From Naegleria gruberi (lineage: Eukaryota): 64,000 nt of DNA. Below, piece after piece: positions 1 through 64,000 of the stretch (positions within the stretch are counted from its first letter, which is position 1; each line of letters starts with the position of its first letter). Under the pieces are notes generated by a model that worked only from the letters and a program-made list of their open reading frames with translations, did not search any database and had not been told where the DNA came from. The DNA is taken from the NCBI GenBank assembly GCA_000004985.1, contig GG738908.1; one strand, given 5' to 3'. Both the position numbers and the translations under genes were made by a program.

Positions 1-1735
1 ACCATTACCATATAAAGTTAATAATGTCAAGGCTTGATTAAAATTAAAATTATTATTAATAGTTTTTAATGGTGTTATTTGATTTTTTAATATAGTTTTT
101 GAAATTAATTCTTTATAATTATTCAATTCAGTTTTAATATATTGTAATGATGTTAAATTATTTAATGCAATTCTTAAATTTACTACTTTTGGATATAATT
201 CTAATGATTTAGTATTTAAAACATTACATTGTGATGATACATCATTATAACATGTTGTTTTACCTTGATTATATGCTGCATTTACTAAATATTTATAATT
301 TTCTAATTTTAAATCATCAAAATCATTCAATGTTGTATTTAATTCTTGAAATGTATTACTTGCATTTAATAAATTCATATAATTATTAATATTATTATAA
401 TAATTTAAATAAGTTATATTCATATTAGTTAAATTAATTAAAGAATATTGATTTTTAAATTCTATAATAGGTAATACTTGTTTTAAATTATTTAAATTTA
501 TATTTGATAAATCTAATGTATTATTAAATAAAATAGAAATGGATGAAATAACTTGTTGATTAATATTTGAAATACTATTAATAGAATTATAATATTTTGT
601 AATATCACCATTTACAAAAGTATTTAAAAGAGATTTAGATGAAGAATAATAATCAAATAAATTAACATTTGGTAATTCAACAAAAGTATCATTAATATAT
701 TTAATATCTTTAATTAAATTATCAATACAATTAGTTTGTTGTAAAATTGAATTAAAAAATAAAACTTGTGAATAAATATCTTGAATAAATTGTAAAGATG
801 GAATTGAATTGATGGCAAATGTTAAACTTCTCAAATCATCTTTTAATAATTTATACTTGTTTGGTAATGTTTGATTAACATCTTGATTAAATAAATTTAA
901 ATTATTAAAAGTTAAATTTAAATTTGAAATTTGATTAAAAGATAATTGTAATTCATTTAATTTTAATTTTAATTCAAATTCTGATGGTAATTGTGATAAA
1001 GTATTATTCATATAAATTAAATTATTAATTAATGTTATAATTGGTAATTTAAATAAATTAATATTATTTTGTAATATAATAGTTTCATAATATAAATTTG
1101 ATAATTGTACAATATTACTTGTTTTAAAATGTGATAATTCATATTCATATTGATTAAAATATTTAAAATTTAATGTTGTATTCGTTTGATCTTGTAATGT
1201 TTGTATTGTATTTATAGAATAATCTATTGTTGTAATTTTATTTAAATTTAAATTAATTAAATCAATTAAATTAATTAAATTATTTAAAGAATTTGATAAT
1301 CCAATAATAGAATTTTCAAATATCAAAGTAGATGTTTTTAAATTATTAACATGATCATCACCAACTGTAATAAATAATTGTTTTAATTCAATAATTGAAT
1401 CTTGTAATGGTTTAATTCTATTTAAAATATTATTATTTAAATAATTATTTATATTATTAATATTTAATTCAATATTATTTATAGAAGGTACTTGTTCTGT
1501 TATAGAATAAACACATTGATTCCATTCTGATAATTTACTTGCTGTTGGTAATTTACTTAATAAACTTGTTTTAAATTGATTATATTGTGTTTCTAATTGT
1601 GTTACTATTGTTGGTAAATTTTTAGCAAATTCTAATACACTTGATACAAGTGTTTCAATTTCATTATAACTATTTATACCCTTATTTATAAAACTACTAA
1701 TTTCTATATTAGATTGATATGCAAACACAAACCAT
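1..1735 (-). CDS. Asn/Ile/Leu-rich low-complexity protein, function unknown. The 3' end runs off the window edge. Proposed structure: ATG at 1735..1733, a 52-nt intron (1681..1732) immediately after the start codon, then an open frame down to position 1.
   Basis: The minus-strand frame is open continuously from 1680 to 1 and reads MGINSYNEIETLVSSVLEFAKNLPTIV... The only in-frame way to reach an ATG is a GTTTGT...AAATAAG intron after the start codon. The donor is non-consensus, so the 5' structure is tentative. Confidence 0.45.
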
Positions 1736-1827
1736 ACTCTTTTTTAAATTATATATTTTAAATATATTATTATATTTTATAAATATTAATTTATATTGTT
1801 AATATATTATTATATTATTAATAATTA

Positions 1828-2484
1828 TTATATAATTAAAATTAAATTAATAAATATAACATACATTAATAAAGCAATATTTAAAATAACCCATATAAGT
1901 AAAATAATTCTAAAAGCACATATAATTCTCTTTCTCTTTTCATGATCTTTTGCCCATGCACCATAATTATCTAATCTAAATTTTTGATCTCTTTCACCAA
2001 GTTTACAACAACAACAAGAACCAATTGAATAAAACAATGCACCTAAAAAACAACAAAATTCAACAAGTAAAATTCCTAAACAAATTAAACCTAATGCACC
2101 ATATGCACCAATACCTTCAGCATAATCAACTAACATTGATATAGCTGTTTGATTAGAAATATCAAAATTTGTAATTACTTTAGGTGCTGAACGTGTATCT
2201 AATTTCCTTGTTCCATAATTGTATAATGTTAATCTAGGTAATACTGATACTAATTTTACAATATTCTTATCAATACCTGTTCCTAAATTAAATATTGCTG
2301 ATGATAAGGATTCAATACCTTTATTCATAATAGAATCTCTTAATGATGAATATTCATTACTAGTTGCAATTACACCTGTACTTTCTGTACTTTCTGTATA
2401 TTGTACGTTAAATGTTAATAATATTAATACTATTAACATTATGGAATATATTAATATATTATTATAGATTGATAACCTTTTCAT
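1828..2484 (-). CDS. small membrane protein (218 aa) with an N-terminal signal/anchor and a C-terminal cluster of transmembrane segments including a CCCC motif; function unknown
   Basis: Complete ORF with start and stop. Hydrophobic N-terminus (LIYSIMLIVLILLTF) and C-terminal hydrophobic segments (GALGLICLGILLVEFCCFLGALFYSIGSCCCC, IILLIWVILNIALLMYVIFINLILII). Confidence 0.4.
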   Translation of the reverse strand: MKRLSIYNNILIYSIMLIVLILLTFNVQYTESTESTGVIATSNEYSSLRDSIMNKGIESLSSAIFNLGTGIDKNIVKLVSVLPRLTLYNYGTRKLDTRSAPKVITNFDISNQTAISMLVDYAEGIGAYGALGLICLGILLVEFCCFLGALFYSIGSCCCCKLGERDQKFRLDNYGAWAKDHEKRKRIICAFRIILLIWVILNIALLMYVIFINLILII

Positions 2485-3119
2485 TCTCTATATATGTTAG
2501 TTGTATTTGTAGTATTTGTTATTGGTTATTAAATAGAAATGATGAGGATGAGAGAAAGGAGGATGAAGAGTAATAAACCTTCAAGAAGCCTTTTGTAATA
2601 TGTTACTAAGGAATATTGAGGAGTAGGACAACAATCAATAAATATATACACGAGAGAGAGATGAGAATATTTTCTTGAAAATGTTAATGATGCGCAAAAG
2701 CAGTTACTATTGTTGGTTTGATAAATCCTTAAAGGCTTGGATTTTTTTAGAGAGAATTTTTCGCTTTATTTACTGTGTGGTGATGTTGATTAACTTGGAA
2801 CTGAAAATGCCCTTAACAATATTATTCCCTTCTTCTAAGTGAGGCTGGAATGCATATTCTAACACCTCTCAAAAAAATTTATAACCGTTTGATTGAAATG
2901 TCCATAACAGTCACTGTGGTTTTCCTCTCTTACGCTGCTTCCATGTTTATACATTAACAGATGATGAAGGAACAAAATGTTTATCACCTCTCTTAATATG
3001 GATTTATTTCATGGGTGAAATACAACAATTCTAAGAAGGAATCAACTTAAGGTACTATTAATTTTTATAACATAACATCCTTAATGAACCTTCACAAACC
3101 AAATTAAATAGAAATAAGA

Positions 3120-3191
3120 TCCCGTGTAGTCCAATGGCTAGGATACCTGGCTTTCACCCAGGAGGTCCGGGTTCAATTCCCGGCATGGGAG
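3120..3191 (+). tRNA. tRNA-Glu (anticodon UUC)
   Basis: 72-nt cloverleaf: acceptor TCCCGTG/CATGGGA, anticodon loop CTTTCAC (anticodon TTC), T-arm CCGGG-TTCAATT-CCCGG. Confidence 0.85.
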
Positions 3192-3210
3192 GATTGTTTT
3201 ACAATGTGAA

Positions 3211-3666
3211 TTATTTATTTGGTTTTTGTGGGTATGACATTACTCTTTGATACAAGTCTAAAACCTCCAATTCTGATTCAGTGTTGTTATCTAAAACATT
3301 TTCATTCAATTTCACCATTCTATCAAGATTAGCTCTAATTTGTTTCCTCTCTTTTGAACTCCAAGCTCTTGCATATCTTTCAATAAGATTTTGCATCAAG
3401 TAATCAGTGTCAACTGTTTTGGGATTTTCACCAAGTTGTGTCAATATTACTTGTTGTTGATCATTATCGGAACTATTGATCAATGTGAAATGTTGTGCAT
3501 TTAGCAAGAATTGTTCTCCATATCGTTTGGCAACTCCATTACACATCTTGAGGAATAATGATGGAAAGGAGGAATAAAATTGTGGAATTACTTCAATTCC
3601 CACAAGATCAGAAGAAACAAAATACACAATAAAGTGTTGCATTTTTATTGTGTTGACATAGAACAA
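3211..3666 (-). CDS. hypothetical small protein (about 140-150 aa); function unknown (possibly a longin/roadblock-like fold, not established)
   Basis: Complete ORF with non-repetitive composition: MQHFIVYFVSSDLVGIEVIPQF...QNLIERYARAWSSKERKQIRANLDRMVKL. No recognisable family signature. Confidence 0.4.
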   Translation of the reverse strand: MFYVNTIKMQHFIVYFVSSDLVGIEVIPQFYSSFPSLFLKMCNGVAKRYGEQFLLNAQHFTLINSSDNDQQQVILTQLGENPKTVDTDYLMQNLIERYARAWSSKERKQIRANLDRMVKLNENVLDNNTESELEVLDLYQRVMSYPQKPNK

Positions 3667-3787
3667 GATTTAAATATAGATCTACCAAGGTTACAAAGGT
3701 GTAACGGCAGGAAAGCTCATGGTCACATTTTATGCCTGAAAACCCAATCTGAGTCCGATTAAGGTTATTCTGATTTCAAAAAGAACG

Positions 3788-3845
3788 TAAGCCTAACACG
3801 CTTAAGGTCGCGGGTTCAAGCCCCGCTCGCTGTAACCTTTTAACA
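3788..3845 (+). pseudogene. 5'-truncated tRNA-Val(AAC) pseudogene: the 3' 48 nt of the tRNA (anticodon stem to acceptor end) plus 10 nt of 3' flank, identical to the intact tRNA-Val gene at 40254..40327
   Basis: taagcctaacacgcttaaggtcgcgggttcaagccccgctcgctgta followed by accttttaac is identical to the reverse complement of 40244..40301. The D-arm and 5' acceptor half are absent (upstream is ...tttcaaaaagaacg). Confidence 0.75.
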
Positions 3846-3913
3846 TATGCTTAATGGTTCAAAATTCAAACATTCCTTAATTCCTGAACAACCTCAATTT
3901 AGTGTTCATGTAA

Positions 3914-3987
3914 GCCTTCCTAGCTCAGTTGGCAGTAGCGCTGTCCTAGTAAGACAGAGGTCTTGGGTTCGATTCCCAAGGGAGGCA
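3914..3987 (+). tRNA. tRNA-Thr (anticodon AGU)
   Basis: Acceptor GCCTTCC/GGGAGGC, anticodon loop CTAGTAA (anticodon AGT), T-arm TTGGG-TTCGATT-CCCAA, discriminator A. Confidence 0.85.
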
Positions 3988-4180
3988 AGGTTTTAGTGTT
4001 AGACTTAGATTTTCGTTCAGAGAAATGAGTTTACATCTGATATTTAAATTTTTATCAATGATGTGTGAGTCAATTTTATATTTTCAATAATATTTTAGTG
4101 CTTCTGCAACAACAAAATAATTTTCAATTTAATTATTGATTTACTCGAAGAAAGAACAATAAAATTATCAAGTTAAAAAA

Positions 4181-7100
4181 ATGTTGAAAAAACTCACAAA
4201 TGTTCTCTCAGCTTCAACAACAACATCATCATCATCGGCTGCTGCTTCTTCTACCACTTCCATAGTAGCATCCATGAATTCCATGATGATGAAAAATAAT
4301 TTATTATTAACAAAGAATAATTTAATTCATCATCATCATCAATCGAAGGCTTCTTTTTCATCACTATTAAATGTGAGTCATTATGAATCATCATCACCTT
4401 CCGATAATATTAGTAGTAATATACAAACAACAACAACAACACAAAAGGCTCCAAGTAAAAATTGTACTACTAAAAAGTACATTGAAGATACTAAACCATC
4501 AAAGGCTTCTTCTACTAATATTAATGGTCATTCATCTACATCATCATCTACATCATCATCCTCTCAAAAGATAGTTATTAATACAAAATTAAATACTAGT
4601 GTTAAAAACTTTATTAGAAATTCATCATCCTCATCATCCGCATCCGCATCATCCTCATTAATTCAAAGTGAAAATGATAAAAAGATTAAAAAACAAAAAA
4701 GTACAGATTTAAAATCACTTTCATTAAAACTTCATGAACCTTTATTTGGAAGTGAAAGTGTTGAAAATATTTCTAAATTAACAGAATATTCAAATCAAGT
4801 AAAAGAAAGAATATTAAAATTATATCAAAATTATGAACCATATCAATATGTTGAATTAACAAGATATTTACTTTATTTAAATCAAGTACAATATATTCCT
4901 GATGTTATTACAATGGCTAATAAGAATAGAAATGTAATTTCACATTATTCATTTGCTAAAGAATTAGCTTATCAATTAGAAAGAAAAGGAAAACATATTC
5001 ATAGTCATTTAAATGAATATGAAGGTATTGATACTAAATTAATATTAAATCAATGTTCTAAATGTTTAGATTTAATGATTTCAAGTGGATATAAAGCTGT
5101 TAAAACTACAAATACTGATATTTTCATTGACATGTTATGTTATAGAATTAAAATGTTTCATCATTCAAATGATTTTAAAGGTAATTTTTAATTATTTTTA
5201 ATATATTTAATTTAATTATTTTTATTTAATTTTAATATTAATATAGGACTTAAAAAATTATTTGAAAATCAATTAAAACCATTAACATCAAGATTTTTAA
5301 CACATCCAGTAGTATTATGTAAATTATATAATGTATTAGGACATGTTTTAATTGAAATGAATGAATTAAATTATTTATATGAACAAGTTTATGCTAAAAA
5401 TATTAATAATCATTTTAATATAGTTAAATTAGTTAAAAAAGGAATATCAGGTACACCATTATTTGTAACAGTATCTGAATTACTTTCTAAATCTAATATT
5501 TTACATACAAATATAGCAAGTAAATTAAGTTTATTAGGAGTTGAATATTTAGAATTAGCTAAAAAAGAACAAGATGCAGAATTTTTAAAAAAATTAGGAG
5601 GAACAATATCAAAAACATATGGAGATTTATTTGATGTTGATAAAAATAATTTATTACCATTGGAAAATTACTTTTCATTCTATTTAAATTTTATTTCATA
5701 TTATTGGAATTTATATAGTGATGTATTAGATAGAAAATTACTTAAATATGTTTCTGTTAGATTTTTATATTTATATGCTCGATTAGTACATGATTCTGCA
5801 TATGATGTTAGTAGTTCAAGAGAAGCTGAATATGTTCATCAAGTTTTAATTGAAAATCAAATTCCATTAACAAATGATATTTATCATTGTTTACTTGTTA
5901 TTTATGCACATACTGGTAAACAAGATTTATGTGAAAATTTATTTAATACTATTATTAATAGTAGTAATGATAATATGAATGATATGAATGATAGTAATGA
6001 TATGAATAATATAAATTTAAATAATATCAATGATATGAATAATAATATGAATAATATGAATAATTCTAATAATTCTAATAATTCTAATAATAATTCTAAT
6101 AATATTTATGATAGTAAAAGAACAATTTATCAATCAATGGTAAATGCCTATTCAATTATGGGTAATTTTGAAAAGGCACTTTATTATGCAACACAAGTTA
6201 AAATGAATATTGAAGTATTGAATGCATTATTAAAATCAGTTGCAACATTATGTTTACCAAATATGAGAAATTTAAATGATGAAGATTATATATTATCATG
6301 TTTACAAAAAACAATACAATTATTTGCAGATCATTCAATTCAATATGATGGTATAACATTGAATACATTAATTAATATATATGGATTATTAGGTAAATTA
6401 CCATATATGATAAAACATTTTCAAATGTTAGTTGATAATATAAATTTTAAAGAATATGTTAATGCTATTACATTTACAACAGTAATTAGACATTTATGTA
6501 TGAATGATCATTTTGATTCAGCACTTGATATGTTTAATCGTATGAAAGAATTAAATATTAAACCAACACGTGTAACTTATAAAGTATTACTTGAAGGAAT
6601 GATATTAACAGGTAAAGATTGTTTACCAATGATTATGCAAAATATGAAATATGATAATATTAGTATGGATGATCATTTAGTTGGATCAATTGTTTTATAT
6701 TATGCTAGTAGAACTAGAAATGAACAACAATTAATGGATATATTAAGTGTTGTTGATAGACATAAAAGTGAATATACTCCAAAAGTTTATGAACATTTAG
6801 TTTTATTTTATTGTAAAATTAATAATTTTTCAAGAGCAAGATTTTTAATTTATGAAATGTTAGAACGTGGTGTTACTCCTACAATGAGAACATTTACACA
6901 TTTTATTACATTTTTACATACACATATGGATTCATTTGATTTATTACATATTTTATTACCTATTGAACAAGATATTGTAAATTATATTACACAAAGAAAG
7001 AAGGGTGAATTAAATAGTTTATCTAATACTATTTTTGATGGTAAAGATTTAGGTATTGGCCTAAGTTTATTACAAATAATGTTACAAAAAGTTGATTTTA

Positions 7101-7771
7101 CACAATTACAAACTAAAATTGAACATTTATCAAGAGATCATTATTTAAATAAGAATGTTTCTTATATTTTATCAGGTTTAATTAAAACAGATCCAAATGC
7201 AAATGTTAAAGATTTTATTGATAATTTAATTTATTTATTTGAATCATGTGGATGTTCTCCATTTGCATCTACAAATGCTCTATTTTTACATGTTATTAGT
7301 GAATTAAAAGGTCCATTTGAAATGAAACAATTTTATTTGGAAATGAAGAGAAATAATTTAATACTTGATATTAGATCATTTAATTTATATTTGGAAGCTT
7401 TATTAAATACTGAAGGTTCAAATTCAATGTGGAAATATTTTAATACTTGTCAAACAAGTACTGAAATTATTAAAATTAATCCAGATATTGATACTCTTCA
7501 TATTTTAATTAGATCTATTAGAGATTTTAATGATATGGAATTTATTTTATCTAAATATAGACAATTTATTGATAGTACTAGATATTTATCACCAAAACTT
7601 TCAAAACAAAAAACATCAAAGAATTCACCACAATTAAAAGAGGAAATTATTTCTTCAATTTTAGATGCAATTGAATCAAAGGAATCATTAATTAATAGTA
7701 ATCAAACTTTTGCAAGAATTGAACAAATGAAAGATTATTTACAAAAGGCTTTATTTTCATTCATTGAATAA
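4181..7771 (+). CDS. pentatricopeptide-repeat (PPR) protein, probably mitochondrial. Two exons, 4181..5180 and 5247..7771, with a 66-nt intron GTAATT...ATATAG. Ser-rich N-terminus and an internal poly-Asn tract.
   Basis: The two ORFs join in frame across a GT..AG intron (KG|GLKKLFENQ...MNELNYLY). There are repeated 35-aa helical PPR-like units (e.g. HCLLVIYAHTGKQDLCENLF, NTLINIYGLLGKLPYMIKHFQ, NAITFTTVIRHLCMNDHFDSALDMFNRMKELNIKPTRVTYKVLLEGM). Confidence 0.7.
5958..6108 (+). repeat. coding trinucleotide microsatellite (AAT/GAT/ATG units) encoding an N/D/M/S-rich low-complexity tract inside the PPR gene
   Basis: Imperfect trinucleotide repeats such as gatatgaat gatatgaat gatagtaat ... aattctaat aattctaat aattctaat. 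Confidence 0.6.
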
Positions 7772-7858
7772 ATAAGTGTTTATGTTTTTATTATTATTAT
7801 TATTATTTTTATTACAAATATTTGTAAATCATTCAATTGATAAGTTTTTTAAACCTCT

Positions 7859-9782
7859 TTATAAATAAGATATCAATAAAATAATTGCTGCAATCATCAA
7901 GGTAGTAGTCAATGAAAATTGAACTGATTGATTTGAATCATTAATCTTTGTACTATTGGCAGCTTTAGTTGATACAATTGGTGTTGTTCCATTATTAGTA
8001 CCATTATTTGATGAAGGATTTGAATCACATGGATAAGTATTTGGAATGACATATCCACTCGTTGTTAATTTGAGTGGTTTGAATCCATAAACATAATTTT
8101 CATAAACCAATTCAATAGACAAGGCAACATAACCTTTAGATGGATTAGGAACAAAAACTTCCCAAATATTTGGAGAAGTTTCAGATAGATTTGATGACTT
8201 GTAAGTTGATCCAATGGTTGAGATACGGAAATCTCTAGCATTAGTATTGTTTGCTCTCCATAGATAGACATTGGTTGGTTTGATGGCACTCCAAACAGTA
8301 ACCTTGACACCAGTGTCATTGTAGATGTGTGTGAAATTGTATTGAGGTAGATCAATTCCCTTAACTTGCATATAGTAGAATAATAAAACTGATTCTATTG
8401 CATCTGAATTGGAAAGTGAGTGTCCAGTATTTGGAATGTAACGTAAATATTTCTTTTTAATATTATTCATGTAAGGCCAACTCTTTAAAGCAAGATCTAT
8501 TCGATTAATCATGTAAACATATTAATTATATCAATTCATGAATATATAAAGTTATAACACACTTACCTGGCCACATAAATTCATCACCAAGAGCATTAAT
8601 CATATAAATTGAATGATTAGAAAATCTTTCTCTATATGCAAATGGATCTTCAACTGATTGTAAAGCAGTAAATGCAGCAGAATCAACTCTCTTCAAAACA
8701 CCTTGAGAATTGTAATCATATAAAGCAATTGGCCAAGCACAAAGTGATTTGTTAATTTGAAGAAAACTTTCTTTCAAATTCAAAACTTGAATACTCAAAG
8801 GAACGAGTGCTTTAACACGAGGATCAGCAGCTCCAACCAACCAAGCTAATTTATCACATTTTAATATAAATTGTAACAATTATTGTAAACTTACCAGCCC
8901 AACCTATTATTTTCAAAATTTCAATATTTCAATAAATTTAACACACATACCTCTTTTAGAACCTCCACCAATTGTAAACTTTGAAATTGAAACTCCATTC
9001 AATTTGTAAATAAAATCCTGAACAACATCCATAGCTCTCATTGAAGTTTTTGCCATTGGTAAATGACCCAACCATTCATAAGTTTTCACATCAATTGGTA
9101 AATTTGCTGATGATTTATTCTCATATCTATCCATGAATGCATTCCATGTGTAGGCAATGAGTGAATCTTCACTACGTGCTGTTTTACTTGGATCAGATGA
9201 AAATATAATTGGTTGATTGGGAACAATGTAAACTTGTGAAGTGATGGAATTAGTGGAATAGGCAAGTGATTTTAACATGTCATTGGTGGTTGGCATTGAT
9301 GTGGAAGAAGAACCTCCTTCAATATATAAAAATGATTCATTATAGTTGGTGTTGAGATTATTTGGAACCACAATGGCTAGATAATGTTTCCTTTTTAGTA
9401 GTATACATTATTATTGTAATAATATTCAATAGTATTATTATATTGTAAATAATGAAATAGGATAGAAATAACAAACATACCATTGTGATGAAGAACCCAA
9501 TTCTTCACTTGTTAACCAATCAACTCCTCTAATAGAGAGAGTATACATAACACCCACATCCAATGTAGTTGTTGCCAATAAAGTATAATTCATTGCAGGT
9601 GATGATAAATTTACATAGTCATCAATTATTGCTGCACTCACACACAAGGAAAATAGAGCAGCAACAATAAAGAATGCACCAATGATGAAGGTATATTTAA
9701 TGACCCGTTGGTTATTTGGTTCATGCATTTTTTTCTTTTTGTTAATAATCAACGAGGATGGCAATGAATTGAAAAAAGTCAA
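7859..9782 (-). CDS. PhoPQ-activated pathogenicity-related protein family member (AprA-like secreted/membrane-anchored protein). Exons 9782..9481, 9390..8951, a 9-nt microexon 8903..8895, 8845..8567 and 8496..7859. The start may instead be the ATG at 9728.
   Basis: All introns are GT..AG and 47-90 nt long (donors GTATGT/GTAAGT). Family motifs are ...FTIGGGSKRGWAAWLVGAADPRV... and ...GDEFMWPDLALKSWP... The N-terminal signal anchor is IIGAFFIVAALFSLCVSAA and the C-terminus is hydrophobic (GPI/TM-like). Confidence 0.7.
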
Positions 9783-9926
9783 GACATGCCAAACGTCATA
9801 ACAATAGAGAAACCTCCTTCTTAATATTTACCAACCAAATAACCGAAATCCTTATTGGTATGTTTGAGTCTGTGGCAAACCTAGTATAATTCCGAAAGTA
9901 TATTACAACCAGAAGGCAAATATATT

Positions 9927-11282
9927 TTACTGATTTTCAATTGAAAATCTTGAATTATGTACACACAGAGCAATTGTATGAGGTTGAGGTTCTGGTCTTG
10001 GTGCTCCTCTTTTTGTCGTTCTAGGCATTTCGTAGTGACCTTCATGCACCACTTTAGCTTGATTAATACTGAATCCTTGAACATTTAAGAATGATGAGCT
10101 CCTTTTAAATGGTTCTTCACTAGTGGGTCTTTTGAATGACTCTTTTACAGAATAGGTGCTCATTGCAGATCGAGGTCTCAGCGTATCTGATACTATGGAG
10201 ACAACATCTTGATGTCTAGTCGTTTGTTTGTACATTACCTTAGAGAGAGCTGATTTTGGTCTATTTTTTAGGGAACTCGAATTATCATATGCAAGGGTTG
10301 ATGGATTGAAAATTGTTCTTGAATTGACTGTTCTTGGAACGCTTTGCCTAGTTGAATACTTTTGCATGAGTGAGGTATGAGTTCTTCTCCTTTCCTCACC
10401 TTCTAAATGTGCCGAAGTTGAAAAGTCACTAGCACTTCCTTCAAAACTATTATCAAGCACATATGAATGAGGTCTAGCAGTTATAGAATTTCGTTTTGCT
10501 GCATTTCTTACTTTTTCTGAGAGGGCATGTTTGTTAATTTCAATAAAATCCTTCTTATCACTCATTCTACTGCTACACCTTGATGTGCTTATATCATCTC
10601 TATATTCATGAAGTACGGTCGTTATCAATGGTCTTTCATGATGTTCATCCAATGTTTGATGCCATGGATTGGTGATGGCTGCATTACTTTCATCTCTTCT
10701 TTGCATTTCATAAAATGATTCATCGTATAATTCTGATGGAGTTTTTGATCGATGACTTGAATCCAGCTTTCCTTTCTTTGTTAAAGGTGCAGAACCTGGA
10801 CGTGGAATTATAGGAGCCCTCTTTGCTATCGAATACACGAAGGATGATTGAGGTCTTTGAGAGTTTTTGGAATTATTGAGAGATGGCGAATTATTATAAC
10901 TTCTAATTGAAACTGCATCACCTCCCCACGACACAGGTTCACTCACATTATCATCATGATCTAATTTATAGGCTGAAGTATTGATATGAATATTATTTTC
11001 CTTCTCCACCTCTTTTTGTTTAAATTTTGGATGTGCTGATGAGGGTCTACTACCATTGTTTTGTCCTGTTGAAAGCTTTTGGAAGGAACGTAATGAGTTT
11101 AAATCATCTTCCATTAAATGTTTGCTATTATTGTTGTTGTTGTTATTAGTAATAGAGCCTCTCCTAGAAGATGAAGCTGATTGGGGCCTAGGTTTATTCT
11201 TATCCGATATTATTGATATCGAAAGATCTGTTATGTGAGAGCGATTATAATTTGATGATGACGATACAATGCTGTTGGGCAT
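9927..11282 (-). CDS. Ser/Asn/Arg/Pro-rich, probably disordered protein (451 aa); function unknown
   Basis: Single long ORF with low-complexity composition (SSSRRGSITNNNNNNNSKHL..., many RS/SR and PRP motifs). GC content is slightly higher than in the neighbouring genes. Confidence 0.5.
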   Translation of the reverse strand: MPNSIVSSSSNYNRSHITDLSISIISDKNKPRPQSASSSRRGSITNNNNNNNSKHLMEDDLNSLRSFQKLSTGQNNGSRPSSAHPKFKQKEVEKENNIHINTSAYKLDHDDNVSEPVSWGGDAVSIRSYNNSPSLNNSKNSQRPQSSFVYSIAKRAPIIPRPGSAPLTKKGKLDSSHRSKTPSELYDESFYEMQRRDESNAAITNPWHQTLDEHHERPLITTVLHEYRDDISTSRCSSRMSDKKDFIEINKHALSEKVRNAAKRNSITARPHSYVLDNSFEGSASDFSTSAHLEGEERRRTHTSLMQKYSTRQSVPRTVNSRTIFNPSTLAYDNSSSLKNRPKSALSKVMYKQTTRHQDVVSIVSDTLRPRSAMSTYSVKESFKRPTSEEPFKRSSSFLNVQGFSINQAKVVHEGHYEMPRTTKRGAPRPEPQPHTIALCVHNSRFSIENQ

Positions 11283-11564
11283 TCTTCCATATAGTTACTA
11301 TTAGTATTGTTGTTGATAAAATTTTGCAGAGAATCCTCCTCAATAGAATTTACAGGTTTTTTTTTCTAACGGTTTTCAAACCTTGCTTCCTGATGCTGCA
11401 TGACACTCTTATCTGTAGAGTCAATTCCCGCCCACAAAACCATTCAAAAAATAAAAATATTCAAATAAAAATTTAATAAACCAAAGACACTTTACCTTTA
11501 TCTAAAACTCTCTGTCTTTTTTCACCAACACTATTACAAGGTTAAGTATTTGAATAGAAGCAAA

Positions 11565-12179
11565 TTACAACTCTTCAATCTTTTTCTTCTTCCTTTCTTG
11601 TTCTTCTTCAACAGCCTTCTTATATTCCTCCATGCTATTGACTACTTTTCTGCCCAACTTGGTTTGATCATATGTAAATACTGTATCGTAGACATATTGA
11701 CAAACTTTACCAGTCTCCAATTCTACGCTGAAAATTAATTCGGTCAACTTTTCAAATTCCTTCTTGTGTTCTTCAACTCTTTGTGGTTGTGTTTTCAATT
11801 CTTCAGAAGAGTTGATCAACAAGTCGAGGAATCTGTCCTTTTGCTTGGCAACAAGAGCAAGTTTTGCTTCCTTTGTTTTAGCTGTACTCAACAAGACAAC
11901 AAGGAAAGTTCTAATAGCAGTCACATTACCATCACATTTGAAAAAGTCTGTGAATATATATCGGAATGGATGAGGATCAAATGTAAAGGATGGATCATCA
12001 TTATAATTCTTCTTTTGTACTTCTTCACCTGAAGATGATGGTGTCGATGATGATGATGATTCTTGTGTATTGTGGGCCAATGCTGATGGAAGCAAGACCG
12101 CTACAAGAATTGCAATCGATAGAAAGATGATGAGGTTTCGTAATGATGACATTTTTTGCTTGTGTGAAATATTCAACAT
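11565..12179 (-). CDS. secreted/ER-lumenal small protein with a cleavable signal peptide and a C-terminal KIEEL (KDEL/HEEL-like) tail. The start is probably the ATG at 12152.
   Basis: MSSLRNLIIFLSIAILVAVLLPSALA signal peptide followed by a hydrophilic helical body and a C-terminal ...KKKKIEEL stop. Confidence 0.5.
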   Translation of the reverse strand: MLNISHKQKMSSLRNLIIFLSIAILVAVLLPSALAHNTQESSSSSTPSSSGEEVQKKNYNDDPSFTFDPHPFRYIFTDFFKCDGNVTAIRTFLVVLLSTAKTKEAKLALVAKQKDRFLDLLINSSEELKTQPQRVEEHKKEFEKLTELIFSVELETGKVCQYVYDTVFTYDQTKLGRKVVNSMEEYKKAVEEEQERKKKKIEEL

Positions 12180-12220
12180 ATGTACTGTACTCTGTGGTTT
12201 TACAAGATAATGGAAATTAT

Positions 12221-14074
12221 TTACTCGTTTGATGATGGTGACGATGTAGAGGAAGCAGCTGCTTGTTTTTTCTTTTCAAGTGGATTGACAAACTTTTTCT
12301 TTGCAAGAGGATTAACTGCAGGTGTGGCTTTCTTTTCACTGGCAGCTGTCAGCTCAGATAACAGTTTTTCAATTTCTTCTGGTGTTTCGAAAGGTGTATC
12401 CTTCTTTCTTGCCTTAACCAAACTCATTAATTTAGACCAATAATTAATATTAAAATTCAATGCCAACAATTGAGTGTTGTTGATGATTGCCTTAGGTAAA
12501 TATACATGTTCCTTAAGAAGTTGGAGGAAATTCAATCCTAATTTGTATTCATTCATGTTAGGTCCAATAATTAATGCTCCAATTAATTGGTATTGTTCTC
12601 CAATTGTATTGAACAGGAATTTCATATAGATATTCTTTTGAATTTGTTCATCAATTACTATAGTTTGTAAATTTGAATCGGTAGAATCATATTCTCCTAG
12701 GCAAGTAATGTGAAGTCCAAAAAATTTTGGAGTTTGAGAGAAGAAGAGCTTGGAATTCTTCTTAGAAAGAATGTGATGTGCACAGGCACTGGCTTGTTCT
12801 CTAGCACTAGTCCAATTTTTCCAAACATTGGTCTTTCCTTCTTGTGTGGTTATTTCTGCACAATCACCAATACAGTAAATATTTGGAACTATTGTTGAAT
12901 TATTTGTATGAATTTGGAAGTGTTCATCCACTAAAATACCACCATTGACACCAAGTGATGCATCCAAACATTTAGTTGCAAGACTGGTTTCACTATTAAC
13001 ACCAACAGCTTGAACAATCAAAGAGCATGGAATAATTCCATTACTTGTCTTGACACTATGTGCAAGATTATTAACATCACTATATAAAATACTCTCCACT
13101 TGAGTTTCTAATTGAATATCAAGATATTTTCCATATTTCTCCTTAGCTAACTTTAAAATCATATCACAAGCAGCTTCGTCACGGAGAAGAGATTTTCCCA
13201 AATGTTTTCCTCTACCAATTATGGTAATCTTTGGTAGAATGTTGGTATTCTTAATGCTCCAAACTTCTTCAATGGTTTGCTTTGAAGGTTGTGCAGAAGC
13301 TTCGCCATTCAACAACTTTTCAATTGCTTCATAACCTTCAATAATGTGACTAACAATGTCAATAGATAATGTACCACTTCCAATAATAACAATTCTATTA
13401 TGATCTAAATTATTTTCATTACTTTCATAATAATCATATAATTGTTTCATCAATTGATGAATATATTCAACTTGTTCAATATTTCTAATATATAAATAAT
13501 TCGATATTTGTGATTGAATTTCTCCAAAATTAACAATTAATTGTTCTCTATTCAATCCTATAACACTCTTCTCATTTGAAACTTCTGTTGGATAATTAAC
13601 AACATGAGCCTTTCCGCCAATACATAAACAAAGTGTATCATAATGAAGTGAAATCTCATCATCACTTCCAACAGTTTTATATTTAATAACTTGTTCAACA
13701 TTATTAATATCAAAAACTGAAGTATTAAACAACACTTGATCCACACCATATTTTGTAATAAAACTATTATTCTCTCCATTTAAATGAATTCCTCCAAAAT
13801 AATCCAAATGCTTGGAATGCCATTGCAAAAACTTGAATCGGAAGAATAAATTAGGTCTACTACAAAAATCCTCTCTTGTAATTAATATAATTTTGTATTG
13901 TTTTTCTTGTTTTTCAATTTCTCTGATAGATTGAATAAAACTGAGACCAGAATAACCACCTCCGATGACAACCATTGTTTTCAATGGTGTGCTACTAGTT
14001 GTGGTTGTAGTTGTGGCAGTAGTAGCAGTGGATGACAGAGTTTCAGTTTGTTCGGCCATTTTTTTCAATTTCAA
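12221..14074 (-). CDS. FAD/NAD(P)-binding pyridine nucleotide-disulfide oxidoreductase, PYROXD1-like
   Basis: Two Rossmann motifs (VVIGGGYSGL; IVIIGSGTLSIDIV) and YCIGDCA near the C-terminus. Colinear similarity to human PYROXD1 (YDTLCLCIGGKAHVV vs YKKLCLCAGAKPKLI; IYCIGDCAEIT vs IYAAGDICTTS). C-terminal Lys-rich tail. Confidence 0.75.
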   Translation of the reverse strand: MKLKKMAEQTETLSSTATTATTTTTTSSTPLKTMVVIGGGYSGLSFIQSIREIEKQEKQYKIILITREDFCSRPNLFFRFKFLQWHSKHLDYFGGIHLNGENNSFITKYGVDQVLFNTSVFDINNVEQVIKYKTVGSDDEISLHYDTLCLCIGGKAHVVNYPTEVSNEKSVIGLNREQLIVNFGEIQSQISNYLYIRNIEQVEYIHQLMKQLYDYYESNENNLDHNRIVIIGSGTLSIDIVSHIIEGYEAIEKLLNGEASAQPSKQTIEEVWSIKNTNILPKITIIGRGKHLGKSLLRDEAACDMILKLAKEKYGKYLDIQLETQVESILYSDVNNLAHSVKTSNGIIPCSLIVQAVGVNSETSLATKCLDASLGVNGGILVDEHFQIHTNNSTIVPNIYCIGDCAEITTQEGKTNVWKNWTSAREQASACAHHILSKKNSKLFFSQTPKFFGLHITCLGEYDSTDSNLQTIVIDEQIQKNIYMKFLFNTIGEQYQLIGALIIGPNMNEYKLGLNFLQLLKEHVYLPKAIINNTQLLALNFNINYWSKLMSLVKARKKDTPFETPEEIEKLLSELTAASEKKATPAVNPLAKKKFVNPLEKKKQAAASSTSSPSSNE

Positions 14075-14341
14075 AAAACTATTTCAAATTCTTTAAAAAC
14101 AATTTAAATAATGAGAAAAATCTTATTTTAATACGTGCTTTCATAAGGAAGCACAAATTATTTAAAATATTACAACAATATTAAACCTAGGTATTTAACA
14201 TTGCATTTTCTGATGAACATTTCATGAACTTTAAAAAACCAAACAAAATTTTAATGTGCAATTTCCTAAAGCTATTCAATCACATCAGCAAACAAAGCAA
14301 AAATCAAAGGCTAGCCTCTCATCATGAACAACCATTAAAAA

Positions 14342-15779
14342 ATGTCAGCAGCAAATAGTAGTGATGATACAACAACAACAACAGGAAATAATTTATTTCC
14401 ATTGATAAATCATTTGGATCAGGTAAAACAAGCTATCGGATCAGATACTGATGATTTTAAATTCATGACTCAGGATAATTATCTATTCTATTGTTATGGG
14501 AGGGTGAAGACTACAACATTTCCATCAATTGAAAGTGGTGATGATGAACAAATTCAGGATATGAAAAAGATTAGAAGGGAAATTAGAGGGTTAGCCTTTG
14601 ACAAGGATAGTGGAAAGTTGGTGAGCAGATGTTTACACAAGTTTTTTAATTGTAAGTATTTATTTATTACTCTTTATTGTAAACTAAATAATAATATTTG
14701 GAAATATTTGAAAAATTATTGCAATTTTAATAGTGGATGAAAATGCAGAAACAAATACAGAATATTTAGAAAACAAGTATAATCCAAATGGTGATTGTAA
14801 TTTATTGGATATTTTCCTTGTTTTAGAAAAGTTGGATGGTTCAATGATTATGCCAATTATTGTCGATGGTAAAATTGTGTTTAGAACTAAAAGAGGTTAT
14901 TTTAATCAAGTTACAAATCAAGCAGATAAATTTGTAGCTGAATCTCAAGTGAAATATTTGGAATTTTGTACAAAATTAATGAAAGAAGGATATACACCAA
15001 TATTTGAATTTTATTCGAAAGAGAATATGGTGGTAATTGAATATGATTCAACATTTTTGACTTTAATTGCAATTAGATATACAGAAAAGGGAGATTATGT
15101 ACCATACAATGAAATGTGTGAAATGTGTAATGAATTTTCTATTCCATTTGTGAAATGTATTTTCAGTAATACTGACCAAGATGAACAATCCAAAAAGACA
15201 GTTATCAAATCATTCAAACAATTGAAGAGCAAAGTGAATACAATCAAAGGTATTGAGGGAGTTGTCATTCGTCACAAAGTTTCAGGTGAAATGTTTAAAT
15301 TCAAAACCAATTGGTATTCTGAACAACACAAAAAGAAACAACTTGTTACTGATGGTAATCCATCACCAGCACATATTTGGAAATTTGTAATGGATGATTG
15401 TATTGATGATATCATTCCAGTTTTAAATACTGAAAAGGAAAAGCAAGAATTGAGAAGGTTTAACGATGAGGTCTTGAATGCTATTGATGATTGTGCTAAA
15501 AGATCTTTGGAAATTATTGAATTTGCAATGAATTTAGGAAGCGCAAAAGAAACAGCAAGTTACATTGCCCAGGAATCAGGTCATAATACTATTTTCAAAA
15601 AGATTGTTTACAAAATCAAAACAGAAATTGACAAGAAGACTAATCAGCAAGACTACATGTCACCTCAAGATGTTGTGAAATATTTCCTTTTACAATTTAT
15701 TTTCAAGGATTTGAATTTGGTGAAGGAATGTTTAAACACTCCAGACTTGGTTTACACAAATTACAAAATTACAAATTGA
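14342..15779 (+). CDS. T4 Rnl1-family ATP-dependent RNA ligase (stand-alone adenylyltransferase/ligase domain, about 447 aa). Two exons, 14342..14651 and 14734..15779, with an 82-nt intron GTAAGT...TTTTAATAG.
   Basis: Colinear with T4 RNA ligase 1: IRGLAFDKDSGKLVSRCLHKFFNLDEN (T4: [30 protein letters not shown]); motif I lysine adenylation site LEKLDGSMI (T4 LTKEDGSLV); FEFYSKENMVV (T4 FEFVAPTNRIV); motifs IV-V EGVVIRHKVSGEMFKFKTNWY (T4 [20 protein letters not shown]). Confidence 0.75.
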
Positions 15780-16241
15780 GTGATTGACTTTTTATCCACA
15801 GACATTACATTTTAATCTTTAGATGAAACTCATAAAGCAGTAGTGATATCTTTCATGATTTCCAAAAACTGAAACAAACCAATGACATCAATTTTGAGTG
15901 GGAAGTAAGGATTACATTCAATTCTGATGTTTACTTTCATATCAATTGGACCATGTTTCTTATATTCTTATTCACTTCCATTTTCAAAATCCAATTCATT
16001 AAATTCGATTGTTATTGTAAACATCAAAAGAGAAACCAACCAATAAAACCTGTTAATTTTTAATAATAAAAAATTTCATCAATTTCGTAATGCATTAAAC
16101 CCTGACCTAAACAACAGTTAACACTCCGAAAGCACCTTCTAAACTATTTAAAGAGGATCAATTGTTTCAGTCTGTTCATTACATTATTAAAAAAAAAGAG
16201 TCTATTGTCATTGGTCTCAATAATAATAGAAACAATAGAAA

Positions 16242-19200
16242 ATGGTTTTGGGAACTATTATTAAAGAATTTAAAGACAATATATTTTGCTCTTGGATTTG
16301 GCCTGATTTACTTGATCCTATTAAAAATCAATCATCTAAAGGGTTCAAAGTCTTTGAGAAGGAAAACCTGAATGTTAGAGAGGCAACCAAAGATGAAGAA
16401 GCCTATTATGAATATCAATTCAAACTTATCAAAGAAGCAACTGCAGGTATGGAGTTTAATGCTGATGATGCTGATGGTGGTGATGATAGCAAAAAGGAGA
16501 CAGATTCAACAATGAGTATTAGCCAAACAGTTGTCTTATTACATAGATTGGTGGGTTGGGTTCTGATTCAAATGATTGGTGCGACTCTCCTCATGCAATT
16601 GTGTGATAGTGTTGCCTTGTATATGAAGAGAAGGGTTTTTGAGTTATTTGAACAGGAAAATATTCAAAGCTCTGAATTGTTATGGTTTGCAACCTTTTAT
16701 TTGATGATTGAATTCATATTCAAAAACTTGAACAAATTCTCTGAAAATTATTATTACATGAAGAAAGATTATGGACAAACTATAATCTCAAATAGTATGC
16801 AAAGTATGGTATTGAGAAAATTATCAAAACTGAGTTACATTCAAAAGTTGACCAATTTCAATTTTGGAATAGTGGACACAATATTGGGGCAAGATGTTTG
16901 GTCTGTGAATTCAAACATTTATGACCTCCCAAATTTCTATTCACATATTTTCTATATTTTACTGTGTATACTTGCTATTTATGATTTGGTTGGATTTAAA
17001 GCTACAATGATAGGAGTATTATTTCTTTTTGTTTCCTCTCCATTGTACTATCATTTTTTGAAGAAACGAGAGGCCAACTATGATGGAAATACAAAATTAT
17101 GTGATAAGAAATCTAGTACACTATCTCAGTTTATTCAATCTATTCGATTGATCAAAATTTACACATTGGAAAATAGATTTGTTGAAAAGATTTGTAAAAT
17201 TCAAGAATCTTTCAAGACTAATTTGAAATCCACAGAATGGCTTAATTTCATTATTGATGCCATTTATTATGTACAGAGTTTTGTTGTATCATCATTGTGC
17301 TTTTTTATTTACTGCTATATTGATGGAAATCCTCTCAAGTTGAGTACAGCTCTCACAGTTGTTGAATTGGCAGACTCCCTCAAGTATCCATTATATGCAA
17401 TTTCCAGTGATTTACAATCAATTATGAATAAGAGACTTGCCATTCGAAGACTTGGCCATTTATTGAATAGTCCAGAACACTCACAACACAAGAATCATAC
17501 TGATTCTTCAATTGTCGAGATGGAAAATGTTAGTGCTAGATGGTCTCAATCTGAAGAGGATGATCCAAACTATTGCATTCAAAATGTTAGCACAACAATT
17601 AAAAAGGGTGAACATATTGGTATTATTGGTAAGGTGGCCAGTGGTAAGAGTTCATTAATTTATACGATATTGAACGAATCACACATCGTAGAGGGTGTTG
17701 TAAGAATTAAGGAAAATTTGAAAATTTCATTTGTTTCTCAATCACCTTGGATTAGAAATGCTACAATCAAGGAAAATATTATTTTTGGATCTACAAACTT
17801 TGACAAGAGCAGATATGAAAGTGCATTATTTGCAGCTGACTTTAAATCTGATGTTGAGGAAATGCAAAATGGAGACGATCAAGTGATTGGAGAGCGTGGA
17901 ATTAATTTAAGTGGAGGTCAAAAGACAAGATTAGCACTTGCTAGAGCACTTTATCACAATTCTGATTTGTACATTTTTGATGACATTTTGTCAGCAGTTG
18001 ACATTCACACAGCTGCCAATATCATTAAGAGAGTATTTGTTGGAGAAAATGCCTTCCTTAAAGATAAGACAGTTATTCTTTCTACTCACTTACTTAAATT
18101 AATTCCTCACATGGATAGAACCATAGTTATGGATAAGGGGAGAATAGTTTTACAAGGAAATTATGACTTTTTGGTTGGAAAATTGGAAGAAAATGTTGCT
18201 TTACGTGAGCTCTTTGAATCAGCCACTCATTCTGTTAATAGCAATGTTGAAGAAAATCAAAACCCCTCTAAAGACGAAGCACTGGATGATGAAGAAGAAG
18301 AAGGAGATGAAGGAGAACCTGAAGAGGATGAATTATCAGAGTCTTCTTCTGATATGTCTCAATCTGAAGGTCCTTCATTCTCTCTCATTAGACAATTTTT
18401 ATTCTCAATCAACAAGAGTACTATCTATCTCTCTGTAATGGCTGCATTTTCTCTTCTTGAGCCTGTTTCAGGAATTTTTAAAGATTATACATTATCTGAA
18501 TGGTCAACTGATGAGAAGTTTGTTTATCACTCACTCACCTTTTACTTGATAATTTACATTTCACAAGGTTTTGTACAAATGTTTGCAATTACCTTGAACA
18601 CTATGATTTCCAATACCTTTTTATATGAACTAGCCGATGTTTTCCAAGAAAAGTTAATCAAACAAATATCAAGAACTAAACTCAGATACTTTGAAGATAT
18701 TCCAAGTGGTAAAATTTTAGATAATATTGGTTATGTTAATGAAATTAGAGATAACATTAGTTATAGAATGACAGATTTGTTGACAAATACTTGGCAAGCT
18801 ATTTGTTCAACTATTGTTGTTATTTATTCATTTCCTCTTTCAATTCTAATGCTTTTTGTGTCTGTTCCAATCACAAGTTATTTCAGAGGTATCTATACTA
18901 ATGTTTCAGATAAAATTGAACTAATTCAAAGTGATTTCCATGATCCAACTCCAACAATTAGTGCAGAAATGTTGGATGGTTTAGATACTATTCGAAGCTA
19001 TGGTAATGAGAAATTTGAACATCTCATTAATGATATTAATACTCAGAAAAAGCCAATTAATACTCTATCACACTGCAAAGAACTTGCATGGTTTTGGTTT
19101 TATATTAGAAATGATTTCTTCAGAGAATTGATTTCTTCTCTCAGTGTTCTTGGAATATTCTTCTATTACTTTTGGAATTATGATCCAAATAATGCCAACC

Positions 19201-20159
19201 TCAAAACAATTCAAATTACAATTAGTTTGTTCTATGTGAGAACGTCAGAATTGGTCATGAGTACAGAAAGGATCATGTATACACTCACCAAGGCAAGAAA
19301 CTCATTTAATTGTGTTCAAAGAGTTCAAAAGTTTTCAAATTCCATTCAAGAAGAAAATTATGGAGATGACAAAAAGTCTCTCGTCCAAGAAACTTCAAAC
19401 GAAGGATTGAGTGTCAGTTTTGATAATATTTCTATGAGGTATCGAGAGGAACAAGATTTAGTGATCAGGAATGTAACGTTTAGTGTTGCTCCTGGTAGTA
19501 AATGTGCAATTATTGGTAGAACAGCAAGTGGAAAATCCTCATTATTCAATTGCTTGTTAAGGTTTCAAGAAATTGAGAATGATAATAATAACAGTGGTAT
19601 CTATTTGAATGGAACAGATGTGAGGGATCTTTCATTACATGCTTTAAGAACATCAATTTCTTTCATTCCTCAATCTCCAGTGCTATTTTTGGGAACTTTG
19701 AGAGAAAACCTTGACTTTAATAATTCTAATAGTGATGAGGAAATTTGGAGTGCCATTGAACAGGTTGGACTTTCAGAGTTGTTGGAAAGAAAGGTCTGTA
19801 AAGAGAGTCAATCCATGCCAAATATTAAGGAAATACTAGACTATTCAATTTCTGAAAATGGAAGCAACTTTTCATGTGGAGAAAAACAATTAATATGCTT
19901 GGCTAGAAGTATTTTGAAAAAATCCAAATTACTTTTAATGGATGAAGCCACAGCCAATGTTGACTCATTCACCGATTCTCAAATTCAAAAGACTCTTCGT
20001 GGTCCACTATTCAACAATTGTACCATCATTACCATCGCTCACAGAATTGAAACTGTTAAAGATTATGATAGAATCATCTTGATGAAATTGGGAGAAATTG
20101 AAATGAATGACACTCCATCTCAAGTTTTACAATACTATGTAGAGAATTACAATCAATAA
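16242..20159 (+). CDS. ABC transporter, subfamily C (MRP-like) full transporter without TMD0: two TMDs and two NBDs
   Basis: NBD1 has Walker A GKVASGKSS, signature LSGGQKTRLALARALY and Walker B LYIFDDILSAVD. NBD2 has Walker A GRTASGKSS, a degenerate signature FSCGEKQLICLARSIL and Walker B LLLMDEATANVD. There is an acidic linker between NBD1 and TMD2. Confidence 0.85.
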   Translation: MVLGTIIKEFKDNIFCSWIWPDLLDPIKNQSSKGFKVFEKENLNVREATKDEEAYYEYQFKLIKEATAGMEFNADDADGGDDSKKETDSTMSISQTVVLLHRLVGWVLIQMIGATLLMQLCDSVALYMKRRVFELFEQENIQSSELLWFATFYLMIEFIFKNLNKFSENYYYMKKDYGQTIISNSMQSMVLRKLSKLSYIQKLTNFNFGIVDTILGQDVWSVNSNIYDLPNFYSHIFYILLCILAIYDLVGFKATMIGVLFLFVSSPLYYHFLKKREANYDGNTKLCDKKSSTLSQFIQSIRLIKIYTLENRFVEKICKIQESFKTNLKSTEWLNFIIDAIYYVQSFVVSSLCFFIYCYIDGNPLKLSTALTVVELADSLKYPLYAISSDLQSIMNKRLAIRRLGHLLNSPEHSQHKNHTDSSIVEMENVSARWSQSEEDDPNYCIQNVSTTIKKGEHIGIIGKVASGKSSLIYTILNESHIVEGVVRIKENLKISFVSQSPWIRNATIKENIIFGSTNFDKSRYESALFAADFKSDVEEMQNGDDQVIGERGINLSGGQKTRLALARALYHNSDLYIFDDILSAVDIHTAANIIKRVFVGENAFLKDKTVILSTHLLKLIPHMDRTIVMDKGRIVLQGNYDFLVGKLEENVALRELFESATHSVNSNVEENQNPSKDEALDDEEEEGDEGEPEEDELSESSSDMSQSEGPSFSLIRQFLFSINKSTIYLSVMAAFSLLEPVSGIFKDYTLSEWSTDEKFVYHSLTFYLIIYISQGFVQMFAITLNTMISNTFLYELADVFQEKLIKQISRTKLRYFEDIPSGKILDNIGYVNEIRDNISYRMTDLLTNTWQAICSTIVVIYSFPLSILMLFVSVPITSYFRGIYTNVSDKIELIQSDFHDPTPTISAEMLDGLDTIRSYGNEKFEHLINDINTQKKPINTLSHCKELAWFWFYIRNDFFRELISSLSVLGIFFYYFWNYDPNNANLKTIQITISLFYVRTSELVMSTERIMYTLTKARNSFNCVQRVQKFSNSIQEENYGDDKKSLVQETSNEGLSVSFDNISMRYREEQDLVIRNVTFSVAPGSKCAIIGRTASGKSSLFNCLLRFQEIENDNNNSGIYLNGTDVRDLSLHALRTSISFIPQSPVLFLGTLRENLDFNNSNSDEEIWSAIEQVGLSELLERKVCKESQSMPNIKEILDYSISENGSNFSCGEKQLICLARSILKKSKLLLMDEATANVDSFTDSQIQKTLRGPLFNNCTIITIAHRIETVKDYDRIILMKLGEIEMNDTPSQVLQYYVENYNQ

Positions 20160-20266
20160 AAAACATGCATAGCACTCTTAATATATTAAATTATTGCTTA
20201 ACATCCAATTTATGTAAACCTCTAGATGTGAATGTTATAACAAGAAACTATTCTTAATGAATGTAA

Positions 20267-20340
20267 GCCGTCATAGCTCAGTTGGATAGAGCACAGGACT
20301 TCTAATCCTGGGGTCGTGGGTTCGAGCCCCATTGTCGGTA
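20267..20340 (+). tRNA. tRNA-Arg (anticodon UCU)
   Basis: Acceptor GCCGTCA/TGTCGGT (one T-T mismatch plus G-U), D-arm GCTC-AGTTGGATA-GAGC, anticodon loop CTTCTAA, T-arm GTGGG-TTCGAGC-CCCAT. Close to human tRNA-Arg-TCT. Confidence 0.8.
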
Positions 20341-20456
20341 AATGTTTTAATTTTTACTCTCAGATTCATGTGGAAAATTCAATCAGGATTACAATAGTAC
20401 AATATGGATTAAGGTGATTTTTGTAGGAGTGTTAAGGTGATCTTCCTTAATGTGCT

Positions 20457-20527
20457 CGTCTCGTGGTGTAATGGTAGCATAGTGGACTTTGAATCCATTG
20501 ACGGAGGTTCGATTCCTCCCGAGACGG
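20457..20527 (+). tRNA. tRNA-Gln (anticodon UUG)
   Basis: Acceptor CGTCTCG/CGAGACG, TGGTGTAATGGT D-arm typical of tRNA-Gln, anticodon loop CTTTGAA, T-arm GGAGG-TTCGATT-CCTCC. Confidence 0.85.
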
Positions 20528-20924
20528 TAAACGTGGCGAGCCATAGAATTTTATTTAATATATTTCATTATAGCTTGATGTACACCCTTTGATAATGGAT
20601 TCGAATGAATAATTGTAAAATCGAGTCGATTCATCGAATTAATTTTGTGAAACAAATAGTAAGGACTGAAATAGGTAATCTGTTGAGCTGGTTATTCAAG
20701 TCAATCACAGTTGTCTGATTATTGGATATCATTAGACCAGGTGTAATTCTCCTCACTGCTAACCAGCTTTCATGAAACTCGTCACAGAGCTTGGTTTCAA
20801 TTTTATGTGTGTTGAATTGATCATCTATTCAATTCTTTCTTATTTCCAGTCTAAAATTATTTCATAAATTATTTACAAAATATTTATTATTACAATTATA
20901 ATATATTATTAATTATTATCTAAA

Positions 20925-21317
20925 TTATCCCCATGCAATTTTAAGAGAATAATTAATCACGAGCATTCCGTTTGTATTAAAGTGATCAAATAAATCACCA
21001 ACGTAATCATCAGGATTTGGACAAAAAGCCTGTCCACAATATAAAAACAAAGTTTGGTTTGGATTTGTAATCCTCAGCAGTTTATCTCGGAGAAAGGCTA
21101 TCACAGTATTAAAAGAACTTGCTGCACCAATAGTATACTTCTTCTTTTTCAAAATTGGAGCACTACCAACGGCTTGGAATAAAATCATTACTTTTCCACT
21201 TTCAACTTTTTCTGTTGTTGTTGTTGGAGTTGTAGCTTCGTTGGTGTTTGATAATGTTTCCGAAGATGCATCAGTATCATTTGATGATAATTGTTGATCA
21301 ACAGCACTTGAAGACAT
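20925..21317 (-). CDS. atg12: ubiquitin-like autophagy protein Atg12
   Basis: 130 aa ending in ...LVINYSLKIAWG with a terminal Gly before the stop. The core KVMILFQAVGSAPILKKKKYTI...FLYCGQAFCPNPDDYVGDLFDHFNTNG matches the Atg12 ubiquitin fold. Confidence 0.8.
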   Translation of the reverse strand: MSSSAVDQQLSSNDTDASSETLSNTNEATTPTTTTEKVESGKVMILFQAVGSAPILKKKKYTIGAASSFNTVIAFLRDKLLRITNPNQTLFLYCGQAFCPNPDDYVGDLFDHFNTNGMLVINYSLKIAWG

Positions 21318-21444
21318 TTTTTAATTATTATTCTAAAACAATTCTAATTGGAATGTTTTTAGATTTTAAATCACACATTTAAAAAGTTAAATAATACTAT
21401 TCGATGAAAGAATATATTTGCATATTTTACTTGATGTGAATATC

Positions 21445-22635
21445 TTACAAGGAATGTTCGGCAGCAAATTGTTCATCCTCATCGTGTTCAGCTTCTCTGA
21501 CAAAAATAAAGAGGGCTCTTCCTTCAATTGAAGACAATGTTTGAGAATCATCAAATGGAATAGGTCTCTTAGGGAATGAGTTTAAGGTTAATTCATAGTC
21601 GGTTTCAACATTGCTATATCTGGATGGTTGCCATTCAGTTGAAGGGTAAGCATGGATAAATCTGTGAAGATCACCAAATGACAAATCCAAAGAGAATTTT
21701 CTTTGCACTTCTGTTCCATTTGGTAATTTCAATTTGATATTCTTATATTCTGCTTCATTGTTGTAAAATACAATTTCATTTCTAATGTCATTACGTGTCG
21801 ATTCATTGATTCTTAATTTTTTCATAAAAGCATCAACCTTGGCTTGCCTTTCTCTCTCCACTGCTAATCTCTTTTCTTCCTTTTCTCTGTCAATTCTTAA
21901 GGATTCCTCGTATGCTCTGTCTTGTTCTTCTCTTGCCCTTCTTTCATATTCTCTTTGAAGTTTTTCTTGTCTTTGAATTACCAATTGAGAATCCAAACGT
22001 TCATGCACTTCAATTAATTGAGTCATTAAATTATCAATTACATGAGTTTGACCATTTGACATTTCTGTTAAATTTTTCAATTCAGTCAAACCATCCATTC
22101 TCCAATGTACTTGATTTCCCAATAAAACAGCCAAGAAAGGATAAGATGTTGCTTGTAATTGATTAGAAATACTATATCCTTCACTGGATCTGATTGAACT
22201 TGAAAAAACTACAAAGTTAGTATTTAAAAATTCAATAAATTCCTTTTTACAAAATATGTTTTGAATAAAATCATAACTATCGTCATGTCCAGGTGAATGT
22301 AAATATACAAGTAGAATTTGATCATTATTTTTACAGAAATCAATAGCTTCTTTGAATGATTTGTCAAATAATTGTGGAATCAATTCATGAATGCTGGTTG
22401 TAATATGTTCTTCGTTTACGGTTTCATTATGTTGAGTAAGTATTTCTTCTACTGAAGGTAGATGTGATATAATATCCACAATTAAATCCTGTAATGACTG
22501 ATTATTTTGAGCAATGGCTTGTTGTTGTATTTGTTCTCTTACCACAGTTTCACTTGGATTTGCAGCGAATTTAAAAGGTAAATAGCTAACAAATGTATTA
22601 TACAGCCAACTAAATATACTATAGAGGAAACTCAT
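21445..22635 (-). CDS. FAF2/UBXD8-like protein: thioredoxin-like UAS domain, coiled coil and C-terminal UBX domain
   Basis: UAS-like segment (ILLVYLHSPGHDDSYDFIQNIFCKKEFIEFLNTNFVVF), an ER-rich coiled coil (QREYERRAREEQDRAYEESLRIDREKEEKRLAVERERQAK) and a UBX-like C-terminus (IKLKLPNGTEVQRKFSLDLSFGDLHRFI). Confidence 0.7.
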   Translation of the reverse strand: MSFLYSIFSWLYNTFVSYLPFKFAANPSETVVREQIQQQAIAQNNQSLQDLIVDIISHLPSVEEILTQHNETVNEEHITTSIHELIPQLFDKSFKEAIDFCKNNDQILLVYLHSPGHDDSYDFIQNIFCKKEFIEFLNTNFVVFSSSIRSSEGYSISNQLQATSYPFLAVLLGNQVHWRMDGLTELKNLTEMSNGQTHVIDNLMTQLIEVHERLDSQLVIQRQEKLQREYERRAREEQDRAYEESLRIDREKEEKRLAVERERQAKVDAFMKKLRINESTRNDIRNEIVFYNNEAEYKNIKLKLPNGTEVQRKFSLDLSFGDLHRFIHAYPSTEWQPSRYSNVETDYELTLNSFPKRPIPFDDSQTLSSIEGRALFIFVREAEHDEDEQFAAEHSL

Positions 22636-23213
22636 TCTTGATCAAATTGTTATTTAAATTATCAAAGCCTTCCGAACAAGAAAACAAGAAAACAACTTTG
22701 TTGGTAATCGGAATTTTTTTTAGAATAAAAAAGTTATTTTTAAAATCATTAATAAATTAATGAATCATCACGTTGATTATGAAAATTTATTACAAAGATG
22801 ATGTAAGCAAATTCAATATGACAGAACATCATTGTTCTCAAGTTTGTTCAATCATAAAAGCACTTAGTGTGGTTGCATCCTAATTTTCTATTTAAAAGGA
22901 GTTCTCAAGAGATATCATCCGACACACAACATTAGCCTTCATATTTACATTTGGATAACAAAGTTTTTAATAGAAAAACTAAAATTGAAATAGGCTTCCA
23001 TACAATAAGAACCGCCTCCATCATTCACTATCAATTTTAAGCCATCCTCTTAACTACTACAACAATTTAATATCATCTTTATTTTGGTTATCATCTTACC
23101 TTCATTCTGTTGCTGCATTTTCGAATTGAAAAAAAAATATTGAAAGCAATAACTTTGTTATCATCACTTATTTTCATCATACATTCTCCATAGTAATACA
23201 TTAACGGAATTTA

Positions 23214-24272
23214 TTGGACAGAATGACTTCGGATTCGTTTAAAATTCTACCAATGAACCTTGGTTTAATTTCTATTCAAAGAAAACAGTTTCATTTCTAT
23301 AGCAAGGCTTTGCTGAAAACGTTATTTGTCAAGTTGGACTCACCAAATAGATTTATTAGTTTTATTGAGACTAGAGATGAAATTTCAATTATTCTTGATG
23401 AGGAAAGTCTTGAAAATGTTAAGAGATATAAAGAAATGATACAATCCTACCAATTGAATATGGATGCAATTTTACTTGAACAAGGTTCCATATGGAGAGG
23501 TATTCTGATACATTCAGTATCATCTAGTGAAAGTGGAAGTTCTAAATCATTATTGGAAAAGTCATCGGCAAGGTCTATTTATCGTTATGCTAGTATTTTG
23601 TCATCCAATAATATTTCAATTTTCTATCATTCACTTTGGAATTTTGATTTATTATTGATTGAAGAAGAAAATTTTGATAAAGCTATGGAATTAATTCAAA
23701 ACAAAGTTGAAAGTGGTTCAGACGAAAAGGAAGAAGAAATTATTCCTCCAAGTTTATTCCAAAGAAAGAGAGAAGAAATTGAGGGAGAAGAAGAAAATTA
23801 TGAATCGGATGAATTGACTGCATTGGATGATAAACTCTTCATGTGTAGATTCTCAGGCACTCAATATCAATATCATATTAAGGATATGTTAAATATTCTG
23901 TGGTTTGAATATAAGCAAATTGGAGACTTTTTTGCTCTGGCATCATTTGAAGATGAAAATGTAATAGTGTTAAATGAACAAGTTTATGAAATGCTTGGTT
24001 TGGAGGATACAGAACAAGAATGCACGGCTATGATAGAAACTATTCCATTGAAATTCGTTCCAGTAATGATTCATACTACAGAGGGTCTTGGATTTGATGA
24101 AGCTCAAATTGGTGTTGTGTCAAAATTAACAGGAAGTTTACTGAGCCACCCTGAAAAAATAGCAGTCATTTACTTTTCAACTTTTGTGACTGATTACTTG
24201 CTTATTCAAGAAGAAAAAGTAGAAAGTGCCCTAGAACACATTAAGCAAAAATTAGAAATTACAGATAAATAG
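23214..24272 (+). CDS. CASTOR/GATS-family ACT-domain protein (homologue of the cytosolic arginine sensor for mTORC1)
   Basis: Colinear similarity to human CASTOR1: FISFIETRDEISIILDEESLENV vs FFSLTETPEDYTLMVDEEGFKEL; C-terminal LGFDEAQIGVVSKLTGSLLSHPEKIAVIYFSTFVTDYLLIQEEKVESALEHIKQK vs LGFDECGIVAQIAGPLAAADISAYYISTFNFDHALVPEDGIGSVIEVLQRR. Confidence 0.65.
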   Translation: MDRMTSDSFKILPMNLGLISIQRKQFHFYSKALLKTLFVKLDSPNRFISFIETRDEISIILDEESLENVKRYKEMIQSYQLNMDAILLEQGSIWRGILIHSVSSSESGSSKSLLEKSSARSIYRYASILSSNNISIFYHSLWNFDLLLIEEENFDKAMELIQNKVESGSDEKEEEIIPPSLFQRKREEIEGEEENYESDELTALDDKLFMCRFSGTQYQYHIKDMLNILWFEYKQIGDFFALASFEDENVIVLNEQVYEMLGLEDTEQECTAMIETIPLKFVPVMIHTTEGLGFDEAQIGVVSKLTGSLLSHPEKIAVIYFSTFVTDYLLIQEEKVESALEHIKQKLEITDK

Positions 24273-24300
24273 ATTACAATAGTTCTTGTGATTAAGATCT

Positions 24301-25521
24301 TTATTTGTTATCATTAAACATGTGCTTTCTTTCAGGGTCTATACCTTCATAAACCATACTCTTTTCGATGGTTTTAACAAATTGGATACCTTTTTGAATT
24401 TCCAAACTCTTTTGCAAAAATTGAATAAATCTTTCATCAGAAATGAAACAATCTGGTGTGATACGTTTCTTTTGATTTTTAACAAGGTCATAATGCTTAA
24501 AAATCCAATACAGAATTTCTAAAGCAAAATCCTTGTCAAATTCAACTTTAAACATGTTACAACCTTGAGTTACAGTCCAACTGCAATAATAACATTGCTT
24601 AGTATTGGTTGCTATCATTTGAAGATACATTTGAGGAATGTAATAAACTGGAACTTCTTCATGGGGTTTCTTCTTAATGTAGGAAAAGGTGAGTGGAATA
24701 TCTCTACCTGACTCACGGTCCTCCTTCTTGACATACTTTTCAACAAAGCATGTTGGACACTTAATTTCTACACATGAATGAATTTCATTAGTATCAATAG
24801 ATTGTAAAAGACCATCTGGGGATGCACCAAGAGCTGGCAACTTTTCAAAGCTCAGTTCATACTTTTCCAAATCTTCCTTTGTAAAAACTTGATTTAATCT
24901 ATCTTCAGTAATGATATAAAATCCAGTTTCACAAAACATGTCATAGTCAAAATGAGAATTCAAAATAGTTGAAACACAATTGAGTTCATGATTAGATCCC
25001 CAATCCATAAAAACTCTCTTAACAATTTCCTCCTTTGGATTTTCATTGGATGGTTGTTTAAGTTGATCAATTTCCTCATCTGTCATACCCAACTCTTTCA
25101 ATTCATCCCTTGTTAAAATTGATTCATAAATTGTACCAACAGTTTCCTTGTCTTGTTTTAAAAATGATTTTGATAAATCTAACATTTTCACAGCTGCAGG
25201 AGAAAAGAATCCGAGAGCTTTACTCAACCTAGAGGCAGTAATTCTATTTGATCTCAACTCGAGCCATTTATCACTTCTTTGTGGAAATAAATGACAATTA
25301 TTTTCATCAATAGGTTCATTAGGAGGATTCAATGGCACATATCTATTAACATAAATTTCCTTGATATCTTCATAGTAAAGTGCTTTCCATTTCACGTTTG
25401 GATTCTCTCCGTTAAATTTGTTATTGTTCTTTTCTTGATGGATTGATAATTTTTCAATACTTTCAACTAGACTTTGCTCATCGGAATGATCAATATGTTC
25501 TTCTTCGAATTGTTGAGACAT
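24301..25521 (-). CDS. YqaJ/lambda-exonuclease-like PD-(D/E)XK nuclease domain protein (viral recombinase-type exonuclease) with an N-terminal acidic extension
   Basis: Motifs RITASRLSKALG (YqaJ motif I), GASPDGLLQS and EIKCPTC (the SPDG ... E-x-K-C-P catalytic core shared by lambda Exo, YqaJ and herpes alkaline nuclease). Convergent with the CASTOR-like gene; only 28 nt separate the two stop codons. Confidence 0.65.
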   Translation of the reverse strand: MSQQFEEEHIDHSDEQSLVESIEKLSIHQEKNNNKFNGENPNVKWKALYYEDIKEIYVNRYVPLNPPNEPIDENNCHLFPQRSDKWLELRSNRITASRLSKALGFFSPAAVKMLDLSKSFLKQDKETVGTIYESILTRDELKELGMTDEEIDQLKQPSNENPKEEIVKRVFMDWGSNHELNCVSTILNSHFDYDMFCETGFYIITEDRLNQVFTKEDLEKYELSFEKLPALGASPDGLLQSIDTNEIHSCVEIKCPTCFVEKYVKKEDRESGRDIPLTFSYIKKKPHEEVPVYYIPQMYLQMIATNTKQCYYCSWTVTQGCNMFKVEFDKDFALEILYWIFKHYDLVKNQKKRITPDCFISDERFIQFLQKSLEIQKGIQFVKTIEKSMVYEGIDPERKHMFNDNK

Positions 25522-25641
25522 TTTTTTGTGGTGATTTTACAAAAATTCTTGTTGTTCAATAAACAACTAGAATTATTGATGTAACAATACAAAATTTTGT
25601 GACATGATATAAAATTATAATGAATAAATCTGTTAATTTAC

Positions 25642-27166
25642 TTAGTAAGTGAAGGAGAGCAAACCTGTTGTTAAACCTGCTCCTGTACCAATCAAAAGCA
25701 CTCTGTCACCTCTCTTAATTCTGCCATCTTGAACTGCTTCATAGAGAGCCATAGGTATGGATGCAGAAATAGTATTACCAAACTTTTCCAAAGTCTTTAC
25801 AATTCTATCTTTTGGCCATCCAAAGATTTCAGACTGTGTGAGTGAATTATTGTTAAATATGTGAGAAACCGTCCACATAAAGTATTAACTTACCATTGCG
25901 TGGAATGCAGCATGAGAGGCTTGATGAGGCACAGCCCAATCAAATCCTTCGAATTTTCCTGTTGATAATCCTTCTTGGTAATCTTCCATAACTCTAATCA
26001 TTTTAGAAATTGTAAACTCCAAAATCTTTTTTCCGTTCATATCGAAATACATATAATTTGAAGGTGTGTAAATGTGATTAGGGTGGAATTCACTACCACC
26101 AGATCTAATTGATGTATAATCTGTTCCGTCACTAAATGTTCCAAACATGTATTTAGTAAGACGACTCTTATCTTCTGGTTTACTCTTTGTCAAAACTACT
26201 GCAGCAGCTCCGTCACCGATTAAACCTCCAGCATCTGAAATGTTCGATTAAAATGTGAAAAAATTGAAATACTTACGTGGATTTTGTTCAAAATTCAAAC
26301 CAACAGTACTGATTTCGGTTGAGACAATCAAAATTTTTTCATACATTCCACTTTCAATCAAACCAGCACACATGTGGAAGGCAACCATGAATGATAAGCA
26401 TGTAGAATGTACAGAAAGTGATGGTTTTCCTGAATCACCCAATCCCAATTCCTTATGAATGAAACATGAGGTATCTAGAATGAAATTGTGTGAAAAAGTG
26501 TTATCTTTTCTAAAACTTACCTGGAATAGTTCTTTGAGGAGTACCTGATGCATTAACAATTAAATCCAAATCTTCAACCTTCAAATTAGCATTTTTCAAA
26601 GCTTCCAAAGCAGCTTGAGCTCCCATCCATGAAATTGTAATTTCCTTGTCTTTCAATTCTTTGATTTCCTTTTCAGTTAGTACTTTCTTTGTATCAATAA
26701 ATTGATCTACATTCTTTGCAAACTTCTCCTTTCTAACTGTAAGAACGTGTTCTACAGAATTAGCCCATCTTCTCTCTTTGATTCCAGTTGTTTTTTCAGT
26801 AAATCCCTTTGGTTTACCACACAAAACATCAATTGTGGTAGATGAAACAATATTTGGAGGAAGATAACGACCCACTCCAGCAATTTTAACTTTTAAATCC
26901 AACTCTTTAGGATACAATTTGATATGGGTATCTTCTTCTTCTTCTTCCTCTTCTTCTTGTTTTCCACTACATGTATTGAAGGCTACATGTTGATCCGAAC
27001 ATCCAAAACTATTACCACAATCCAATTTTTGAGTTGGGAATAATTGTTGTAATAACATTTTGGTTCTTCTCTCCTTTGTAGTGTTATTATTGCAACATGA
27101 TGAAGAAAATAGTTCATCACCAGAACCTCCTGCAGTGCTATTCTTATTGTGGTGGTTACAGTTCAT
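25642..27166 (-). CDS. 3-oxoacyl-ACP synthase III (FabH/KAS III)-like condensing enzyme with an ~85-aa eukaryote-specific N-terminal extension. Exons 27166..26521, 26474..26277, 26234..25894 and 25833..25642; introns of 46, 42 and 60 nt.
   Basis: FabH N-terminus KVKIAGVGRYLPPNIVSS. Catalytic Cys in GDSGKPSLSVHSTCLSFMVAF, His in FDWAVPHQASHAAFHAM, Asn in FGNTISASIPMAL. C-terminal GDRVLLIGTGAGLTTG. All introns are GTAAGT...AG and the phases are consistent. Confidence 0.75.
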
Positions 27167-27646
27167 TATCCGGCTATTGTTTTGTGATTTTGATTGTTGT
27201 GAGCAAACGTTTGGGTGATTTTTTTGCTAAACTTATTGTTAACACGGAGTGATAGCAACAAATTTCCTGTTGTTGTTACTTGTTCGTTGTGTCTTCTACT
27301 TGGAATTGTCCCGTGTGTGATGACTTCTCATTGTGATATTGTTCTTTTAAAAGGTTCAAATACAAGAAATTTACTAGTAGTGGCAAGTTGAGGAAATTGG
27401 AAGGACGGAAATAAGGAGTTGATCGGAATAAATTTCATGAATGGATTGCTATTGAATGGTTCTTTATTACGGTATGTAACATTCTGTGATAAATCAATAA
27501 AAGACACTCGTCTTTCTAGTTTTACTGCAATATTTCACTACCTCAATATAATATTTCCTTTAAAGTTTTCCCTCCAAAGTTTTGTAATCGAAGGAAAAAT
27601 TTCCTCAATCAACTGGATATTTTGATTTTGTGTGTAACGGTAACAA

Positions 27647-27656
27647 AATTCCCGCC
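27647..27656 (+). promoter_or_regulatory. E2F-like motif (aATTCCCGCC) about 60 bp upstream of the SNF2/PICH-like ATPase start codon
   Basis: Isolated GC-rich TTCCCGCC element in otherwise AT-rich 5' flank. The same motif class occurs upstream of centrin and beta-tubulin in this window. Confidence 0.3.
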
Positions 27657-27711
27657 ATTCAATCCTCTTTTTGTTTTTAATTAACAGCATTTAATAAAGT
27701 CTTAAGAAAAA

Positions 27712-30700
27712 ATGGAAACTCTAGATATTGAAAATGATATCATTCCAACTATCAAATCGAGAACAAAGAAAAGAGCTTCTAAATCTTCAATTCCTCTCCA
27801 AGACATTACTCAAAAAGTGTTGAACAAGGGAAATGTGATTGCTAAGCAATGCGATGAAGATTATTCGAAAGGTAAAAAGGCGTTAAAAAGGGAATCAGAT
27901 GATGAAGAAATTGCTTCTCCAATCCCAATCAAATCTAGAATGCCAACGAGAAAGCCTTTGAACAAGAATACTGTTGAGGCAAAGCAACCTAAGAGAAAGA
28001 TCTCCCTTCCTTTAATTTCTTCCTCGGATGAAGAAGATGATTTTGAAGAATTCAAACAAACTAAGAGAGTAATAAGGAGAACAACAAGACCTCCAAAGAA
28101 GGTGAAGTTTGAAGAAAGTAGTGGTTCAGAGTTTGAGGAAAGCAGCCCTCAAGTAGTGTTCGATATTAGCAGTGATGAAGATAGTGTTGAGATTTTCAAA
28201 TCTGAGAAGAAGGAAATTATAAAGAAGGAAGTGGTTTTATCTGAGAGTGAAGAAAGCAGTGCTGATGAAGAAGCAGAAGAACAAGATGAGGAACTAATGT
28301 TAGATGAAGAGGAGGACTTTACTTCATCCTCCTCTGAAGAAGATTCGGAAGATGATGATTATCAACCAAAGAAAAGCAAGCCTCAAAGGAAAGCTGCTTC
28401 CAAACCTGTTGCTCCCAAGCCAAGAAAGAATGAAAGGGTTCTCTCTGATGATGAAATGGGCTCTGAAGAGGAAACCAAAGAAAAGCCAAAGGTTACTCTC
28501 ACTATTAAGAAAAAGAAAACTCCTGGCGAATTGAGACAATCTGAGAATGGTTGGTGCTTTGATGTGAAGAATGATCATTACGTTCTCAAGATTGGTGATG
28601 ATACTTACGGTTTTGCTCTATCTGCTGATATATTCGAAAAGCTCTACTCTCACCAACAGATCGGAGTTAAATGGTTAGTTGAGAGACATTTTGCTTCATC
28701 TTTAAAAGGTGGTTTATTAGCAGATGATATGGGACTTGGTAAGACAATTCAAATTTCCTCATTCATTCATGGTTTGTTTCTAACTCAGAAAGCTTCAAGA
28801 GTATTGGTAATTTGTCCAAACTCAGTGGTAGGAAATTGGCAGGTAAGTTACTGTTTTTTTTAATGAAATGTAATTCCATAACAGAAAGAGTTAGAAAAGT
28901 GGGGAGGCGATCAGATTAAGGGTGTTGTTATTTTCCACCAAGTTGGCAAAGCATCTTCAACAAACAGAAAGAGACAAGGTTTTGTAAAGGAGTTTGAGAA
29001 GTATGCAAAACAGGGCGGTGCTGTCATGTTGTCCACCTATCAAACCATAGCAAACCATGTTGAATATCTATCAAAATCCTTTTCAGGTGACAAACTTTTG
29101 GATTCGATCATCATAGATGAAGCCCACAAAATTAAGAATAAGGATGCCAAATGCTCAATGGCTTTGAAAACTCTTGGATCTGCCTCAAAGTTTGGTCTTA
29201 CTGGCACTCCCATAATGAACAAGTTGGTAAGTCATTTTTCAAGTACAGTTACTAATCTGTTTTCCCATCCAATGTACAATAGACTGAATTGTATTCTATT
29301 TACTCTTGGTGTTTTGGAGAAGATTTGCTTGGATCGGTATCAGAGTTCAGTTCCAATTATTCCACACCAATTAATCAGAGCACAAGAAGGGATGCAAACT
29401 ATACTCAAAAAATGGCTGGAAACAGAGCAGCAGATGATTTGAGAGAATTGGTTAAGCCATACCTTTTGATGAGAGGGAAAAACGCAGTCCTTACCATAGA
29501 TAAGAATTTATACAAGTCATCAAGCAACACAAGTGCTAAAATAGGTCAAAAGAATGATCTGATTGTTTGGTGCAAGCTCACTGATGAACAACAACATTGG
29601 TATAAGGAATATCTATCATCTGATGACGTCAAACAAGTGCTTAATAAGACTATGAGTGCCCTTGTTGGTATAGTTATTTTGAAGCAAGTTTGTAATCATG
29701 CCATTATGTGTAGTGGTTATGACGAAATAATGAAGAAAAAGAAAAAAGAACTTGAAGAGGAGGCAAAAGAAGACTTTGGAGCAGACAGCAGCGATGAAGA
29801 TTTCATTGAGGAGAGTGAAGTAGCTCCTTCCATGTCCTTTGATATGGATGATTTAGATGATAAACAGAGAAAAGCAATGGAAAGAAGGCTTAAAAAGATT
29901 CAAGACGATTTGATTAAGGAAAGAATCAGAAATGAACCAATCGAACAATTGATATCTTCTTCCGTTAAAGCACAATTGGTAAAGCACCTTGTTGAGAAAT
30001 GCAACGAAGAAGGACATAGGGTATTGATATTTTCTCAATACACAAGAATGTTGGACATTATTGGACATGTTTTAAAAAGTATGAAGGTAAAATTCAATAG
30101 AATTGATGGAAGTGTTACAAGACACCAAGACAGAACCCAATTGGTGGACGAGTTCAATGAAAATGAGAAGATTAAGTGCTTTATTCTAAGCTCTCAGGTA
30201 TGTTTGGTTTAAATTTATGGAGCTAACAATAATTCGTACAGGCGGGAGGTGTTGGACTTAACCTTGTTTCAGCTTCAAGAGTTATTATTGTTGATGCAAA
30301 CTTTAATCCATCCATAGATGAACAATCAGTTGACCGATGTTACAGAATTGGTCAAAAAGAGAATGTGATTGTTTATAGATTGATTTCAGCAGGTACAATT
30401 GAGGAATATATTTACAAAAGGTAAGTTAAAATCAAATTACTAATTCTTACCACTACGACAGACAAGTAAGCAAGACAACCGTATCTAGAACAGCAACTAT
30501 TGCGTCAAATCAATACAGATATTTGTCTCATGCAGATCTAGAAGAAATGTTCACCCTTAAAAAAACAAGTCATAGTGAAACATGCTCCAGAATGAATAGA
30601 ATTCACTCCAAAGATAGAAGAGATTGTGATGGGCTTGAGGAGCATATTGAAAGTTTGAAGCAAATGGAAAACGTTGTTGGCATATCAGATCATGATGTAT

Positions 30701-30891
30701 TATTCTGTAACCAAGCAGACGATATTGATAGTGATGATGCAGAAATTGAGGAAAGTAATAGATTGACCAGAATCGAATTGGCAAAGAAGATGAGAGAAGC
30801 TTTCCAAAAGATAGCAGGCTCATCATCTAATAGTTCAGAAATCAAACCAGATGGTGAGAAACAAGAAATTGATGCTGAAATAAGTGAATAA
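27712..30891 (+). CDS. SNF2-family DNA-dependent ATPase of the ERCC6/ERCC6L (CSB/PICH)-like subfamily. Exons 27712..28842, 28885..29226, 29283..30197, 30242..30420 and 30462..30891.
   Basis: Motif I LYSHQQIGVKWL...GGLLADDMGLGKTIQ (PICH: GGILADDMGLGKT), motif II DSIIIDEAHKIKN, LTGTPIMNKLTELYSIYSW, and C-terminal helicase motifs AGGVGLNLVSASRVIIVDANFNPSIDEQSVDRCYRIGQKENVIVYRLISAGTIEEYIYKR. Four GTAAGT/GTATGT..AG introns of 41-56 nt with consistent phases. Acidic, Ser/Glu-rich N-terminus. Confidence 0.8.
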
Positions 30892-31010
30892 ACCTACAAT
30901 CGTTGTGAGTTGTTTATATTTTAGGTTTCTAGCCAATGTTCACAGGCTTGGAACTTGGTTCAGTTTCTTACAAAGTTAGCCTTGGTTCGAAGTTACGATT
31001 CAAATAAAAA

Positions 31011-31526
31011 ATGTCTCTAGACTCAGATAGTGATGATGACCGCCTTTTTGAAAAGGAATCCAAGTTATACAACTCTTCAACACTTTTAGATGAAATTAAA
31101 CAAAAGCATGGAGATGACATTCATAAAAAAGTGGAAACAATGATTGCTACTGCTACAAGCTCAACTGTAAAAGTATCAAGCCATTCCGATAGATTTTCAT
31201 CTTCATCTAATATTAAAGGAGAAGAAATTGAATATTCTCGTTATGATTGTGGGAAATATGATAGTGGAGCTGATTGCATGTACATTAATATTCGTCACAA
31301 ACTGAGTAATGGTTGGTCCTCACTATTTTCGTTTGAGGATGACTATGTTAAAAGAGAAAAAAGAGTTAAAATTGGACAGAATGTCAGAATATTGAGGGAG
31401 AAAATGAGATTTCATTCATTGGATGATAAAACATTTATGTCATGCCTGATAGTTGCAATGAATCTTGGACCAGGTGATAAAGAGAGACTTTTAAAATCTG
31501 TAAAGGAGGTAAATCATGATGAATAA
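31011..31526 (+). CDS. hypothetical acidic protein (171 aa); function unknown
   Basis: Complete ORF MSLDSDSDDDRLFEKESKLYNSS...MNLGPGDKERLLKSVKEVNHDE. Its last 70 nt plus about 40 nt of 3' flank are duplicated at 33174..33281. Confidence 0.45.
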   Translation: MSLDSDSDDDRLFEKESKLYNSSTLLDEIKQKHGDDIHKKVETMIATATSSTVKVSSHSDRFSSSSNIKGEEIEYSRYDCGKYDSGADCMYINIRHKLSNGWSSLFSFEDDYVKREKRVKIGQNVRILREKMRFHSLDDKTFMSCLIVAMNLGPGDKERLLKSVKEVNHDE

Positions 31527-31565
31527 TTTCATTATAAAATTTCCAAACACAAATTTATTGAGATA
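31458..31565 (+). repeat. direct repeat copy A (~108 bp, about 90% identical to 33174..33281), covering the 3' end of the CDS 31011..31526 and its 3' flank
   Basis: atgaatcttggaccaggtgataaagagagacttttaaaatctgtaaaggaggtaaatcatgatgaata...aaatttccaaacacaaatttattgagata aligns to 33174..33281 with a few substitutions and small indels. Confidence 0.8.
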
Positions 31566-31782
31566 TCAGAAAACAAACAATTAAAATAAACTAATAGATA
31601 AAGTGCTCATACTACAACCTCTACGTATTCAAGGCAGTTTTTAGGAGACGAGCACATCAATGTAAAAGAGTTAATTTTACTTCTTCTAGATCATTTCCAC
31701 AGCCTGACCTTTGTTTCCCACATTAAAATATTTTCAAAAAATAGTGTTAATTATTATTGATAGTTTATTATTTCGTACCCTA

Positions 31783-33028
31783 CTATGCTCTCCTATATTT
31801 AATGATATATTCAGGATAACATTGACATTTGTCATAAACAATAAATTCTCTATAAGAATGAATAGAAGTATTAGAATGTCCAATAACACTGTCATAAACT
31901 CTCTTATTTGTAAAACTAATTTCTGGGGGTCTTCTTATTAGTCATTCCGTTTGGAGTAAAATAAGTTTGTTTTCCCAACACAACTCTACATAACAAGATT
32001 GTGAATTCATTATTTGAGTCTGGTGTACAATATTGATCTGATTTTGAACAATATTCGGCAAAATAAATACCAGCTCCAAATAATCCACTCAAACTTGCAA
32101 CTCTTTCATCAGATCCATGCTCAGTAATTGCTTGAACGTATTCAGGTTTAGTTCCATGCCATAAATATTTTTCATTCATATCAGAATTCAATCCACTATT
32201 TTTCATCCATTCGAATGCTGTTGATGATTTTGGAATTTCTTCAGTTTTAACTTGAATATAGTTTGGAGGATCTTGATATGATTGTAAATGATTAACTCTT
32301 GCTGCAAAAGATGAAAATAAAGAATAATTTTCCACTCTATGAACACTTGAAACTATTAATTTAGAATAAAATGCTTTTTGAATCTGATCTCTACCTGATC
32401 CGAGTGTACGGGTGTTACATGTGGAATTCATAATTTCTTGTACAATATCTTTCAAATATTGTGAAACATCAATTACATAATATCTTGAAGTGAATGATAA
32501 GAAAGTATTATTCTTCCAATAACTTGGAAGTGAAACAATTAATTGTTGTGATTGGGTTGATGGTTGAAACACCTTCTCAATCAACCATTGAACACTTGAA
32601 TAATGTCCATTGACTTGAACAATGGATGAATAATTTGATTTCTCATCACTTTTAACACCCAAATATAATTGACTGTTGAGATTGATCAGAGAAACTGAAT
32701 TATGATCACATTTCTTGACAATCCATTGGTAATTTTTCCAAGCAGGATTATCCCATTGAATGATAGAAACTCCCTCATTCATATATCCATTGTCAGCACA
32801 AACATATTTACCGCTGGCTTCACATTTGATGAGAACAATTAGATCATTCTGGTTGTTTCCTGTATCACTACTTTTTATCAAGACAAATTGACTACGACTG
32901 ACACTTGGATTCTCCCATAATTGAAAATAGGCTCCATTATTTGAAAAATCACTAGAAATATTCAAATATTTCCCACTGTTAACATTTTTAATAGTAACAG
33001 GTGTGTTTAATAGTGCTTGAACATGCAT
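31783..33028 (-). CDS. ricin-B lectin (beta-trefoil) plus PARP-type ADP-ribosyltransferase catalytic domain protein. Intact ORF 31916..33028. The catalytic C-terminus, including the Glu motif, continues in the +2 frame down to a stop at 31783..31785 after a 1-nt frameshift at a G5/C5 homopolymer (31925..31929).
   Basis: N-terminal QxW repeats (FQLWENP, IIQWDNP, YQWIV, VQWLIEK). PARP signature YLWHGTKPEYVQAITEHG...GLFGAGIYFAEYCSKSDQYC...ILLCRVVLGK. The downstream frame encodes FTNKRVYDSVIGHSNTSIHSYREFIVYDKCQCYPEYIIKYRRA*, matching the tankyrase C-terminus HSVTG...[21 protein letters not shown]. Removing one C from the CCCCC run fuses the two frames. Confidence 0.7.
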
Positions 33029-33173
33029 GTTGAAGAGATCACTGTGAAATATTGGTGGAAGATTTTTTTAAGTTGACTCTTTTTGCTTTGGTGAATGCTT
33101 AGCAAAGAATGCAGATGTTTGGATGTGTAAATGACAACTCGTCATTGCATTCGCACAGCGTTGCCTAATACTG

Positions 33174-33281
33174 ATGAATCTTGGACCAGGTGATAAAGAG
33201 AGGCTTTTAAATCTGTAAAGGAGGTTAAATCATGATGAATAAAGCCATTGTAAAATTTCCAAACACAAATTTATTGAGATA
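33174..33281 (+). repeat. direct repeat copy B. It contains a frameshifted pseudo-copy of the last ~23 codons of gene 31011..31526 (LMNLGPGDKERLLNL*) and ends on the stop codon of the minus-strand gene 33271..34065.
   Basis: See copy A. The 1-bp deletion ttttaaaatctg to ttttaaatctg breaks the frame. Confidence 0.8.
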
Positions 33282-34065
33282 ATTCTCTCAACTTGGTCAT
33301 TGCCTTGGAAATAATAGATGGGAATCTTCCATACATTGAAGCATCATAAATAACTTGTTTGATTTCAGATATTACCTGACTTTGCTTGATTGCTTTCTCA
33401 AGAGACATTTCAATGACATGATCATATTGACTTGGATTTGAGTTTTTAATTCCAACTCCATTGGCGTTGGCAGCAACAGAAAGTGATAAAGCAGTCATAT
33501 CACTCAACTCCAAGGCCCTCAAATAGGCATTCTCAACAGTTTGGTATAAAATGTTTGGATTTCCATTCTTGGTGGACATGGCATCTGCTGTTGTGGCCAC
33601 TGCCATAGCCATGGAAGTTGAATCTGCCAAATAAATTGATTTTTCAAAAGATTTCAACACAACATATTGATAGAGGAGTGGATTTCCATCCTTGCTTCCA
33701 GTAGCATCAGCGTTGGTAGCCACAGCCAAACTCAATGGTGTAGAATCAGCCAATTTAATAGCGCTCAAATAGGCATAATTAATTGATTCCAAATATGAAT
33801 TTAAATTCATCACTTCCATTGCAGATGCATCAGCATGTGTGGCCACAGCCATAGCCAAACTACTTGTTGAACATAAATCAGCAGCCTTTCTATAATAATT
33901 ATTGGCATCTCTGACTTGTCCAGCAAGAACTGATTGATCTGCCAATCCCAACAAATAAACTGCTAAATTATCATTCGTCTCGGAATTGACATGAACCAAA
34001 CTTCCCAAACAAATAAATATCAAGATGAGAATAACCAATTTTCCAATCATCATCTTTACTGACAT
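33271..34065 (-). CDS. secreted protein (264 aa) with a signal peptide and four tandem ~45-aa repeats centred on (S/T)xxLAMAVATxADAxxxKxGNP; function unknown
   Basis: Signal IGKLVILILIFICLGSLVHVNS. Repeats: YYRKAADLCSTSSLAMAVATHADASAME...; YLSAIKLADSTPLSLAVATNADATGSKDGNPLLYQ; SIYLADSTSMAMAVATTADAMSTKNGNPNILYQ; YLRALELSDMTALSLSVAANANGVGIKNSNPSQYD. Confidence 0.6.
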   Translation of the reverse strand: MSVKMMIGKLVILILIFICLGSLVHVNSETNDNLAVYLLGLADQSVLAGQVRDANNYYRKAADLCSTSSLAMAVATHADASAMEVMNLNSYLESINYAYLSAIKLADSTPLSLAVATNADATGSKDGNPLLYQYVVLKSFEKSIYLADSTSMAMAVATTADAMSTKNGNPNILYQTVENAYLRALELSDMTALSLSVAANANGVGIKNSNPSQYDHVIEMSLEKAIKQSQVISEIKQVIYDASMYGRFPSIISKAMTKLRELSQ

Positions 34066-34245
34066 TTTTTTAGATGGAGAAGGGCGTGTAATTTCAGGAG
34101 TTTCTGGTGGGTCATTCGAATAGGTGCGCGGACTTTCAAATTTTTTCTTTGAATTGTAACAAAGTTTACAATTAATATTTTAATATCTTTAATAGTACAA
34201 TATTTCAAGATTCTCGCTTAGTAGAAATAATTATTTGAAAAAAAA

Positions 34246-35601
34246 ATGCAAAAAAGTTTTGTGAGGAATTGTTATCAAAATGTTGTTGCATCAATTAAAT
34301 CATCTCATGAATTATGTACAATTCGGAGGAATATAATTTTTAATCAAAGAATGTTTGCAATTTTATCGAATGATCATCATCGTGATGGAGTAATGGAAAT
34401 AGCATGCAATAATTTCGGAAATGTCAGAGATTCGATTATTAAATTACAGAAAGTTATTAGTGAAAATAATTATTGTGAAGGAGAGAAGGAAAAGGAGAAA
34501 TTAATTTCCAATTTTTTGCAGTATTCGCAAGGAATGATGTTTTTGATTAAATCAATTTCTCAGGAGAGTTTTAATATTTCAGAAATGAAGCCAATTCATA
34601 ATTTAGAAATGGGAATTTCAATAGATGGAAAAGATGTTTTAGAGATTGATCAGGTCAGCTATTTGAATTTTCTTAGAAAAAGCTATTTAAGAGAATTCAA
34701 TAAGGAATATTTATGTTCAAGAGAAAAGCTAATTAGTTTAATTTTGTTGACTACCGAATTAATTTATTCAAAGAATGCAGAAGGGCTGAGAGCGATGGCC
34801 ATGTTTGTTCGAGATTATCCAAGAGTGAAAGAATTATATACTAAACTGTATGAAGGATCAATTGAGCAATCTTGGACTAGCATTTTAGGGAAACGATTTA
34901 GTGAAGATGAATTTGATTGGATTTATGATTTGGAAACTGAACTACCTCTAAATATTAATGGAATGTATAATATTTTCAAATCTATAACTACTAAGCAAAC
35001 CAAAGATGAAATAATAGATATTTGCGATGATGAAATGGTAAAATCCCCACTCAATCCTTATATTCCACTCATGAAAGGAGTTCTATTTAATAATTCTGAA
35101 TCTATCAATCAAGCTCTAGAAATTTTGAAAAATTCAAAACAAATCAACATAGATACCCTCCATAGAATTCATCAATCTAATTTATATAATAATGAAACTA
35201 CTAAGGAACGAATTAATGATCTAAAATTCACTCCAATCCTATTTTGGAAGTGTCACTTTGAAAATTCTAATAGTAACGTATCTGATTGGATCCACCAAAT
35301 TGAAACTCATTCAAGATTTCCTACGCATTACAATTTAATTCAATTAGGACTAACTTCATCATTTAGAAATGGAAATTACACTAGAGTACTGGATTTTATT
35401 CAATTAATGAAACATTACGAATCTCAAATACCTACTGATGAATTATTTGAATCTATTATGCTGGGAATTGAAGCAGCAAGAAAACTAAATAGAGAAAATG
35501 AGTTAAAATCATTCATTGAAATGCTCATAGACAAACATGGAGACAATTCACCATTTCCTTCTCTATTACAAAATCTTACAAACATTGAAAGCATTTCATA
35601 A
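34246..35601 (+). CDS. hypothetical alpha-helical protein (451 aa); function unknown
   Basis: Single complete ORF of non-repetitive sequence with no diagnostic motif recognised. Confidence 0.5.
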   Translation: MQKSFVRNCYQNVVASIKSSHELCTIRRNIIFNQRMFAILSNDHHRDGVMEIACNNFGNVRDSIIKLQKVISENNYCEGEKEKEKLISNFLQYSQGMMFLIKSISQESFNISEMKPIHNLEMGISIDGKDVLEIDQVSYLNFLRKSYLREFNKEYLCSREKLISLILLTTELIYSKNAEGLRAMAMFVRDYPRVKELYTKLYEGSIEQSWTSILGKRFSEDEFDWIYDLETELPLNINGMYNIFKSITTKQTKDEIIDICDDEMVKSPLNPYIPLMKGVLFNNSESINQALEILKNSKQINIDTLHRIHQSNLYNNETTKERINDLKFTPILFWKCHFENSNSNVSDWIHQIETHSRFPTHYNLIQLGLTSSFRNGNYTRVLDFIQLMKHYESQIPTDELFESIMLGIEAARKLNRENELKSFIEMLIDKHGDNSPFPSLLQNLTNIESIS

Positions 35602-35779
35602 TGAACTATATTGATTTCAATAGCAGACTATAGTAGATTAGAATAATATACAATCATTGAATCTTTTCTTATAGTACCTCAACACAAATAGTTCTAATTG
35701 AAAAATACAAGATCTTGTATTGTGGTTAAAACTTTGGCGCCAAAATGGTGTACGAATAAAAACACAAATTGAAAAAAAA

Positions 35780-36287
35780 ATGTTGACATCCCTACCATTT
35801 CAACTCGTTGTATTAGGAAACACTATTTGGTCTTTTGTTGTTATTGCAATATCCATAATTACACTGATCGTAAAGGGATCCATATTGCTTTATCCTTCAT
35901 ATGCTCTTGCGTTGGAATTTATTGGATGGTTCTGTTATGCAATCATCACGTATGCAAACTTGAAATTAAGTATGTAAATGTATTAATGCTTGATTGTTTG
36001 AACATTGACATTCCGAATACCTTAGATTCACTTGGAAATTTCACTGAAAATTATACACCAATTTTCTTGAGCTTGCCATTTCTATTGTTAATGTTGGGAG
36101 GTTCAATTTATTTTCTTTGTCTTCAAGTATATGTGTAAGTGGAATCAAAAATGATAATATTGATCAATTATGTAATAACAGATTAATGTTTGAAGTTATT
36201 TTCAACAGTATTTCCCTTGTATTAATTGTAGCAAACTTTGTTGCCTCTGTAATTGTTGGACTAACATTTGTTAGATTTGCTGTTTAA
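35780..36287 (+). CDS. TMEM216/TMEM17-family tetraspan membrane protein (about 135 aa). Exons 35780..35969, 36026..36134 and 36182..36287.
   Basis: MLTSLPFQLVVLGNTIWSFVVIAISIITLIVKGSILLYPSYALALEFIGW resembles the TMEM216 core (ILFFLNSYYSAVYFLAEVLMFIYKVVLLPYP). Four predicted TM helices. Two GT..AG introns (56 and 47 nt) with consistent phases. Confidence 0.55.
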
Positions 36288-36467
36288 TCCATTCGAAACA
36301 GTTTAAATTTGAGAAATTAAATTATTGCTGTATGAAAATATGTGATGGTAATCACATACTTCTGTTCAACAGCCTTATTATAGAAAACTGAAAATGTATG
36401 AGGATCAAAGAAAGTAATATTTAAAATAACAATATCGGAATCCAATCAATTCAAATACAAATAAAAA

Positions 36468-36896
36468 ATGAGTTCAAGTAAACCAAAGCTTGCCAACCCA
36501 AGTTTTCAAAAGAGCGAAAAGGCTAACCAAGAAGCCGCTATAGATGAATTAGAACAAATGTACAAACATAAATTCTCTTGGATGGATGATGTTGTTGATA
36601 TTAGAGATGAATGTCCATTGTGTATGGTCTATGTAAATTCACCTTGTTATGATGCTTTCAGTGATTATAACAAATTGGATGATGTTAAACTTGAATTGAA
36701 GAATTCCATCCGAAAGGAAAAAACATCTGAAAAGGAACTTGAATATAAACTCTATGTTCAAAAAACTGATTTGGCTTGGGATAAATTAATGAAGTGTGTC
36801 AATCCACAACAAGAATTATATTTGAATAGACAAAAAGAATTGAGATCATACATTAACAATGTCCAACAATATGAAAAGAAAGCATTAGGAGAGTAA
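36468..36896 (+). CDS. hypothetical small coiled-coil protein (142 aa) with a CPLC...SPCY cysteine motif; function unknown
   Basis: Complete ORF MSSSKPKLANPSFQKSEKANQEAAIDELEQMYKHKFSWMDDVVDIRDECPLCMVYVNSPCYDAF... Confidence 0.45.
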   Translation: MSSSKPKLANPSFQKSEKANQEAAIDELEQMYKHKFSWMDDVVDIRDECPLCMVYVNSPCYDAFSDYNKLDDVKLELKNSIRKEKTSEKELEYKLYVQKTDLAWDKLMKCVNPQQELYLNRQKELRSYINNVQQYEKKALGE

Positions 36897-37097
36897 TTTT
36901 ACAATAGGGTTATCATCAAAATAATAATAATAATTGAAATTACCAATTGAAAAGAGATCTCGGATATAATACTTGACAATATTATGATGCACAAATAATC
37001 ATCATAATAAAGTATACTACTCAATAAATATATTAATTTATAATCACAATAATTCCTAAACAATTTCAAAAGTGTAGTAAGGTAAGTTGTATGAAAC

Positions 37098-37106
37098 TTT
37101 CCCGCC
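37098..37106 (+). promoter_or_regulatory. E2F-like motif TTTCCCGCC about 65 bp upstream of the centrin ATG
   Basis: An exact TTTSSCGC-class element in an otherwise AT-rich promoter. Confidence 0.35.
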
Positions 37107-37167
37107 CAAAAAGAATTATTTTGCACCAACACTGCTACAATATTTCCCACCAACACAATACAAAAAA

Positions 37168-37686
37168 ATGCAAAAATACGGTTCTAAGAAGATTGGTGCA
37201 ACCAGTGCTACATCAAGCAATAAGCAAAAGGTACAAATTGAATTAACTGATGAACAAAGACAAGAAATTAAAGAAGCCTTTGATTTATTCGATATGGATG
37301 GTTCAGGTAAAATTGATGCAAAGGAATTGAAGGTGGCAATGAGAGCACTCGGTTTTGAACCAAAGAAAGAGGAAATTAAAAAGATGATCTCCGGAATTGA
37401 TAATGGATCTGGTAAAATTGATTTTAATGATTTCCTTCAATTAATGACAGCAAAAATGAGTGAAAAGGATAGCCATGCCGAAATAATGAAAGCTTTCCGT
37501 CTCTTTGATGAAGACGATTCTGGATTTATTACATTTGCAAATCTCAAAAGAGTTGCTAAAGATTTGGGTGAAAATATGACTGATGAAGAATTGAGAGAAA
37601 TGATTGAAGAAGCTGATCGATCGAATCAGGGACAAATCTCAAAGGAAGATTTCCTCCGTATTATGAAAAAGACAAACCTCTTTTAA
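37168..37686 (+). CDS. centrin (caltractin), an EF-hand protein with four EF hands and a basic N-terminal extension
   Basis: [54 protein letters not shown]...[76 protein letters not shown] is near-identical to canonical centrins. The ORF track ATG at 37087 is probably 5' UTR; the likely start is MQKYGSKK at 37168. Confidence 0.85.
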
Positions 37687-37836
37687 AATTTTTCAAATTC
37701 CCTTCTGTACAATTTCGCAACAATGACTAATATAATCATCCACCAATCTTCTATTTATCCTCCTTTTTTCTAATTATTATCAATAAATTAAAACTAATTC
37801 TACAAGAATAACAACAATTATTAATATTTAAAAAAA

Positions 37837-38301
37837 ATGAAATCCTTCGCTTCAACTCTTGCTCGCATCAATCGTCATAGCAGAATCTCAACAATTTCTT
37901 CTATTCGTTCTTTCCACTCATCAAGAGCTTCCCTTTTGGACATTAATATTGAAGATGATTTTAAAAAGTTTGAAACTTTGGCCGAACAAGGAAAGTCTGC
38001 TGAAGTTATTAGTATCATCAACAAGGACCAATTAGATGGTAAAATTACATATAAAAACGCTTGGAGATATATTCGCGGATATGCTCTCTTGAAGAAGGAA
38101 GCTGAAGCTGAACAATTATATAACCAATTTATTGATGTTATTAATCCTGATGATAAAATCTCGTTGATTTATCACTACAATGCTATCCTCAATGTTTACA
38201 TCAATACTCAAAATACTGACAAGGCTAGTAAGATTTTCCGTCAAATTCCAAAGATTCCAAAGAAGGCTTTCGAAGAATTGTTGGCTCAACAAAAGAAGTA
38301 A
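37837..38301 (+). CDS. small protein (154 aa) with an Arg/Ser-rich N-terminal mitochondrial-targeting-like presequence; function unknown
   Basis: MKSFASTLARINRHSRISTISSIRSFHSSRASLL followed by a helical body. Confidence 0.4.
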   Translation: MKSFASTLARINRHSRISTISSIRSFHSSRASLLDINIEDDFKKFETLAEQGKSAEVISIINKDQLDGKITYKNAWRYIRGYALLKKEAEAEQLYNQFIDVINPDDKISLIYHYNAILNVYINTQNTDKASKIFRQIPKIPKKAFEELLAQQKK

Positions 38302-38566
38302 ACAATACATTATCTTGAATTAATCATAACAATAATTTTAAAGTAATGCAAACCACTATCACACAAAGTTTTGGGACCTCCAACAATAACTTTAAACATC
38401 ATAGGACTTTTTAATAATAAAAAAACAATAATTATGTAAAATTACAGTAGGTCTTTATTAAATTATTATTAAATACTATTAGAGGAGCTGTTATGTGTTG
38501 TTAGTCAATGGTTAAATAATAACAATTTAATAATTTAATGAACAAGAAGCTATTTAATAATAAAAA

Positions 38567-40163
38567 ATGGATAGAAATACACCACAAGTAAGTTGTCGGA
38601 CCACTTTGCGTTTAACCATAAAATTAACCTCTTTTCATCACTAACAACAAATAAATACAACAGAATAACAACAATTATTCATCATCATCACATCATTATC
38701 ACGGTGGAAGGGATTACAATCGTAGAGATTATGACAGGTATGATAATAATTACTATCACAATGATAGAAGAGATTATGATGGGTATAATTCTTACTCAAA
38801 CCGAGGTGGAGGATCATCATATCACAACAACAACAACAACAACAACAGAACACCTCCTCCACGATCATCAAATTATAGGGAACAACAAGAAAATGGAGAT
38901 TCATCACCTCCTAGAAGTCCAACATCCTCATCCCAAACATCAAAAATTAGAGAAATGTCGTATGCTGAGAGGGTTAGTATTTTCAAGAAAATGTTAGATG
39001 ATTGTAAAGTTCAAATAGATGATGATTGGTCTAGAGCAATGAAAAGAGTTGGTAACGACTCTAGAGTTAAAATAATTAGTAGGATTCAAGATAGAAAGGA
39101 CATCTTTCATCAATACATTTCCGAAAAAATTACTAGGGAAAGAGAAATGAAAAGAGAAAAACGAAGAAAATTAAGAGAGGATTTTTTAAGTATGTTAGCA
39201 GAACTAAAATCTACTCCTATATTTTCTCAACCTAAAGCCTATCTATCAACAACTTATCAACAGGTTTTACCAAAAATTGAAAATGACCACAGATTTTTAA
39301 ATGTGGAAAGTGAGGATGACAGATTGGATTATTTTTACTCTTTTCTTGATGAATTGGAAAATAAGGATAAGGATATTTCAAAACAAGAAAAGAAGGAGAA
39401 GAAAATACGTTTTAAAGAGTTACTCATCAGGAAGAAGGAACAAGGCCTAATTTCCTACAGAACTCTTTGGAGACATATCAGAGAAAAAATTCAATCAGAG
39501 GAAGAATATAAAGCTTTAGATTACTGTGATAGATTGTTAGTTTGGGAAGAATTCATTTCAAATTTGGAGCTTGAACATTATAACAAGAAAAAGCAAAGAC
39601 GTGAAGAAAGAGAAAGACTCATTAAACAACATGCAGATAATTATTGGGATTTACTCTCTGATTTGAGAAAGAGTGGTAAAGTCAATGTACTTTCTAGCTG
39701 GAAGGAGGTTAAGCCAATAATTGAAACTGAGGATCGTTATCAAGCTATTGCTAATCAAACTGTAGACATACCACCATCTTCACCAATGAGGCATCAAGAA
39801 CAAAGATCACGTAATACTATTGAAAAGGCCAGAGCTATTTTCAATGATTTTATAGATCATTTACTTTCAATCTACAAACAAGACAAGAAAACATTTAGAA
39901 AATTGATTAAGGATTTGGATATTGTAATTGATGATACAAGCAACTTTGAAGAATTCAAATCAAAGATAGAGAAGGATGACAGAGTTTCATCAATTAGTCC
40001 TGACAATATTTCTATTCTTTTTGAGGAAGCTGTTGATAAGGCTAAAGACAAGAAAAGAAAATATCAACCAACCTCGGAAGAAAATTTCAATCAGGATGAG
40101 GTAGGTGAAGATTTTAAACACAGGAAAATTGAAGGCTCTGAACAGATGACAAATCAGCAATAA
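38567..40163 (+). CDS. multi-FF-domain protein (PRP40/TCERG1-like FF repeats) with an RDY/RGG/poly-N low-complexity N-terminus. Exon 1 is 38567..38587 (7 codons), intron 38588..38663, exon 2 is 38664..40163.
   Basis: MDRNTPQ|NNNNYSSSSHHYHGGRDYNRRDYDRYDNNYYHNDRRDYDGYNSYSNRGGGSSYHNNNNNNN... followed by five FF-like units (ERVSIFKKMLDDCKVQIDDDWSRAMKRVGNDSRVKIISRIQDRKDIFHQYI; KLREDFLSMLAELK...; KIRFKELLIRKKEQGLISYRTLWRHI...). The ORF-track His-rich ORF 38593..38997 is the wrong frame of this exon. Confidence 0.65.
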
Positions 40164-40253
40164 ACTCAAATTATTGTGATGTTGTAAATATTAAATATTT
40201 TTGTCTATCAAAATGAAGTAGAATTGAAAAATGTAAATAATCAGTTAAAAGGT

Positions 40254-40327
40254 TACAGCGAGCGGGGCTTGAACCCGCGACCTTAAGCGTGTTAGGCTTA
40301 CGATCTAACCAACTGATCTATCGCTGC
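40254..40327 (-). tRNA. tRNA-Val (anticodon AAC)
   Basis: Sense sequence: acceptor GCAGCGA/TCGCTGT, D-arm GATC-AGTTGGTTA-GATC, anticodon loop CTAACAC, T-arm GCGGG-TTCAAGC-CCCGC, discriminator A. Confidence 0.85.
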
Positions 40328-40476
40328 TTACATTTTGTGAATCATAACCTTATTCCACGTAATCTGGAAAGAGCAATTTCAGTTCTGTTATTTAAAAGTT
40401 TCTGTTTTGGCTGGAATTAAAACAGAATATTTCCATTTTAATATCTTTAAAAATAGAAAATAAAAAGCTTAAAAAA

Positions 40477-42123
40477 ATGGATCCGCAACAACCTGAAGAA
40501 GATACCAATCTTTTCGAAGAGATTCTACTCCGATCTGTTTCGACAACTGTTTCCAGTGAACCAAGTACAACATCTGAATATATTTATGATCATAAGGATT
40601 ATAAATTTAAATCTGATTCGGATATTCCAAGACTTTTACTACAAAGAAAAATACATTTTGGATCGGAAAGATATTTTCCAAATATTTGTAAGAGAATCAA
40701 TCCTTATAGTGATGTAAGATTTAGTCCGCATAAAAAATTGAAATCACATTCTTCCTTGATTTATCAAATGCATTTGAGCCATGTGATTCATGATAAGAAG
40801 AATGGACATAGAGGTTGTGTTAATTCTGTTAATTGGGCACCAGCTGAGGATGTATTGAAGAGTAATTGTTATGGAGGTGTAGATTTGAATAATTTGCTAA
40901 TTTCTGGAAGTGATGATTGTCATATTAATATTTGGGATGCAAACAAATCGAAATGTCTTCAAAGAGTTCCAACACCTCATACAGGAAATATATTTTGTGT
41001 TAAGTGGTTTCCAAATACTAACTTGTCGACATTTATTTCTAGTGCAGCTGATGGAAAGATTGGAATTTATAGAAATGGAAAACATACTCAATCTATTAAG
41101 GAACATAATGGAATGGTACATAGGGTTTGCATTGAGAATGGATCTTCTGATATATTTATTTCAATATCACAAGATGGTAGTTGTAAATTATTTGATTTGA
41201 GACAACCTGTGCATCAACATACAACTTTATTAACCTTAAAAGAAGGTTCCACTGGAACTAAATCAGTTGATATCAATAGTATTGACATGAATCCATTGGA
41301 TGTAAATGAATTCATTTTGGGATGTGATGATCAATACGTGAGACTCTTTGATAGAAGAAGAATTTTGAATAATGAACCAAGGAATACCTATTGTCCTACT
41401 AATTTAATCACAAGAAATCAAGAAGGAACACAATATCTATTCCCAACTCATGTGACAGGTGTTAGATTCAACAAACATGGTAACGAAATATTGGCTACCT
41501 ATAGTGGGGATAATATTTATTTATTTGATAAGAATGGCCCAGACTCAAAGATGAAATACAATGGGCATTGTAATATTAGAACAGTTAAAGAAGTTAATTT
41601 CTTTGGAGAGGATTCTGAGTTTGTAATATCAGGAAGTGATTGTGGAAATGTTTTTGTTTGGGATAAGAAAACAGGTTGTATTGTAAATATTGTAAAGGGA
41701 GATCAGCATGTAGTTAATTGCCTATCTCCTCACCCTTATTACCCAGGTGTATTGGCTACAAGTGGTATTGAGTATAATATCAAATTATTTGAAATGGGCA
41801 AATTGGACTATTTTGGAGATAAAAAAGAAACTAAAATTTCAAATAATATTGCTTACAGAGTTAATAATCAATCAAGCGATGTTTCTGAGTTGGTAAAGGA
41901 AAATGAAAGAAAATTGAGAGAAGGTCATCAAAGTTTAATTCTTCCAGCTAGTATGGTTTTGAATATTATGCAACTATTGAGTGAGACTGAAACTGAAGAG
42001 GCAACAAATCAACCACGTGTAAACAGAAGACAAAGAAGACTCAGAGAATTACTTCAATTCCTCGGAGATATGTGGCAAAGTGATGACGATTCTGATGAGG
42101 AAGACGAAAGTGACGAAGAGTAA
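40477..42123 (+). CDS. WD40-repeat protein, DCAF8 (DDB1- and CUL4-associated factor 8/WDR42)-like, with an acidic C-terminal tail
   Basis: HRGCVNSVNWAPAEDVLKSNCYGGVDLNNLLISGSDDCHINIWDANKSKCLQRVPTPHTGNIFCVKWFPN matches the DCAF8 signature (H.G.VN...W...G..L.SGSDD..V..WD...HxxNVF..KF.P). Multiple WD repeats; the C-terminus is ...DDDSDEEDESDEE. Confidence 0.7.
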   Translation: MDPQQPEEDTNLFEEILLRSVSTTVSSEPSTTSEYIYDHKDYKFKSDSDIPRLLLQRKIHFGSERYFPNICKRINPYSDVRFSPHKKLKSHSSLIYQMHLSHVIHDKKNGHRGCVNSVNWAPAEDVLKSNCYGGVDLNNLLISGSDDCHINIWDANKSKCLQRVPTPHTGNIFCVKWFPNTNLSTFISSAADGKIGIYRNGKHTQSIKEHNGMVHRVCIENGSSDIFISISQDGSCKLFDLRQPVHQHTTLLTLKEGSTGTKSVDINSIDMNPLDVNEFILGCDDQYVRLFDRRRILNNEPRNTYCPTNLITRNQEGTQYLFPTHVTGVRFNKHGNEILATYSGDNIYLFDKNGPDSKMKYNGHCNIRTVKEVNFFGEDSEFVISGSDCGNVFVWDKKTGCIVNIVKGDQHVVNCLSPHPYYPGVLATSGIEYNIKLFEMGKLDYFGDKKETKISNNIAYRVNNQSSDVSELVKENERKLREGHQSLILPASMVLNIMQLLSETETEEATNQPRVNRRQRRLRELLQFLGDMWQSDDDSDEEDESDEE

Positions 42124-42292
42124 CCTTAATAAATATTTATATTCTTACTTTTACTGAAGAATAATATTCAGAAATTTAATTATATAGAGGATTACTGAAT
42201 TACTAATCTTGAAAGTTGGTATTTTACAAGATTTAGTCTTTGATCCTTTCTAATGCCCAGTTTCTAATCCATAGTAGGTTTGATATTTTCAG

Positions 42293-44308
42293 GTGTTTAG
42301 TTATTGCTTAATCACCCTTAAAAAAATGCCACAAGTATCCATTCGGTATGATCAAGGTTTGATATGGGAGAAAAACATCCCTTTTCAAACTGCAGTTTCA
42401 AATGTTCTAGAAGATTTCAAAGCCTTAACCGGTCACTCTTGGAAATTTTACTCTTCAAAGTGGGTGCTAAACGAGAGACTCAGAATAGAACATGATCTGA
42501 TACTTGAGGCAAAACGTACTAACAATCCCATCACAGTTTCGGTTTGCAGATCAAATTTCTTATCTAACGAAATTGTTAATGTAGTAGTTACTCTATCTAG
42601 GGACCAGCAAATAGGGGATGCACTAGAAACGTTTCTCCATGCTAATTCTGGACAGTTTGGTTTTATTATCAACAACAAACCTGTTGTCAGCAGTGATGAG
42701 TGTAGCTGGTATTGCAGAGACAATGTTATCATCATACACGCTACTGTGGCAGCAGTTATGGTTCCTGGTAAAGACTATTCTGTCCACAAAAAACAATACC
42801 TGTTCTTTGACAAAACTTTATTTATCAAACGAGCTATAGAAACAACAGCAGCAGGGTTTCCAATTGTAATTTTAAGACCCAGAAGATTTGGAAAGTCTTT
42901 CAACTTGAGAATGCTTAGGGCATTTGTTGATATTAAGCAAACAGAAGATTTATTTTCAAGAACAAAAATTGAGAAACATATCACATTTTGGGAGAATCAT
43001 TATCACAAACATCCTGTTGTCTCTTTGTCTTTCGGTATGAAACCATTTTCTTCCTTTACTGCGTTTGTTTCGAACCTATGGATGTACATATCTAAGGCGG
43101 CTGAACGCTACCAAGAGTTGGAAACAAGTTCCAAATTGAATGAAATGGAGAAATCTCAATTTAAAAAGATACTCTCAGGCAATTGTGATGAAAGTTCCTT
43201 ATCTTTACTGATTGGCTTACTCTACAGACACTTTAATTCTAAGGTTGTTTTATTGATCGATGAATATGAAACTCCAGTCCTGGCACATATTAATTCAACA
43301 TTTTCAAAAGAGGTTCTAGATTTATTCTTTGGCATGTTCATATTCTTGAAAAATGATGAGTTCATTTTGGAAAAGATACAAACAGTACTTTTTAGTGGGG
43401 TGATTTTATTGAAAGATAAAGGATACCTGTCTGGAATGAATAATTTAGTTGCTTACTCTCTGGATAAAGACAATTACTTTAGTGAAGATTTTGGAGTTAC
43501 TGAAAATGAGCTATGCCAATTTCTTACTACTTTAAGACATGGAGAAGATGTTAGTCTTGAGCTTACCAAATTGAAATCATGGTACAATGGCTATGATGTT
43601 AACAATACTCCCAAATTTCTGTTCAATGTTTGGTCGCTGAGTTGTTATTTCTCGTTTGGTAGAACTGATTATTATTGGATTAAAACAGGATCGATTGATG
43701 AACTTGCAATGTTAATCAACTCATCTTGTGTCGATGTTATTGGTGATCTTGAATTGTTAATCAATGGAAAGGAGATAAGGAAAAAATTCTCTTCAAGTGT
43801 TGACTATAAGGCCCTTTCTTTAGAATGCTCAAGAGAAAAAACCTCACTCTTTTGGCAGATGATGTATTATGCTGGATATTTAACAGGATCTAATTCAAAG
43901 ACCAAACTATTTCATCTTGAGCAACCCAATGAGAATGACGACGATGTGATACGTTTGAGGATTCCAAACTTTGAGGTAAAATCAGCTGTTTGCGAACTAA
44001 TGGAACGCCTTCAAAGACACCCAAATCTAATTCTAAACGAAACTGTTTTTATTGTGCTAACCTTTAAAGGTGCTACACATGCCATCTATCAAACAATTGA
44101 ACTTACCAACTATTACAAATGGATCAATTGTTTCGAAGAGGAACTAGAATGCAAAGGCGTTGATGAAAAGTATTCTATCAAGTACTATTTCCCGAAATTA
44201 GAACAGTACTGTTCATTCACAAAATCTGCATGTAAAACAGTATTTCCTACTTTTACAAATAAAGAATTTAAATTTGTTATTGAAAATAAGATGGAAACTG
44301 ATAAATGA
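42293..44308 (+). CDS. 'AAA-ATPase-like' (PF09820) plus C-terminal PD-(D/E)XK nuclease-like (PF08011/PDDEXK_9) family protein, with an ~190-aa N-terminal extension of unknown fold
   Basis: Diagnostic block LFFDKTLFIKRAIETTAAGFPIVILRPRRFGKSFNLRMLRAFVD (family consensus YVDKT..I..L.......FLSRPRRFGKSL..SML) and LLIDEYETP (ILIDEYD.P). C-terminal ...AGYLTGSNSKTKLFHLEQPNE...IRLRIPNFEV... The N-terminal 190 aa (PQVSIRYDQGLIWEKNIPFQ...) have no recognised match. Confidence 0.65.
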   Translation: MFSYCLITLKKMPQVSIRYDQGLIWEKNIPFQTAVSNVLEDFKALTGHSWKFYSSKWVLNERLRIEHDLILEAKRTNNPITVSVCRSNFLSNEIVNVVVTLSRDQQIGDALETFLHANSGQFGFIINNKPVVSSDECSWYCRDNVIIIHATVAAVMVPGKDYSVHKKQYLFFDKTLFIKRAIETTAAGFPIVILRPRRFGKSFNLRMLRAFVDIKQTEDLFSRTKIEKHITFWENHYHKHPVVSLSFGMKPFSSFTAFVSNLWMYISKAAERYQELETSSKLNEMEKSQFKKILSGNCDESSLSLLIGLLYRHFNSKVVLLIDEYETPVLAHINSTFSKEVLDLFFGMFIFLKNDEFILEKIQTVLFSGVILLKDKGYLSGMNNLVAYSLDKDNYFSEDFGVTENELCQFLTTLRHGEDVSLELTKLKSWYNGYDVNNTPKFLFNVWSLSCYFSFGRTDYYWIKTGSIDELAMLINSSCVDVIGDLELLINGKEIRKKFSSSVDYKALSLECSREKTSLFWQMMYYAGYLTGSNSKTKLFHLEQPNENDDDVIRLRIPNFEVKSAVCELMERLQRHPNLILNETVFIVLTFKGATHAIYQTIELTNYYKWINCFEEELECKGVDEKYSIKYYFPKLEQYCSFTKSACKTVFPTFTNKEFKFVIENKMETDK

Positions 44309-44400
44309 AGCATTTCTATAATTAAAGTTATTATTTTTTAATTAATATTGAGCCTTAATACATAAATATTAATATTTAAATGTTATAAAAAATAAGAAAA

Positions 44401-45830
44401 ATGCTTCACTTATTACACCCATATTATGGCTACTCGGAGGGGTGTAATCTCACATCTGCCGAATCATTAAGGCAAACAATGATGAAATTGGAATCGGATG
44501 ACAATGATCATGATATCGGAGTGAAATTAAACAAAGAATTGAGAAGAAGAAAGATCAACGTGACGAAGGTTGTTTGTGCTTTTGGACTAGTACTATTCCT
44601 TATTACAGGTAATTTTTCTTTCATACATAAACCGATGAAATTATGGAATTGCATAGATAATTCATCCGTCTATGCTTTAGGTCCAAATTCAATTCCTAGT
44701 GGTGCTAAATATGCTCCATCGGAATTTGTTGATAATGGTTATTTGAAAGAACCTTATCTAATTATTGATGGAAATGAAATTCCAGTTAGAGATATAATTT
44801 CCTCTTCATCTCATAATCTGTTTTTGACCTATAATAATGATATTTATGGATGTGGACATAATGGAAGAATGCAAATGTACACAAATTCAAAGAAATCATT
44901 TTCTGATTTGGAAGAAGTTACAAAATTATCAATTCCAAACGCTGGAAATCCAAAGTTTAAACTTGCTTCTTCAGGTAATTGTTGGAATTGTTTTTATATT
45001 AATTAATTATGAATATTGAAACAGGAACTGATTTTAGCATTTGTATTACAGATGATAACAAGATGTTTGCAAGTGGAGTTAATTATTCGGGACAATGTGG
45101 AATTGGCTCTTCAAAACCTCAATTCATGGCCATGATAGACTATGAGAGCCAGTTATTATCATTAGATCCAAATTCTAATTGTGAAATTATTGAAATACAT
45201 TCAAACGATAACTCTACAATCTTCAGAACTAGTGAAGGGAAATTGTATGGATTTGGAAACCATTCTTATGGATGTTTTGGTTTGGGGGAGGATATCGAAA
45301 GAGAAAATCATGAAATATGTCGGGTTGGTAGTGGATCAAAAGAATTTATGAAAGAAAAGTGTATTTCCTTCTCATGTGGAATGTTCTTTGTTTGTGCTAT
45401 CACCGAATCAAATCATTTATATGCATTTGGATATAATAATTGTCATCAATTATCAGCTAAGGATTTGCACACTGTTTATACACCTGTCAAGATTAACTTG
45501 ACTGATTGTCTTTCCAATAATGCCAGTAATATTCCAGGTTACAGTGGGTTAGTTTCATCAGTAGTATGTGGAGGTTATTCCACTTTTGCTCTTTCCATGG
45601 ACAATAAGATATACATAACAGGTTATTTCAAATCAGATGACATTATCAAAAGTTTTAAATGCTTGACAGAATTTGAATTGGAAAGCAAAACCCCAATTCA
45701 AATGAGTAACGGTGATTTTCACTCTGCAATTCTAGTCAAGTATGATTATATTTCACATTTATTCCCTAGACTATCAACATTGCTTCAAATAGCTTACCTA
45801 AGTGATGTTTGTTTTCATTTTGATTGTTGA
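44401..45830 (+). CDS. RCC1-repeat (regulator of chromosome condensation-like) protein with an N-terminal transmembrane anchor. Exons 44401..44974 and 45025..45830 with a 50-nt GTAATT..ACAG intron.
   Basis: TM segment KVVCAFGLVLFLITGNFSFI. RCC1 blades DIYGCGHNGRMQ, MFASGVNYSGQCGIGS, KLYGFGNHSYGCFGLGE, HLYAFGYNNCHQLS, KIYITGYF. The exons join in frame. Confidence 0.65.
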
Positions 45831-45964
45831 AGCCTAAGATAAATATTGGAATATCAAGAAGAAGCTTTGTTGTTTGGTCACTTAAGTATTTTGTACTGGA
45901 AAAACCAGACAAACAAGATGTATAATCAATTCCACAAAATAGTGTTACTATTTATTATTCCATT

Positions 45965-48900
45965 CTATAAATGGACATTATCATTCTTATTCAACACCTT
46001 GTGGAAGTGGTGAATTGATAAGAAATAAGCCTCTGGTCTACCACTAAGATCAACCCACTCTTGTGTGGTCATATCATTTTCATGATTGAACCACAATCTG
46101 AAAATATGGTGTCTGGCAGGAACCCATGTGTGGTTAGTTACTGAATCAGTAAACAATGTAATACCTTGGAATTCACCCTCCAGAAGCATCTTGACCTTTT
46201 CCTTGAAAAGTGGAATATTTGGTGAATATAATGCTCGAGAGAATGCCATAGCATCACCCTGACCTCTCTTTCTTCCAAAAATCATACCAGCAGCTTCATA
46301 AATATCAGAAGTGGAAGCAAAGAGAGAGGCAACTCTGGCCACACTACAAGAGTTCATTTCTGAGATAAAGTTTGCATAGAGTCCGTTTCTCTTGTTTTGT
46401 ACATGTTCTAGAACAATTTTTCTCAAATAGTTAGTACGTTCCTCTTGGGTGGATGAGAATGGTGAAATGTATTCATTTCTTTGGATAGCCTCTCTTCTAT
46501 TAGCATTCTTTTGATGATTAATGGTTTGAATAAGGAGGCAGATCTTGGCTGAATTATCAATATCCAAAACAATTTCATTTTGTTGTCCCATCCAGTTATT
46601 GATCTTTACAAGGTACTTTTGAATTCTCTTTTGGAAAACCTCAGAAAGCTTTGTATACAATTCTTCAGCCTTTGGTGTGAGCTCTGTTAAATTCAAAATA
46701 TAATCTTCAATGTCTTGGTTTTCATTAACAGTTTCCTTAACAGTTTCAGTTGATGTGGTTCCAGACGATTCAGTTGAAACAACAGGAGTATTTGAAATTC
46801 CCAACATGCTTCTAATAGTTTCTCCATAGTGAGTTTCTTGAGATGAACTGTTGTTAATCATTTCACGATACTTTTCCTTCTTGATTTCTACAAATTCAGT
46901 AATCATCTTGTTAGTGTCGATACCAAGTAATGAGAACCACAAATCAACAGTAACTTCATCTAAATTCAATGAGAATCCACCCTTTCTTCTCAATTCTTCT
47001 TCAGCAATATTCTTGAAGAATAATCCCATGTCCACAGAGTTTACATCAACATATCCCAGCTTTTGGGCACAGATTAATTGGGCTAGGAATACTTCATTAT
47101 TTGGAATAACGTCTACAGTTCTGGTTTCTGGCTTGGTATTGTAATCAGTTAAGAGCTTTAACAATGTTTCAGACATCTTTTCTTGCATGTGTTCAGATGA
47201 GCATTCTTTTACAATTTGTAAACAAGTGTCCATAACAAGGTTTAATCTCATACTTTGGAATTCTGTGAGTTCAGATTCTGAACTTTCTTGTAATAACTTA
47301 TTGAGAACCAAGAATGGAATAGTCTTGAATTGTTCGAAAGCATATCCCATAATATCCAATGTTGCAATAAATCCCAAAATTGGCTTCATCTTTTGTCTGG
47401 AAACCTTCCAATGTTCTTCGCTGATAAACAATGGAAGAACTGCATTGATGCTTTCTCTTGAAGCACCAGAAATAATCTTAGCTTCATTTGGATTATGTTG
47501 TTCATTGACTCGAACATCCTTGAAACCACCATGAGAACTTTCTACATTATAAGCACTTCCAATAGAGAAGGTAACTGAGTCAAGGAAAGATTCCGCTGAC
47601 ATAAGAGATGTGGAAACTGAACTAATTTGAACCTTGCTAGAATCAGCAATAGCTGTTTGAGGACGATTGACCTGTAATCCCAAACATAAACAGTCCTTAT
47701 CTTGCAAGAGATCGATCCAATTACAACATGTGTAAAAACATGGTCCTATTTCATCTGCTTGCTTGGAGTACTTTCCCTTAATTTCTTCAAAATTCATAGT
47801 ATCTACAGAATTTTTGATTATTTCTTCTGCCTTTTCGAACAATTCAACATTGTTTTGAGCTCTTTGATCCAACTTCTTTTGTAAACTTCTCTTGGTAATA
47901 GATCTGTAAGCTAAAGAATTGAGGTTGGCAATCTTTTCATTGGAAAGAGTTCCAACCATAGATTCAGCTAAAACCTTGTTGAAATTCGCCAATGAATCAA
48001 AGATAGGTTCAATCAATTGGAAAAGAGCTCTTCTAACAGATCTGTCACGATTCTTTCTAATGTCTGAACTAATAGATTCCAGCTTTTCTTCAATAGTCTT
48101 TCCCTTGGTGTGAATCTCCTCCAATGAAGTAGTTTCGCTTGAGATGGTTCCAGCAGCTTCAATCAAAAATCTTTCAATTGACTTGATTTGTAAGGAGAGC
48201 TTTTCTATTGATGATGGTTCGCTTCTTTCGAATGCTTCTAACGATACAGGTACAGTTGTATTTTCGAATTCTAGGTAAATTTGAGATTCTGGAGCCAGTT
48301 CAATATTAATGAAAGATTGGAAAGTTATTAATCCATCATCATTTTCCAAATTAATCCTTTCCTTCAAAATTTCAATTCCTTCCTTATCCTTGACAATTAA
48401 ATTACAAGTCAAAGAACTTCCCTTTACAAGTTCAGTTAAACAATTAACACAAGTTGAAATAGAAGAAGCAGATTCAGCATATTGGAAAGTACCTTGAGCT
48501 GATCCCAATCTTGTCATATCTGTCAATAATCTTGCATCGTGTCCTGATGAAAAACCAATTGTATGGAACTCAAACGATTCACTCTCAGTTGTTAATCTCT
48601 TCTTCATCATGTCAATTGCAGTTTCTCTATTGCCATTATAACCATCTTGACCATCAGTAAAGAACACGATAGCAATTTGTCCATCCAACGCACCAGTAAA
48701 TAATCTAATAGCATCAAATACACATGCAAAATCAGTACCACCTCCTGCATGCACTCTTTGAACTTGATTTAACTTTTCAGTAAGTGACATTCTTGACATG
48801 TCAATCAATTCAGCACTTGTATCATAAGGAATGAATAGTACTCTCTCATTGTGACCATCAATATTTGTCAAGAGTGATTCCAGTGCCAATTTTGCTTCAG

Positions 48901-49162
48901 AGATGGCAGATCCACTCATTGATCCCGAACGATCAAGAGCAATGACCAGCAATTTACCTCTCTTTGATGATAATTCTTCCACATTTTGACCTTCCATTCT
49001 CAGCTGCATGGAAATTATATTCATGATTGATGAATCCAATGGAGACTCCACTTGGACCATCTTTTGCTTTTCAATACGAAATACAACTCCAGATGAAGTT
49101 GTTTGTTCTTCTTGGTGAGACATTTTTTTTTCAAAGTTCATCCTTGTTGATTTGATTCCCAC
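45965..49162 (-). CDS. large von Willebrand factor A (vWA) domain protein (1065 aa) with an N-terminal MIDAS-type vWA domain and a long C-terminal region of unknown function
   Basis: LLVIALDRSGSMSGSAI (DxSxS MIDAS), ...HAGGGTDFACVFDAI..., IVFFTDGQDG. The C-terminal ~800 aa are non-repetitive and unrecognised. Confidence 0.7.
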   Translation of the reverse strand: MGIKSTRMNFEKKMSHQEEQTTSSGVVFRIEKQKMVQVESPLDSSIMNIISMQLRMEGQNVEELSSKRGKLLVIALDRSGSMSGSAISEAKLALESLLTNIDGHNERVLFIPYDTSAELIDMSRMSLTEKLNQVQRVHAGGGTDFACVFDAIRLFTGALDGQIAIVFFTDGQDGYNGNRETAIDMMKKRLTTESESFEFHTIGFSSGHDARLLTDMTRLGSAQGTFQYAESASSISTCVNCLTELVKGSSLTCNLIVKDKEGIEILKERINLENDDGLITFQSFINIELAPESQIYLEFENTTVPVSLEAFERSEPSSIEKLSLQIKSIERFLIEAAGTISSETTSLEEIHTKGKTIEEKLESISSDIRKNRDRSVRRALFQLIEPIFDSLANFNKVLAESMVGTLSNEKIANLNSLAYRSITKRSLQKKLDQRAQNNVELFEKAEEIIKNSVDTMNFEEIKGKYSKQADEIGPCFYTCCNWIDLLQDKDCLCLGLQVNRPQTAIADSSKVQISSVSTSLMSAESFLDSVTFSIGSAYNVESSHGGFKDVRVNEQHNPNEAKIISGASRESINAVLPLFISEEHWKVSRQKMKPILGFIATLDIMGYAFEQFKTIPFLVLNKLLQESSESELTEFQSMRLNLVMDTCLQIVKECSSEHMQEKMSETLLKLLTDYNTKPETRTVDVIPNNEVFLAQLICAQKLGYVDVNSVDMGLFFKNIAEEELRRKGGFSLNLDEVTVDLWFSLLGIDTNKMITEFVEIKKEKYREMINNSSSQETHYGETIRSMLGISNTPVVSTESSGTTSTETVKETVNENQDIEDYILNLTELTPKAEELYTKLSEVFQKRIQKYLVKINNWMGQQNEIVLDIDNSAKICLLIQTINHQKNANRREAIQRNEYISPFSSTQEERTNYLRKIVLEHVQNKRNGLYANFISEMNSCSVARVASLFASTSDIYEAAGMIFGRKRGQGDAMAFSRALYSPNIPLFKEKVKMLLEGEFQGITLFTDSVTNHTWVPARHHIFRLWFNHENDMTTQEWVDLSGRPEAYFLSIHHFHKVLNKNDNVHL

Positions 49163-49550
49163 AAGATGTATTTATGCAAAACCTGTGGTGCATTTTCAAA
49201 AGTGATAAATGGATAATAATTGAGTGATGAGTGCATTTTAAAGAACGATCAATTGGATGAATTTTAATGCTACATGAATTTTGTTGTGTTGTTTAGTTGA
49301 TATTTGTGAAGTATCATTACAATGCATTTATTTTTTGATCCAATAAGCTGGAGTGATTTTCTCATATTGAGTATTCCATAATGTTGTTCTAATCTAAGTG
49401 GTCCCAATCCGATTGCATAATAAAACTTTCCCAATAATATTTTAACTTTCGAACAGTAACATTAAAATTTCAGTAAAACCAATGTTCATCACCAGCATTA
49501 CAATGACCCAAATAGTTAACATAAAAATCCGATATCCGTTCAAAAAAAAA

Positions 49551-50956
49551 ATGCTCAACTGGAAAGCTCCTCTCAGATTTTATTTATTTATTGTTGTTAT
49601 CAGCAGCTTCTTTACCTTGTCTATAATTCACAACAGCTTTGCCAAACCACTTTTCGGAGAGATACAAACAACATCACTCAATCAGAATATTATTTTCAAA
49701 CATGGGAGAGTGCTTCCGATCACGAATCAAACACTTCCTGTCGTATTCGATTGGTCGGGTGTGAGTATTACCTCTGCTTTTAGAATGGATAGTGAACAAG
49801 TTTTGGATATTAAAGTTCAACTCACAATGCACGATGTTGGAAATTTGTATAATGTTTACTTGTGGAAGGAAACTGAAAATGGTCCAAGAAAATTAGTTTC
49901 CAATCAGATTTTGACAACTATTTCATCACCAATTCCAAAGCAGTATACTGTTAGATTTACATTCCTTGGTGATCCAGAGGCATTATTCGTTTTTGAATTT
50001 GAAAAGAGAACTGAGGCCTTCCTTGGAACTGTTACATTATCTGATGTACAATTAATAAGTACTTTGGATGTTCAATTAGTTGAACAAGAAACAAGTCAAA
50101 CAAAAGGTTCAAATGGGAAATTAATTGTTGAGTTTCTTGGCGATTCTCTTTCTTGTGCATATGGTTTGTAATCATTTAATTAATATGGTCACTTTACAAT
50201 TTTCATTCTTTAGGAAATCTTGGAAAGCCACCATGTGGATATAGTGTAACCACTCAAGATGTTCATCAAAGCTTTGTTGTCAAGACAGCTCAGTATTTAC
50301 AAGCTGATGAGTATCATGTCGAATGTTACAGGTTAGTTTAAATTAATTCATAAATTAGTAACCATCTAATATTCTTGTTATAATGACGACATGCCTTAAT
50401 CTCATACATGGTGGATATGTTTTCAATATTGAATGTAAAATGTTTTTGCAGTGGAAAAGGAGTGGTTAGAAATTATGCAGATCCTTCATCCACATCTAAG
50501 GATCCTTATCCAGTTTATTATCCACGAACTGTTGCCAATCAAAACATTTCCAATTGGAACTTTACAGACTACATTCCAAGTCTCGTTGTTATTACTCTGG
50601 GTGGCAATGATTTCTCAACTGCACCTAGACCTTCCTATGAACAATATTATGGTGGATATATTAATTTATTGAACTTTGTTTATGGAAAATACCTTGCCAA
50701 AAAGCCTGACCTTAAAGTAGTTCTTGTTTGTGGCCCATTAGAGTTCGATTGTTGGGAAAATTACACTGAAAGAGTTTCAAATCAAGCAGCTCCTCAATTT
50801 CCTCAAAACTCACTCTATTTCCTTTCAATGCATAATTTATTGAATCAAAATACCGACATTGGTTGTGCATCTCATCCAAATGTTCAAGGAGATGAGAAGA
50901 TGGCCAAATTACTGTCCTCCTTCATTCAAAACAAGGTCTTATTACCTAGTCATTAA
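49551..50956 (+). CDS. secreted SGNH/GDSL hydrolase with an N-terminal beta-sandwich domain (carbohydrate esterase family 2-like). Exons 49551..50163, 50214..50331 and 50452..50956.
   Basis: Signal peptide MLNWKAPLRFYLFIVVISSFFTLSIIHNSFA. GDSL block IVEFLGDSLSCAYG|NLG..., block III VVITLGGNDFS, C-terminal D..H (GCASHPNVQGDEK). Two GT..AG introns (50 and 120 nt) with consistent phases (G|GA, AG|T). Confidence 0.65.
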
Positions 50957-51621
50957 ATAATTAATATTAATAATATACAACACTATTAAGTACTGTAACA
51001 CCACCATTCTGAAACATCCATCTCTCTAATTTGAACTATAATTTTCATGTCTCTTTTATAAAAAACATCTCTTTATTTACTCAAATTGACAAAATCCATA
51101 AAAGTGGCATCCCGTTCTAACTTCGAATGGAGAGATGCGGAGATTAAACAACTTCAAGTGTGAAAAGATTCTTCAGTATTACTGCGGATGCCTTTTTTTC
51201 TTTATTTCCACTTGTTTGCCTTTTTTCAACTCAAAACAACAAGGTCACAACACTTAAATCTCCAACAGTGAGAATACTTTGAAAAAGTGCCTAGATTCAC
51301 TCTAGCTAAATCAACTAACTCTCAAACTTTGAAGTTTATTTCCAACACAACACAATATCCAAATAGGTCTATCTTTTTTACAAGCTCTCCGTTTGCTTGA
51401 TGTGTGGATAACTTGTGTCTTCTCTCCATAATATATTACTCTTCTTGTCGACCATCTCTCTCAATTTGTAAATCGACAATTTCTGTTGTTGTTGTTTGAC
51501 ATATATTGAAAAATCAAGTCGAAAACACAATTAAGCACACCACAACACAAACCGACCTACTATTGTATCCTTGTATCATCATCTTTAATCATCATCATCA
51601 TAACAATTATTTTAATACATA

Positions 51622-53274
51622 ATGAAATTTCAAATCAATAAGGAGCAAATACAGCAATACTTTCATCTACCATTGGAAGAGGCTGCTATCAAGTTGGGAT
51701 GTTGCTCCTCTGTTCTGAAGAGAACATGTAGACAATTAGGTATTAAACGATGGCCCTACCGAAGAATGAAAAGCCTCTCAAAACGACAAAATCAACTCCA
51801 ACAACAATTAACAACCCTCCACGATCAATACATGAAGAGTAGGAAACAATTGGAAGATGTTGAAGGAGAGATGGATGTTATTATCAAGGAAGAATTGAGT
51901 GGTATTGCTGAAGGTGCTACTGTCATTATAGATGATGCAAATATTGATGTTGATCCAACACTGGATTATGATCAGAATGATATTATTAATATTAATACTG
52001 CTTCTTCTTCAACTGGTAATCCTACTACTTTTAACTTTAATAACAACTTTGAAATCATGTTGATTCCTTCATCATCAACATCATCAACATCTTCACCACC
52101 TTCAAGTAGTACATTGGCATCATCGTCTTCGGTATCATCTCTTCCTAATCATCATGTACATACATCATCCTCATATGTTTCTCCACAACAACAACAACCA
52201 TCAAAACCTGTTATTTCTCCATCACAACAACATGTTATTAGAGATGTTGAGTTGAACATGCAGCACAACAACAATAGCAACATGGATATGATGATGCCTA
52301 TTCATAATGCGAGTTCTAATTCGTTCACTGCTCCATCCACATCCTTCAATAACAACCTTCATCGTACAATGTGTGAATCCAATAATGGAGATCCAATTTC
52401 AATGACTACTAACATGCATATTTCTCCTCAGCAACAACAAGTAGGTCATCAGCAACATGCTAACAATCTTTGCAATACATCATTACATGAATCATTTGAC
52501 CATGCTTTTGGAAATGTTGTGAATAATAATCAATTTATGCAATCTTCGCATGTTGATGCTAATAAGCACTCATGTAATGGAATATCAAATACAGCATCAT
52601 CAAGTAGTAGTGGATGGAATAATGAAAAATCAGAATTGGATACATCTCAATATAATAATTTGGATAATGAACACTCGTTCGATGCATCTGTACATGAATC
52701 AATTAATACTGCTGATTATACAACGAGAGGGAGAGGAGGTTATTCATTTCCAAATCATAAACATGATTCAAGTAGGTCACCATCATCAAATTATGCCATG
52801 CAACATGTGGAGCCATGTTTTAGACCATTAATTTCAACATTGGATGGAGTGAATGTAAATGCTGCACTAACTAATGATAGAGGAGTGTTAATGTGGTTTT
52901 CTAAGGGGCTAATGGAAACACTCCCATCCTATTTTAATACAAAGGCAGTGAATAAGGATTATACTAAGGATGATACATTTAAAGGATCAACTATTGATGT
53001 ATATGAATCGTTTTATAGAAGAAGAGCCACACATGGAACTATTAGAATGATTCAGTGCTTTTTTGAAAGATATGTAGTGGTGGATAGTCATGGAGTGATG
53101 CTTGATCATTACTCTGCGCATCCATCTGCTGGATCGCATTACATGTGGTATTTGCATGTGAGGAAGGAAACTGATTTTTCTCTCATTTCATCTTATTTCA
53201 ATCCTTCCGATAGAAATAAGGCACTTCAGTTTGGGGTACCTTATACTTTCGAATTGGAGGATGACAACAAGTAG
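51622..53274 (+). CDS. RWP-RK domain transcription factor
   Basis: N-terminal FHLPLEEAAIKLGCCSSVLKRTCRQLGIKRWPYRRMKS (RWPxRK motif) followed by Ser/Asn/Gln-rich low complexity and a conserved C-terminal block (...RMIQCFFERYVVVDSHGVMLDHYSAHPSAG...). Preceded by an unusually C-rich ~600-nt upstream leader. Confidence 0.75.
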   Translation: MKFQINKEQIQQYFHLPLEEAAIKLGCCSSVLKRTCRQLGIKRWPYRRMKSLSKRQNQLQQQLTTLHDQYMKSRKQLEDVEGEMDVIIKEELSGIAEGATVIIDDANIDVDPTLDYDQNDIININTASSSTGNPTTFNFNNNFEIMLIPSSSTSSTSSPPSSSTLASSSSVSSLPNHHVHTSSSYVSPQQQQPSKPVISPSQQHVIRDVELNMQHNNNSNMDMMMPIHNASSNSFTAPSTSFNNNLHRTMCESNNGDPISMTTNMHISPQQQQVGHQQHANNLCNTSLHESFDHAFGNVVNNNQFMQSSHVDANKHSCNGISNTASSSSSGWNNEKSELDTSQYNNLDNEHSFDASVHESINTADYTTRGRGGYSFPNHKHDSSRSPSSNYAMQHVEPCFRPLISTLDGVNVNAALTNDRGVLMWFSKGLMETLPSYFNTKAVNKDYTKDDTFKGSTIDVYESFYRRRATHGTIRMIQCFFERYVVVDSHGVMLDHYSAHPSAGSHYMWYLHVRKETDFSLISSYFNPSDRNKALQFGVPYTFELEDDNK

Positions 53275-53550
53275 ATTGGTCATCTTTGTAGATTTAATTT
53301 ATTGTTGCCAACTGTAGTTTAAAATTCTATTGATTCATGTTCTTTTTGATTGAGGTTATTGTGAAGATAGAATTTATGAAACTTAGTTTTCGGTTCAAAA
53401 TCATGGCTTAACCTAATTGTGGAATGGATTTGGAATAATTGGATAATATTTTGAAACAATCTTCCCAAATCACCTTGGTTTTGAGAAACTGAAATTGACA
53501 CTTTCTTTTGAAACAAAATCAATCTTGGTGTTTACTTTGTTTTTTTAACA

Positions 53551-55806
53551 TTATTCCATTTTGGAATAATAAACTCCAGAATATTGTTCATCAGATGGTT
53601 CTCCACTAGTGGTTGTGGTCGAATTTCCATTTTCAACCACTGTAATTTTCTTCTTGAAACATTTTTCAATTATTGGAGAAAGTACTTTCAACCAAATGGT
53701 ATCATAATAGAATTCCTTCAATGAAATCTTATCTGCCAATAGGAAAATCACATAAATTTCCAATGCATCAGTTGTGATTTGCATTGTAGTGGATGAGAAA
53801 AAGTACAGAGCTGCTAAAATACTATCGTAACCAAAATATAATGTCAATGCAGAGATAAGTGTTGGAATGAATTGAGCCATTGAAACAATTGCATAAGTAA
53901 TCGAAGTGGCAAGATAATTAGTGCTCACAAATGAGACATCTGAAGCTTGTTTCAATTTTCTTTGAATGAGAACAGACAAGACAAAGAATCCCATTAATGT
54001 AATTATGATTGGTGTTGCAATCAAGACCAGTATCATTACAATCAACCCTTCAGCGCCTGACCCATCTTCATCAAATATATGAGGTATATAGTTCAATAAA
54101 ATTGCACTTAATATAATTACCAATCCACATCCAATTGTAATGGTATAGTAGAAAATGAGCATGATTATTGAGCTCAAATAGGTTTTCTTTCTACTCAAAT
54201 CTGCATTTTGCTTGGTATAAAGTTTGATTTTTTGATAGGTTTGATTCCACTTGATTACCAGAGGAATGAAAACATAATCGAATCCAATAGTGTCCATCGC
54301 TATGGAAATTAAGGTTTTGACAAATCTACTGGACTTGTCATCTTGTGCAGGTTCTGAAAATCCATCTGTCAATTTAATGATACAGTAAGAAAGTCTAAAG
54401 ATCCAGAAAGGAATTACTGAGAGAGCTCTCAAAATCATATCAAAATCTTTAAAAGCATATTTTCCTCTCCTAACGAAATCCCTCACTAATGGTAATACAA
54501 GTACAAAAGTAATTACAATAAATAATACAATTTCAATGCCCAATTCTAAATATGGATTCATAATTACTCTATAAATTGGATAGATAAATATGTGAATACT
54601 GTCACATCTACTTGAGTAAATGTTATTTTCATAACAATAACACATGAATGGATTACCAGTGGTCTGTAAATATTGATCCAGAGACATATATGGATAAAAT
54701 ACAGAGAATCCATTCTTCCCCAAGCAATTTCTTTCTGCAGAACGAGCTGGATAATTTACCATAAATGGACATTCTTGTTTTTGGACTCGAGTTCTAAATT
54801 GAGATTCTGATTTACAATATTGACATCTGTTGGTAAGAATTGATAAAATATGAAGATCTCTATACAGGAATGTTCTCTGTTCAGCATTTTGATAAATTTG
54901 TGAATAATTCTGAGCTCTAAAATACAAATTGAATGGATCATACAATGATTCATTCACATTACAAAATAAATTTTCACATGAAGTGAAATTTAAACTAGGA
55001 TATAAATGTAATAAGTGTTCTTGTCCATTTCTAGTTAATTTTGAAACTAGTTTTGAAACATCTCCACAAATATTAATATAATTGTCCTCTTCCACAGTAA
55101 TTACTTGATAGGTTGACGTAATTGGATAAAATAAATGGCTATCCTGAGTAAATAAATTCATATTCACTTGATCAATAAACGAAACCACCTTACTATAAAA
55201 CATTCCAAAAAAAGAAATTTTAAAGTTTGAATAACTTTGAAAAAACCTAATTTCCTGACATTCTATTTTACCAATCACTGGAGCCATCATTCCATCATTG
55301 AAATAATTATAATACTCATCCGAATTTCTTCTCGTTGTCTCTGTATAATTCAAATTATATGAACAATTCTTCCAGTGCAGTGAATTATGACTCATTGAAT
55401 TAATTGTTCTTGTTTTTCTACTCATAGATCCCAACTGTGATTTTCTTCTATTATTTAATAATGATATCTGTTCATCCTCAAGAGTTGGAACATCAAACTC
55501 CGATTCATCAACATTATTTAAATAATTATTATCATGAAATAATTTCACATCATGGCCACTAGTGTGCACGTTATTAGAATAGAGTGTGTCCATCAAGACC
55601 AAGACCATGATAATGGTCATGTAAATCATCAACAGTATGGTCACTATTTTGCAAAACACATTCATCGAAGATGGTGAGTTGTGTTCTTCTTCTTGTCGGT
55701 GGCTAGTCTTCTCCTGCTGTTTATATCTGCTTCTCGTCGACTCCACCTTTCTCTTTACGTTTATTTCATCAACACCATTATAATGATGAGAATCATTTAC
55801 AGACAT
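53551..55806 (-). CDS. multi-pass membrane protein (751 aa): an N-terminal signal anchor, an ~330-aa Cys-rich extracellular domain, then seven closely spaced TM helices (orphan 7TM receptor-like)
   Basis: Signal anchor FCKIVTILLMIYMTIIMVLVLM. About 20 Cys in residues 150-440. TM cluster ELGIEIVLFIVITFVLVLPLV ... LAALYFFSSTTMQITTDALEIYVIFLLA. No family assigned. Confidence 0.5.
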   Translation of the reverse strand: MSVNDSHHYNGVDEINVKRKVESTRSRYKQQEKTSHRQEEEHNSPSSMNVFCKIVTILLMIYMTIIMVLVLMDTLYSNNVHTSGHDVKLFHDNNYLNNVDESEFDVPTLEDEQISLLNNRRKSQLGSMSRKTRTINSMSHNSLHWKNCSYNLNYTETTRRNSDEYYNYFNDGMMAPVIGKIECQEIRFFQSYSNFKISFFGMFYSKVVSFIDQVNMNLFTQDSHLFYPITSTYQVITVEEDNYINICGDVSKLVSKLTRNGQEHLLHLYPSLNFTSCENLFCNVNESLYDPFNLYFRAQNYSQIYQNAEQRTFLYRDLHILSILTNRCQYCKSESQFRTRVQKQECPFMVNYPARSAERNCLGKNGFSVFYPYMSLDQYLQTTGNPFMCYCYENNIYSSRCDSIHIFIYPIYRVIMNPYLELGIEIVLFIVITFVLVLPLVRDFVRRGKYAFKDFDMILRALSVIPFWIFRLSYCIIKLTDGFSEPAQDDKSSRFVKTLISIAMDTIGFDYVFIPLVIKWNQTYQKIKLYTKQNADLSRKKTYLSSIIMLIFYYTITIGCGLVIILSAILLNYIPHIFDEDGSGAEGLIVMILVLIATPIIITLMGFFVLSVLIQRKLKQASDVSFVSTNYLATSITYAIVSMAQFIPTLISALTLYFGYDSILAALYFFSSTTMQITTDALEIYVIFLLADKISLKEFYYDTIWLKVLSPIIEKCFKKKITVVENGNSTTTTSGEPSDEQYSGVYYSKME

Positions 55807-55968
55807 TTTTTGTTGTGTTGATATCTGTAATGATTTTGGTTTTACTGGAGTTTATTACTGATAATTAGAATAATCCTCATCATTTATTTGATCAGTGCAC
55901 TGAGTGGGCTTGTTGTGTAATGGCAGTTTTGGTGGTAAAGAGTTTGATATTTACAAATATGGAAGGTA

Positions 55969-57408
55969 TTAAGTATTGCTTTGAATGACAATATCAGTAA
56001 AATTATACAAGTGATAGTAATCACAGGTAATGATATTGAGGAGGGATTGGTCATAACTAGGAATCCATTGTTGAATGGGACTTATCATTGGTTGAGTAAT
56101 ATCGAGAATGGAATAAGGTCGATTGAAGAATCCCTGAACAATCGTTCCAATGTTGGGTGTTAGAACTAGTTGGAGACTGAGGAGAGTATTTGAAATATCA
56201 TCTTTTGATTCAGATCTTTGCTTTAGCTTGCGGAGATTGTATTCATTGAGATAGTTGATATTGAGAGTGTCTCCCCAAGTATATTCAATATCGTCATTGG
56301 TGTGGAAATATTCGGCAATATCAGGACTCGTAGCTTTCAAGTAGTTATCATTGTAAAAAATAAAAACTCTTCTAGTGGTATTAGCCCACATACTTTCCAA
56401 TGTAGAATTCAATTTAAACTGAGATGGTTTGATCATGACATCTCCAACCTGAGTAATTATCTTCGACAATAAATAATCGTGATCCTTTTGAGAAAGTCCA
56501 TAAAAGTGATTGAAATCCAAAATGATAAACTCAGATGGAGCTACATTGATTACAAAATCTCTCACTTCACTCAAAATGTCCATAATTTTTCCAGCATAGA
56601 AATTATGGCAAATTTTGAATTGATTATCCAACGATTCTCTATCATCTTTACATATTCTAACATCAAAATATCTTATTCCGTGATTGAGTTGTTCCGTGGC
56701 AGTACAACTTTGAGTATTTGCCCAAGGAACCAACATCATTAACATGAAAGTTTTTGGAATAAACGGCACTGAAAAGACTTTCCACATTTCAGATGGTGAA
56801 TCATTTGCAAACATTAGTGCAGAATCATTATTTCTAAAATTAATGGAATTTGTAAATGAATCGTGAGTTCCAGGAATTTTAATTCTATTCAGTGGTTTCT
56901 TCTTAATCTTTTCATAGTTATCTGCCATCCATTTGTAATTTTTGTTCGACAATTCTTTACATTTCTGTTCCATCTTTCCTTCTGAAAATATCTTTATAAC
57001 AGGTTCAGTTATATAGAAGGGCTTTTCAAGTTGTGTATCTAAACTTGACGAAACTTTCATTAATTGTTCATCTCCAATTTTTTTTCTTTTCAATTCTTGA
57101 TGAATTTTCCAATCCTTTTCCAAGAGTTTCAATCGATAAGATTGTAAATTATTATTTGATGAAAATATCTTTCCAATAATCTCATTAGTAGAAGAAAATT
57201 CATGAATAAATTGTACAAAAGAAGAGTCATGAAAATATAAAATAGAAAAGAGAGCCACCACACTGATCAAAAATAACAAGCATCCTCCGATGATGAGAGA
57301 AATAAATGATGATGAACTTGTTTTCATTTTTTTTGTGCGTTGACTGAAGTTCTTAATTTGATGAAGAGACCAAAGAAAGATGTCAATATTTACAATACTC
57401 GTTTTCAA
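55969..57408 (-). CDS. PI-PLC X-domain-containing protein (PLCXD-like phosphatidylinositol-specific phospholipase C X domain) with an N-terminal TM anchor
   Basis: IKIPGTHDSFTNSI (catalytic His motif of the PI-PLC X box), ...GIRYFDVRICKDD..., TM anchor FISLIIGGCLLFLISVVALFSILYF. Confidence 0.7.
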   Translation of the reverse strand: MKTSIVNIDIFLWSLHQIKNFSQRTKKMKTSSSSFISLIIGGCLLFLISVVALFSILYFHDSSFVQFIHEFSSTNEIIGKIFSSNNNLQSYRLKLLEKDWKIHQELKRKKIGDEQLMKVSSSLDTQLEKPFYITEPVIKIFSEGKMEQKCKELSNKNYKWMADNYEKIKKKPLNRIKIPGTHDSFTNSINFRNNDSALMFANDSPSEMWKVFSVPFIPKTFMLMMLVPWANTQSCTATEQLNHGIRYFDVRICKDDRESLDNQFKICHNFYAGKIMDILSEVRDFVINVAPSEFIILDFNHFYGLSQKDHDYLLSKIITQVGDVMIKPSQFKLNSTLESMWANTTRRVFIFYNDNYLKATSPDIAEYFHTNDDIEYTWGDTLNINYLNEYNLRKLKQRSESKDDISNTLLSLQLVLTPNIGTIVQGFFNRPYSILDITQPMISPIQQWIPSYDQSLLNIITCDYYHLYNFTDIVIQSNT

Positions 57409-57535
57409 ATTATTAGAAGAGCTAAGGCCTGGTTTATGATTGGTTTGGTGGTAAAGATTTTATGTTGTTTAGATGTTGTAAAATGAATTAATTTCAAGTA
57501 TTGTTAAATAAAGGTATAATTCAAAATGAATGTAA

Positions 57536-57608
57536 GGGGATGTAGCTCACATGGTAGAGCGCTTCTTTAGCATGGAAGAGGTACGGGGATCGATACCCCG
57601 CATCTCCA
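57536..57608 (+). tRNA. tRNA-Ala (anticodon AGC) with the canonical G3:U70 identity pair
   Basis: Acceptor GGGGATG/CATCTCC (G3-T70 wobble), D-arm GCTC-ACATGGTA-GAGC, anticodon loop TTAGCAT, T-arm CGGGG-ATCGATA-CCCCG, discriminator A. Confidence 0.85.
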
Positions 57609-57685
57609 GCTTACTTTTTCTTTTGTTGGGAGGCTTTACAATAACAATTCCATTTTCCCTAACACGTTAATAATCGAATATGTAT

Positions 57686-59179
57686 TTAGAGTCGAATTCC
57701 AATTATCTCTGAAAGACTATCAATGGTGGAAATATCATCCTTTAAAATTTCTCTCTTATAAAGGTCAATCGGTTCAAAACCAGTTCTTAACATTGCAATA
57801 AATCTTCTCTTTTGAGATGAAAAATAACTTGTTTTCCATTCTTTTTCAGTCAGCAAATACCATGCTTTCAAGAATCTCTTTTCATAGAAAAAGTGAATCT
57901 TCTTGGAAAGAGTTGGATGTGATAGTTCCACAAATGAAGAAATAATTGAGTTAATTACATATAACTCCCTTGAAGAAATAGTTTCCATAGCATAGTAGAA
58001 CTCGTCAAGATTGTTTGTAAAAAAGTCAACTACTAATTTCTGTCCAATAGGAACATTTGATACTCCACTTATAGATTGAACGCTTTGATAAATGCATGTT
58101 GCAACAATTGTAGCATCCTTTTGAAATTTCTCATCGATTAACGAGTAGGCGTCAGGAGTTGAATAAATCAATCGTCTAACAATTTCCTCATCGTTTAGGA
58201 GAGTTTCACCACAGTCTGTCACTATTGTAGGTACATTATGCATTCCATAATACACTAAATATCTTAAAAGTTTCTCCTTTAAAACATTATTGCTTGACAT
58301 TTCATAACAATCCTTTTTCTGTCTGAAAAAACTGAAACAAATTATTGCTGCAAGCTTGTCACAATAGTAGCAATCAATAGTTGAAAATAATTGGTAAAGC
58401 TCTTCAATAGAGCCAAGAAAATAATCATTATCACTTTTCAGTATTGAAATAATTCTCTCACAATCGGTATACTTTTTAGAAACAAGTACAAGCTCATTTG
58501 GTATTTTCAAGTATTGTTCCTCAAAATAGGTTTCATAGTAAGCTTTCCAATGAAATATTCTCATGCACTGATTTATAACCCTGTCTACATCCGATACCAC
58601 TGAAAGGAGACTAGAAACTGGAATATTCAACGTGTCAACACTAATGATTTTTTCTGTACCCTGTGATAATTCCTCTACGTTTACCTTTTTCTTGATTATA
58701 TTTATGAAAGCTGAAACCATTTCAATAATTCTGTCAATTTTAAAAAAGAAGTCTTCATATTCATTTCTGTTAACTTTAAATAACCTTCGGAATTTACGTT
58801 CCATTAGTACTAAATCTCTCTCAAATTTTAAGTGTTCAAGAAAAGTCAACTCTGGAAAATTCAAATAAAACACAATTGGCAAAACTTCACTCAAATCATC
58901 GTTTTCAATATTGATGAATTGCTCTTGCAATTTTTCAAAACGTCCATTTCGTATGCCAAGACAATAAAATTGAATAAATTTGTCAAATTGGAATGGATTA
59001 TGCTTGTCCATTGATCTAAGAATTTTCGAACAAGTATGTGGAAATGCAAGGCTTATTCCGTGCTGGTCATTATCTTGATCAAATTCATCTTTAAAATTTG
59101 TACTGGCACGCAACGGAAGCTGATAAATAAACGAATAGATGAGAGGAAATAAATCATCATCCAAATCTTGTAATTTCAT
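57686..59179 (-). CDS. hypothetical protein (497 aa); function unknown
   Basis: Single complete ORF of non-repetitive sequence (MKLQDLDDDLFPLIYSFIYQLPLRASTNF...); no family recognised. Confidence 0.45.
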   Translation of the reverse strand: MKLQDLDDDLFPLIYSFIYQLPLRASTNFKDEFDQDNDQHGISLAFPHTCSKILRSMDKHNPFQFDKFIQFYCLGIRNGRFEKLQEQFINIENDDLSEVLPIVFYLNFPELTFLEHLKFERDLVLMERKFRRLFKVNRNEYEDFFFKIDRIIEMVSAFINIIKKKVNVEELSQGTEKIISVDTLNIPVSSLLSVVSDVDRVINQCMRIFHWKAYYETYFEEQYLKIPNELVLVSKKYTDCERIISILKSDNDYFLGSIEELYQLFSTIDCYYCDKLAAIICFSFFRQKKDCYEMSSNNVLKEKLLRYLVYYGMHNVPTIVTDCGETLLNDEEIVRRLIYSTPDAYSLIDEKFQKDATIVATCIYQSVQSISGVSNVPIGQKLVVDFFTNNLDEFYYAMETISSRELYVINSIISSFVELSHPTLSKKIHFFYEKRFLKAWYLLTEKEWKTSYFSSQKRRFIAMLRTGFEPIDLYKREILKDDISTIDSLSEIIGIRL

Positions 59180-59418
59180 TTTTTTTAATTCTCTCTTTGC
59201 TGAACCAAGTTAAATTATGATGACCTGGAAAGATTACAATTTAAATTAAAAATTAAAAAAAATGTCGTCATGATCAATAGGAGGAGATCGCATGTAATAA
59301 TCGTAACAATCCTTTACAATTATGATCAATAATTAGGAAATAAGATATCCAGTACTCAGGATAAAGGGAATTAAAAAGGAATATCTAGATACAAATAACT
59401 AGAAATATAAAACAGAAT

Positions 59419-59491
59419 CGCCCACCGTGGGGGTCGAACCCACGACCACAAGGTTAAGAGCCTTGCGCTCTACCGACTGAGCTAGACGGGC
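59419..59491 (-). tRNA. tRNA-Lys (anticodon CUU)
   Basis: Sense sequence GCCCGTCTAGCTCAGTCGGTAGAGCGCAAGGCTCTTAACCTTGTGGTCGTGGGTTCGACCCCCACGGTGGGCG, near-identical to metazoan tRNA-Lys-CTT. Anticodon loop CTCTTAA. Confidence 0.85.
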
Positions 59492-59686
59492 TACATATCA
59501 CTCCCCAAAAATCTCAATAAAAAATTATTAAGACTTACTTGTTTAATGGCTGAACTTAATAAAAGAATATTAAATAATGAAAAGAAATTTACTTAATTCA
59601 CTCTTACTTCTCTTGGTTTGGATTATTTCATACAAATACTAGATCAATTAACAAGTAGTTAGTGCATCCACATCATTCAGAATAAT

Positions 59687-61244
59687 CTAGTTTTGCCACT
59701 CGAAGAAGGTTTCGAGAATATGTGTTGGTATTTTATCTCTTTCTGGTACCGAAAGTAAGATTGCAACTTTCTTGAGTTTAGTGCAAGAGTTGCAAATTTC
59801 CTCAACAAGATGGTGAGTACATTGATAGCCTTCAAATCGAATGGACTCCAGTTCTTTAAGATTAGCTATTTTCAGTGCACCAACATCTGTGAGCTCTGGA
59901 GAACCAAGTATTTCAAGCTCTTTGATGCGTGGAAGCTCACAAATGAACGAAACATTTGAGTCTGTAACTTCAGCAATTTGAAGTCGTTCCAATTTTCGAA
60001 GAGGTGAAATGAATGGTATTGAATCTTTCGCACTCCAATTACACGAAAGATTTTTGAGATTGGTAAATGATCCTATTGTTTGAAACATTGAAAGATCCGT
60101 TTCTATTTGAACCAATTGTAATTCGGTCAAATTTGGCAATTTGTTGAAAAGCTCCTTAAATTCCCAGCTTGATATGTCCTCATTTTCAAATGCTAATGAT
60201 GTCAAATTATTGCACTTCGAGAGAGATTTGAAGAACTCTAAATTTTCGACTTCTTTTTGGTGATTCCAAATGTAGTCATTAAAACATGTTTTAAAGGTCT
60301 TGAGTTCTTTCCAATTGTTAATATTCGAGATATATTTCACAGATATGCTTCCTTCTATGTACAGTTTTTCCAATTGAGGAGTGTTCTCTACAAATTCTTT
60401 CGTGATAATTGGAACATCTCCTACATAAAATACTTCCTTAATTTTCTTATTTGTTTTTGCTAACATTTTTCCAATATTTTCAGAGTTGAAAGGAAGTTCA
60501 ACTTGCATATTTAACAGGATAGGCAGGATATGATCCAATTCGAAGAATTTCCACATTGTTAAAAATGTCAAACACTTTCTCTAAAACTACACTTGCACTT
60601 TTAACTCCAATTATATCCAATCTCTTAAAAACTCCACACAAATCAGAATGGTATCGTTTGAGTTTTGACAGTCTCCTCAATGCTTCCTTTTGAGATTGAA
60701 CATCTGCTTTACATTCACACAACTTGTTGACTAATCTTGTTTCCAACATTTCATTATTAGTAATAAACTGATGTCTCAATAGGAGCAGCAACTCTGAATG
60801 ACAATATAACGACAATACTTTTGCATCCACAATTCCATATCTAAATAAGAATTTGACTTGAGTATCTACCTTAAATCTTCCATACCAAGTTCTCATAAAC
60901 GTTTTCAAATTGAAAATTCCTCTCTCTGATGTTGCACTCGACATGAAATCTCCTCCCAAAAAATCGAAAATATATAAAACAATATCAGAAGGAATAAAGG
61001 ATGTTTTGAAAATTTCAAACACTCCCATTGTAGAACTCTTTTTAACGACCGATGCCTTCCTCGTATCACCAACAATCTTTGAGACTCGTGGCTTTGTCTC
61101 TTCCCTCTTGGTGTATGTTATCTTACTTGAAACTAATTCATTCTTTTTCAAAGCTGTGCCTGCGACTTTCTTTTTCTGATCGACCACAAGGCCTTTCCTT
61201 TGATTTTTACCTTCATCAACTTTACTTATCGTTGATTTCTTCAT
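59687..61244 (-). CDS. F-box-like/LRR-repeat protein encoded as two overlapping ORFs, an F-box part 61244..60498 and an LRR part 60571..59687. The frames differ by one nucleotide at an A5/T5 homopolymer (60566..60570). Either a frameshifted single gene or a sequencing error.
   Basis: F-box-like IPSDIVLYIFDFLGG in the upstream ORF; LRR units (LTSLAFENEDISSWEFKELFNKLPNLTELQL, LKELESIRFEGYQCTHHLVEEICNSCTKLKK) in the downstream ORF. Deleting one T from the TTTTT run gives a continuous ...LEKVFDILTMWKFFELDHILPILLNMQVELPF... There is no intron-sized GT..AG in the overlap. Confidence 0.55.
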
Positions 61245-62017
61245 ATTTTTTTTAAACTTAAAAACAAAAACTTTAAACTTAAAAACTTGTTGGTTGTTCA
61301 GTTAACCGCCTTAACTGATATTTGAATTATTCATCTGTTTTAAAGATTAAATACTTAACCAGTAAACTTAATAAAAAATGCTTAAAGACAAAGAAGGGGA
61401 TCAATCACTGCCACAGGCTGCAGTAAATCCGGCATCCATTCGTATTGAATATGGACCAACTAGATGCTGAGGACAAAAGACACCTCTTCATAAAACTGAA
61501 CGTTTTGAAAGTTTGGTTAGGAGGTGTAGAGTGCAATACAATTTAAAAGTTTGTTATGAAAAGGCTTCAAATTTGAATTCCGTTCAAATTTATTGGGAGG
61601 CAGAGAATGAAAGGGAATTAATATTTGAAGGATATTTGACTAGCTTTAGTGTGTTCGGAAATGGGCCTGGAGACAAGGAAGTGTTGGAATGGATCGAAAA
61701 CAAGATGAAGAAATAGTAATTTTAGATAATATCGAAATTAATTATTAAATTGGAATAGAAAGGATGACAGATTTTCTACCCTTGCAATTATTCTCATCAC
61801 GCAACACTAGTTGCTGTGAGACAAGGAATTGTCTTGAAGATTTCTTGAACGATTTAAATCATTAATAAGAATTTAATATTATTATTTAATTTTAATTATT
61901 TGATTTATTAGGTGTTGTCGAACTAAACATTGCCTACACGACAATGAATGTTCTATTAGTTGCTATTATTGCTCAGAGTCAGTTTATACAATTATAAGAA
62001 TGTAATAATTATTACAC

Positions 62018-63364
62018 TTATTCATATTGTGGTTCAGTTTCACCTTCAATATCACCATCAACTTGATCATCGACAGTGGCATCTTGGTATTGTTGATATT
62101 CATTAACCAAATCAGTCAAGTTGGATTCAGCTTCAGTGAATTCCATTTCATCCATACCTTGATCAATGTAAGTGTGTAAGAAGGCCTTTCTCTTGTACAT
62201 TTGTTGGAATTGAGTACCAATTCTCTTGAAAACTTCTTGGATAGCAGTTGAGTTACCAATGAAAGTACCAGAAACCTTTTGACCAACTGGAGGAACATCA
62301 CAAACAGATGACTTGATATTGTTTGGAATCCATTCAACAAAGTTTTGAGAATACTTTCTTTGCATTCCCAACATTTGTTCATCAATTTCGTTAGTTGACA
62401 AGTTAAGACCTCTGAAAGTAGCACTGGCAGCCAAATATTTACCCATAGATGGATCACAAGCAGCCATCATATTCTTCTTATTGAACATTTGTGAAGTCAA
62501 TTCAGCAATTGACAAGGCAGAGTATTGTTGAGATGAAGTAGCAGCCAAAGGAGCAGAACCAACAACGAAGAAGTGCAATCTTGGGAATGGAATCAAATTG
62601 ACAGCCAACTTTCTCAAATCAGAGTTCAATTGACCTGGGAATCTCAAGCTTGAAGTAACACCAGACATGACACCAGCAACCAAATTATTCAAATCAGCAA
62701 ATGATGGTTGTGGTAACTTTAAGGTTCTAGTACAAATATCGAACAATGCTTCATTGTCCAAACAGAAAACTTCATCAGCAGATTCAATCAATTGATGCAA
62801 ACTTAAAGTAGCATTGTATGGTTCAACAACAGTTTCAGACATTTTTGGTGATGGCAAAACAGAGAAAGCAGCCAACATTCTATCAGGGAAATCTTCCTTC
62901 AATTTAGATAACAACAAAGTACCCAAACCAGAACCAGTACCACCACCCAATGAGTGAGTCAATTGGAATCCTTGCAAACATTCACAATGTTCAACTTCCT
63001 TTCTCAAAACATCCATAATTTGGTCAGCCAATTCAGCACCTTCAGTATAATGTCCCTTTGCCCAGTTGTTACCAGCTGAACCTTCAGAAGCAATGAAATT
63101 ATCTGGACGGAACAATGTACCACTCTTTGATGATTTAACAGTGTCTAAAACTGATGATTCTAAATCAACCAAGACACTTCTTGGTACGTAACGGTTTCCT
63201 TGGCTTTCAGAGAAGTAGACACCCAAGTTTTCCTTTAAAATTGGATTAGTTTCGACGAATTCACCATCGGCATTTAAACCATGTTCATTACGAATGGTTT
63301 CCCAGAAATGTTGACCAATTTGGTTACCACATTGACCAACGCTGATTGATACGATTTCTCTCAT
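62018..63364 (-). CDS. tubB: beta-tubulin (divergent isotype)
   Basis: [17 protein letters not shown]..., [59 protein letters not shown]..., FPRLHFF, ...[27 protein letters not shown] with an acidic C-terminal tail. Roughly two-thirds identical to canonical beta-tubulins over the full length. Confidence 0.9.
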
Positions 63365-63466
63365 TTCTATTAGATTATTTAGTGTTGTGTTTTTTTTTGT
63401 TGTGAAAATAATTTTTTGGCACCTGGCAGGTTAAATACGCTTGTGTGACACTTTGTGGTTGTAATG

Positions 63467-63531
63467 TTGGCGCTTTTTTGATATTTTTAAAAATGAGCGC
63501 CAAAGTGTTAAACGTTCACAATTGGCGCCAA
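63467..63531 (+). promoter_or_regulatory. cluster of three E2F-like GC-rich motifs (TGTTGGCGC; GCGCCAAAG, the reverse complement of CTTTGGCGC; palindromic TTGGCGCCAA) 100-170 bp upstream of the beta-tubulin ATG
   Basis: The three TTGGCGC cores lie within 65 bp at 63467..63473, 63497..63504 and 63522..63531, in an otherwise AT-rich promoter. Confidence 0.4.
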
Positions 63532-63871
63532 CATGAGACTTGCCTTTTTGCTGGTGTGGGCAACAAATTTCGGTTGAAGTTTGAAGATTGTATCAAACTA
63601 ATCCGTTGATATGCAGTTTTCACAACTGTAAAGAGTGATGGAGGGTTTATTAAAACGTCAAACTGTTAGTTCACAATCTTCACAATAATATTTCAAACTG
63701 ACTCATTTACAAACCCAATAGCATTGAACAAATAAAAGGATTTTGAGTTATATTGCGTGCCCAAAGCGAACAGACATGTTTCATATGTTTTCAATACGCA
63801 GCAACAGGTTTTGAGTTCCCATGAAATTCAAGTATTGTTAAATAAAGGTATAATTGCAAATAAACGTAAGG

Positions 63872-63944
63872 GGAGGTGTAGCTCACATGGTAGAGCGCTT
63901 CTTTAGCATGGAAGAGGTACGGGGATCGATACCCCGCATCTCCA
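63872..63944 (+). tRNA. tRNA-Ala(AGC)-like second copy with an altered acceptor stem (GGAGGTG/CATCTCC gives A3:U70 instead of G3:U70); possibly a pseudogene or a non-alanine-charged variant
   Basis: The body from the D-arm to the 3' end is identical to the gene at 57536..57608. The 5' acceptor strand reads gggGAGgtg versus ggggatg. About 45 bp of shared 5' flank (ttcaagtattgttaaataaaggtataatt) and shared 3' flank (gcttactttttt) show the two belong to a duplicated unit. Confidence 0.6.
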
Positions 63945-64000
63945 GCTTACTTTTTTAACAGCAGGCACTAATTTGACAAATATTAAACGTTTCGTAAAAG

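Follow-up and report, generated by a model that had tools for sequence, protein, structure and literature searches.

A 5'-truncated piece of a tRNA-Val(AAC) gene lies between tRNA-Glu and tRNA-Thr genes in the 64,000-nucleotide stretch of Naegleria gruberi nuclear DNA analyzed here (the window), and by its sequence it is an inert pseudogene remnant that makes no tRNA. It is of a known kind, namely, tRNA pseudogene debris in an unstable tRNA gene (tDNA) cluster (PMC2888827). What is added here is its two-layer structure, in which a decayed layer and a perfect layer of Val sequence stand side by side. The reading that we favor, and to which we give a little less than an even chance, is that this is an old tRNA-Val locus whose 3' block would have been rewritten by homology-guided DNA copying from an intact Val(AAC) gene. 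That some DNA-level route (conversion or repair, in situ deletion, or broken duplication) led to the inert pseudogene appears very probable. The analysis below shows how far the exact match reaches, that a probable relic lies upstream, that the two layers have diverged unequally, that no tRNA can form, and that the sister species lack the block; by what mechanism and in which direction the copying took place is what we infer.

Using the Val gene and its flanks as the BLAST query against the window, we obtained a single exact 59-nt match, 3786..3844(+) against 40302..40244(-) (E=7e-29). It comprises linear positions 26 to 74 of the 74 of the tRNA (49 nt), with the last D-stem base, G26, the anticodon arm with AAC, the variable loop, the T arm, and the 3' acceptor strand with the discriminator, followed by 10 nt of 3' flank (Table 1). 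The original prediction had placed 48 identical nucleotides at 3788..3835 and a 10-nt identical flank running to 3845. The identity holds for both parts, but the coordinates were 2 nt off at the 5' end and 1 nt off at the 3' end when set against BLAST; the tRNA part is 49 nt at 3786..3834, and the flank is 3835..3844 against 40253..40244(-). Identity is lost abruptly at both edges, on the 3' side at 3845. When one mismatch is allowed (A/T at 3785), self-BLAST carries the match to 3782 (63 nt, 98.4%), an extension in which three of the four added bases agree, which is near chance. With the T4 terminator taken as given, ACC and AAC of the flank would match by chance with a probability of about 1.5e-4, and the identity of the copied 3' flank is not due to chance.

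The likeness between the two loci is confined to this block. Self-BLAST of the window revealed no duplication beyond 59 to 63 nt, the spacer and either flank have no second copy within the 64 kb, and no intact copy of Val positions 1 to 25 was found elsewhere in the window at up to 3 mismatches. A larger segmental duplication was rejected on these grounds. The Val 3' end gave no match in a metagenome scan.

Table 1. Positions of the Val sequences and the neighboring tRNA genes in the window
Feature	Position	Strand	Basis or remark
tRNA-Glu(TTC)	3120..3191	+	Upstream member of lineage-specific tRNA block; ARAGORN, Rfam
Probable decayed tRNA-Val relic: 5' flank and tRNA positions 1 to ~39	3693..3743	+	Local alignment
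Spacer between relic and fragment	3744..3785	+	No other copy in window
tRNA-Val(AAC) positions 26 to 74, perfect copy	3786..3834	+	Within 59/59 exact match to intact gene
B box GGTTCAAGCCC inside fragment	3813..3823	+	Fits GGTTCRANNCC; identical to B box of intact gene, 40265..40275
Copied 3' flank ACCTTTTAAC: 3' trailer, T4 terminator (3838..3841), and 3 more nt	3835..3844	+	Identical to 40253..40244(-)
tRNA-Thr(AGT)	3914..3987	+	Starts 79 nt past tRNA end of fragment; Val-Thr tandem arrangement; ARAGORN, Rfam
3' trailer and terminator of intact Val, common to fragment	40244..40253	-	Sequence, BLAST
Intact tRNA-Val(AAC)	40254..40327	-	ARAGORN; Rfam 66.9 bits; all four stems fully paired

In the 64 kb, whose GC content is 31%, ARAGORN and Rfam both identify the same eight tRNA genes. 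Among them are the tRNA-Glu and tRNA-Thr genes, which had been named as neighbors of the fragment and which both programs confirmed in place (Table 1). Within the window, the intact tRNA-Val gene, 36.4 kb away and in inverted orientation, alone qualifies as a candidate donor or sister copy. A run of T4 or longer lies 3 to 7 nt past the 3' end in seven of the eight genes. TGTAA stands at -5 to -1 in four of the eight (e.g., 3909..3913, 20262..20266, 40328..40332, and 57531..57535) and, from this placement, could serve N. gruberi as an upstream promoter or initiator motif for Pol III; the tRNA-Gln gene (20456..20528) has neither TGTAA nor a T-run. The two tRNA-Ala(AGC) copies (57493..57619 and 63827..63955) are about 95% identical over flanks of some 43 nt on the 5' side and 11 nt on the 3' side. 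To judge from this likeness, which takes in 43 nt upstream, tRNA genes of N. gruberi do undergo duplication at the DNA level together with their flanks. The identity of the Ala pair stops at the T-run, like that of the Val pair, and both paralogue pairs in the window lose identity 0 to 3 nt past the T-run terminator, so the copy unit of both pairs ends at the terminator.

No working tRNA could be recognized in the fragment. ARAGORN did not call it at the default threshold, with or without introns, and a low-threshold run produced spurious calls only. The Rfam tRNA family (RF00005) gave a partial hit at 3773..3826 (model positions 9 to 63) with 26.8 bits, below the gathering score of 29. A functional tRNA gene was rejected because no complete cloverleaf exceeded the family threshold and ARAGORN called none. 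The fragment is homologous to tRNA-Val (59/59) and lacks intact positions 1 to 25, as a truncated tRNA pseudogene does. Thus, the dead tRNA-Val(AAC) pseudogene that had been proposed was borne out by ARAGORN, by Rfam, and by the failure of the joins described below.

The D-arm and the 5' acceptor strand had been described as missing. This is correct for an intact version only, since a decayed Val relic lies 49 to 93 nt upstream of the 59-nt block, collinear with the fragment and on the same strand. The relic was first flagged by aligning the flanks of the fragment against all eight tRNAs of the window. Its alignment to Val has 38 matches, 9 mismatches, and 7 gap columns; its 5' flank ACAAAGGTGTAA aligns with the Val 5' flank ACAAAATGTAA, and a TTTT falls inside it at 3728..3731. 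The local alignment score was 16 to 17, against null maxima of 14 to 15 from 1812 to 4982 real window segments of the same length. The other seven tRNAs of the window scored 6 to 10 against 3687..3737 and 7 to 10 against 3650..3785; among the eight, the relic is, by these scores, specific to Val. Reversed-query decoys scored at least 17 in 3 of 39,936 comparisons (7.5e-5 per comparison). As a targeted test of the fragment flanks, the relic has a probability of about 1e-4 per test, or about 0.0024 after correction for the 32 combinations examined; in a blind scan of the whole window, decoys also reach 17 and it would not stand out. We consider 3693..3743 a probable, not a certain, decayed Val relic. 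There was no other tRNA relic above the decoy level in the window.

The remaining sequence around the fragment is less telling. The spacer may be the 3' part of the relic, decayed past recognition (CGATTAAGGT at 3756..3765 and GTCCGATTAAG at 3753..3763). The 48 nt at 3738..3785 show no significant likeness to Val (P=0.43, empirical null), and matches to Val that had been picked out by eye (CGATTAAGGT, GCTTAATGGTTCAAAATTC, and AAGGTTA) failed their empirical nulls (P=0.43, 0.54, and 0.47). By empirical nulls, neither the downstream flank nor a longer 5' flank is significantly Val-like, nor is the 5' flank of the relic taken alone.

The two layers differ sharply in divergence. The block has no substitution in 59 positions, whereas the relic has 9 in 47 aligned columns (plus the 7 gap columns; Fisher P=4e-4), and 59 consecutive matches at the 81% identity of the relic would have a probability of 4e-6. 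To judge from these counts, the relic and the perfect block must differ in age. It follows that the block either was recently written from an intact gene or was until recently part of an intact, homogenized gene.

To place the locus in its setting, we compared it with other Naegleria species. ORF218 (1828..2484, -) and a PPR gene are neighbors in N. fowleri, where 576 nt without any tRNA separate them (our locus L001), and lie on one stretch in N. lovaniensis. In N. gruberi, the interval 2484..4181 holds tRNA-Glu, ORF143, the Val remnant, and tRNA-Thr, and we found no tRNA in the syntenic intervals of N. fowleri and N. lovaniensis. By this comparison the tRNA block would be either specific to the N. 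gruberi lineage or lost in the other species. The PPR ORF (5357..7771, 804 amino acids) matches a predicted protein of N. gruberi at NCBI with 100% identity and the orthologous proteins of N. fowleri and N. lovaniensis with 42 to 43%. In these orthologues, which have 1,053 to 1,066 amino acids, it is the N-terminal part to which ORF336 (4181..5191) aligns. From this alignment, the annotated 804-amino-acid model looks N-terminally truncated, with ORF336 as its missing N-terminal part (4181..7771, +) and a short intron or frameshift near 5191..5357.

ORF143 (3218..3646, -), which adjoins the relic, is an annotated N. gruberi predicted protein. It has one other homologue among 5.8 billion proteins, in Willaertia magna (10386..10843 of our locus L005); the two are 77% identical in amino acids and 82% in nucleotides, over the coding region only. 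The Willaertia copy is nonsyntenic and has no tRNA within 10 kb, and the syntenic interval in N. fowleri and N. lovaniensis lacks ORF143. The patchy distribution and the unusual conservation (compared with 42 to 43% for the PPR protein between Naegleria species) suggest that ORF143 is a mobile or transferred gene. Other features of the window were recorded as well. The GC content is low, at 16% in 1..2000 and 21 to 23% across the PPR gene (4001..8000), compared with about 32% elsewhere. At 24301..25521(-), amid ordinary host genes, is an ORF of 406 amino acids with a YqaJ-like viral recombinase (exonuclease) domain (E=2.5e-11), which may be of viral or transposon origin. A 109-nt direct repeat with 94% identity (31458..31565 and 33174..33281) flanks or overlaps a PARP/ricin-lectin ORF (31916..33028, -) and the ORF beside it. 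Besides this repeat, the window has no dispersed repeat unrelated to tRNA other than a weak 71% match near 369..1145.

We propose the following course of events for the Val sequences. The old tRNA-Val locus would have sat in the tRNA block with tRNA-Glu, ORF143, and tRNA-Thr, and its original copy would have decayed to the relic at 3693..3743. Far later, the 3' block (positions 26 to 74 with trailer and terminator) would have been written from an intact Val(AAC) gene, either the one 36 kb away or an identical paralogue, by ectopic gene conversion or by synthesis-dependent repair of a break at the old pseudogene. Copying out of register would have set the new piece beside the old sequence without replacing it. 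The N. gruberi genome is about 41 Mb in size. At 924 tDNAs (Bermudez-Santana et al. 2010, PMC2888827) over that length, there is about 1 tDNA per 44 kb, and a copy of the same type and on the same strand within 50 nt of the relic is very unlikely by chance, which favors a homology-guided or in situ process. Concerted evolution of tRNA paralogues by intergenic conversion is established (PMC4981973), as is the rapid pseudogenization of tDNA copies (PMC2888827). Several points count against rewriting by conversion or repair, among them the moderate support for the relic, whose score decoys also reach in the blind scan, and the lack of significant Val likeness in the 48-nt spacer and in the 5' flank alone. 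Conversion in register would replace the old sequence, so an out-of-register or microhomology-primed event must be assumed, and the 3785/3786 junction offers at most AGA as microhomology. In addition, a recent 5' deletion of a formerly intact tandem copy explains the data almost as well. The event is read here from one N. gruberi genome, and the relic was compared with the eight tRNAs of the window.

That deletion would be a truncation in situ. A tandem pair of Val genes would have stood here; the upstream gene would have died long ago, and the downstream one, held identical through selection and conversion, would have stayed intact until a recent deletion took its 5' flank and positions 1 to 25 and joined it to the relic region. 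The perfect tRNA part then needs no new copying event. The shared 10-nt 3' flank resembles that of Ala1 and Ala2, which are alike only up to the T-run, and the 79-nt gap to tRNA-Thr is typical of tandem tRNA genes here (Arg-Gln, 115 nt). Position 1 of the relic (3707) also lies only 54 nt before the start that an intact copy would have had (3761), so sequence must have been lost. However, the former Val-Val pair that this requires is evidenced by the relic alone, there is no clear microhomology at the 3785/3786 junction, and with one genome the outcome is indistinguishable from that of conversion. We regard truncation in situ as unlikely, if far from implausible.

A further explanation is a one-step partial duplication of the Val locus, or a piece of 59-nt filler DNA, that landed independently, with the relic as a chance resemblance. 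The sharp edges of the block and the lack of anything else common to the two loci fit this, as do the decoys that match the score of the relic in the window-wide scan and the reported instability of tDNA clusters (PMC2888827). On the other hand, the relic is significant in the targeted test (about 0.002 to 0.003, corrected), is Val specific and collinear, and lies on the same strand, and no extended duplication passes the 59 nt. We therefore hold an independent landing to be distinctly improbable. The original prediction was close to it in taking the fragment for a DNA-level segmental duplication broken inside the gene. A DNA-level origin is indeed the most likely, but a segmental duplication in the usual sense is not what the window holds, as nothing beyond the 59 nt is duplicated. 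Because the site already held Val sequence in the form of the relic, turnover or repair at an old Val locus accounts for it better than a broken copy dropped at a random place.

Retroposition of a mature tRNA had been excluded at the outset with the argument that untranscribed flank was copied. This argument is weak, since ACCTTTT consists of the 3' trailer and the T4 terminator of Pol III, with only AAC beyond it. Seven of the 10 flank nucleotides are thus transcribed, and the flank alone does not exclude a template derived from pre-tRNA. In such a scheme, the cDNA of a pre-tRNA-Val with its 3' trailer, 5'-truncated near position 26, would have been inserted or have templated a repair. The block ends 3 nt past the T4, so that most of its flank is transcribed trailer and terminator, and the Ala pair also loses identity at the T-run. 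N2,N2-dimethylguanosine at position 26 (m2,2G26) is a common tRNA modification that stalls reverse transcriptase, and the 5' end of the block adjoins G26, a site that often carries it. Against this, the AAC past the T-run was also copied (chance, about 0.018), and so were G26 and the base before it (chance, about 0.025), although a reverse transcriptase halted by m2,2G26 would have copied no further than position 27. Neither poly(A) nor CCA nor a target-site duplication is present, and the 43 nt over which the Ala pair is alike upstream exceed a Pol III leader. Of the 34 ORFs in the window with 180 amino acids or more, 25 were scanned (1.8 to 45.8 kb), and none showed a reverse transcriptase. 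An RNA route would thus be very unlikely.

Retroposition of a mature tRNA was rejected, as the 3' end is followed by the donor flank ACCTTTTAAC and not by CCA, and no flanking direct repeat was found. When examined as a tRNA-derived SINE, the fragment proved to have no A box, and its flanks are unique within the 64-kb window. More generally, tRNA gene copies in N. gruberi might be written or patched by way of the Pol III unit, through RNA- or cDNA-templated repair or through copying bounded by the Pol III footprint, since both paralogue pairs lose identity 0 to 3 nt past the T-run. We offer this as a long shot. If it were true, the perfect Val block would be a transcript-templated patch on an old pseudogene.

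Could the remnant have been kept for a function? It retains the consensus B box and the T4 terminator without an A box, and none that is A-box-like could be read from the sequence 30 to 60 nt upstream of the B box. The original prediction had suggested that the B box could recruit Pol III or that the fragment could act as a chromatin landmark. Its identity is perfect, and selection might be keeping it as a TFIIIC site with a B box only, a boundary of the ETC kind, or as an insulator or Pol III terminator ahead of the tRNA-Thr gene. Several eukaryotes have ETC sites (PMC11724288), and TFIIIC binding to the remnant is conceivable from its B box. However, selection on a B box would not hold the anticodon arm, acceptor strand, and trailer identical, the 59-nt perfect identity is equally expected from recency, which suffices by itself to explain it, and the whole tRNA block is absent from the sister species. 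A selected function is, in our judgment, highly improbable. Two further B-box-like matches (GGTTCAAAACC) occur outside tRNA genes, at 37351..37361(-) and 57771..57781(+); both fall within protein-coding ORFs and are probably due to chance.

The least tenable explanations are that the fragment belongs to a working split, intron-containing, or permuted tRNA-Val or that it is the att repeat of an element integrated into tRNA-Val, and their chance is practically negligible. For the former speaks the presence of the 5' relic upstream. The original prediction had itself named a 5' half nearby, joined by an intron, as the finding that would overturn the pseudogene; the relic is there, but it forms no tRNA with the fragment, and the pseudogene stands. 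Four synthetic joins of relic and fragment, as well as the unspliced sequence, were all rejected by ARAGORN. In the joins, the D stem has two of four pairs, the acceptor strand has a 1-nt deletion, and the T4 at 3728..3731 would stop Pol III. Neither downstream of the fragment nor elsewhere in the window is there a 5' half. ARAGORN with -i, the joins, the stem counts, and the 5'-half search were thus all negative, and a split, intron-containing, or permuted tRNA was rejected on the sequence evidence. Integrated elements are flanked by direct repeats of tRNA 3' ends as att sites, and identity that covers a tRNA 3' end with sharp edges is their classic mark. Here, however, the Val copies are inverted, not direct, and ordinary host genes fill the 36 kb between them (ABC transporter, SNF2, PARP, EF-hand, FF, and WD40 proteins). 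Part of this interval is syntenic with N. fowleri and N. lovaniensis, namely, its Pyr_redox_2 and UBX genes. The 20 ORFs of 180 amino acids or more between the copies yielded no integrase, and an integrase att site was rejected for all of these reasons.

By itself the remnant matters little, and annotation should mask it lest it be read as a regulatory element or a split tRNA. What modest value it has lies in capturing one moment of tRNA gene turnover in a genome whose tDNAs are unusually numerous. If many copies with the same boundaries exist genome-wide, they would bear on how tDNA families expand and stay homogeneous.

The remnant shares features with several known systems. Like an att repeat, it is a sharp-edged copy of a tRNA 3' end, but it is inverted and has host genes and no integrase between the copies. 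As in split and permuted tRNA genes, a 3' part lies apart from a 5' part, but the relic here cannot pair with the 3' part. Filler DNA at double-strand breaks repaired by synthesis-dependent end joining is tens of nucleotides long, with sharp edges and scant junction homology, and its donors usually lie within a few hundred base pairs. The block is such a short, sharp-edged copied stretch, but the sole donor seen is 36 kb away (or would be elsewhere in the genome) and the recipient was already Val related. Like ETC sites, the remnant has a consensus B box without an A box (PMC11724288), but such a site does not normally comprise the entire 3' part of a tRNA gene together with trailer and terminator, and the remnant is known from sequence alone. 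Ectopic conversion between dispersed tRNA genes, as among the serine tRNA genes of S. pombe (Amstutz et al. 1985, as cited in PMC4981973), leaves a short nonreciprocal tract between distant copies that covers the gene and a few flanking nucleotides, as seen here. Classical conversion, however, replaces the recipient in register, whereas here the tract, from a conversion that we infer, lies beside the old sequence with about 48 nt between them and positions 26 to 34 are present twice. For truncated tRNA pseudogenes, we found no described case in which a decayed and a perfect layer of one gene adjoin. In its other traits the remnant is like those pseudogenes and tDNA relics, a partial dead copy in a tRNA cluster that undergoes birth-death turnover (PMC2888827, PMC4981973).

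Follow-up and report, generated by a model that had tools for sequence, protein, structure and literature searches.

The gene NAEGRDRAFT_73827 lies on the minus strand of the Naegleria gruberi DNA analysed here (the window, 64,000 nucleotides of contig GG738908.1) and encodes a condensing enzyme of the KAS III fold. It raises the question of which kind of KAS III enzyme resides in this nuclear genome, how it came there, and where in the cell it acts. The original prediction described a FabH-type KAS III and offered two candidate roles, a specialised enzyme of polyketide or fatty-acid priming and a mitochondrial KAS III.

Gene structure and origin

Removal of three GTAAGT...AG introns restores one open frame across four exons (Table 1). 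Three introns of 42–60 nt had been predicted, and the observed sizes (46, 42 and 60 nt) agree with this; the predicted motifs HSTC (Cys241), PHQAS (His385) and GNTISAS (Asn415) are likewise all found in the spliced product. From Met37 onward the product is a 100% match to RefSeq XP_002671122.1 of N. gruberi, and the annotation of the locus is 'predicted protein' and nothing more. We infer that the start of the database model is truncated, and the RefSeq start codons of both the N. gruberi and N. fowleri models have probably cut off a conserved signal (see later).

Table 1. Positions of the gene and its features in the window; residue numbers (aa) refer to the spliced protein.
Feature	Position	Strand	Description
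Whole gene, ATG to stop	25642..27166	-	458-aa KAS III-fold condensing enzyme, N. gruberi NAEGRDRAFT_73827
Start ATG	27166	-	
Exon 1	26521..27166	-	aa 1-215 + 1 nt; N-terminal extension, start of enzyme domain, internal insertion
N-terminal extension	26903..27166	-	aa 1-88 (~88 aa); absent from all bacterial homologues
PTS2-like motif	27035..27067	-	RTKMLLQQLFP, aa 34-44; family consensus R-x3-[LI]-x2-[HQ]-[LI]-x-P
Conserved Cys66-Ser-Gly	26963..26971	-	24 residues past the nonapeptide; candidate presequence-processing site
Poly-Glu run	26930..26956	-	E71-E78, D79; acidic stretch in Naegleria and Willaertia, absent in the Acrasis group
Internal insertion	26648..26758	-	~37 aa (aa 137-173), following the ERRW strand; missing from CorB, FabH and all bacterial homologues
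Intron 1	26475..26520	-	46 nt, GTAAGT..TAG, phase 1, after aa 215
Exon 2	26277..26474	-	catalytic Cys241 (26400-26398)
Intron 2	26235..26276	-	42 nt, GTAAGT..CAG, phase 1, after aa 281
Exon 3	25894..26234	-	catalytic His385 (25926-25924)
Intron 3	25834..25893	-	60 nt, GTAAGT..CAG, phase 0, between AFHAM and SEIF
Exon 4	25642..25833	-	catalytic Asn415 (25776-25774) and TAA stop
Stop TAA	25644-25642	-	

Orthologues are present in N. fowleri (72% identity), Willaertia magna (64%) and Acrasis kona, with all catalytic residues kept in the first two. Beyond Heterolobosea the close relatives are solely bacterial, which upholds the bacterial origin originally proposed and is also the one point in favour of an artefact, either bacterial contamination of the assembly or a pseudogene decaying after transfer. 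The chance of such an artefact is practically nil. Each of the three spliceosomal introns carries a host-type GTAAGT donor; intron 3 has the same position and phase as an intron in Willaertia, and a second Willaertia intron lies two codons away from intron 1. The GC content of the gene (~33%) is host-like, its neighbours, coding for a YqaJ-like protein and an SNF2 helicase, are eukaryotic, the frame is intact and conserved between species, and intron-free, transcript-like contigs of relatives exist. The common intron and the orthologues in three genera refute both versions. Within Heterolobosea, orthologues with introns are spread over Naegleria, Willaertia and Acrasis, which points to an old bacterial acquisition and not to contamination. 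It would have been gained by an ancestor of the tetramitian heteroloboseans that include these three genera, and would have been a normal nuclear gene ever since. Gains after the transfer would comprise the introns, a surface insertion of ~37 aa beside the substrate-channel loop, and the N-terminal presequence.

Relationship to FabH and other condensing enzymes

Pfam recognises ACP_syn_III (51.7 bits) and ACP_syn_III_C (89.3 bits) in the spliced protein, and Cys241, His385 and Asn415 align with C112, H244 and N274 of E. coli FabH as well as with the catalytic residues of CorB, so the predicted KAS III fold and intact Cys-His-Asn triad both stand. The more specific reading as a FabH orthologue does not. 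The protein scores 202.4 bits against TIGR00747 (cutoff 292.1) and 202.7 bits against PRK09352 (cutoff 249), and the orthologues of Willaertia and the Acrasis group are also under the FabH cutoffs. In FabH (E. coli numbering), Arg36, Arg151, Asn247 and Arg249 bind CoA and ACP, while Phe87 closes the pocket. Residue alignment places T126 at R36, I214 at F87, P281 at R151, S388 at N247, A390 at R249, T445 at F304 and A447 at G306, and the replacements at FabH-diagnostic positions are identical to those in CorB, MxnB and the bacterial clade to which they belong. In trees built by neighbour-joining, not maximum likelihood (corrected p-distances, 100 bootstraps), four FabH sequences separated from everything else in 100/100 replicates. 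The eukaryote-type sequences formed one clade in the same trees (83–87%), and the node of the bacterial donor received 25%.

CorB and MxnB (PDB 4yuc and 4v2p) are the closest solved relatives in both sequence and fold, scoring 252 and 238 bits across the whole domain. HMMER searches against solved structures returned E-values of 8e-69 to 5e-74 for CorB and 9e-70 for MxnB, compared with 5e-50 for the top-scoring FabH, about 1e-36 for that of E. coli and, far weaker, about 6e-17 for OleA. The AlphaFold model of the Willaertia orthologue (mean pLDDT 86) superposes on the MxnB and CorB structures, and a fold search with it gave a target TM of 0.94–0.95 for MxnB, 0.92 for CorB and 0.80–0.91 for the FabHs. 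A closer affinity to type III PKS than to FabH, raised originally as a possible objection to a FabH identity, can be rejected: stilbene synthase matches at 6e-9 against 8e-69 or better for CorB, Chal_sti_synt_N reaches 24.7 bits (Pfam cutoff 27) and Chal_sti_synt_C does not match.

The top NCBIfam model is PRK07204 (NF005541), with 288 bits; the cutoff of 402 is not reached, and five bacterial homologues tested, together with CorB, also score just 300–349 bits. The closest sequences from outside Heterolobosea are uncharacterised bacterial proteins of ~330 aa (41–44% BLASTP identity, E about 1e-85), and homologues of this PRK07204-like type come from Myxococcota, Chloroflexota, Planctomycetota, Deinococcota and others. 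They have the same top model and diagnostic residues as the Naegleria protein, but are without the N-terminal extension and the insertion, and have Glu where all eukaryote-type sequences have His282. The Naegleria protein belongs to this large, mostly uncharacterised bacterial clade, of which CorB and MxnB are the only studied members. We are highly confident that it is a bacterial-derived, non-FabH, CorB/PRK07204-like KAS III enzyme whose gene is part of the nuclear genome.

Some of the bacterial homologues are encoded in an Ole-like six-gene cluster, along with an ATP-grasp-like protein (PRK06849), an OleD-like reductase, an MBL-fold protein, a TIGR02304 adenylate-forming enzyme and an unknown protein. 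The contexts are heterogeneous across the five bacterial loci sampled, and therefore carry little weight for inferring function. When the window and the Willaertia locus were searched by tblastn for cluster partners (ATP-grasp-like, OleD-like reductase, MBL-fold, F390-synthetase-like and an unknown 380-aa protein), the KAS III gene was the sole match, so that no co-transferred cluster lies nearby, and there is no PKS cluster around the gene. No publication turned up in a literature search for the locus tag or accession, for Naegleria combined with FabH or KAS III, or for the bacterial cluster of F390, KAS III and ATP-grasp genes.

The internal insertion did not figure in the original prediction. 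It interrupts the HMMER alignment to CorB, which becomes continuous once the insertion is taken out, and Naegleria, Willaertia, the P0144 group and the orthologue P0013 all have it in conserved form; Acrasis kona has a stretch that is similar as judged by eye, unaligned. In the Willaertia AlphaFold model the insertion is predicted to form three short helices (pLDDT 64–78). It comes after the beta1-beta2 element, whose equivalent in CorB lines the channel. An unspliced intron can be dismissed, given the protein-level conservation across genera and the presence of the insertion in intron-free, transcript-like contigs.

The N-terminal extension and cellular location

The extension is mostly of low complexity and net acidic (9 K+R against 16 D+E), with one basic and two acidic residues among the first 30. 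The original prediction had emphasised its Cys-rich and poly-Glu features, which turn out to be lineage-specific and not conserved, and had asked whether the extension might belong to a separate upstream gene. It does not, because one reading frame within exon 1 runs from the extension into the enzyme domain, and the two are also joined in orthologues and in intron-free cDNA-like contigs.

Within the extension is a short conserved motif which went unmentioned in the original prediction. All 11 eukaryote-type orthologues have the pattern (Table 1), and the extension sequence flanking it is not conserved. Arg34, Leu38, Leu42 and Pro44 are invariant in an alignment of eight N-termini, and the positions that contact the receptor in a PTS2, namely 1, 5, 8 and 9 (R, L/I, H/Q, L/I), are conserved in 11/11. 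The core nonapeptide pattern, without the trailing Pro, has a single further match in the 27,299 residues of the window's ORFs. The motif starts somewhat distant from the N-terminus, at residue 29–34 in N. gruberi and N. fowleri, and in the Willaertia AlphaFold model the region is modelled as a helix (residues 13–28) with the rest of the extension disordered. Further along, C-[SN]-[GVS] is found 16–27 residues past the motif in ten orthologues, P0013 being the one without a downstream Cys; in plants, PTS2 cleavage sites feature a Cys at P2 (PMC3830196). Pex7 and at least one predicted PTS2 protein are known from Naegleria (PMC7549135, PMC3178647). PMC9512073 yielded no Naegleria PTS2 sequences usable for calibrating the motif.

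The N-terminal tag looks more like a signal for peroxisomal import than like a mitochondrial presequence, and from these sequence features we lean, by a modest degree, towards predicted import into peroxisomes. A cytosolic or otherwise non-peroxisomal condensing enzyme, making or priming a specialised polyketide or lipid and using the N-terminal helix as a regulatory or interaction motif, corresponds to the first of the two roles originally suggested, and is the less probable reading. It accounts for the evidence from the enzyme domain equally well. It also fits the lack of a C-terminal PTS1 (the protein ends SFTY) and the mismatch at position 2 (T, S or R in most orthologues) between the motif and published forms of the PTS2, seen in nine of the 11 orthologues: RTKMLLQQL fails all five published PTS2 patterns (E–I) quoted in PMC9512073 solely through its Thr at that position, and Thr is not among the residues validated there by experiment (PMC9328179). 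On the other hand, the motif is similar to the RQx5HL PTS2 of plant thiolase (PMC9328179), the conserved positions coincide one-to-one with those critical for a PTS2, and two orthologues, P0013 (RLTILQNHL) and P0298 (RLRIIQQHI), have the canonical RLx5H[LI] and pass the published patterns. The Cys lies at a distance like that of a processing site, and the partner genes that such an enzyme could draw on (ACP, ligase, reductase) are absent nearby.

The second suggested role, that of a mitochondrial KAS III which is imported and starts type II fatty-acid synthesis from acetyl-CoA and malonyl-ACP, we regard as very unlikely. An N-terminal extension does exist, some orthologues have an Arg-rich start (e.g., P0144, MTEIERRRTRVLL), and in Discoba a PTS2-like presequence can overlap with a mitochondrial one (PMC9512073). 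However, the extension is net acidic and therefore unlike a mitochondrial presequence, and it carries the conserved PTS2-like motif; furthermore, the CoA- and ACP-binding residues of FabH are missing, and the protein falls under all FabH thresholds and outside the FabH clade. A '3-oxoacyl-ACP synthase, mitochondrial' of the KAS I/II type is already present in the part of the N. gruberi mitochondrial proteome that was consulted, and the present protein is not among the entries examined there, including the fatty-acid ones, which is weak evidence.

Proposed function and comparison with known systems

In the explanation we prefer, the PTS2-like helix would be bound by Pex7 and the protein imported into peroxisomes, where the presequence may then be cut near Cys66. 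Since peroxisomes are without ACP, the enzyme would use acyl-CoA thioesters. Cys241 would be acylated by one acyl-CoA, and the His385/Asn415 pair would drive its Claisen condensation with a second thioester. This partner would be malonyl-CoA, in a decarboxylative reaction, or a beta-oxidation intermediate, for example a 3-oxoacyl-CoA, in a non-decarboxylative one as in CorB. The product would be a beta-keto or pyrone-type lipid, with no priming of fatty-acid synthesis. Taken as a whole, the statement that this is a bacterial-derived, peroxisome-targeted condensing enzyme acting on acyl-CoA has about an even chance of being right, and a pyrone or other head-to-head product is at best unlikely. 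Still more doubtful is a domesticated, CorB-like peroxisomal ketosynthase with a variant PTS2 (Thr or Ser at position 2) that would join acyl-CoA and 3-oxoacyl-CoA into dialkyl-pyrones or beta-keto lipids. Pex7-like paralogues, Gcp1-3, are reported from a few eukaryote lineages including heteroloboseans (PMC8134430), and a more remote variant would have the non-canonical signal read by one of these.

If the targeting is as predicted, heterolobosean peroxisomes would hold a KAS III-type enzyme that forms carbon-carbon bonds beside the degradative thiolase, a biosynthetic branch would be added to an organelle central to the lipid-based metabolism of Naegleria, and the accepted PTS2 consensus would be widened at position 2. 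We know of no KAS III-type condensing enzyme in any peroxisome, and this one would be the first; in its CorB-like form it could be a source of signalling lipids in Naegleria. Animals lack the gene and the pathogen N. fowleri conserves it, which makes it a candidate selective target or marker. Whatever its function, it is a clean case of a bacterial gene domesticated in a eukaryote, marked by a common intron and by the addition of a presequence and an insertion.

Among known systems, FabH (TIGR00747; E. coli b1091, plant plastid KAS III) has in common with the Naegleria protein the fold, both Pfam domains, the triad and the PHQA motif, but fab genes are not adjacent to the Naegleria gene. The head-to-head condensing thiolases PpyS and OleA have a KAS III-like fold, and the condensation of two acyl thioesters is possibly a common chemistry. 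Their catalytic base is a Glu (E105 in PpyS and E117 in OleA; PMC4578411), whereas the same column holds Ile214 in the Naegleria protein and Val94 in CorB.

CorB and MxnB are the myxobacterial chain-interconnecting ketosynthases of corallopyronin and myxopyronin, which fuse two acyl chains head to head to give an alpha-pyrone. Ketosynthases of this type have a wide, T-shaped cavity for the two chains. They share with the Naegleria protein the Cys-His-Asn triad, P281, S388, I417, the T445-G-[AS]-G loop and a small residue in place of Phe87, at an identity of only about 35%. They act on chains tethered to carrier proteins and lie within PKS clusters, which supply these carrier-bound beta-keto chains; the Naegleria gene is solitary and eukaryotic, with a presequence and a 37-aa insertion. 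In CorB, a Pro (P266) after the His-Gln widens the His-Asn clamp and has been linked to non-decarboxylative catalysis (PMC5506619). The corresponding Naegleria residue is Ala387 (PHQAS), with Ala also in FabH; among 117 database homologues (114 bacterial and three eukaryote-type) this column has Ala in 73 and Pro in 30. Because of this substitution, and because Phe345, invariant in the clade of the Naegleria protein, is Leu in both CorB and MxnB, the chemistry of CorB is not simply transferable to the Naegleria enzyme.

For the N-terminal region, the nearest parallel is the PTS2 presequence of peroxisomal thiolases, such as the plant KAT type (RQx5HL). Although the N. gruberi motif differs in having Gln instead of His at position 8 and a non-canonical position 2, the two are alike in combining an N-terminal R-x-x-x-L-L-x-H-L type of helix, a Cys about 20 residues later and an enzyme of the thiolase superfamily.

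Gene structure and ancestry

The window has the GC content of AT-rich eukaryotic DNA (~32%, with intergenic minima of ~16%), and its bases 1-2000 are extremely GC-poor (15.8%, against ~32% elsewhere). The reading frame of the KAS III-type gene begins on the minus strand at an ATG at 27166, upstream of which there are only 20 stop-free codons and no earlier start codon, and it is open to a TAA at 25644-25642 only after removal of all three introns, the sizes of which agree with the original prediction. The spliced product of 458 aa is identical from Met37 onward to XP_002671122.1 (NAEGRDRAFT_73827, UniProt D2VXQ0), annotated in Naegleria gruberi as a "predicted protein" of 422 aa; this identity assigns the window to N. 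gruberi and shows that the splice model agrees with the accepted one. The gene is already known but uncharacterised, and a literature search for the locus found no publication mentioning it. Both the RefSeq model (XP_002671122.1) and the N. fowleri model (P0001) place the start at an internal Met, which cuts through the motif R-x3-L-x2-[HQ]-L-x-P and loses its invariant Arg. Since the sequence before this Met is kept across genera (ERRT[KR]M, MRRSQM and ERRRNI), comparison of the proteins suggests that translation in fact starts at the first ATG. Directly downstream lies an ORF with a YqaJ-like domain, unusual on a eukaryotic chromosome, which may be of viral or mobile-element origin, and on the upstream side a divergent gene starts 545 bp away from the KAS III ATG.

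Features of the KAS III gene, its surroundings and related loci (window coordinates unless a contig is named)
Feature	Coordinates	Strand	Details
Intron 1	26520-26475	-	46 nt, GTAAGT...AG
Intron 2	26276-26235	-	42 nt, GTAAGT...AG
Intron 3	25893-25834	-	60 nt, GTAAGT...AG
Codons excluded by internal start	27059-27166	-	aa 1-36
Motif RTKMLLQQLFP	27067-27035	-	N. gruberi, aa 34-44
Motif RSQMLLQHLFP			N. fowleri
Motif RRNILLNHLFP			Willaertia
Motif RTDILLGHLNP			Acrasis
Motifs RLTILQNHLFP and RLRIIQQHISP			Environmental members
His282 codon	26234-26232	-	Column of E. coli FabH G152
YqaJ-like ORF	24301-25521	-	Intronless, 406 aa; viral recombinase/exonuclease domain (Pfam 2.5e-11)
Divergent gene	27712-28863	+	Acidic Ser-rich N-terminus, then start of SNF2-related helicase domain; extends past the ORF
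ORF with RQNQLQQQL	51622-53274	+	RWP-RK-like signature (RWPYRR)
Orthologue on L009	6001-7370		Environmental relative of Acrasis
Inverted copy in L002	1-237		Bases 1-118 perfect inverted copy of 120-237
Ole-like cluster, L004	7369-13748		Bacterial
Ole-like cluster, L005	2606-9002		Bacterial

Identity is highest with the proteins of N. fowleri (72%) and Willaertia magna (64%), and the other matches are bacterial proteins of ~330 aa with at most 44% identity, which belong to Myxococcota, Chloroflexota, Planctomycetota and Deinococcota or come from many metagenomes. Two further searches, one exhaustive and profile-free with exon 1 as query and the other starting from an environmental relative, brought in the heterolobosean Acrasis kona, a second Naegleria species and several environmental eukaryote-type sequences, one of them on a 27-kb intron-bearing contig (L009). 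Neighbour-joining (NJ) trees built on 330 columns with 100 bootstraps unite the eukaryote-type sequences in a single clade (83–87% support); the nominal bacterial sister group has only 25%, and the tree does not fix the donor lineage. Intron 3 of N. gruberi and the third intron of Willaertia coincide exactly in position and phase, and a Willaertia intron is located at most two codons from intron 1. Together with the clade, these introns exclude contamination and recent transfer, and an artefact or pseudogene is barely credible; the gene is a genuine, old eukaryotic gene with bacterial ancestry. The introns of the L009 orthologue are positioned differently from those of Naegleria, which indicates independent intron gain after transfer.

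The N-terminal extension

No bacterial homologue has an equivalent of the N-terminal ~88 aa. These residues share exon and frame with the first beta-strands of the enzyme domain, and are joined to that domain in single intron-free ORFs of relatives (P0013, P0144 and P0296 of Acrasis kona), so the extension is part of the gene, as predicted, and not a separate upstream gene. The environmental transcript-like contig carrying P0013 (L002) contains a fold-back assembly or cDNA artefact, which makes the 5' end of P0013 uncertain. The Cys-rich and poly-Glu runs emphasised earlier are not conserved: only one of the six Cys residues is kept, and the acidic run is restricted to Naegleria and Willaertia. 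The pattern R-x3-[LI]-x2-[HQ]-[LI]-x-P is kept in all 11 eukaryote-type sequences, and C-[SN]-[GVS] follows 16–27 residues downstream in 10 of them.

The residues conserved in the motif fall precisely on positions 1, 5, 8 and 9 of the nonapeptide PTS2, the N-terminal peroxisomal import signal read by Pex7. The two environmental sequences have the canonical form RLx5H[LI], and the plant thiolase PTS2, RQx5HL, is closely similar to the pattern as a whole (PMC9328179). The sites at which PTS2 presequences are cleaved characteristically have Cys at P2 (PMC3830196), and Naegleria possesses Pex7 and a predicted PTS2 protein (PMC7549135, PMC3178647). In an AlphaFold model of the Willaertia orthologue (mean pLDDT 86) the motif is the only helix in the extension, the remainder being disordered. 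The core pattern is uncommon, with ~3e-4 matches expected per N-terminus, and elsewhere in the window there is only one further match among 27,299 ORF residues, RQNQLQQQL, which is probably a chance match because it is internal, at position 57 of a stop-free stretch. Nine of the 11 sequences, including that of N. gruberi, fail all five published PTS2 patterns (PMC9512073) because position 2 is Thr, Ser or Arg, and Thr at this position is explicitly without validation (PMC9328179). On balance we lean slightly towards peroxisomal import; a cytosolic specialised enzyme, in which the conserved motif serves another role, is a possible but doubtful alternative.

Enzyme class and proposed reaction

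The spliced protein carries the Pfam domains ACP_syn_III and ACP_syn_III_C, and its Cys241, His385 and Asn415 align with C112, H244 and N274 of E. coli FabH and with C121, H264 and N292 of CorB, which, like MxnB, is a myxobacterial chain-interconnecting ketosynthase. The predicted KAS III-type protein with an intact Cys-His-Asn triad is thus confirmed. An insertion of ~37 aa (aa 137-173), missed previously, lies immediately C-terminal to the ERRW strand and breaks the HMMER alignment to CorB, which becomes a single continuous match (252 bits) once extension and insertion are removed. It adjoins the beta1-beta2 element that lines the channel in CorB, and we infer that it may form a lid or docking surface.

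The identification as FabH is contradicted by four independent tests: curated models, structure-sequence ranking, fold and phylogeny. With TIGR00747 (fabH) the protein reaches 202 bits, short of the cutoff of 292, and with PRK09352 203 bits, short of 249; the top model, PRK07204 (288 bits), is below its own cutoff of 402; five tested bacterial homologues and CorB behave in the same way. Among solved structures compared by sequence, CorB (5e-74) and MxnB (9e-70) rank ahead of the best FabH (Aquifex, 5e-50) and E. coli FabH (~1e-36). The fold of the Willaertia model gives a target TM of 0.94–0.95 with MxnB, 0.92 with CorB and 0.80–0.91 with all FabHs, and four FabH sequences separate from all others in 100 of 100 NJ replicates. 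Seven E. coli FabH positions, which bind CoA or ACP or close the small acyl pocket, are all replaced: R36, R151, N247 and R249 by T126, P281, S388 and A390, and F87, F304 and G306 by I214, T445 and A447. At R151, N247, F304 and G306 the residue in Naegleria is shared by the bacterial clade and is identical or similar in CorB and MxnB; R36, R249 and F87 of FabH are lost throughout, and their substitutes vary. The protein is not a FabH. Affinity to type III PKS, named beforehand as grounds for rejecting the original prediction, is negligible in domain and structure searches. The observation behind that prediction stands, its interpretation only in part: a mitochondrial FAS initiator is improbable, given the unfavourable residue pattern, the net acidic extension, which differs from a mitochondrial presequence, and the conventional mitochondrial KAS already present in the N. 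gruberi mitochondrial proteome.

The neighbourhoods of bacterial homologues are mixed. Two of the five loci sampled have a conserved Ole-like cluster beside the KAS III gene, with a PRK06849 ATP-grasp-like protein, an OleD-like reductase, an MBL-fold lactonase-like protein, a TIGR02304 'F390 synthetase-related' adenylate-forming enzyme and an unknown ~380-aa protein; one locus shares just the last of these, and two have unrelated neighbours. The cluster may encode an uncharacterised pathway of the Ole or beta-lactone kind; a search found no literature on it, and none of the partners is near the Naegleria or Willaertia KAS III gene.

We propose that this condensing enzyme, which is of bacterial origin, occurs across Heterolobosea and belongs to the CorB/PRK07204-like clade, would enter peroxisomes through a variant PTS2. 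There, Cys241 would be acylated by an acyl-CoA, and a second CoA thioester would be the partner in a Claisen condensation. Ala387 and the FabH-like PHQA motif would allow decarboxylative use of malonyl-CoA, and the kinship with CorB, together with the acyl-CoA and 3-oxoacyl-CoA supplied in peroxisomes, would allow a head-to-head, pyrone-type reaction. The protein is a eukaryotic form of a known kind of enzyme, and its main interest lies in the possible peroxisomal location and variant targeting signal.

Comparison with CorB, OleA and PpyS

The non-decarboxylative head-to-head condensation of CorB has been tied both to a wide T-shaped cavity and to Pro266, the residue after the catalytic His-Gln (PMC5506619). 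The Naegleria protein differs in having Ala387 at this position, as in FabH, and among 117 database homologues (114 bacterial and 3 eukaryote-type) the column holds Ala in 73 and Pro in 30. CorB and MxnB have Leu where Phe345 is otherwise invariant across the clade. Every eukaryote-type sequence has His282; in the same column the bacterial clade has an almost invariant Glu (114 of the 117 homologues listed, 3 of which are eukaryote-type), which is also found in CorB and MxnB. His282 and Phe345 are candidate specificity determinants. Ile214 takes the place of the Glu that acts as base in OleA and PpyS, and, judged by the aligned residues, the chemistry of CorB is not simply transferable to the Naegleria enzyme.

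What the first reader, a model, noticed from the sequence alone, without database searches (positions are those of the whole stretch)
31783..33028. Ricin-B lectin-PARP catalytic domain gene whose catalytic Glu region is displaced by a 1-nt frameshift at a G5 homopolymer
The ORF 31916..33028 encodes a beta-trefoil lectin (QxW repeats) fused to a PARP-type ART domain (LWHGT...GIYFA...ILLCRVVLGK), but it stops 17 codons after the VLGK motif. The +2 frame immediately downstream encodes the missing C-terminus, ...YDSVIGHSNTSIHSYREFIVYDKCQCYPEYIIKYRRA*. This matches the tankyrase/PARP HSVxG ... (N/A)E(Y/F)(I/V)VY ... YPEYLI block, including the catalytic glutamate. The frames join if the CCCCC run (plus-strand ggggg 31925..31929) is CCCC, and the 14-nt GT..AG candidate is far below this genome's 41-nt minimum intron. 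So this is either a sequencing or assembly homopolymer error in a functional lectin-targeted ADP-ribosyltransferase, or a very recent pseudogenisation. A lectin-ART architecture resembles secreted or defence toxins such as pierisin, though the class here is PARP-like H-Y-E.
Basis: seen in the sequence. Interest (0 to 1): 0.65.

Follow-up and report, generated by a model that had tools for sequence, protein, structure and literature searches.

The report
Frameshifted lectin-PARP gene in Naegleria
This is a Naegleria gruberi gene that fuses a sugar-binding (ricin-B) domain to a PARP-type ADP-ribosyltransferase. In this reference sequence it is broken by a 2-base deletion, not by the homopolymer error first suspected, while an intact, 99%-identical copy exists in an environmental sample; so it is an ordinary null allele or assembly flaw in an unusual but uncharacterised gene.

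Summary
The window is Naegleria gruberi. The minus-strand ORF 33028..31916 is the annotated 370-aa protein NAEGRDRAFT_73830. It has a RicinB_lectin_2 domain plus a PARP catalytic domain that stops at Pfam profile position 129 of 199.

The proposed lesion is wrong. An independent ENA metagenome contig (L001) is about 99% identical over 2.2 kb and encodes an uninterrupted 415-aa protein (P0033). The only coding indel is a 2-nt 'GA' that the window lacks between 31937 and 31936 (AAT[GA]AAGAAGA). The C5 run (31925..31929) is identical in both copies and encodes the conserved Pro-Pro of an RRPP motif shared by the family.

The window copy also has Ser at a mostly Phe position (GFDER motif). Between the two copies pN/pS is about 0.15, and the out-of-frame tail is 100% identical in protein.

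The most likely reading is a very recent, real loss-of-function allele in the sequenced strain (about 0.65). A reference assembly error is the main rival (about 0.3). Programmed frameshifting is not supported. The lectin-PARP architecture has no detected relatives elsewhere and no description in the papers searched. Its function is only inferred.

The parts
31783..33028 (-). Whole lectin-PARP gene as it would read if intact: 415 codons plus stop in the intact allele. The window copy is 2 nt short.
   Evidence: tblastn of the intact protein P0033 against the window gives aa 1-368 at 33028..31925 (frame -1, 98.4% identity) and aa 366-415 at 31935..31786 (frame -2, 100% identity). The DNA alignment to L001 supports this.
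31916..33028 (-). Frame-0 ORF as it stands: 370 aa with a TAG stop at 31918..31916. This is the annotated protein NAEGRDRAFT_73830 / XP_002671123 / UniProt D2VXQ3.
32558..33007 (-). N-terminal ricin-B-type lectin region, about residues 8-157. QxW-like motifs are QLW, IQW/YQW and VQW. The N-terminus MHVQALLNTPVTIKNV has no hydrophobic signal-like stretch.
   Evidence: Pfam PF14200 scores 50.3 bits against a cutoff of 25.6, in 3 stretches. There is a weak match to the designed ricin-type trefoil ThreeFoil, 3pg0, E=1.4e-4. The AF2 model is unreliable here, with pLDDT below 50.
31937..32536 (-). In-frame part of the PARP/ARTD catalytic domain, about residues 165-364. It contains His291 (32158..32156, in LWHGT) and Tyr322 (32065..32063, in GIYFA).
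   Evidence: Pfam PF00644. In the family alignment H291 is present in 29 of 30 sequences and Y322 in 30 of 30. The model has pLDDT of about 90 or more, and Foldseek matches tankyrase catalytic domains.
31936..31937 (-). Site of the lesion. Two bases (GA, from codon Glu365 GAA) are missing between these two positions relative to the intact copy: window AAT|AAGAAGA, L001 AATGAAAGAAGA.
   Evidence: Junction scoring against the paralogues peaks at 31936 and is lower at the C-run.
31925..31929 (-). It is intact, identical in L001, and encodes Pro368-Pro369 of the conserved RRPP motif in the shifted frame.
31783..31935 (-). Out-of-frame C-terminal 50 codons plus stop (RRPPEISFTNKRVYDSVIGHSNTSIHSYREFIVYDKCQCYPEYIIKYRRA*). 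It contains the invariant Ser381 and the catalytic Glu395 (31848..31846), and three predicted beta-strands (381-385, 394-398, 404-414).
   Evidence: E395 and S381 are invariant in 30 of 30 sequences.
32111..32113 (-). Codon 306. The window has TCT (Ser). L001 has TTT (Phe), as do 21 of the 30 family members. This is the G-F-D-E-R motif, also found in tankyrase. It is a second, probably damaging, derived change in the window copy.

Best explanation
The locus is a Naegleria gruberi gene for a 415-aa protein without a signal peptide, so probably cytosolic. It has an N-terminal ricin-B-type beta-trefoil lectin module and a C-terminal PARP-family (ARTD) catalytic domain with a complete H-Y-E triad (His291, Tyr322, Glu395).

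In the sequence of this window the gene carries a 2-bp deletion (GA) inside codon Glu365, between window 31937 and 31936. Translation therefore runs out of frame for six codons and stops at 31918..31916. The 370-aa product lacks the last three core beta-strands of the ART fold and the catalytic glutamate, so it should be catalytically dead and probably misfolded.

An intact copy of the same gene exists in nature at about 99% nucleotide identity. The most likely reading is that the deletion is real. It would be a very recent loss-of-function allele: a nascent pseudogene, or one null haplotype, in the sequenced laboratory strain.

What is shown: the architecture, the position and size of the lesion, the existence of the intact allele, and purifying selection on the gene until recently.

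What is inferred: that the deletion is in the organism and not only in the assembly; and that the intact protein acts by lectin-guided ADP-ribosylation, with the trefoil binding a glycan and bringing the ART domain to its target.
For: - Identity of the gene: (100% match to NAEGRDRAFT_73830).
- Domains: Pfam; the tankyrase and PARP12/14/15 catalytic domains are the closest solved sequences, with the Glu aligned; a confident ART-fold model, with Foldseek TM 0.73-0.81 to tankyrase catalytic domains.
- Lesion: P0033, 415 aa, on ENA contig L001; 23 mismatches in about 2.2 kb, with a 2-nt GA as the only coding indel; the best junction score is at 31936 and a lower score at the C-run; RRPP is conserved, so the C-run must be read in the shifted frame.
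- The intact state is ancestral: the paralogue P0002 reads MTNERRPPEI, the same as P0033.
- The gene was functional until recently: 5 synonymous against 3 non-synonymous differences, pN/pS about 0.15. Coding divergence is 0.64%, against 1.5% in the flanks. The out-of-frame tail is 100% identical in protein to the intact allele, and its one substitution is synonymous.
- Real mutation favoured over error: the indel is 2 nt and not in a homopolymer. The same copy carries a second derived, non-conservative change, F306S, at a mostly Phe position. Natural indels between the two haplotypes are frequent, with 3 in about 1 kb of flank. A second suspicious ORF pair in the window turned out to be a normal 50-nt intron and not a frameshift. 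Naegleria is described as mainly a heterozygous diploid, so a null allele can persist (PMC9928731).
Against: - No reads of the sequenced strain could be examined, so an assembly or consensus error cannot be excluded.
- The perfect preservation of the downstream frame is expected just as much under an error.
- F306 is not invariant: 1 of the 30 homologues also has Ser. The polarity of the other two amino-acid differences could not be determined.
- There is no expression evidence for either form. The exact 370-aa product is not on record in the assembly collection.
- The lectin fold is supported only by the profile match. The structure model is unreliable for residues 1-110.
- My recollection that the reference was Sanger-sequenced at about 8x comes from memory. 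I could not verify it here, because the genome paper is not held.
Confidence: 0.65

Rival explanations
1. The gene is intact in the organism, and the missing GA is a consensus or assembly error of the reference scaffold.
For: - The downstream 50 codons are 100% identical in protein to the intact allele, with no stop codons.
- Overall pN/pS is about 0.15.
- The reference is a draft assembly, and no reads were available to check it.
Against: - The indel is 2 nt and sits outside any homopolymer. That is not the typical error mode of either Sanger or short-read consensus.
- The same copy has an additional non-conservative change in the GFDER motif.
- Real indel polymorphism between the two copies is common.
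- The one other frame-discordant ORF pair that was resolved in the window is an intron and not an error.
Confidence: 0.3
2. The frame change is read through by the cell. This could be programmed +1 ribosomal frameshifting, for example at the AAT-TAG-T stop as in Euplotes, or transcript editing, so that the full-length enzyme is made from this sequence.
For: A +1 shift anywhere in 31941..31916 arithmetically restores the C-terminus. The frame-0 stop context is AAT TAG T.
Against: - The 99%-identical allele and all homologues encode the protein in a single frame, so the shift site is not conserved.
- A shift at the stop codon would replace the conserved RRPP with KKTPRN.
- No known shift motif or stimulatory element was identified.
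- I know of no report of programmed frameshifting in Naegleria (from memory).
Confidence: 0.03
3. This is the first reader's version: a 1-nt insertion error or mutation in the C5 (G5) homopolymer at 31925..31929.
For: Removing one C does join the frames and gives a 414-aa protein with a full PARP match.
Against: - L001 has the same CCCCC.
- The run encodes the conserved Pro-Pro in the shifted frame.
- The junction score against the paralogues is lower at the run than at 31936: 931 against 945 for P0002.
- The real difference is the GA indel seven bases upstream.
Confidence: 0.02

Closest known systems
N. gruberi paralogue XP_002672366 (P0002, 'TCCD-inducible-PARP-like') and the protist clade around it (N. 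fowleri kinase-PARP P0004; metagenomic ankyrin-, kinase- and PDZ-PARPs P0005, P0010, P0014). Possibly the same group as the 'unplaced' short H-Y-E Naegleria PARPs 72525 and 80603 of Citarelli et al. 2010 (PMC2964712).
   Same: - 53-66% identity over the whole catalytic region.
- The same extended N-terminal subdomain (LPxYW...TC..TLG.GRDQ...RIEN).
- The same RRPP and YPE(Y/F) motifs.
- An H-Y-E triad, and the catalytic domain at the very C-terminus.
   Different: None of them carries a lectin domain. The N-terminal module is a kinase, ankyrin repeats, PDZ or nothing. All of them are in a single reading frame. I did not check whether P0002 is one of the two gene models named in the paper.
Tankyrase 1/2 (PARP5a/b) catalytic domain; also PARP12, PARP14 and PARP15
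   Same: These are the closest solved structures by sequence (E=2e-14) and by fold (Foldseek E about 6e-15, TM 0.73-0.81). They share the motifs HG(S/T), GFDER, G(I/T)YFA and (A/R)E(Y/F)(V/I)(I/V)Y ... YPEYLI.
   Different: There are no ankyrin repeat clusters and no SAM domain, and identity is only about 26%. Poly- versus mono-ART activity cannot be inferred. This protein is not a tankyrase orthologue.
Pierisin / mosquitocidal toxin MTX (ADP-ribosyltransferase plus ricin-B lectin repeats). Comparison from general knowledge.
   Same: The concept is the same: an ART enzyme fused to ricin-type beta-trefoil lectin modules that target it to glycans.
   Different: Those toxins have R-S-E (cholera-toxin-like, ARTC) catalytic domains at the N-terminus with several C-terminal lectin repeats, and they are secreted or activated by proteolysis. 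Here the ART is H-Y-E (diphtheria-toxin/PARP-like), the single lectin module is N-terminal, and no signal peptide is visible.
Cytoplasmic fungal chimerolectins such as Marasmius oreades agglutinin (ricin-B trefoil plus an enzymatic effector domain). Comparison from general knowledge.
   Same: A leaderless protein with an N-terminal ricin-B lectin and a C-terminal enzyme. It is a plausible functional analogy, in defence against grazers or in recognition of foreign glycans.
   Different: The effector there is a cysteine protease and not an ART. There is no homology beyond the trefoil. The analogy is untested here.

Membership tests
PARP / ARTD catalytic domain (Pfam PF00644) | Profile match above the curated gathering score | tested here: met
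   70 bits for the ORF as it stands and 88.4 bits when the frames are joined, against a cutoff of 26.7.
PARP / ARTD catalytic domain (Pfam PF00644) | H-Y-E catalytic triad present in one polypeptide | tested here: not met
   For the window sequence as written, His291 and Tyr322 are in frame 0 but Glu395 is out of frame downstream of the stop. In the intact allele P0033 all three are present and align with invariant columns.
PARP / ARTD catalytic domain (Pfam PF00644) | ART fold superimposable on solved PARP catalytic domains | tested here: met
   This was tested on the AF2 model of the intact protein. pLDDT is about 90 or more over residues 180-415. Foldseek against the PDB gives tankyrase 1/2 and PARP12 on top, with E down to 6e-15 and TMt 0.73-0.81.
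PARP / ARTD catalytic domain (Pfam PF00644) | NAD+-dependent ADP-ribosyl transfer | not testable with these tools
   This needs a biochemical assay.
Ricin-B-type beta-trefoil lectin (Pfam PF14200 / PF00652) | Profile match above the gathering score | tested here: met
   PF14200 scores 50.3 bits against a cutoff of 25.6, in three matched stretches.
Ricin-B-type beta-trefoil lectin (Pfam PF14200 / PF00652) | Three-lobed beta-trefoil fold | tested here: inconclusive
   The AF2 model has pLDDT below 50 for residues 1-110, because the alignment has no depth there. There is only a weak sequence match to ThreeFoil 3pg0, E=1.4e-4. QxW-like motifs are visible in the sequence.
Ricin-B-type beta-trefoil lectin (Pfam PF14200 / PF00652) | Carbohydrate binding | not testable with these tools
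   This needs a glycan array or haemagglutination assay.
Tankyrase (PARP5) | Ankyrin repeat clusters and a SAM domain N-terminal to the catalytic domain | tested here: not met
   Pfam finds only RicinB_lectin_2 and PARP.
Pierisin/MTX-type lectin-ART toxins | R-S-E (ARTC) catalytic motif, N-terminal ART with C-terminal ricin repeats, and a secretion or activation signal | tested here: not met
   The catalytic domain is H-Y-E PARP-type. The lectin is N-terminal, and the N-terminus MHVQALLNTPVTIKNV has no hydrophobic leader.
Programmed ribosomal frameshift gene | Frame change conserved in orthologues or alleles at a defined slippery site | tested here: not met
   The 99%-identical allele L001/P0033 and all homologues are in a single frame.
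Unitary pseudogene / null allele | A disabling lesion relative to an intact ancestral state, present in the organism's DNA | tested here: inconclusive
   The lesion and the intact ancestral state are shown. Whether the lesion is in the organism or only in the assembly could not be tested, because no reads were available.

The most novel reading that the evidence does not exclude
The intact gene (P0033) encodes a leaderless 'chimerolectin' that couples a glycan-binding beta-trefoil to an active H-Y-E PARP-type ADP-ribosyltransferase. This would be a eukaryotic, ARTD-class counterpart of the lectin-ART toxins, used by a bacterivorous amoeba to mark or attack glycan-bearing targets such as prey, parasites or damaged phagosomes. 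Its loss in the axenically grown laboratory strain would then reflect relaxed selection once bacterial prey were removed. No relative with this architecture was detected among the roughly 5.8 billion clustered proteins searched, and none in JGI metagenome contigs.
Probability: 0.12. Interest if true: 0.6.

Novelty: new member of a known kind. Interest (0 to 1): 0.27.

Why it matters
In practical terms, the public model NAEGRDRAFT_73830 (UniProt D2VXQ3) describes a truncated protein that lacks the catalytic glutamate. Anyone who catalogues protist PARPs from this reference will miss or misclassify the gene. The 2010 PARP survey I read does not list it. The correct full-length sequence is available as P0033.

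In biological terms, the gene adds a lectin to the set of N-terminal targeting modules (kinase, ankyrin, PDZ) attached to a protist-specific H-Y-E PARP clade. It would be a tractable candidate for glycan-directed ADP-ribosylation. The frameshift itself is an ordinary event.

Tried and rejected
- **Homopolymer repair (C5 to C4).** It works arithmetically. I rejected it because the run is identical in the intact allele and encodes the conserved Pro-Pro.
- **Intron rescue.** The two frames abut with no residues missing, and the intact allele has no intron there. A real intron in this window is 50 nt with GTAAT..ACAG. Rejected.
- **Programmed +1 frameshift at AAT-TAG.** Rejected because the shift is not conserved.
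- **Search for more alleles.** An exact-pattern scan of JGI metagenome contigs across the junction, allowing 0-2 extra bases, gave 0 hits. A protein-guided scan of the same collection gave 0 confirmed loci. A look-up of the exact 370-aa product in the assembly collection found nothing on record.
- **Provenance of the intact contig.** Nothing was found for project PRJEB11402 in the papers, so the source of the metagenome is unknown.
- **NEG-M genome paper.** It is not held, so the sequencing method and heterozygosity figures could not be cited from source.
- **Extra copies in the window.** tblastn found only this locus, apart from a chance hit at 5494..5664 with E=0.33.
- **Literature on lectin-PARP fusions.** None was found.
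- **Structure of the lectin half.** The model was too uncertain to use.

Full report
**What is in the sequence**

On the minus strand, an ATG at 33028 opens a 370-codon ORF that ends at a TAG at 31918..31916. Pfam finds a RicinB_lectin_2 domain (50.3 bits, cutoff 25.6, three stretches) and a PARP catalytic domain (70 bits). The PARP match stops at profile position 129 of 199.

The +1 frame is open from 31941 and reads LIRRPPEISFTNKRVYDSVIGHSNTSIHSYREFIVYDKCQCYPEYIIKYRRA* down to a TAG at 31785..31783. Joining the two frames extends the PARP match to positions 11-198 of 199 and raises it to 88.4 bits. The joined sequence aligns with tankyrase through HSVIG...AEYVIY...YPEYLI, which places the catalytic glutamate in the shifted frame.

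A GGGGG run lies at 31925..31929 on the plus strand. A 50-codon open frame has a chance probability of about 0.03 at this composition, and the homology settles the matter.

**Whose gene it is**

The 370-aa product is 100% identical to Naegleria gruberi NAEGRDRAFT_73830 (XP_002671123, UniProt D2VXQ3), on a 259-kb scaffold. The window has 31% GC and is densely coding. Its neighbours are ordinary eukaryotic genes: an SNF2 helicase, a PPR protein, an FF-domain protein, and an RCC1 gene with a 50-nt intron.

**Where the frame really breaks**

The homologues recovered all read ...MTN-E-RRPPEI......RRPPQI... or ...RRPP.. just before the (Y/F/H)DS(V/L)(I/V/L)G block. They include an N. gruberi paralogue (P0002, 65% identity), a JGI sequence (P0003), and an N. 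fowleri kinase-PARP (P0004).

In the window, RRPPEI is encoded by A-AGA-AGA-CCC-CCA-GAA-ATT. So the C5 run is already in the shifted frame and specifies the two conserved prolines. I scored every possible single-base junction against the three closest homologues. The maximum falls at 31936 (945 for P0002), against 931 for a junction in the C-run.

The decisive evidence came from the 90%-identity cluster of the annotated protein. It holds a second member, P0033, of 415 aa. P0033 is encoded on a 2,228-nt contig from an ENA metagenome assembly (ERZ929261, run ERR1078381, project PRJEB11402; locus L001). L001 aligns to window 33448..31247 with 23 mismatches and four indel events. It includes the ends of both flanking genes, so it is the same locus in a different haplotype or strain.

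The only indel inside the coding sequence is GA. It is present in L001 at positions 1537-1538 and absent from the window between 31937 and 31936. L001 reads AAT GAA AGA AGA CCC CCA, and the window reads AAT AAG AAG ACC CCC A. CCCCC is the same in both copies.

P0033 reads through as ...GMTNERRPPEISFTNKRVYDSVIG...YPEYIIKYRRA. At the junction it has the same MTNERRPPEI as the paralogue P0002, so the intact state is ancestral and the window carries a deletion.

**State of the two copies**

With GA restored, the window and L001 differ by 5 synonymous and 3 non-synonymous substitutions: H109N, S157P and S306F. This gives pN/pS of about 0.15. Coding divergence is 0.64%, against 1.5% in the flanks. 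The gene has therefore been under purifying selection for most of the time since the two copies diverged.

The only substitution downstream of the break is synonymous in the shifted frame. The 50-residue tail is 100% identical in protein.

At codon 306 the window has Ser where L001 has Phe. Tankyrase (GFDER) and 21 of the 30 family members also have Phe, and most of the rest have Leu, Met or Val. This is a second, derived and probably harmful change in the same copy.

**What the truncation removes**

An AlphaFold2 model of the intact protein was built with a 30-sequence alignment. It is confident over the catalytic half, with pLDDT mostly 90-98 for residues 180-415. It places three beta-strands after the break, at 381-385, 394-398 and 404-414. 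Ser381 and Glu395 are invariant in all 30 sequences.

Foldseek against the PDB returns tankyrase 1 and 2 and PARP12 catalytic domains, with E down to 6e-15 and TM 0.73-0.81 on the target. A product that stops at residue 370 would lack part of the core sheet and the catalytic glutamate. It should be inactive.

The lectin half is poorly modelled, with pLDDT below 50 for residues 1-110. Its assignment therefore rests on the Pfam match and a weak match to a designed ricin-type trefoil.

**Real deletion or reference error?**

I could not examine reads, so this remains open.

For a real deletion:
- The indel is two bases long and not in a homopolymer.
- It travels with a second damaging change.
- Natural indels between these two haplotypes are common, with three in about 1 kb of flank.
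- The other suspicious ORF pair that I resolved in the window is a normal intron.
- Naegleria is described as mainly a heterozygous diploid (PMC9928731), so a null allele could be carried without cost.

For an error: the untouched downstream frame fits an error just as well.

I put a real, very recent null allele at about 0.65 and an assembly error at about 0.3. Programmed frameshifting or editing gets a few per cent at most, because the near-identical allele and every homologue are encoded in one frame.

**What the intact protein probably does**

It has no hydrophobic N-terminal leader, and only about 240 bp separate it from the upstream gene. It is therefore probably cytosolic.

It belongs to a protist clade of H-Y-E PARP-like enzymes. 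Their catalytic domain sits at the extreme C-terminus, and their N-terminal module varies: kinase in N. fowleri, and ankyrin, kinase or PDZ in metagenomic relatives. Citarelli et al. 2010 (PMC2964712) described two short Naegleria H-Y-E PARPs that fell in no defined clade. They did not list this gene.

By inference, the trefoil binds a glycan and brings the ART domain to a target. Whether the enzyme is a mono- or a poly-transferase cannot be told from the sequence.

Lectin-ART toxins such as pierisin and MTX are a functional analogy only. Their catalytic class (R-S-E), domain order and secretion all differ.

No other protein combining PF00644 with a ricin-type domain appeared among the relatives found. 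None appeared in JGI metagenome contigs or in the papers searched.

**Verdict**

It is a 2-bp deletion in codon 365, not a 1-nt slip in the G5 run. The event itself is ordinary: a null allele or a reference error in a draft protist genome. The gene is a new member of the PARP family with an undescribed lectin module and is of modest interest. The useful outcomes are the corrected full-length sequence (P0033) and a simple read-level test that would decide between mutation and error.

Noticed in passing
window 1-2000 and 4001-8000: These stretches are far more AT-rich than the rest of the window: 15.8% GC and 21-22% GC, against about 32%. The 804-aa ORF at 5357-7771 (+) inside the second stretch is a PPR-repeat protein.
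   Followed up: partly
window 33176 (5' intergenic region of the lectin-PARP gene); L001 274-297: There is a 24-nt indel between the window and the intact allele, about 150 bp upstream of the start codon. 1-nt indels at 31755 and 31713 lie in the 3' flank. These could affect expression but were not analysed.
   Followed up: no
window 33271-34065 (-): The upstream neighbour encodes a 264-aa protein with a hydrophobic N-terminus and about four internal repeats of the form 'LADST..S.AVAT.ADA...NP'. It has no Pfam match.
   Followed up: no
window 44975-45024 (+): A canonical 50-nt intron (GTAAT...ACAG) joins ORFs 44401-45006 and 45009-45830 into one RCC1-repeat gene. It is a useful reference for what introns look like in this genome.
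   Followed up: yes
window 59687-61244 (-): ORFs 60498-61244 and 59687-60571 overlap by 74 nt in different frames, and the downstream one carries leucine-rich repeats. Whether an intron or another frameshift joins them was not resolved.
   Followed up: partly
window 27712-30212 (+): A SNF2-family helicase is split over at least two ORFs: the start of the SNF2 N-domain in 27712-28863, and its end plus Helicase_C in 29289-30212. Presumably it is interrupted by introns.
   Followed up: no

Follow-up and report, generated by a model that had tools for sequence, protein, structure and literature searches.

A position-locked AATGTAA motif at the 5' ends of tRNA genes in Naegleria gruberi, a candidate start-site-proximal Pol III element

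Introduction

The genes of tRNAs are the textbook case of internal promoters, and their upstream flanks are usually poorly conserved. In these type-2 units TFIIIC binds the A and B boxes and thereby directs TFIIIB to its place in front of the gene. The start site of Pol III then lies between a few and about a dozen nucleotides ahead of the mature 5' end, in most cases on a purine preceded by a pyrimidine, and a TATA-like box is typically located about 30 nt upstream of it. In yeast the tRNA start sites lie about 10-12 nt upstream, and the conservation found there is weak and statistical. As far as known, RNase P relies chiefly on the body of the tRNA and reads no more than 1-2 nucleotides of the leader. 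The archaeon Nanoarchaeum equitans has leaderless tRNA genes with strictly spaced BRE/TATA elements and lives without RNase P.

Short sequence elements outside of the gene body have been described in several eukaryotes. In plants, a CAA motif is found at -10..-3 in ~67% of angiosperm tDNAs, and PMC13437025, citing Yukawa et al. 2000 and 2011, assigns it a role in start-site choice, initiation and re-initiation. For yeast tRNA genes, the same source refers to a motif in the start-site region and a composite upstream motif (Giuliodori et al. 2003; Yukawa et al. 2011). PMC7279448 describes type-2 Pol III promoters with TATA-like boxes, and TATA boxes located at about -30 in the tRNA genes of plants and fission yeast.

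In this paper we analyse a 64-kb stretch of the Naegleria gruberi genome (contig GG738908.1), called the window in the following, and compare the sequences directly in front of its tRNA genes with these systems.

Results

The tRNA genes of the window

ARAGORN identifies 8 tRNA genes in the 64-kb window, and Rfam agrees on all 8 of them with scores of 53-69 bits (cut-off 29). A T4 run is located 3-6 nt past the gene end in 7/8 of the tRNAs, the exception being tRNA-Gln with a distance of 20 nt, and the terminators are short T4 runs of the GTTTTA type. Given the high Rfam scores and the nearby terminators, all eight genes look like active Pol III units; they are ordinary type-2 units. The anticodons AGC, AGT and AAC are as expected in eukaryotic cytoplasmic tRNAs. 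The surrounding DNA is gene-dense with a G+C content of 29-37% and long, uninterrupted ORFs, and the intergenic DNA has a G+C content of 29%. One of the ORFs, at 62018-63364 on the minus strand, encodes a beta-tubulin with 100% identity to the N. gruberi protein 'beta-tubulin [Naegleria gruberi]' and 88-89% identity to the proteins of N. fowleri and N. lovaniensis. The window is thus nuclear DNA of N. gruberi.

A heptamer at the mature 5' end

The sequences directly preceding the eight genes are as follows, with +1 as the first nucleotide of the mature tRNA.

57529-57535, plus strand: AATGTAA at -7..-1 of tRNA-Ala(AGC) copy 1 (tRNA at 57536-57608), followed by G; exact, the originally noted site
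3907-3913, plus strand: CATGTAA at -7..-1 of tRNA-Thr(AGT) (tRNA at 3914-3987), followed by G; the hexamer is exact
20260-20266, plus strand: AATGTAA at -7..-1 of tRNA-Arg(TCT) (tRNA at 20267-20340), followed by G; exact
40328-40334, minus strand: AATGTAA at -7..-1 of tRNA-Val(AAC) (tRNA at 40254-40327, minus strand), followed by G; exact
59492-59498, minus strand: ATATGTA at -7..-1 of tRNA-Lys(CTT) (tRNA at 59419-59491, minus strand), followed by G; motif 1 nt nearer to +1
20449-20455, plus strand: AATGTGC at -7..-1 of tRNA-Gln(TTG) (tRNA at 20456-20528), with T at +1; degenerate, 5/7 positions, AATGT kept
3113-3119, plus strand: AATAAGA at -7..-1 of tRNA-Glu(TTC) (tRNA at 3120-3191), with T at +1; 4/7 positions, namely A-7, A-6, T-5 and A-1
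63863-63869, plus strand: AACGTAA (a T-to-C change) before tRNA-Ala(AGC) copy 2 (tRNA at 63872-63944), followed by an extra GG

The interval 57528-57535 in front of the first tRNA-Ala gene reads GAATGTAA. An earlier note on this DNA had described the element as 'aaTGTAAG' at -8 to -1. The motif does stand before the Thr, Arg, Val and first Ala genes, but its last G is the +1 nucleotide of the tRNA, and the conserved upstream part is AATGTAA at -7..-1. The note had also taken the two Ala copies as separate instances. The first is exact, but the copies are duplicates that have ~40 nt of upstream flank in common, and in the second one the motif is mutated and displaced by 2 nt through the GG insertion in the acceptor stem. 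Because they are duplicates, the Ala genes were counted once, which leaves 7 independent genes for the statistics. The variant that had been reported for tRNA-Lys was recovered one base nearer to +1, as ATATGTA directly before the G.

An exact match at -6..-1 is thus found in 4/7 independent genes, a match shifted by 1 nt in one gene and a match at 5/7 positions in another. The motif is common to five isoacceptor families (Thr, Arg, Val, Ala and Lys). The positions with the highest information content across the seven genes are -7 to -4, -1 and +1. An A is found at -1 in 6/7 genes and at -2 in 4/7, with tRNA-Glu and tRNA-Gln deviating at most other positions. AATGTAA holds two pyrimidine-purine steps, TG (T-5/G-4) and TA (T-3/A-2). 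A plant-like CAA at -10..-3 is present only upstream of tRNA-Val among the tRNA genes of the window. The tRNA genes lie both ways relative to the neighbouring genes, and the motif always tracks the orientation and the 5' end of the tRNA.

Motif frequency and chance expectation

For a random-site test we drew 7 sites from the window and recorded, over offsets of up to 25 nt, how many of them at most shared a hexamer at the same offset; for the tRNA genes this value is 4. None of 200,000 random sets reached it, and 83 sets came to 3, the highest value seen. Counting both strands, the 64 kb contain only 8 copies of the heptamer ATGTAAG, where 11.9 are expected from shuffles, and 4/8 copies are located exactly at tRNA 5' ends. 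Among the hexamers enriched up to 60 nt upstream of the seven genes, ATGTAA ranks second (P = 2.7e-6, uncorrected), with an intergenic background of ~0.07% per site, and upstream of ORFs it is found once in 6.3 kb. These statistics rest on exact hexamers, 7 independent genes and one 64-kb window; for the same flanks, motif discovery that allowed gaps or mismatches gave no result above random expectation. Within the window, chance is excluded as the origin of the motif.

A second upstream hexamer

The top enriched hexamer within 60 nt upstream is CTTAAT, which is found in 5/7 genes (P = 5.7e-7). Its significance is moderate, at ~2e-3 after correction for 4096 hexamers. The copies are located at the following positions.

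3080..3085, plus strand: CTTAAT of tRNA-Glu, at -40
3876..3881, plus strand: CTTAAT of tRNA-Thr, at -38, with a further copy at 3850-3855 (-64)
59527..59532, minus strand: CTTAAT of tRNA-Lys, at -41
20253-20258, plus strand: CTTAAT of tRNA-Arg, at -14, running directly into AATGTAA
20446-20451, plus strand: CTTAAT of tRNA-Gln, at -10, overlapping the degenerate motif copy

On the sense strand there are 7 copies of CTTAAT within 100 nt upstream of the 7 genes, compared with ~0.3-0.6 expected from window-wide or intergenic frequencies, and the hexamer often occurs in the context CCTTAAT or CTTAATG. Upstream of ORFs it is found at background level only, so it is no general promoter word. The distance to the gene varies from -10 to -41; in tRNA-Glu, tRNA-Thr and tRNA-Lys it lies ~30 nt before the AATGTAA region. 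CTTAAT is absent in tRNA-Val and tRNA-Ala, where the related ATAAGG and TAAAGG, which have the sense of the opposite strand, are found near -26 instead. The upstream A+T richness of the tRNA genes is indistinguishable from background. CTTAAT is a candidate second upstream element. The window holds no non-tRNA Pol III genes with both boxes that we could find.

Flanking sequences and the two tRNA-Ala loci

Local alignment of the upstream flanks from -150 to -8, with the motif left out, gives scores at shuffle level for all pairs except three. The flanks of the two tRNA-Ala copies are truly similar (z = 19.7). The match between tRNA-Thr and tRNA-Gln is explained by tRNA-derived sequence upstream of both genes, and the match between tRNA-Val and tRNA-Lys is a borderline, putative similarity over 48 columns. 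No extended flank similarity connects all motif-bearing loci; cross-family pairs are at background or owe their match to neighbouring tRNA sequence. We also considered whether the tRNA genes might be part of dispersed repeats, SINEs or segmental duplicates, and ruled this out, as only the two Ala copies and the Val gene and Val fragment match in their flanks.

The Val fragment, which has flanks in common with the tRNA-Val gene, is a truncated tRNA-Val copy in the window with the same trailer as the gene and a similar upstream stretch. The tRNA-Glu and tRNA-Arg genes show an apparent longer upstream similarity, which we list as a candidate only.

The unit common to the two tRNA-Ala copies extends from about -55 through the terminator. 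Additional information about this unit comes from the metagenomic contig L001 of a closely related strain, whose tubulin region matches that of the window with 99.7% identity. The conserved part of the upstream flank is the following.

57482..57519, plus strand: upstream block of the tRNA-Ala copies, …TTCAAGTATTGTTAAATAAAGGTATAAT, kept in copy 1, copy 2 and L001

In all three sequences the block at -55..-17 and the AATGTAA region are kept, and the stretch at -16..-9 differs in all three. This pattern suggests, at the level of sequence comparison, a constraint on the motif rather than simple recency of the duplication. At the locus of copy 2, L001 carries an intact motif, with AATGTAA directly before GGGGATGTAGC (it reads AATGTAA, then GGGGATG). 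The second copy of the reference assembly is thus a mutated one with an intact counterpart in L001. The tubulin-adjacent Ala locus differs between the two strains, and since the L001 copy is nearer to copy 1 than to its own allele, gene conversion is suggested.

The earlier note had interpreted position-fixed conservation on unrelated tRNA genes as the mark of a functional element, either a Pol III start-site or leader element or an RNase P context, specific to this lineage. At the scale of the window this is supported in part, as the motif is non-random and locked in position and the flanks around it are dissimilar.

Other species and the published record

Regions syntenic to the window, ~110 kb in total, come from N. 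fowleri (L002, L125, L128), from N. lovaniensis (L004, L131) and, in the case of L132, from a metagenomic relative of Naegleria. We found no tRNA genes in them, nor in the syntenic N. fowleri loci L129 and L130, from which it follows that the eight tRNA genes of the window are not syntenic. A locus of Willaertia magna (L127) contains a tRNA-Ile gene, an intron-containing tRNA-Tyr gene and a 5S gene, and none of these has ATGTAA at -6..-1. Metagenomes were scanned with a degenerate pattern of four tRNA families, and the matches listed were dominated by bacterial and plant tRNA-Lys. Among the ~35 eukaryote-like loci in the matches listed, (A)TGTAA(A) is present directly before +1 of tRNA-Lys in at least four (L087, L030, L016 and L105). 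In L087 the sequence before tRNA-Lys is ATGTAA, and the longer contigs of this metagenomic eukaryote showed no further tRNAs. The plant-like tRNA-Lys loci among the matches listed have the expected CAA-type flanks. Judging from these sequences, the motif is not universal, but it may extend beyond N. gruberi.

Naegleria tRNA sequences gave no matches in collections of viral and prokaryotic genomes. A full-text literature search, mostly without subscription papers, returned no earlier description of the motif, and nothing on the type of RNase P or on tRNA or Pol III promoters in Naegleria.

Discussion

The plant CAA motif is the described element that our motif resembles in most respects. Both are short, lie no more than ~10 nt from the start of the mature tRNA, recur across unrelated tRNA families and go together with short poly(T) terminators, and the candidate CTTAAT box near -40 of three Naegleria genes may correspond to the plant upstream element around -30/-40. 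They differ in sequence, CAA versus the longer AATGTAA, and in position: CAA floats over ~8 nt (-10..-3), whereas the Naegleria motif is locked to one position. Naegleria is moreover a heterolobosean and far from plants. The motif would therefore be best read as a functional analogue of the plant CAA motif and not as a member of that family. Yeast tRNA genes resemble those of the window in having start-region conservation and upstream T/A-rich elements on genes with otherwise internal promoters, but the Naegleria motif touches +1 and is nearly invariant in 4/7 genes. When CTTAAT is compared with the TATA boxes at about -30, its copies at -38 to -41 in tRNA-Glu, tRNA-Thr and tRNA-Lys sit where a TFIIIB/TBP element would be expected, provided that transcription starts in or just before AATGTAA. 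CTTAAT is, however, no TATA consensus and has no fixed position, as it is found at -10 in tRNA-Gln and -14 in tRNA-Arg, and any binding of TBP or TFIIIB to it is conjecture.

The best-supported reading of these observations is that AATGTAA is a start-site-proximal Pol III promoter element of the tRNA genes in N. gruberi, and that some or all of it is transcribed, forming a very short 5' leader. We regard the case for this reading, made from sequence comparisons, as evenly poised. The motif occupies the zone where the start sites of Pol III lie in other eukaryotes. As in type-2 units elsewhere, TFIIIC on the A and B boxes would place TFIIIB in front of the gene. The upstream CTTAAT, or a nearby A+T-rich stretch, would help to fix TFIIIB, and Pol III might then initiate at a pyrimidine-purine step in or just before the motif, at T-5/G-4 or T-3/A-2, or else at A-7/A-6. 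The resulting leader would be ~2 to 7 nt long and would be removed by RNase P. The motif is fixed relative to the mature 5' end to the single nucleotide, more tightly than an initiator alone would require, and this points to a processing constraint at least in part. The two tRNAs that start with T, tRNA-Glu and tRNA-Gln, are the ones with a weak motif, which implies that the conserved unit may include or depend on G+1.

This raises the question whether the motif is conserved as RNA, as a leader context that the RNase P of Naegleria, or a leader-binding factor such as La, needs for precise cleavage at +1. Its position would then be set by processing instead of initiation. Such a role would be compatible with a promoter function, and we consider it rather unlikely, but worth keeping in mind. 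The motif abuts the cleavage site, is in register with the mature end to the nucleotide in 4 genes and has A-1 in 6/7. Discobid relatives use protein-only RNase P, and lineage-specific leader preferences are therefore conceivable. However, we know of no precedent for a 7-nt leader sequence requirement of RNase P, an enzyme that reads mostly the tRNA body. The tRNA-Glu and tRNA-Gln precursors have different leaders yet must be processed too, and in tRNA-Lys the motif is shifted by one base. A pairing between leader and trailer is predicted in only 3/7 precursors; the minimum free energy folds pair the leaders of tRNA-Glu, tRNA-Arg and tRNA-Ala only and leave those of tRNA-Thr, tRNA-Val and tRNA-Lys unpaired, and we rejected a leader-trailer duplex as an explanation. 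Transcription that starts exactly at +1, as in Nanoarchaeum, would make ATGTAA an untranscribed part of the initiator and leave the tRNAs with G+1 without any 5' processing. In both organisms the conserved upstream sequence keeps register with the point where the mature tRNA begins, and in the window the motif reaches right up to +1 and is strongest before tRNAs starting with G, a purine suited to initiation, while the T-starting tRNA-Glu and tRNA-Gln have no clean motif. But Naegleria has a purine at -1 in 6/7 genes, an A in each case, whereas Pol III usually starts at a purine after a pyrimidine; the distance of CTTAAT is variable, unlike the strict spacing in the leaderless archaeal promoters; and the motif of tRNA-Lys is again off by one base. 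The purine at -1 and the variable box position make leaderless initiation very unlikely.

The remaining explanations give the motif no function in tRNA expression. If duplication and gene conversion spread and homogenise tRNA genes in short units together with their promoter flank and terminator, a functionless historical residue could be left behind. With 8 tRNA genes in 64 kb the window is densely stocked, these genes have no syntenic counterparts in N. fowleri and N. lovaniensis (0 tRNAs in ~110 kb), the two Ala copies share their unit from about -55 to the terminator, the truncated tRNA-Val copy has the same trailer and a similar upstream stretch, and the Ala locus beside the tubulin gene, which differs between the two strains, hints at gene conversion. 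Nevertheless, the upstream regions of tRNA-Thr, tRNA-Arg, tRNA-Val, tRNA-Ala and tRNA-Lys are alike only in short motifs, and conversion across isoacceptor families over just 7 nt is implausible. Moreover, the Ala motif has been kept while the adjacent bases drift, which is a signature of selection, and overall we find such a residue improbable. One might also suspect that the match arose by chance in AT-rich DNA, or that it belongs to the neighbouring protein genes as a poly(A)-type TGTAA signal or a minimal start-stop frame, given an intergenic G+C content of just 29% and the fact that ATGTAA would read as a start codon and a stop codon in succession. Against this, the random-site simulation gave 0/200,000, a single ATGTAA lies in the 6.3 kb upstream of ORFs, and the motif tracks the tRNA whichever way the neighbouring genes face. 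Within the window this possibility is effectively refuted, and we give it next to no weight.

The start-site-proximal promoter reading can be extended to the whole genome, for which 924 tDNAs have been reported (PMC2888827). This number points to an expanded and scattered tRNA complement in N. gruberi, and the non-synteny of the tRNA genes in the window fits with it. A sequence-specific leader or initiator (A)AUGUAA together with the CTTAAT box might form a portable external cassette for both promotion and processing of the ~900 dispersed tRNA genes, moving with the gene as a unit of ~150 bp, and the leader might possibly also be a true recognition element for RNase P or another factor of pre-tRNAs. 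We consider this extension doubtful. If the cassette existed, it would explain the expansion and the non-syntenic scatter of the N. gruberi tRNA genes, and if the leader were an element for RNase P or a pre-tRNA factor, this would be an unusually long leader requirement.

The general picture of tRNA gene transcription is unchanged by our results, since start-site-proximal motifs are already known in plants and yeasts, and a specialist of Pol III would be little surprised. What our data add is AATGTAA as a putative start-site motif of tRNA genes, in a lineage for which we found no literature on Pol III promoters, and this is a real but modest addition. There are several possible uses. The motif could serve as a sequence test to tell active tRNA genes from pseudogenes among the 924 tDNAs, and the upstream elements are candidate promoter parts for the expression of small RNAs, such as guide RNAs, in Naegleria. 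They could also offer a handle on the multiplication and scattering of tRNA genes in this genome. If the promoter reading is true, a near-invariant heptamer at the mature 5' end and a second box would mean that sequences outside the gene control Pol III in a member of the deep-branching Discoba.

The leader motif and a candidate upstream box of the tRNA genes

In the window the most enriched hexamer 5' of the tRNA genes is CTTAAT, which often appears as CCTTAAT or CTTAATG. It lies near -40 at three of the tRNA genes and at two others is fused to the proximal motif, the AATGTAA that directly precedes the first tRNA base.

Copies of CTTAAT upstream of the tRNA genes
3080-3085, at -40 of tRNA-Glu
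3850-3855, at -64 of tRNA-Thr
3876-3881, at -38 of tRNA-Thr
20177-20182, further copy
20253-20258, fused to the proximal motif of tRNA-Arg
20446-20451, fused to the proximal motif of tRNA-Gln
59527-59532, minus strand, at -41 of tRNA-Lys

The regions upstream of ORFs in the window show no enrichment of CTTAAT. We consider the hexamer a candidate for a distal promoter box of the tRNA genes.

A leader similar to the proximal motif, (A)TGTAA(A), is also found immediately 5' of +1 at four tRNA-Lys(CTT) loci of metagenomic eukaryotes, from a compost sample and others, and no CTTAAT is found near -40 at these four loci. The hits of a homology search with L087 included no named relative.

(A)TGTAA(A) before metagenomic tRNA-Lys(CTT)
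L087, 6582-6590
L030, 85-93
L016, 1313-1321
L105, about 2301-2310

Acceptor stems and termination

The acceptor-stem pairs of tRNA-Val, tRNA-Arg and tRNA-Gln were read by hand from the sequences. A G1·U72 wobble tops the stem in tRNA-Val (40254-40327, minus strand) and in tRNA-Arg (20267-20340), which has an additional U5·U68 mismatch, and the first pair of tRNA-Gln (20456-20528) is U1·G72. Such first pairs are uncommon in cytoplasmic tRNAs, yet the Rfam scores of all three genes are high. The terminators are minimal and similar to each other: each has only four consecutive T and then an A (GTTTTA or CTTTTA), 3-6 nt past the 3' end of the tRNA. The exception is tRNA-Gln, where the first T4 run lies 20 nt downstream.

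T4 terminators
3192-3202
3988-3996
20341-20350
40244-40253, minus strand
59407-59418, minus strand

Genomic surroundings

Protein genes in the window
5357-7771, plus strand, pentatricopeptide-repeat (PPR) protein of 804 aa
14733-15779, plus strand, ORF matching the family of T4 Rnl1-type RNA ligases (Pfam RNA_lig_T4_1, E = 5e-25)
62018-63364, minus strand, intron-less beta-tubulin

The similarity of the PPR protein to protein-only RNase P is faint and falls in the PPR region of that enzyme (PPR_long, E = 3.6e-4). Since a nuclease domain was not detected in the PPR protein, it is not a recognisable PRORP. The RNA ligase ORF, which may encode the RNA ligase already characterised from N. gruberi, adjoins a pyridine-nucleotide-disulphide oxidoreductase gene (12221-14074), an adjacency kept in N. 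fowleri and N. lovaniensis. Typical beta-tubulins in the hit list share only 62-67% identity with the beta-tubulin of the window, but a single N. fowleri/N. lovaniensis paralogue shares 88-89%; we presume the window protein to be the divergent mitotic tubulin of Naegleria. The G+C content of positions 1-2000 is only 15.8%, about half that of the remaining window.

Truncation, strain variation and apparent scatter of the tRNA genes

3786-3843, plus strand, 5'-truncated tRNA-Val(AAC) pseudogene

This pseudogene retains the 3' 50 nt of tRNA-Val(AAC) and shares the trailer ACCTTTTAA with the intact gene at 40254-40327, whose upstream flank is similar to the TTAAGGTTAT…GATTTCAAAAA found 5' of the pseudogene. 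Two GTAAGC repeats flank the lost stretch; one is situated at the leader/+1 junction, the other within the anticodon stem. The junction reads AACGTAAG, with the T-to-C variant also seen at the tRNA-Ala(AGC) beside the tubulin gene (63872-63944).

At this tRNA-Ala the window (63818-63944) and L001, a metagenome contig from a close strain (560-760), are 95% identical, with indels; outside the locus the two strains are 99.7% identical. The L001 allele is closer to the distant tRNA-Ala copy at 57536-57608 (97.9%) than to its own allele in the window. This reference allele carries a proximal-motif mutation and a GG insertion that abolishes the G3:U70 pair. The strain difference suggests either that tRNA-Ala units have undergone gene conversion with one another or that the reference copy has decayed.

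No tRNA genes were found in about 110 kb of syntenic DNA from N. fowleri (L002, L125, L128) and N. lovaniensis (L004, L131), and the N. gruberi window (1-64000) holds 8 in 64 kb. For the whole N. gruberi genome 924 tDNAs have been described (PMC2888827). The tRNA genes of N. gruberi look recently scattered or expanded.

What the first reader, a model, noticed from the sequence alone, without database searches (positions are those of the whole stretch)
63467..63531. E2F-like GC-rich motifs upstream of three cell-cycle/centrosome genes (beta-tubulin, centrin, PICH-like helicase)
In AT-rich 5' flanks, three TTGGCGC cores (one an exact CTTTGGCGC on the bottom strand, one palindromic TTGGCGCCAA) lie within 65 bp, 100-170 bp upstream of the tubulin ATG. 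TTTCCCGCC lies ~65 bp upstream of centrin (37098..37106) and aATTCCCGCC ~60 bp upstream of the ERCC6L/PICH-like ATPase (27647..27656). All fit the E2F TTTSSCGC consensus. This suggests conserved E2F/DP-type cell-cycle control of these genes in this organism.
Basis: partly seen in the sequence, partly recalled or inferred. Interest (0 to 1): 0.5.

Follow-up and report, generated by a model that had tools for sequence, protein, structure and literature searches.

The report
Conserved E2F-type promoter sites in Naegleria
The rare GC-rich boxes upstream of the mitosis-specific beta-tubulin and centrin genes of Naegleria gruberi are real, are kept in the same promoters of related amoebae, and match the binding site of the E2F cell-cycle transcription factors this organism encodes. 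This is an expected kind of control in a lineage where it had not been described, and it also touches cilium and basal-body genes.

Summary
The window is Naegleria gruberi. TTGGCGC has 6 matches against 0.70 expected, and TTCCCGCC has 3 against 0.13. Every TTSSCGC site lies in a 5' flank.

The tubulin is the mitosis-specific beta-tubulin JGI 55900, which is transcribed periodically. One is a perfect palindrome, TTTGGCGCCAAA, 37 bp upstream of a TMEM17/216-like (ciliary transition-zone) gene. The other lies upstream of an unknown gene.

Eleven orthologous or paralogous promoters were examined from N. fowleri, N. lovaniensis, Willaertia and metagenomic relatives. Ten carry a TTSSCGC site within 250 bp of the ATG, against 4 of 100 other promoters (p = 2e-10). 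An unbiased k-mer search ranks TTTGGCG first.

N. gruberi encodes E2F, DP, a DEL/E2F7-8-like protein and RB. Its E2F recognition helix is essentially identical to that of human E2F4.

Best explanation: these are functional E2F-family binding sites. The "cell-cycle/centrosome" framing is only partly right. Naegleria mitosis has no centrioles, and centrin is induced during differentiation. The helicase belongs to the ERCC6/Rad26 family and is not shown to be PICH. Binding itself is untested. This is a new member of a known kind, of moderate interest.

The parts
63522..63531 (.). Distal E2F-like site of the mitotic beta-tubulin promoter. It is the palindrome TTGGCGCCAA, 158-167 bp upstream of the ATG.
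   Evidence: Equivalent sites occur in the orthologous promoters.
63497..63504 (-). Middle E2F-like site, TTTGGCGC. This is the only strict TTTSSCGC match in the tubulin flank.
63467..63473 (+). Proximal E2F-like site, TTGGCGC, 103-109 bp upstream of the ATG. In a near-identical metagenomic strain (L001) the equivalent reads TTGGCGG.
63511..63517 (-). GAACGTT box between the E2F-like sites. It is also present between the sites in the N. fowleri and N. lovaniensis orthologous promoters.
63416..63425 (-). CAGGTGCCAA, the N. gruberi variant of the box GTCACTTGCCAA. That box lies at about -85 to -115 in the mitotic beta-tubulin promoters of N. fowleri (both paralogs), N. lovaniensis and Willaertia.
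62018..63364 (-). Mitosis-specific beta-tubulin gene (JGI 55900; XP_002671129.1), intronless, 448 aa.
   Evidence: Both qPCR primers of Velle et al. 2022 match exactly.
37098..37106 (+). E2F-like site TTTCCCGCC (extended form TTTCCCGCCCAAAA), 62-70 bp upstream of the centrin ATG.
   Evidence: It is positionally conserved in N. lovaniensis, N. fowleri, a gruberi-like metagenomic species and two other heteroloboseans.
37168..37686 (+). Centrin-1 / caltractin gene (P53441), 172 aa.
35733..35744 (.). Perfect palindromic E2F consensus TTTGGCGCCAAA, 37-48 bp upstream of the ATG of a TMEM17/216-like gene.
35781..36287 (+). Three-exon gene for a small four-transmembrane protein of the Transmemb_17 family (TMEM17/TMEM216, ciliary transition-zone proteins).
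   Evidence: Hand-spliced. Pfam PF09799, E = 1.7e-13.
27648..27656 (+). E2F-like site ATTCCCGCC, 56-64 bp upstream of the ATG of the SNF2 ATPase.
   Evidence: No ortholog could be retrieved to test conservation.
27712..30890 (+). Multi-exon SNF2-family ATPase of the ERCC6/CSB/Rad26 group. The end coordinate is approximate.
11425..11432 (+). TTCCCGCC, which reads GGCGGGAA in the gene's orientation. It lies 143-150 bp upstream of the ATG (11282) of an uncharacterised Ser-rich 451-aa protein gene on the minus strand.

Best explanation
The GC-rich boxes are binding sites for an E2F-family factor: the N. gruberi E2F-DP heterodimer and/or the atypical DEL/E2F7-8-like protein. The sites follow TT[G/C][G/C]CG[C/G], and are often extended to TTGGCGCCAA or TTCCCGCCAA. 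They lie in the proximal promoter, roughly 40-200 bp before the ATG.

At the mitosis-specific beta-tubulin gene a cluster of three sites would recruit E2F-DP. RB would hold the gene off outside the proliferative window, and CDK-dependent release of RB would allow the burst of transcription before mitosis. [quoted passage not shown]

The same element sits in front of centrin-1, a TMEM17/216-like gene and N. fowleri ODAD1. There it would let an E2F-family member repress these genes in growing amoebae, or activate them when cells leave the cycle and build basal bodies and flagella.

Shown: the sites exist, are rare, are specific to these promoters, and are conserved across species; the trans-factors exist with a conserved recognition helix; the tubulin mRNA is periodic.

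Inferred: that E2F-family proteins bind the sites, the sign of regulation, and the involvement of RB.
For: 1. Rarity and placement. TTGGCGC has 6 matches against 0.70 expected, and TTCCCGCC has 3 against 0.13. All seven TTSSCGC sites in the window lie in 5' flanks.

2. Conservation at the mitotic beta-tubulin. Both paralog lineages carry 2-3 such sites at about -105 to -205 in N. fowleri, N. lovaniensis, Willaertia magna and a metagenomic species, while the flanks diverge.

3. Conservation at centrin. The sites are TTTCCCGCC in N. gruberi, 2 x TTCCCGCCAA in a gruberi-like species, TTTGGCGCC in N. lovaniensis and CCGCCAAAA in N. fowleri. In two other heteroloboseans they are TTGCCGCC and TTCCCGCC. 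In three of these roughly 20-kb loci the centrin promoter holds the only strict hit, or none exists elsewhere.

4. Independent test set. 10 of 11 promoters from other genomes have a strict site within 250 bp, against 4 of 100 other promoters (Fisher p = 2e-10). There are 14 sites in 2.75 kb against 13 in 174 kb.

5. Unbiased k-mer ranking. The top 7-mers are TTTGGCG (p = 7.5e-23), TTGGCGC, TTCCCGC and TTGGCGG.

6. Trans-factors. NgruE2F, NgruDP, NgruDEL and NgruRB are listed in Medina et al. 2016. Pfam finds E2F_TDP, CC-MB and DP domains. The DNA-binding domain aligns with human E2F4 in the DNA complex 1CF7 with the identical helix [22 protein letters not shown].

7. Motif identity. TTCCCGCC is the ChIP-seq motif of human E2F7, and TTTSSCGC is the classic E2F site (PMC3333892).

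8. Expression. Mitotic tubulin mRNAs peak 30 min after induction of mitosis and fall by 80 min. They are enriched at least 2-fold in synchronised cells.

9. Precedent. Dictyostelium RblA represses S-phase and mitotic genes together (PMC3386910).
Against: - There is no binding or mutational evidence.
- Transcription start sites are unknown, so positions are relative to the ATG only.
- Canonical E2F targets of Naegleria (MCM, PCNA, RNR, cyclins) could not be retrieved, so it is unknown whether the classic S-phase regulon carries the motif (the search failed).
- The motif-bearing genes belong to opposite programmes. Mitotic tubulin is on in dividing amoebae. Centrin is on only in differentiation. 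A single simple E2F/RB switch does not explain both.
- N. fowleri and N. lovaniensis promoters are partly alignable, so not all 11 test promoters are independent.
- In an AT-rich genome any GC-rich regulatory motif would look highly significant. The E2F assignment rests on resemblance to the consensus.
Confidence: 0.66

Rival explanations
1. The boxes are functional, conserved cis-elements, but a different factor binds them. It could be heterolobosean-specific or otherwise unrelated (for example a C2H2 zinc finger that recognises GC-boxes, or another winged-helix protein). This factor would coordinate microtubule-cytoskeleton genes (spindle tubulin, basal body, transition zone, dynein docking). 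The resemblance to the E2F consensus would be coincidental.
For: - The identifiable motif-bearing genes are mostly microtubule-organelle genes from two different programmes. They are not classic S-phase genes.
- Kennard et al. describe a set of genes induced in both mitosis and differentiation, which fits a shared cytoskeletal regulator.
- TTCCCGCCC contains an Sp/KLF-type GC box (CCGCCC).
- No binding data exist.
Against: - The commonest shared core, CGCCAAA/TTTGGCG, is present in 10 of 13 promoters.
- The palindromes TTTGGCGCCAAA and TTGGCGCCAA match the E2F consensus over 10-12 positions, not just a GC core.
- N. gruberi has E2F-family proteins with an unchanged recognition helix, and these must bind such sites somewhere.
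- The ERCC6-family repair ATPase is a typical E2F-type target and is not a cytoskeletal gene.
Confidence: 0.2
2. The boxes belong to a DREAM/MuvB-type CDE-CHR module. This is the animal G2/M promoter architecture, in which a GC-rich CDE lies next to a TTTGAA CHR bound by LIN54. They would not be stand-alone E2F activator sites.
For: - The tubulin gene peaks at mitosis.
- TTTGAA or TTCAAA lies next to a CGCCAAA box in several orthologs. Examples are CCGCCAAAATTTGAA in N. fowleri and N. lovaniensis, CCGCCAAAAATTCAAA in L013, and GCGCCAAACGAAAAATTTGAA in Willaertia.
Against: - TTTGAA is not significantly enriched in the seven tubulin promoters: 9 occurrences against 5.15 expected, p = 0.078.
- Spacing to the GC box is not fixed.
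- In N. gruberi the nearest TTCAAA lies about 30 bp away from the sites.
- MuvB components in Naegleria were not examined.
Confidence: 0.08
3. The motifs are chance GC-rich words or a general core-promoter or structural feature with no gene-specific regulatory role.
For: Short motifs in small samples can mislead, and the discovery promoters were chosen because they contain the motif.
Against: - No shuffle reaches the observed counts.
- Only 4 of 100 other promoters carry the motif, against 10 of 11 orthologous target promoters that were not part of the discovery.
- There is no Rfam RNA in the region.
- The sites occur in both orientations with variable spacing, which argues for recognition of double-stranded DNA.
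Confidence: 0.03

Closest known systems
Canonical E2F sites (TTTSSCGC; palindromic TTTSGCGCSAAA) in animal and plant cell-cycle promoters, and the E2F7/8 (DEL) motif TTCCCGCC
   Same: - The sequence is the same, including a perfect TTTGGCGCCAAA and several TTCCCGCC(AA).
- The location is promoter-proximal.
- Sites occur in tandem or inverted multiples.
- E2F, DP, DEL and RB are encoded, with a recognition helix identical to E2F4.
   Different: - The organism is a heterolobosean, where no E2F target has been described in the literature held here.
- The identified targets are a mitosis-only tubulin isotype and basal-body and cilium genes, not the classic G1/S replication genes.
- Binding is untested.
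Dictyostelium RblA (RB orthologue) regulon
   Same: A protist in which the RB/E2F axis gates mitotic and spindle genes together with S-phase genes at one point of the cycle (PMC3386910). This is the best precedent for E2F-type sites on a spindle tubulin gene.
   Different: In Dictyostelium the evidence is genetic (an rblA knockout with transcriptomics). Here the evidence is only cis-element conservation. Naegleria adds differentiation-induced ciliary genes to the motif-bearing set.
Multicilin/GEMC1-E2F4/5-DP1 programme of vertebrate multiciliated cells
   Same: An E2F-family complex is redeployed in non-dividing, differentiating cells to switch on genes for massive centriole and basal-body production (review PMC12183034). 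In Naegleria, E2F-like sites precede centrin-1, a transition-zone TMEM17/216-like gene and ODAD1. These genes are used when amoebae stop dividing and assemble basal bodies de novo.
   Different: Multicilin and GEMC1 are animal proteins and no Naegleria counterpart is known. Only three ciliary genes were seen here, and only the centrin site was tested for conservation.
Animal CDE/CHR (DREAM-MuvB) G2/M promoters
   Same: The gene peaks at mitosis. GC-rich boxes sometimes abut TTTGAA.
   Different: TTTGAA is not enriched and its spacing is not fixed.

Membership tests
E2F/DP (and DEL/E2F7-8) binding site | The sequence matches TTTSSCGC, its palindromic extension TTTSGCGCSAAA, or TTCCCGCC. | tested here: met
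   There are four strict 8-mer matches in the window, at three sites, one of which is the palindrome TTTGGCGCCAAA. All other sites match the 7-mer TTSSCGC. TTCCCGCC is the E2F7 ChIP-seq motif.
E2F/DP (and DEL/E2F7-8) binding site | Proximal-promoter location near the transcription start. | tested here: inconclusive
   All sites lie 37-205 bp upstream of the ATG in 5' intergenic DNA. No TSS data were available.
E2F/DP (and DEL/E2F7-8) binding site | The genome encodes E2F and DP with a conserved winged-helix DNA-binding domain (RRXYD). | tested here: met
   NgruE2F, NgruDP and NgruDEL come from the Medina et al. 2016 supplement. Pfam finds E2F_TDP at 1.3e-28 and 1.8e-18. The alignment to E2F4 in 1CF7 has E = 2.6e-25 with an identical recognition helix.
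E2F/DP (and DEL/E2F7-8) binding site | Non-random enrichment in specific promoters and conservation in orthologous promoters. | tested here: met
   10 of 11 orthologous promoters against 4 of 100 others, p = 2e-10. The E2F-like words are the top-ranked k-mers.
E2F/DP (and DEL/E2F7-8) binding site | The target genes are cell-cycle periodic or RB-dependent. | tested here: inconclusive
   Mitotic beta-tubulin is periodic. Centrin-1 is induced in differentiation and mitosis is acentriolar. Expression of the other three genes is unknown, and no RB perturbation exists.
E2F/DP (and DEL/E2F7-8) binding site | The motif is present on the canonical S-phase regulon (MCM, PCNA, RNR, CDC6) of the same genome. 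| not tested
   These loci could not be fetched. The last protein search returned nothing and look-ups were exhausted.
E2F/DP (and DEL/E2F7-8) binding site | Physical binding by E2F-family proteins, and loss of regulation when the site is mutated. | not testable with these tools
   This needs EMSA, DAP-seq, ChIP or reporter assays.
CDE/CHR (DREAM-MuvB) module | A CHR (TTYGAA) at fixed short spacing downstream of a GC-rich CDE. | tested here: not met
   TTTGAA occurs 9 times against 5.15 expected, p = 0.078. TTCGAA occurs 0 times. Spacing is variable.
Fungal MBF/SBF sites (MCB ACGCGT, SCB CRCGAAA) | An ACGCGT core in G1/S promoters. | tested here: not met
   ACGCGT occurs 0 times in the 64-kb window. 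The organism is not a fungus.
RFX X-box / FOXJ1 ciliary promoter elements | The cognate factor is present and an X-box (GTNRCC-N0-3-RGYAAC) lies upstream of the ciliary genes. | tested here: not met
   RFX and FOXJ1 are reported absent from Naegleria (PMC12183034). The observed boxes are GGCGCC/CCCGCC cores, not X-boxes.

The most novel reading that the evidence does not exclude
In Naegleria an E2F-family element would be more than a cell-cycle switch. It would be the missing cis-regulatory code for de novo basal-body and cilium assembly. The same site type that marks the mitosis-only tubulin genes also marks centrin-1, a transition-zone TMEM17/216-like gene and ODAD1.

E2F/DP/DEL/RB would then arbitrate between 'divide' (spindle tubulin on) and 'differentiate' (basal-body and flagellar genes on). 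That would be an ancient counterpart of the vertebrate Multicilin-E2F4/5 programme, in an organism that lacks RFX, FOXJ1 and XAP5.
Probability: 0.25. Interest if true: 0.75.

Novelty: new member of a known kind. Interest (0 to 1): 0.5.

Why it matters
E2F/RB control is thought to date back to the last eukaryotic common ancestor. Direct cis-regulatory evidence outside animals, plants and Dictyostelium is scarce, and none was found for Heterolobosea.

These sites give concrete, conserved and testable targets:
- a three-site promoter on a mitosis-only tubulin;
- a perfect palindrome on a transition-zone gene;
- a conserved site on centrin-1.

Naegleria lacks the known ciliary transcription factors (RFX, FOXJ1, XAP5), and how it induces hundreds of basal-body and flagellar genes within minutes is an open question. 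An E2F-type element on such genes offers a specific hypothesis. It can be checked at once against the published mitosis and differentiation RNA-seq clusters. The conserved mitotic-tubulin promoter is also a candidate cell-cycle-regulated promoter for the expression tools Naegleria still lacks.

Tried and rejected
1. A chimeric protein query was built from pieces of NgruCycB1, CycA, DEL, RB and E2F, plus N. fowleri ODAD1 and TMEM17. The aim was to fetch canonical E2F-target and ciliary loci with the last protein search. It returned nothing at E <= 1e-20, so canonical targets remain unchecked.

2. A metagenome scan for relatives of the SNF2 ATPase gave one 29%-identical, unrelated SNF2. Conservation of the 27648-27656 site is therefore untested.

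3. Supplementary expression tables of Kennard et al., and the Fritz-Laylin and Cande 2010 paper, are not held. Expression classes of the TMEM17-like, SNF2 and unknown genes could not be looked up.

4. The CDE/CHR reading was rejected because TTTGAA is not enriched.

5. Fungal MCB/SBF sites were rejected because there is no ACGCGT and the organism is Naegleria.

6. An RNA gene or RNA structure was rejected. Rfam finds only the 8 tRNAs. The short inverted repeats in 63464-63534 are simply the oppositely oriented sites.

7. Synteny did not bring in the N. fowleri or N. lovaniensis TMEM17 or helicase genes. The centrin neighbourhoods are rearranged.

8. A PICH identity for the helicase could not be confirmed. 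The best solved-structure matches are ERCC6/CSB and Rad26.

Full report
**Identity of the window.** Exact look-up of four encoded proteins shows the window is Naegleria gruberi. The tubulin is XP_002671129.1 and the centrin is caltractin P53441, on a 259-kb scaffold. The sequence is about 31% G+C and gene-dense, and it carries eight tRNA genes.

Both qPCR primers that Velle et al. 2022 list for "mitotic beta-tubulin JGI 55900" match the tubulin gene exactly, at 62659-62681 and 62541-62562. The gene downstream of the flagged motifs is therefore one of the two divergent beta-tubulins used only for the mitotic spindle. Its mRNA is enriched in mitotically synchronised cells. By RNA-seq it peaks 30 min after induction of mitosis, falls by 80 min, and is not induced in differentiation.

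**The observation.**
- Three TTGGCGC cores lie at 63467, 63497 (bottom strand, CTTTGGCGC) and 63522-63531 (palindrome TTGGCGCCAA). They are 103-167 bp upstream of the ATG at 63364.
- TTTCCCGCC lies at 37098-37106, 62 bp before the centrin ATG.
- AATTCCCGCC lies at 27647-27656, 56 bp before the ATG of the SNF2 ATPase.

Dinucleotide-preserving shuffles give 0.70 expected TTGGCGC against 6 observed, and 0.13 expected TTCCCGCC against 3 observed. No shuffle reaches either count. GGCGC occurs at only five places in 64 kb, and four of them are TTGGCGC in 5' flanks.

Two corrections apply. First, only some sites fit the strict 8-mer TTTSSCGC; the rest fit the 7-mer. One is a perfect palindromic consensus, TTTGGCGCCAAA, at 35733-35744. 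The other is a third TTCCCGCC at 11425.

**Which genes carry the motif.**
- The palindrome at 35733 lies 37 bp upstream of a three-exon gene for a small four-transmembrane protein. This protein hits Pfam Transmemb_17 (TMEM17/TMEM216, ciliary transition-zone proteins) at E = 1.7e-13.
- The site at 11425 lies 143 bp upstream of an uncharacterised Ser-rich protein gene on the minus strand.
- The helicase is an ERCC6/CSB/Rad26-family SNF2 ATPase by its best solved-structure matches. A specifically PICH-like identity is not established.
- The other roughly 27 promoters of the window have no TTSSCGC site. Their genes include an ABC transporter, PPR, an RNA ligase, PARP, RWP-RK, VWA and RCC1-like proteins.

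**Conservation.** I fetched the loci of the mitotic beta-tubulin orthologs and paralogs from N. fowleri (both paralogs), N. lovaniensis, Willaertia magna and two contigs of a metagenomic relative. All carry two or three E2F-like boxes between about -105 and -205:
- N. fowleri ortholog: TTCCCGC and CCGCCAAAA.
- N. lovaniensis: CCGCCAAAA and GCGCCAAAA.
- Second N. fowleri paralog: GCGCCAAAAAA and TTCCCGCC.
- Willaertia: TTGGCGCC, TTGCCGCC and TTGGCGCCAAA.

An alignment of three orthologous promoters shows the boxes as conserved islands.

The centrin promoters behave the same way:
- N. gruberi: TTTCCCGCC at -69.
- A gruberi-like species: two copies of TTCCCGCCAA at -69 and -38.
- N. lovaniensis: TTTGGCGCC at -111, the only strict hit in that 20.5-kb locus.
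- N. fowleri: CCGCCAAAA at the aligned position.
- Two further heteroloboseans: TTGCCGCC and TTCCCGCC.

**Statistics on sequences not used for discovery.** In the 11 promoters from other genomes, 10 have at least one strict TTSSCGC within 250 bp of the ATG. That is 14 sites in 2.75 kb against 13 in the remaining 174 kb. Among 100 other called promoters in the same loci, only 4 have one (Fisher p = 2e-10).

One of those four is N. fowleri ODAD1, an outer-dynein-arm docking gene with GCGCCAAAAAAA at -44.

An unbiased count of all 7-mers in the 13 tubulin and centrin promoters against 241 kb ranks TTTGGCG first. It occurs 13 times, in 10 of 13 promoters, against 0.11 expected (p = 7.5e-23). TTGGCGC, TTCCCGC and TTGGCGG follow.

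One caveat applies. N. fowleri and N. lovaniensis are close enough that their promoters partly align, so the 11 are not fully independent.

**The trans-factors.** The source data of Medina et al. 2016 contain N. gruberi E2F, DP, a two-domain DEL (E2F7/8-like) protein and RB. I confirmed the E2F_TDP, CC-MB and DP domains with Pfam. The E2F DNA-binding domain aligns with human E2F4 from the E2F4-DP2-DNA crystal structure 1CF7 at E = 2.6e-25. The recognition helix, [22 protein letters not shown], is identical.

TTCCCGCC is the predominant ChIP-seq motif of human E2F7, and TTTSSCGC is the classic site. No paper in the held library links E2F motifs to Naegleria promoters.

**Mechanism.** The best-supported reading is that these are E2F-family binding sites. 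For the mitotic tubulin, a cluster of three sites would give RB-gated, periodic transcription. The closest protist precedent is Dictyostelium, where the RB orthologue represses S-phase and mitotic and spindle genes together.

The "cell-cycle/centrosome" label does not fit the other targets. Naegleria amoebae divide without centrioles, and centrin-1 is one of the basal-body genes induced early in the amoeba-to-flagellate differentiation. The TMEM17/216-like gene and ODAD1 are also ciliary.

The same element type therefore marks genes of two mutually exclusive programmes. This could reflect different family members (activating E2F-DP against repressive DEL or E2F-RB) or repression in one state and activation in the other. 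Kennard et al. do report a class of genes induced in both mitosis and differentiation.

The parallel with vertebrate multiciliated cells is suggestive. There, Multicilin/GEMC1 with E2F4/5 drives basal-body amplification in non-dividing cells, and Naegleria lacks RFX, FOXJ1 and XAP5. The parallel rests on three genes, and only one of them was tested for conservation.

**Rivals.**
- An unrelated factor with an E2F-like specificity cannot be excluded without binding data (about 0.2).
- A DREAM-type CDE/CHR module is weakly suggested by TTTGAA next to some boxes. TTTGAA is not enriched (p = 0.078) and its spacing varies.
- Chance or a generic promoter feature is excluded.
- No RNA family overlaps the region.

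**What could not be done.** Canonical S-phase targets, the two mitotic alpha-tubulin genes, the second N. gruberi mitotic beta-tubulin and the flagellar tubulin genes could not be retrieved. Expression tables were not held. Transcription start sites are unknown.

**Verdict.** A plausible and more novel extension reaches basal-body and cilium genes.

Noticed in passing
window 35733-36287: A perfect palindromic E2F consensus, TTTGGCGCCAAA, lies 37 bp upstream of a three-exon TMEM17/TMEM216-like (ciliary transition-zone) gene. Its flanks (AAACTTT..CGCC..AAAA) closely resemble those of the centrin site 1.4 kb downstream.
   Followed up: partly
L005 3600-3650 (N. fowleri VFQX01000015.1): GCGCCAAAAAAA lies 44 bp upstream of ODAD1, an outer-dynein-arm docking complex gene. 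This is another ciliary gene with an E2F-like site, 6 kb from the second mitotic beta-tubulin gene.
   Followed up: no
window 63416-63425; L002 9895, L004 9901, L005 9886, L007 9915: A second conserved box, GTCACTTGCCAA (E-box-like CAnnTG followed by CCAA), lies about 85-115 bp upstream of the ATG in mitotic beta-tubulin promoters. Four of the five exact CACTTGCCAA copies in 241 kb are at this position. N. gruberi has CAGGTGCCAA and L013 has CACCTGCCAA.
   Followed up: partly
window 63511-63517; L002 about 9812; L004 about 9812; L013 about 3040: GAACGTT (palindromic core AACGTT) lies between or next to the E2F-like sites in the mitotic beta-tubulin promoters of N. gruberi, N. fowleri, N. lovaniensis and a metagenomic relative.
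   Followed up: no
L007 15630-15670 (Willaertia magna): A tandem pair, ATTCCCGCCAATTTTTTTGCCCGCCAA, lies inside a called 7tm_3/RGS gene. It looks like a promoter module and may mark an unannotated or mis-called gene start.
   Followed up: no
L001 (ENA ERZ929261 contig, 2.6 kb): A metagenome contig encodes a tubulin identical to N. gruberi's. Its promoter differs by about 5 substitutions in 400 bp. One converts the proximal site GCGCCAA to CCGCCAA, which is still E2F-like. Another changes CAGGTGCCAA to CAGTTGCCAA.
   Followed up: no
window 24301-25521 (-), 14733-15779 (+), 42293-44308 (+): Three genes carry domains more typical of phages or bacteria: a YqaJ-like viral recombinase domain (conserved next to the Castor1/ACT gene in N. 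fowleri and N. lovaniensis too), a T4-type RNA ligase, and 'AAA-ATPase_like' PF09820.
   Followed up: no
window 51622-53274 (+): A gene for an RWP-RK domain transcription factor (Pfam E = 4.8e-23), with long Ser/Asn/Gln-rich regions.
   Followed up: no
window 1-2000 and 8 tRNA genes (3120, 3914, 20267, 20456, 40254, 57536, 59419, 63872): The first 2 kb are extremely AT-rich (15.8% G+C). Eight tRNA genes are scattered between protein genes. Two are tRNA-Ala(AGC) copies, and one of these lies only about 340 bp beyond the tubulin promoter sites.
   Followed up: no
window 31916-33028 (-): A gene combining a ricin-B lectin domain with a PARP catalytic domain.
   Followed up: no
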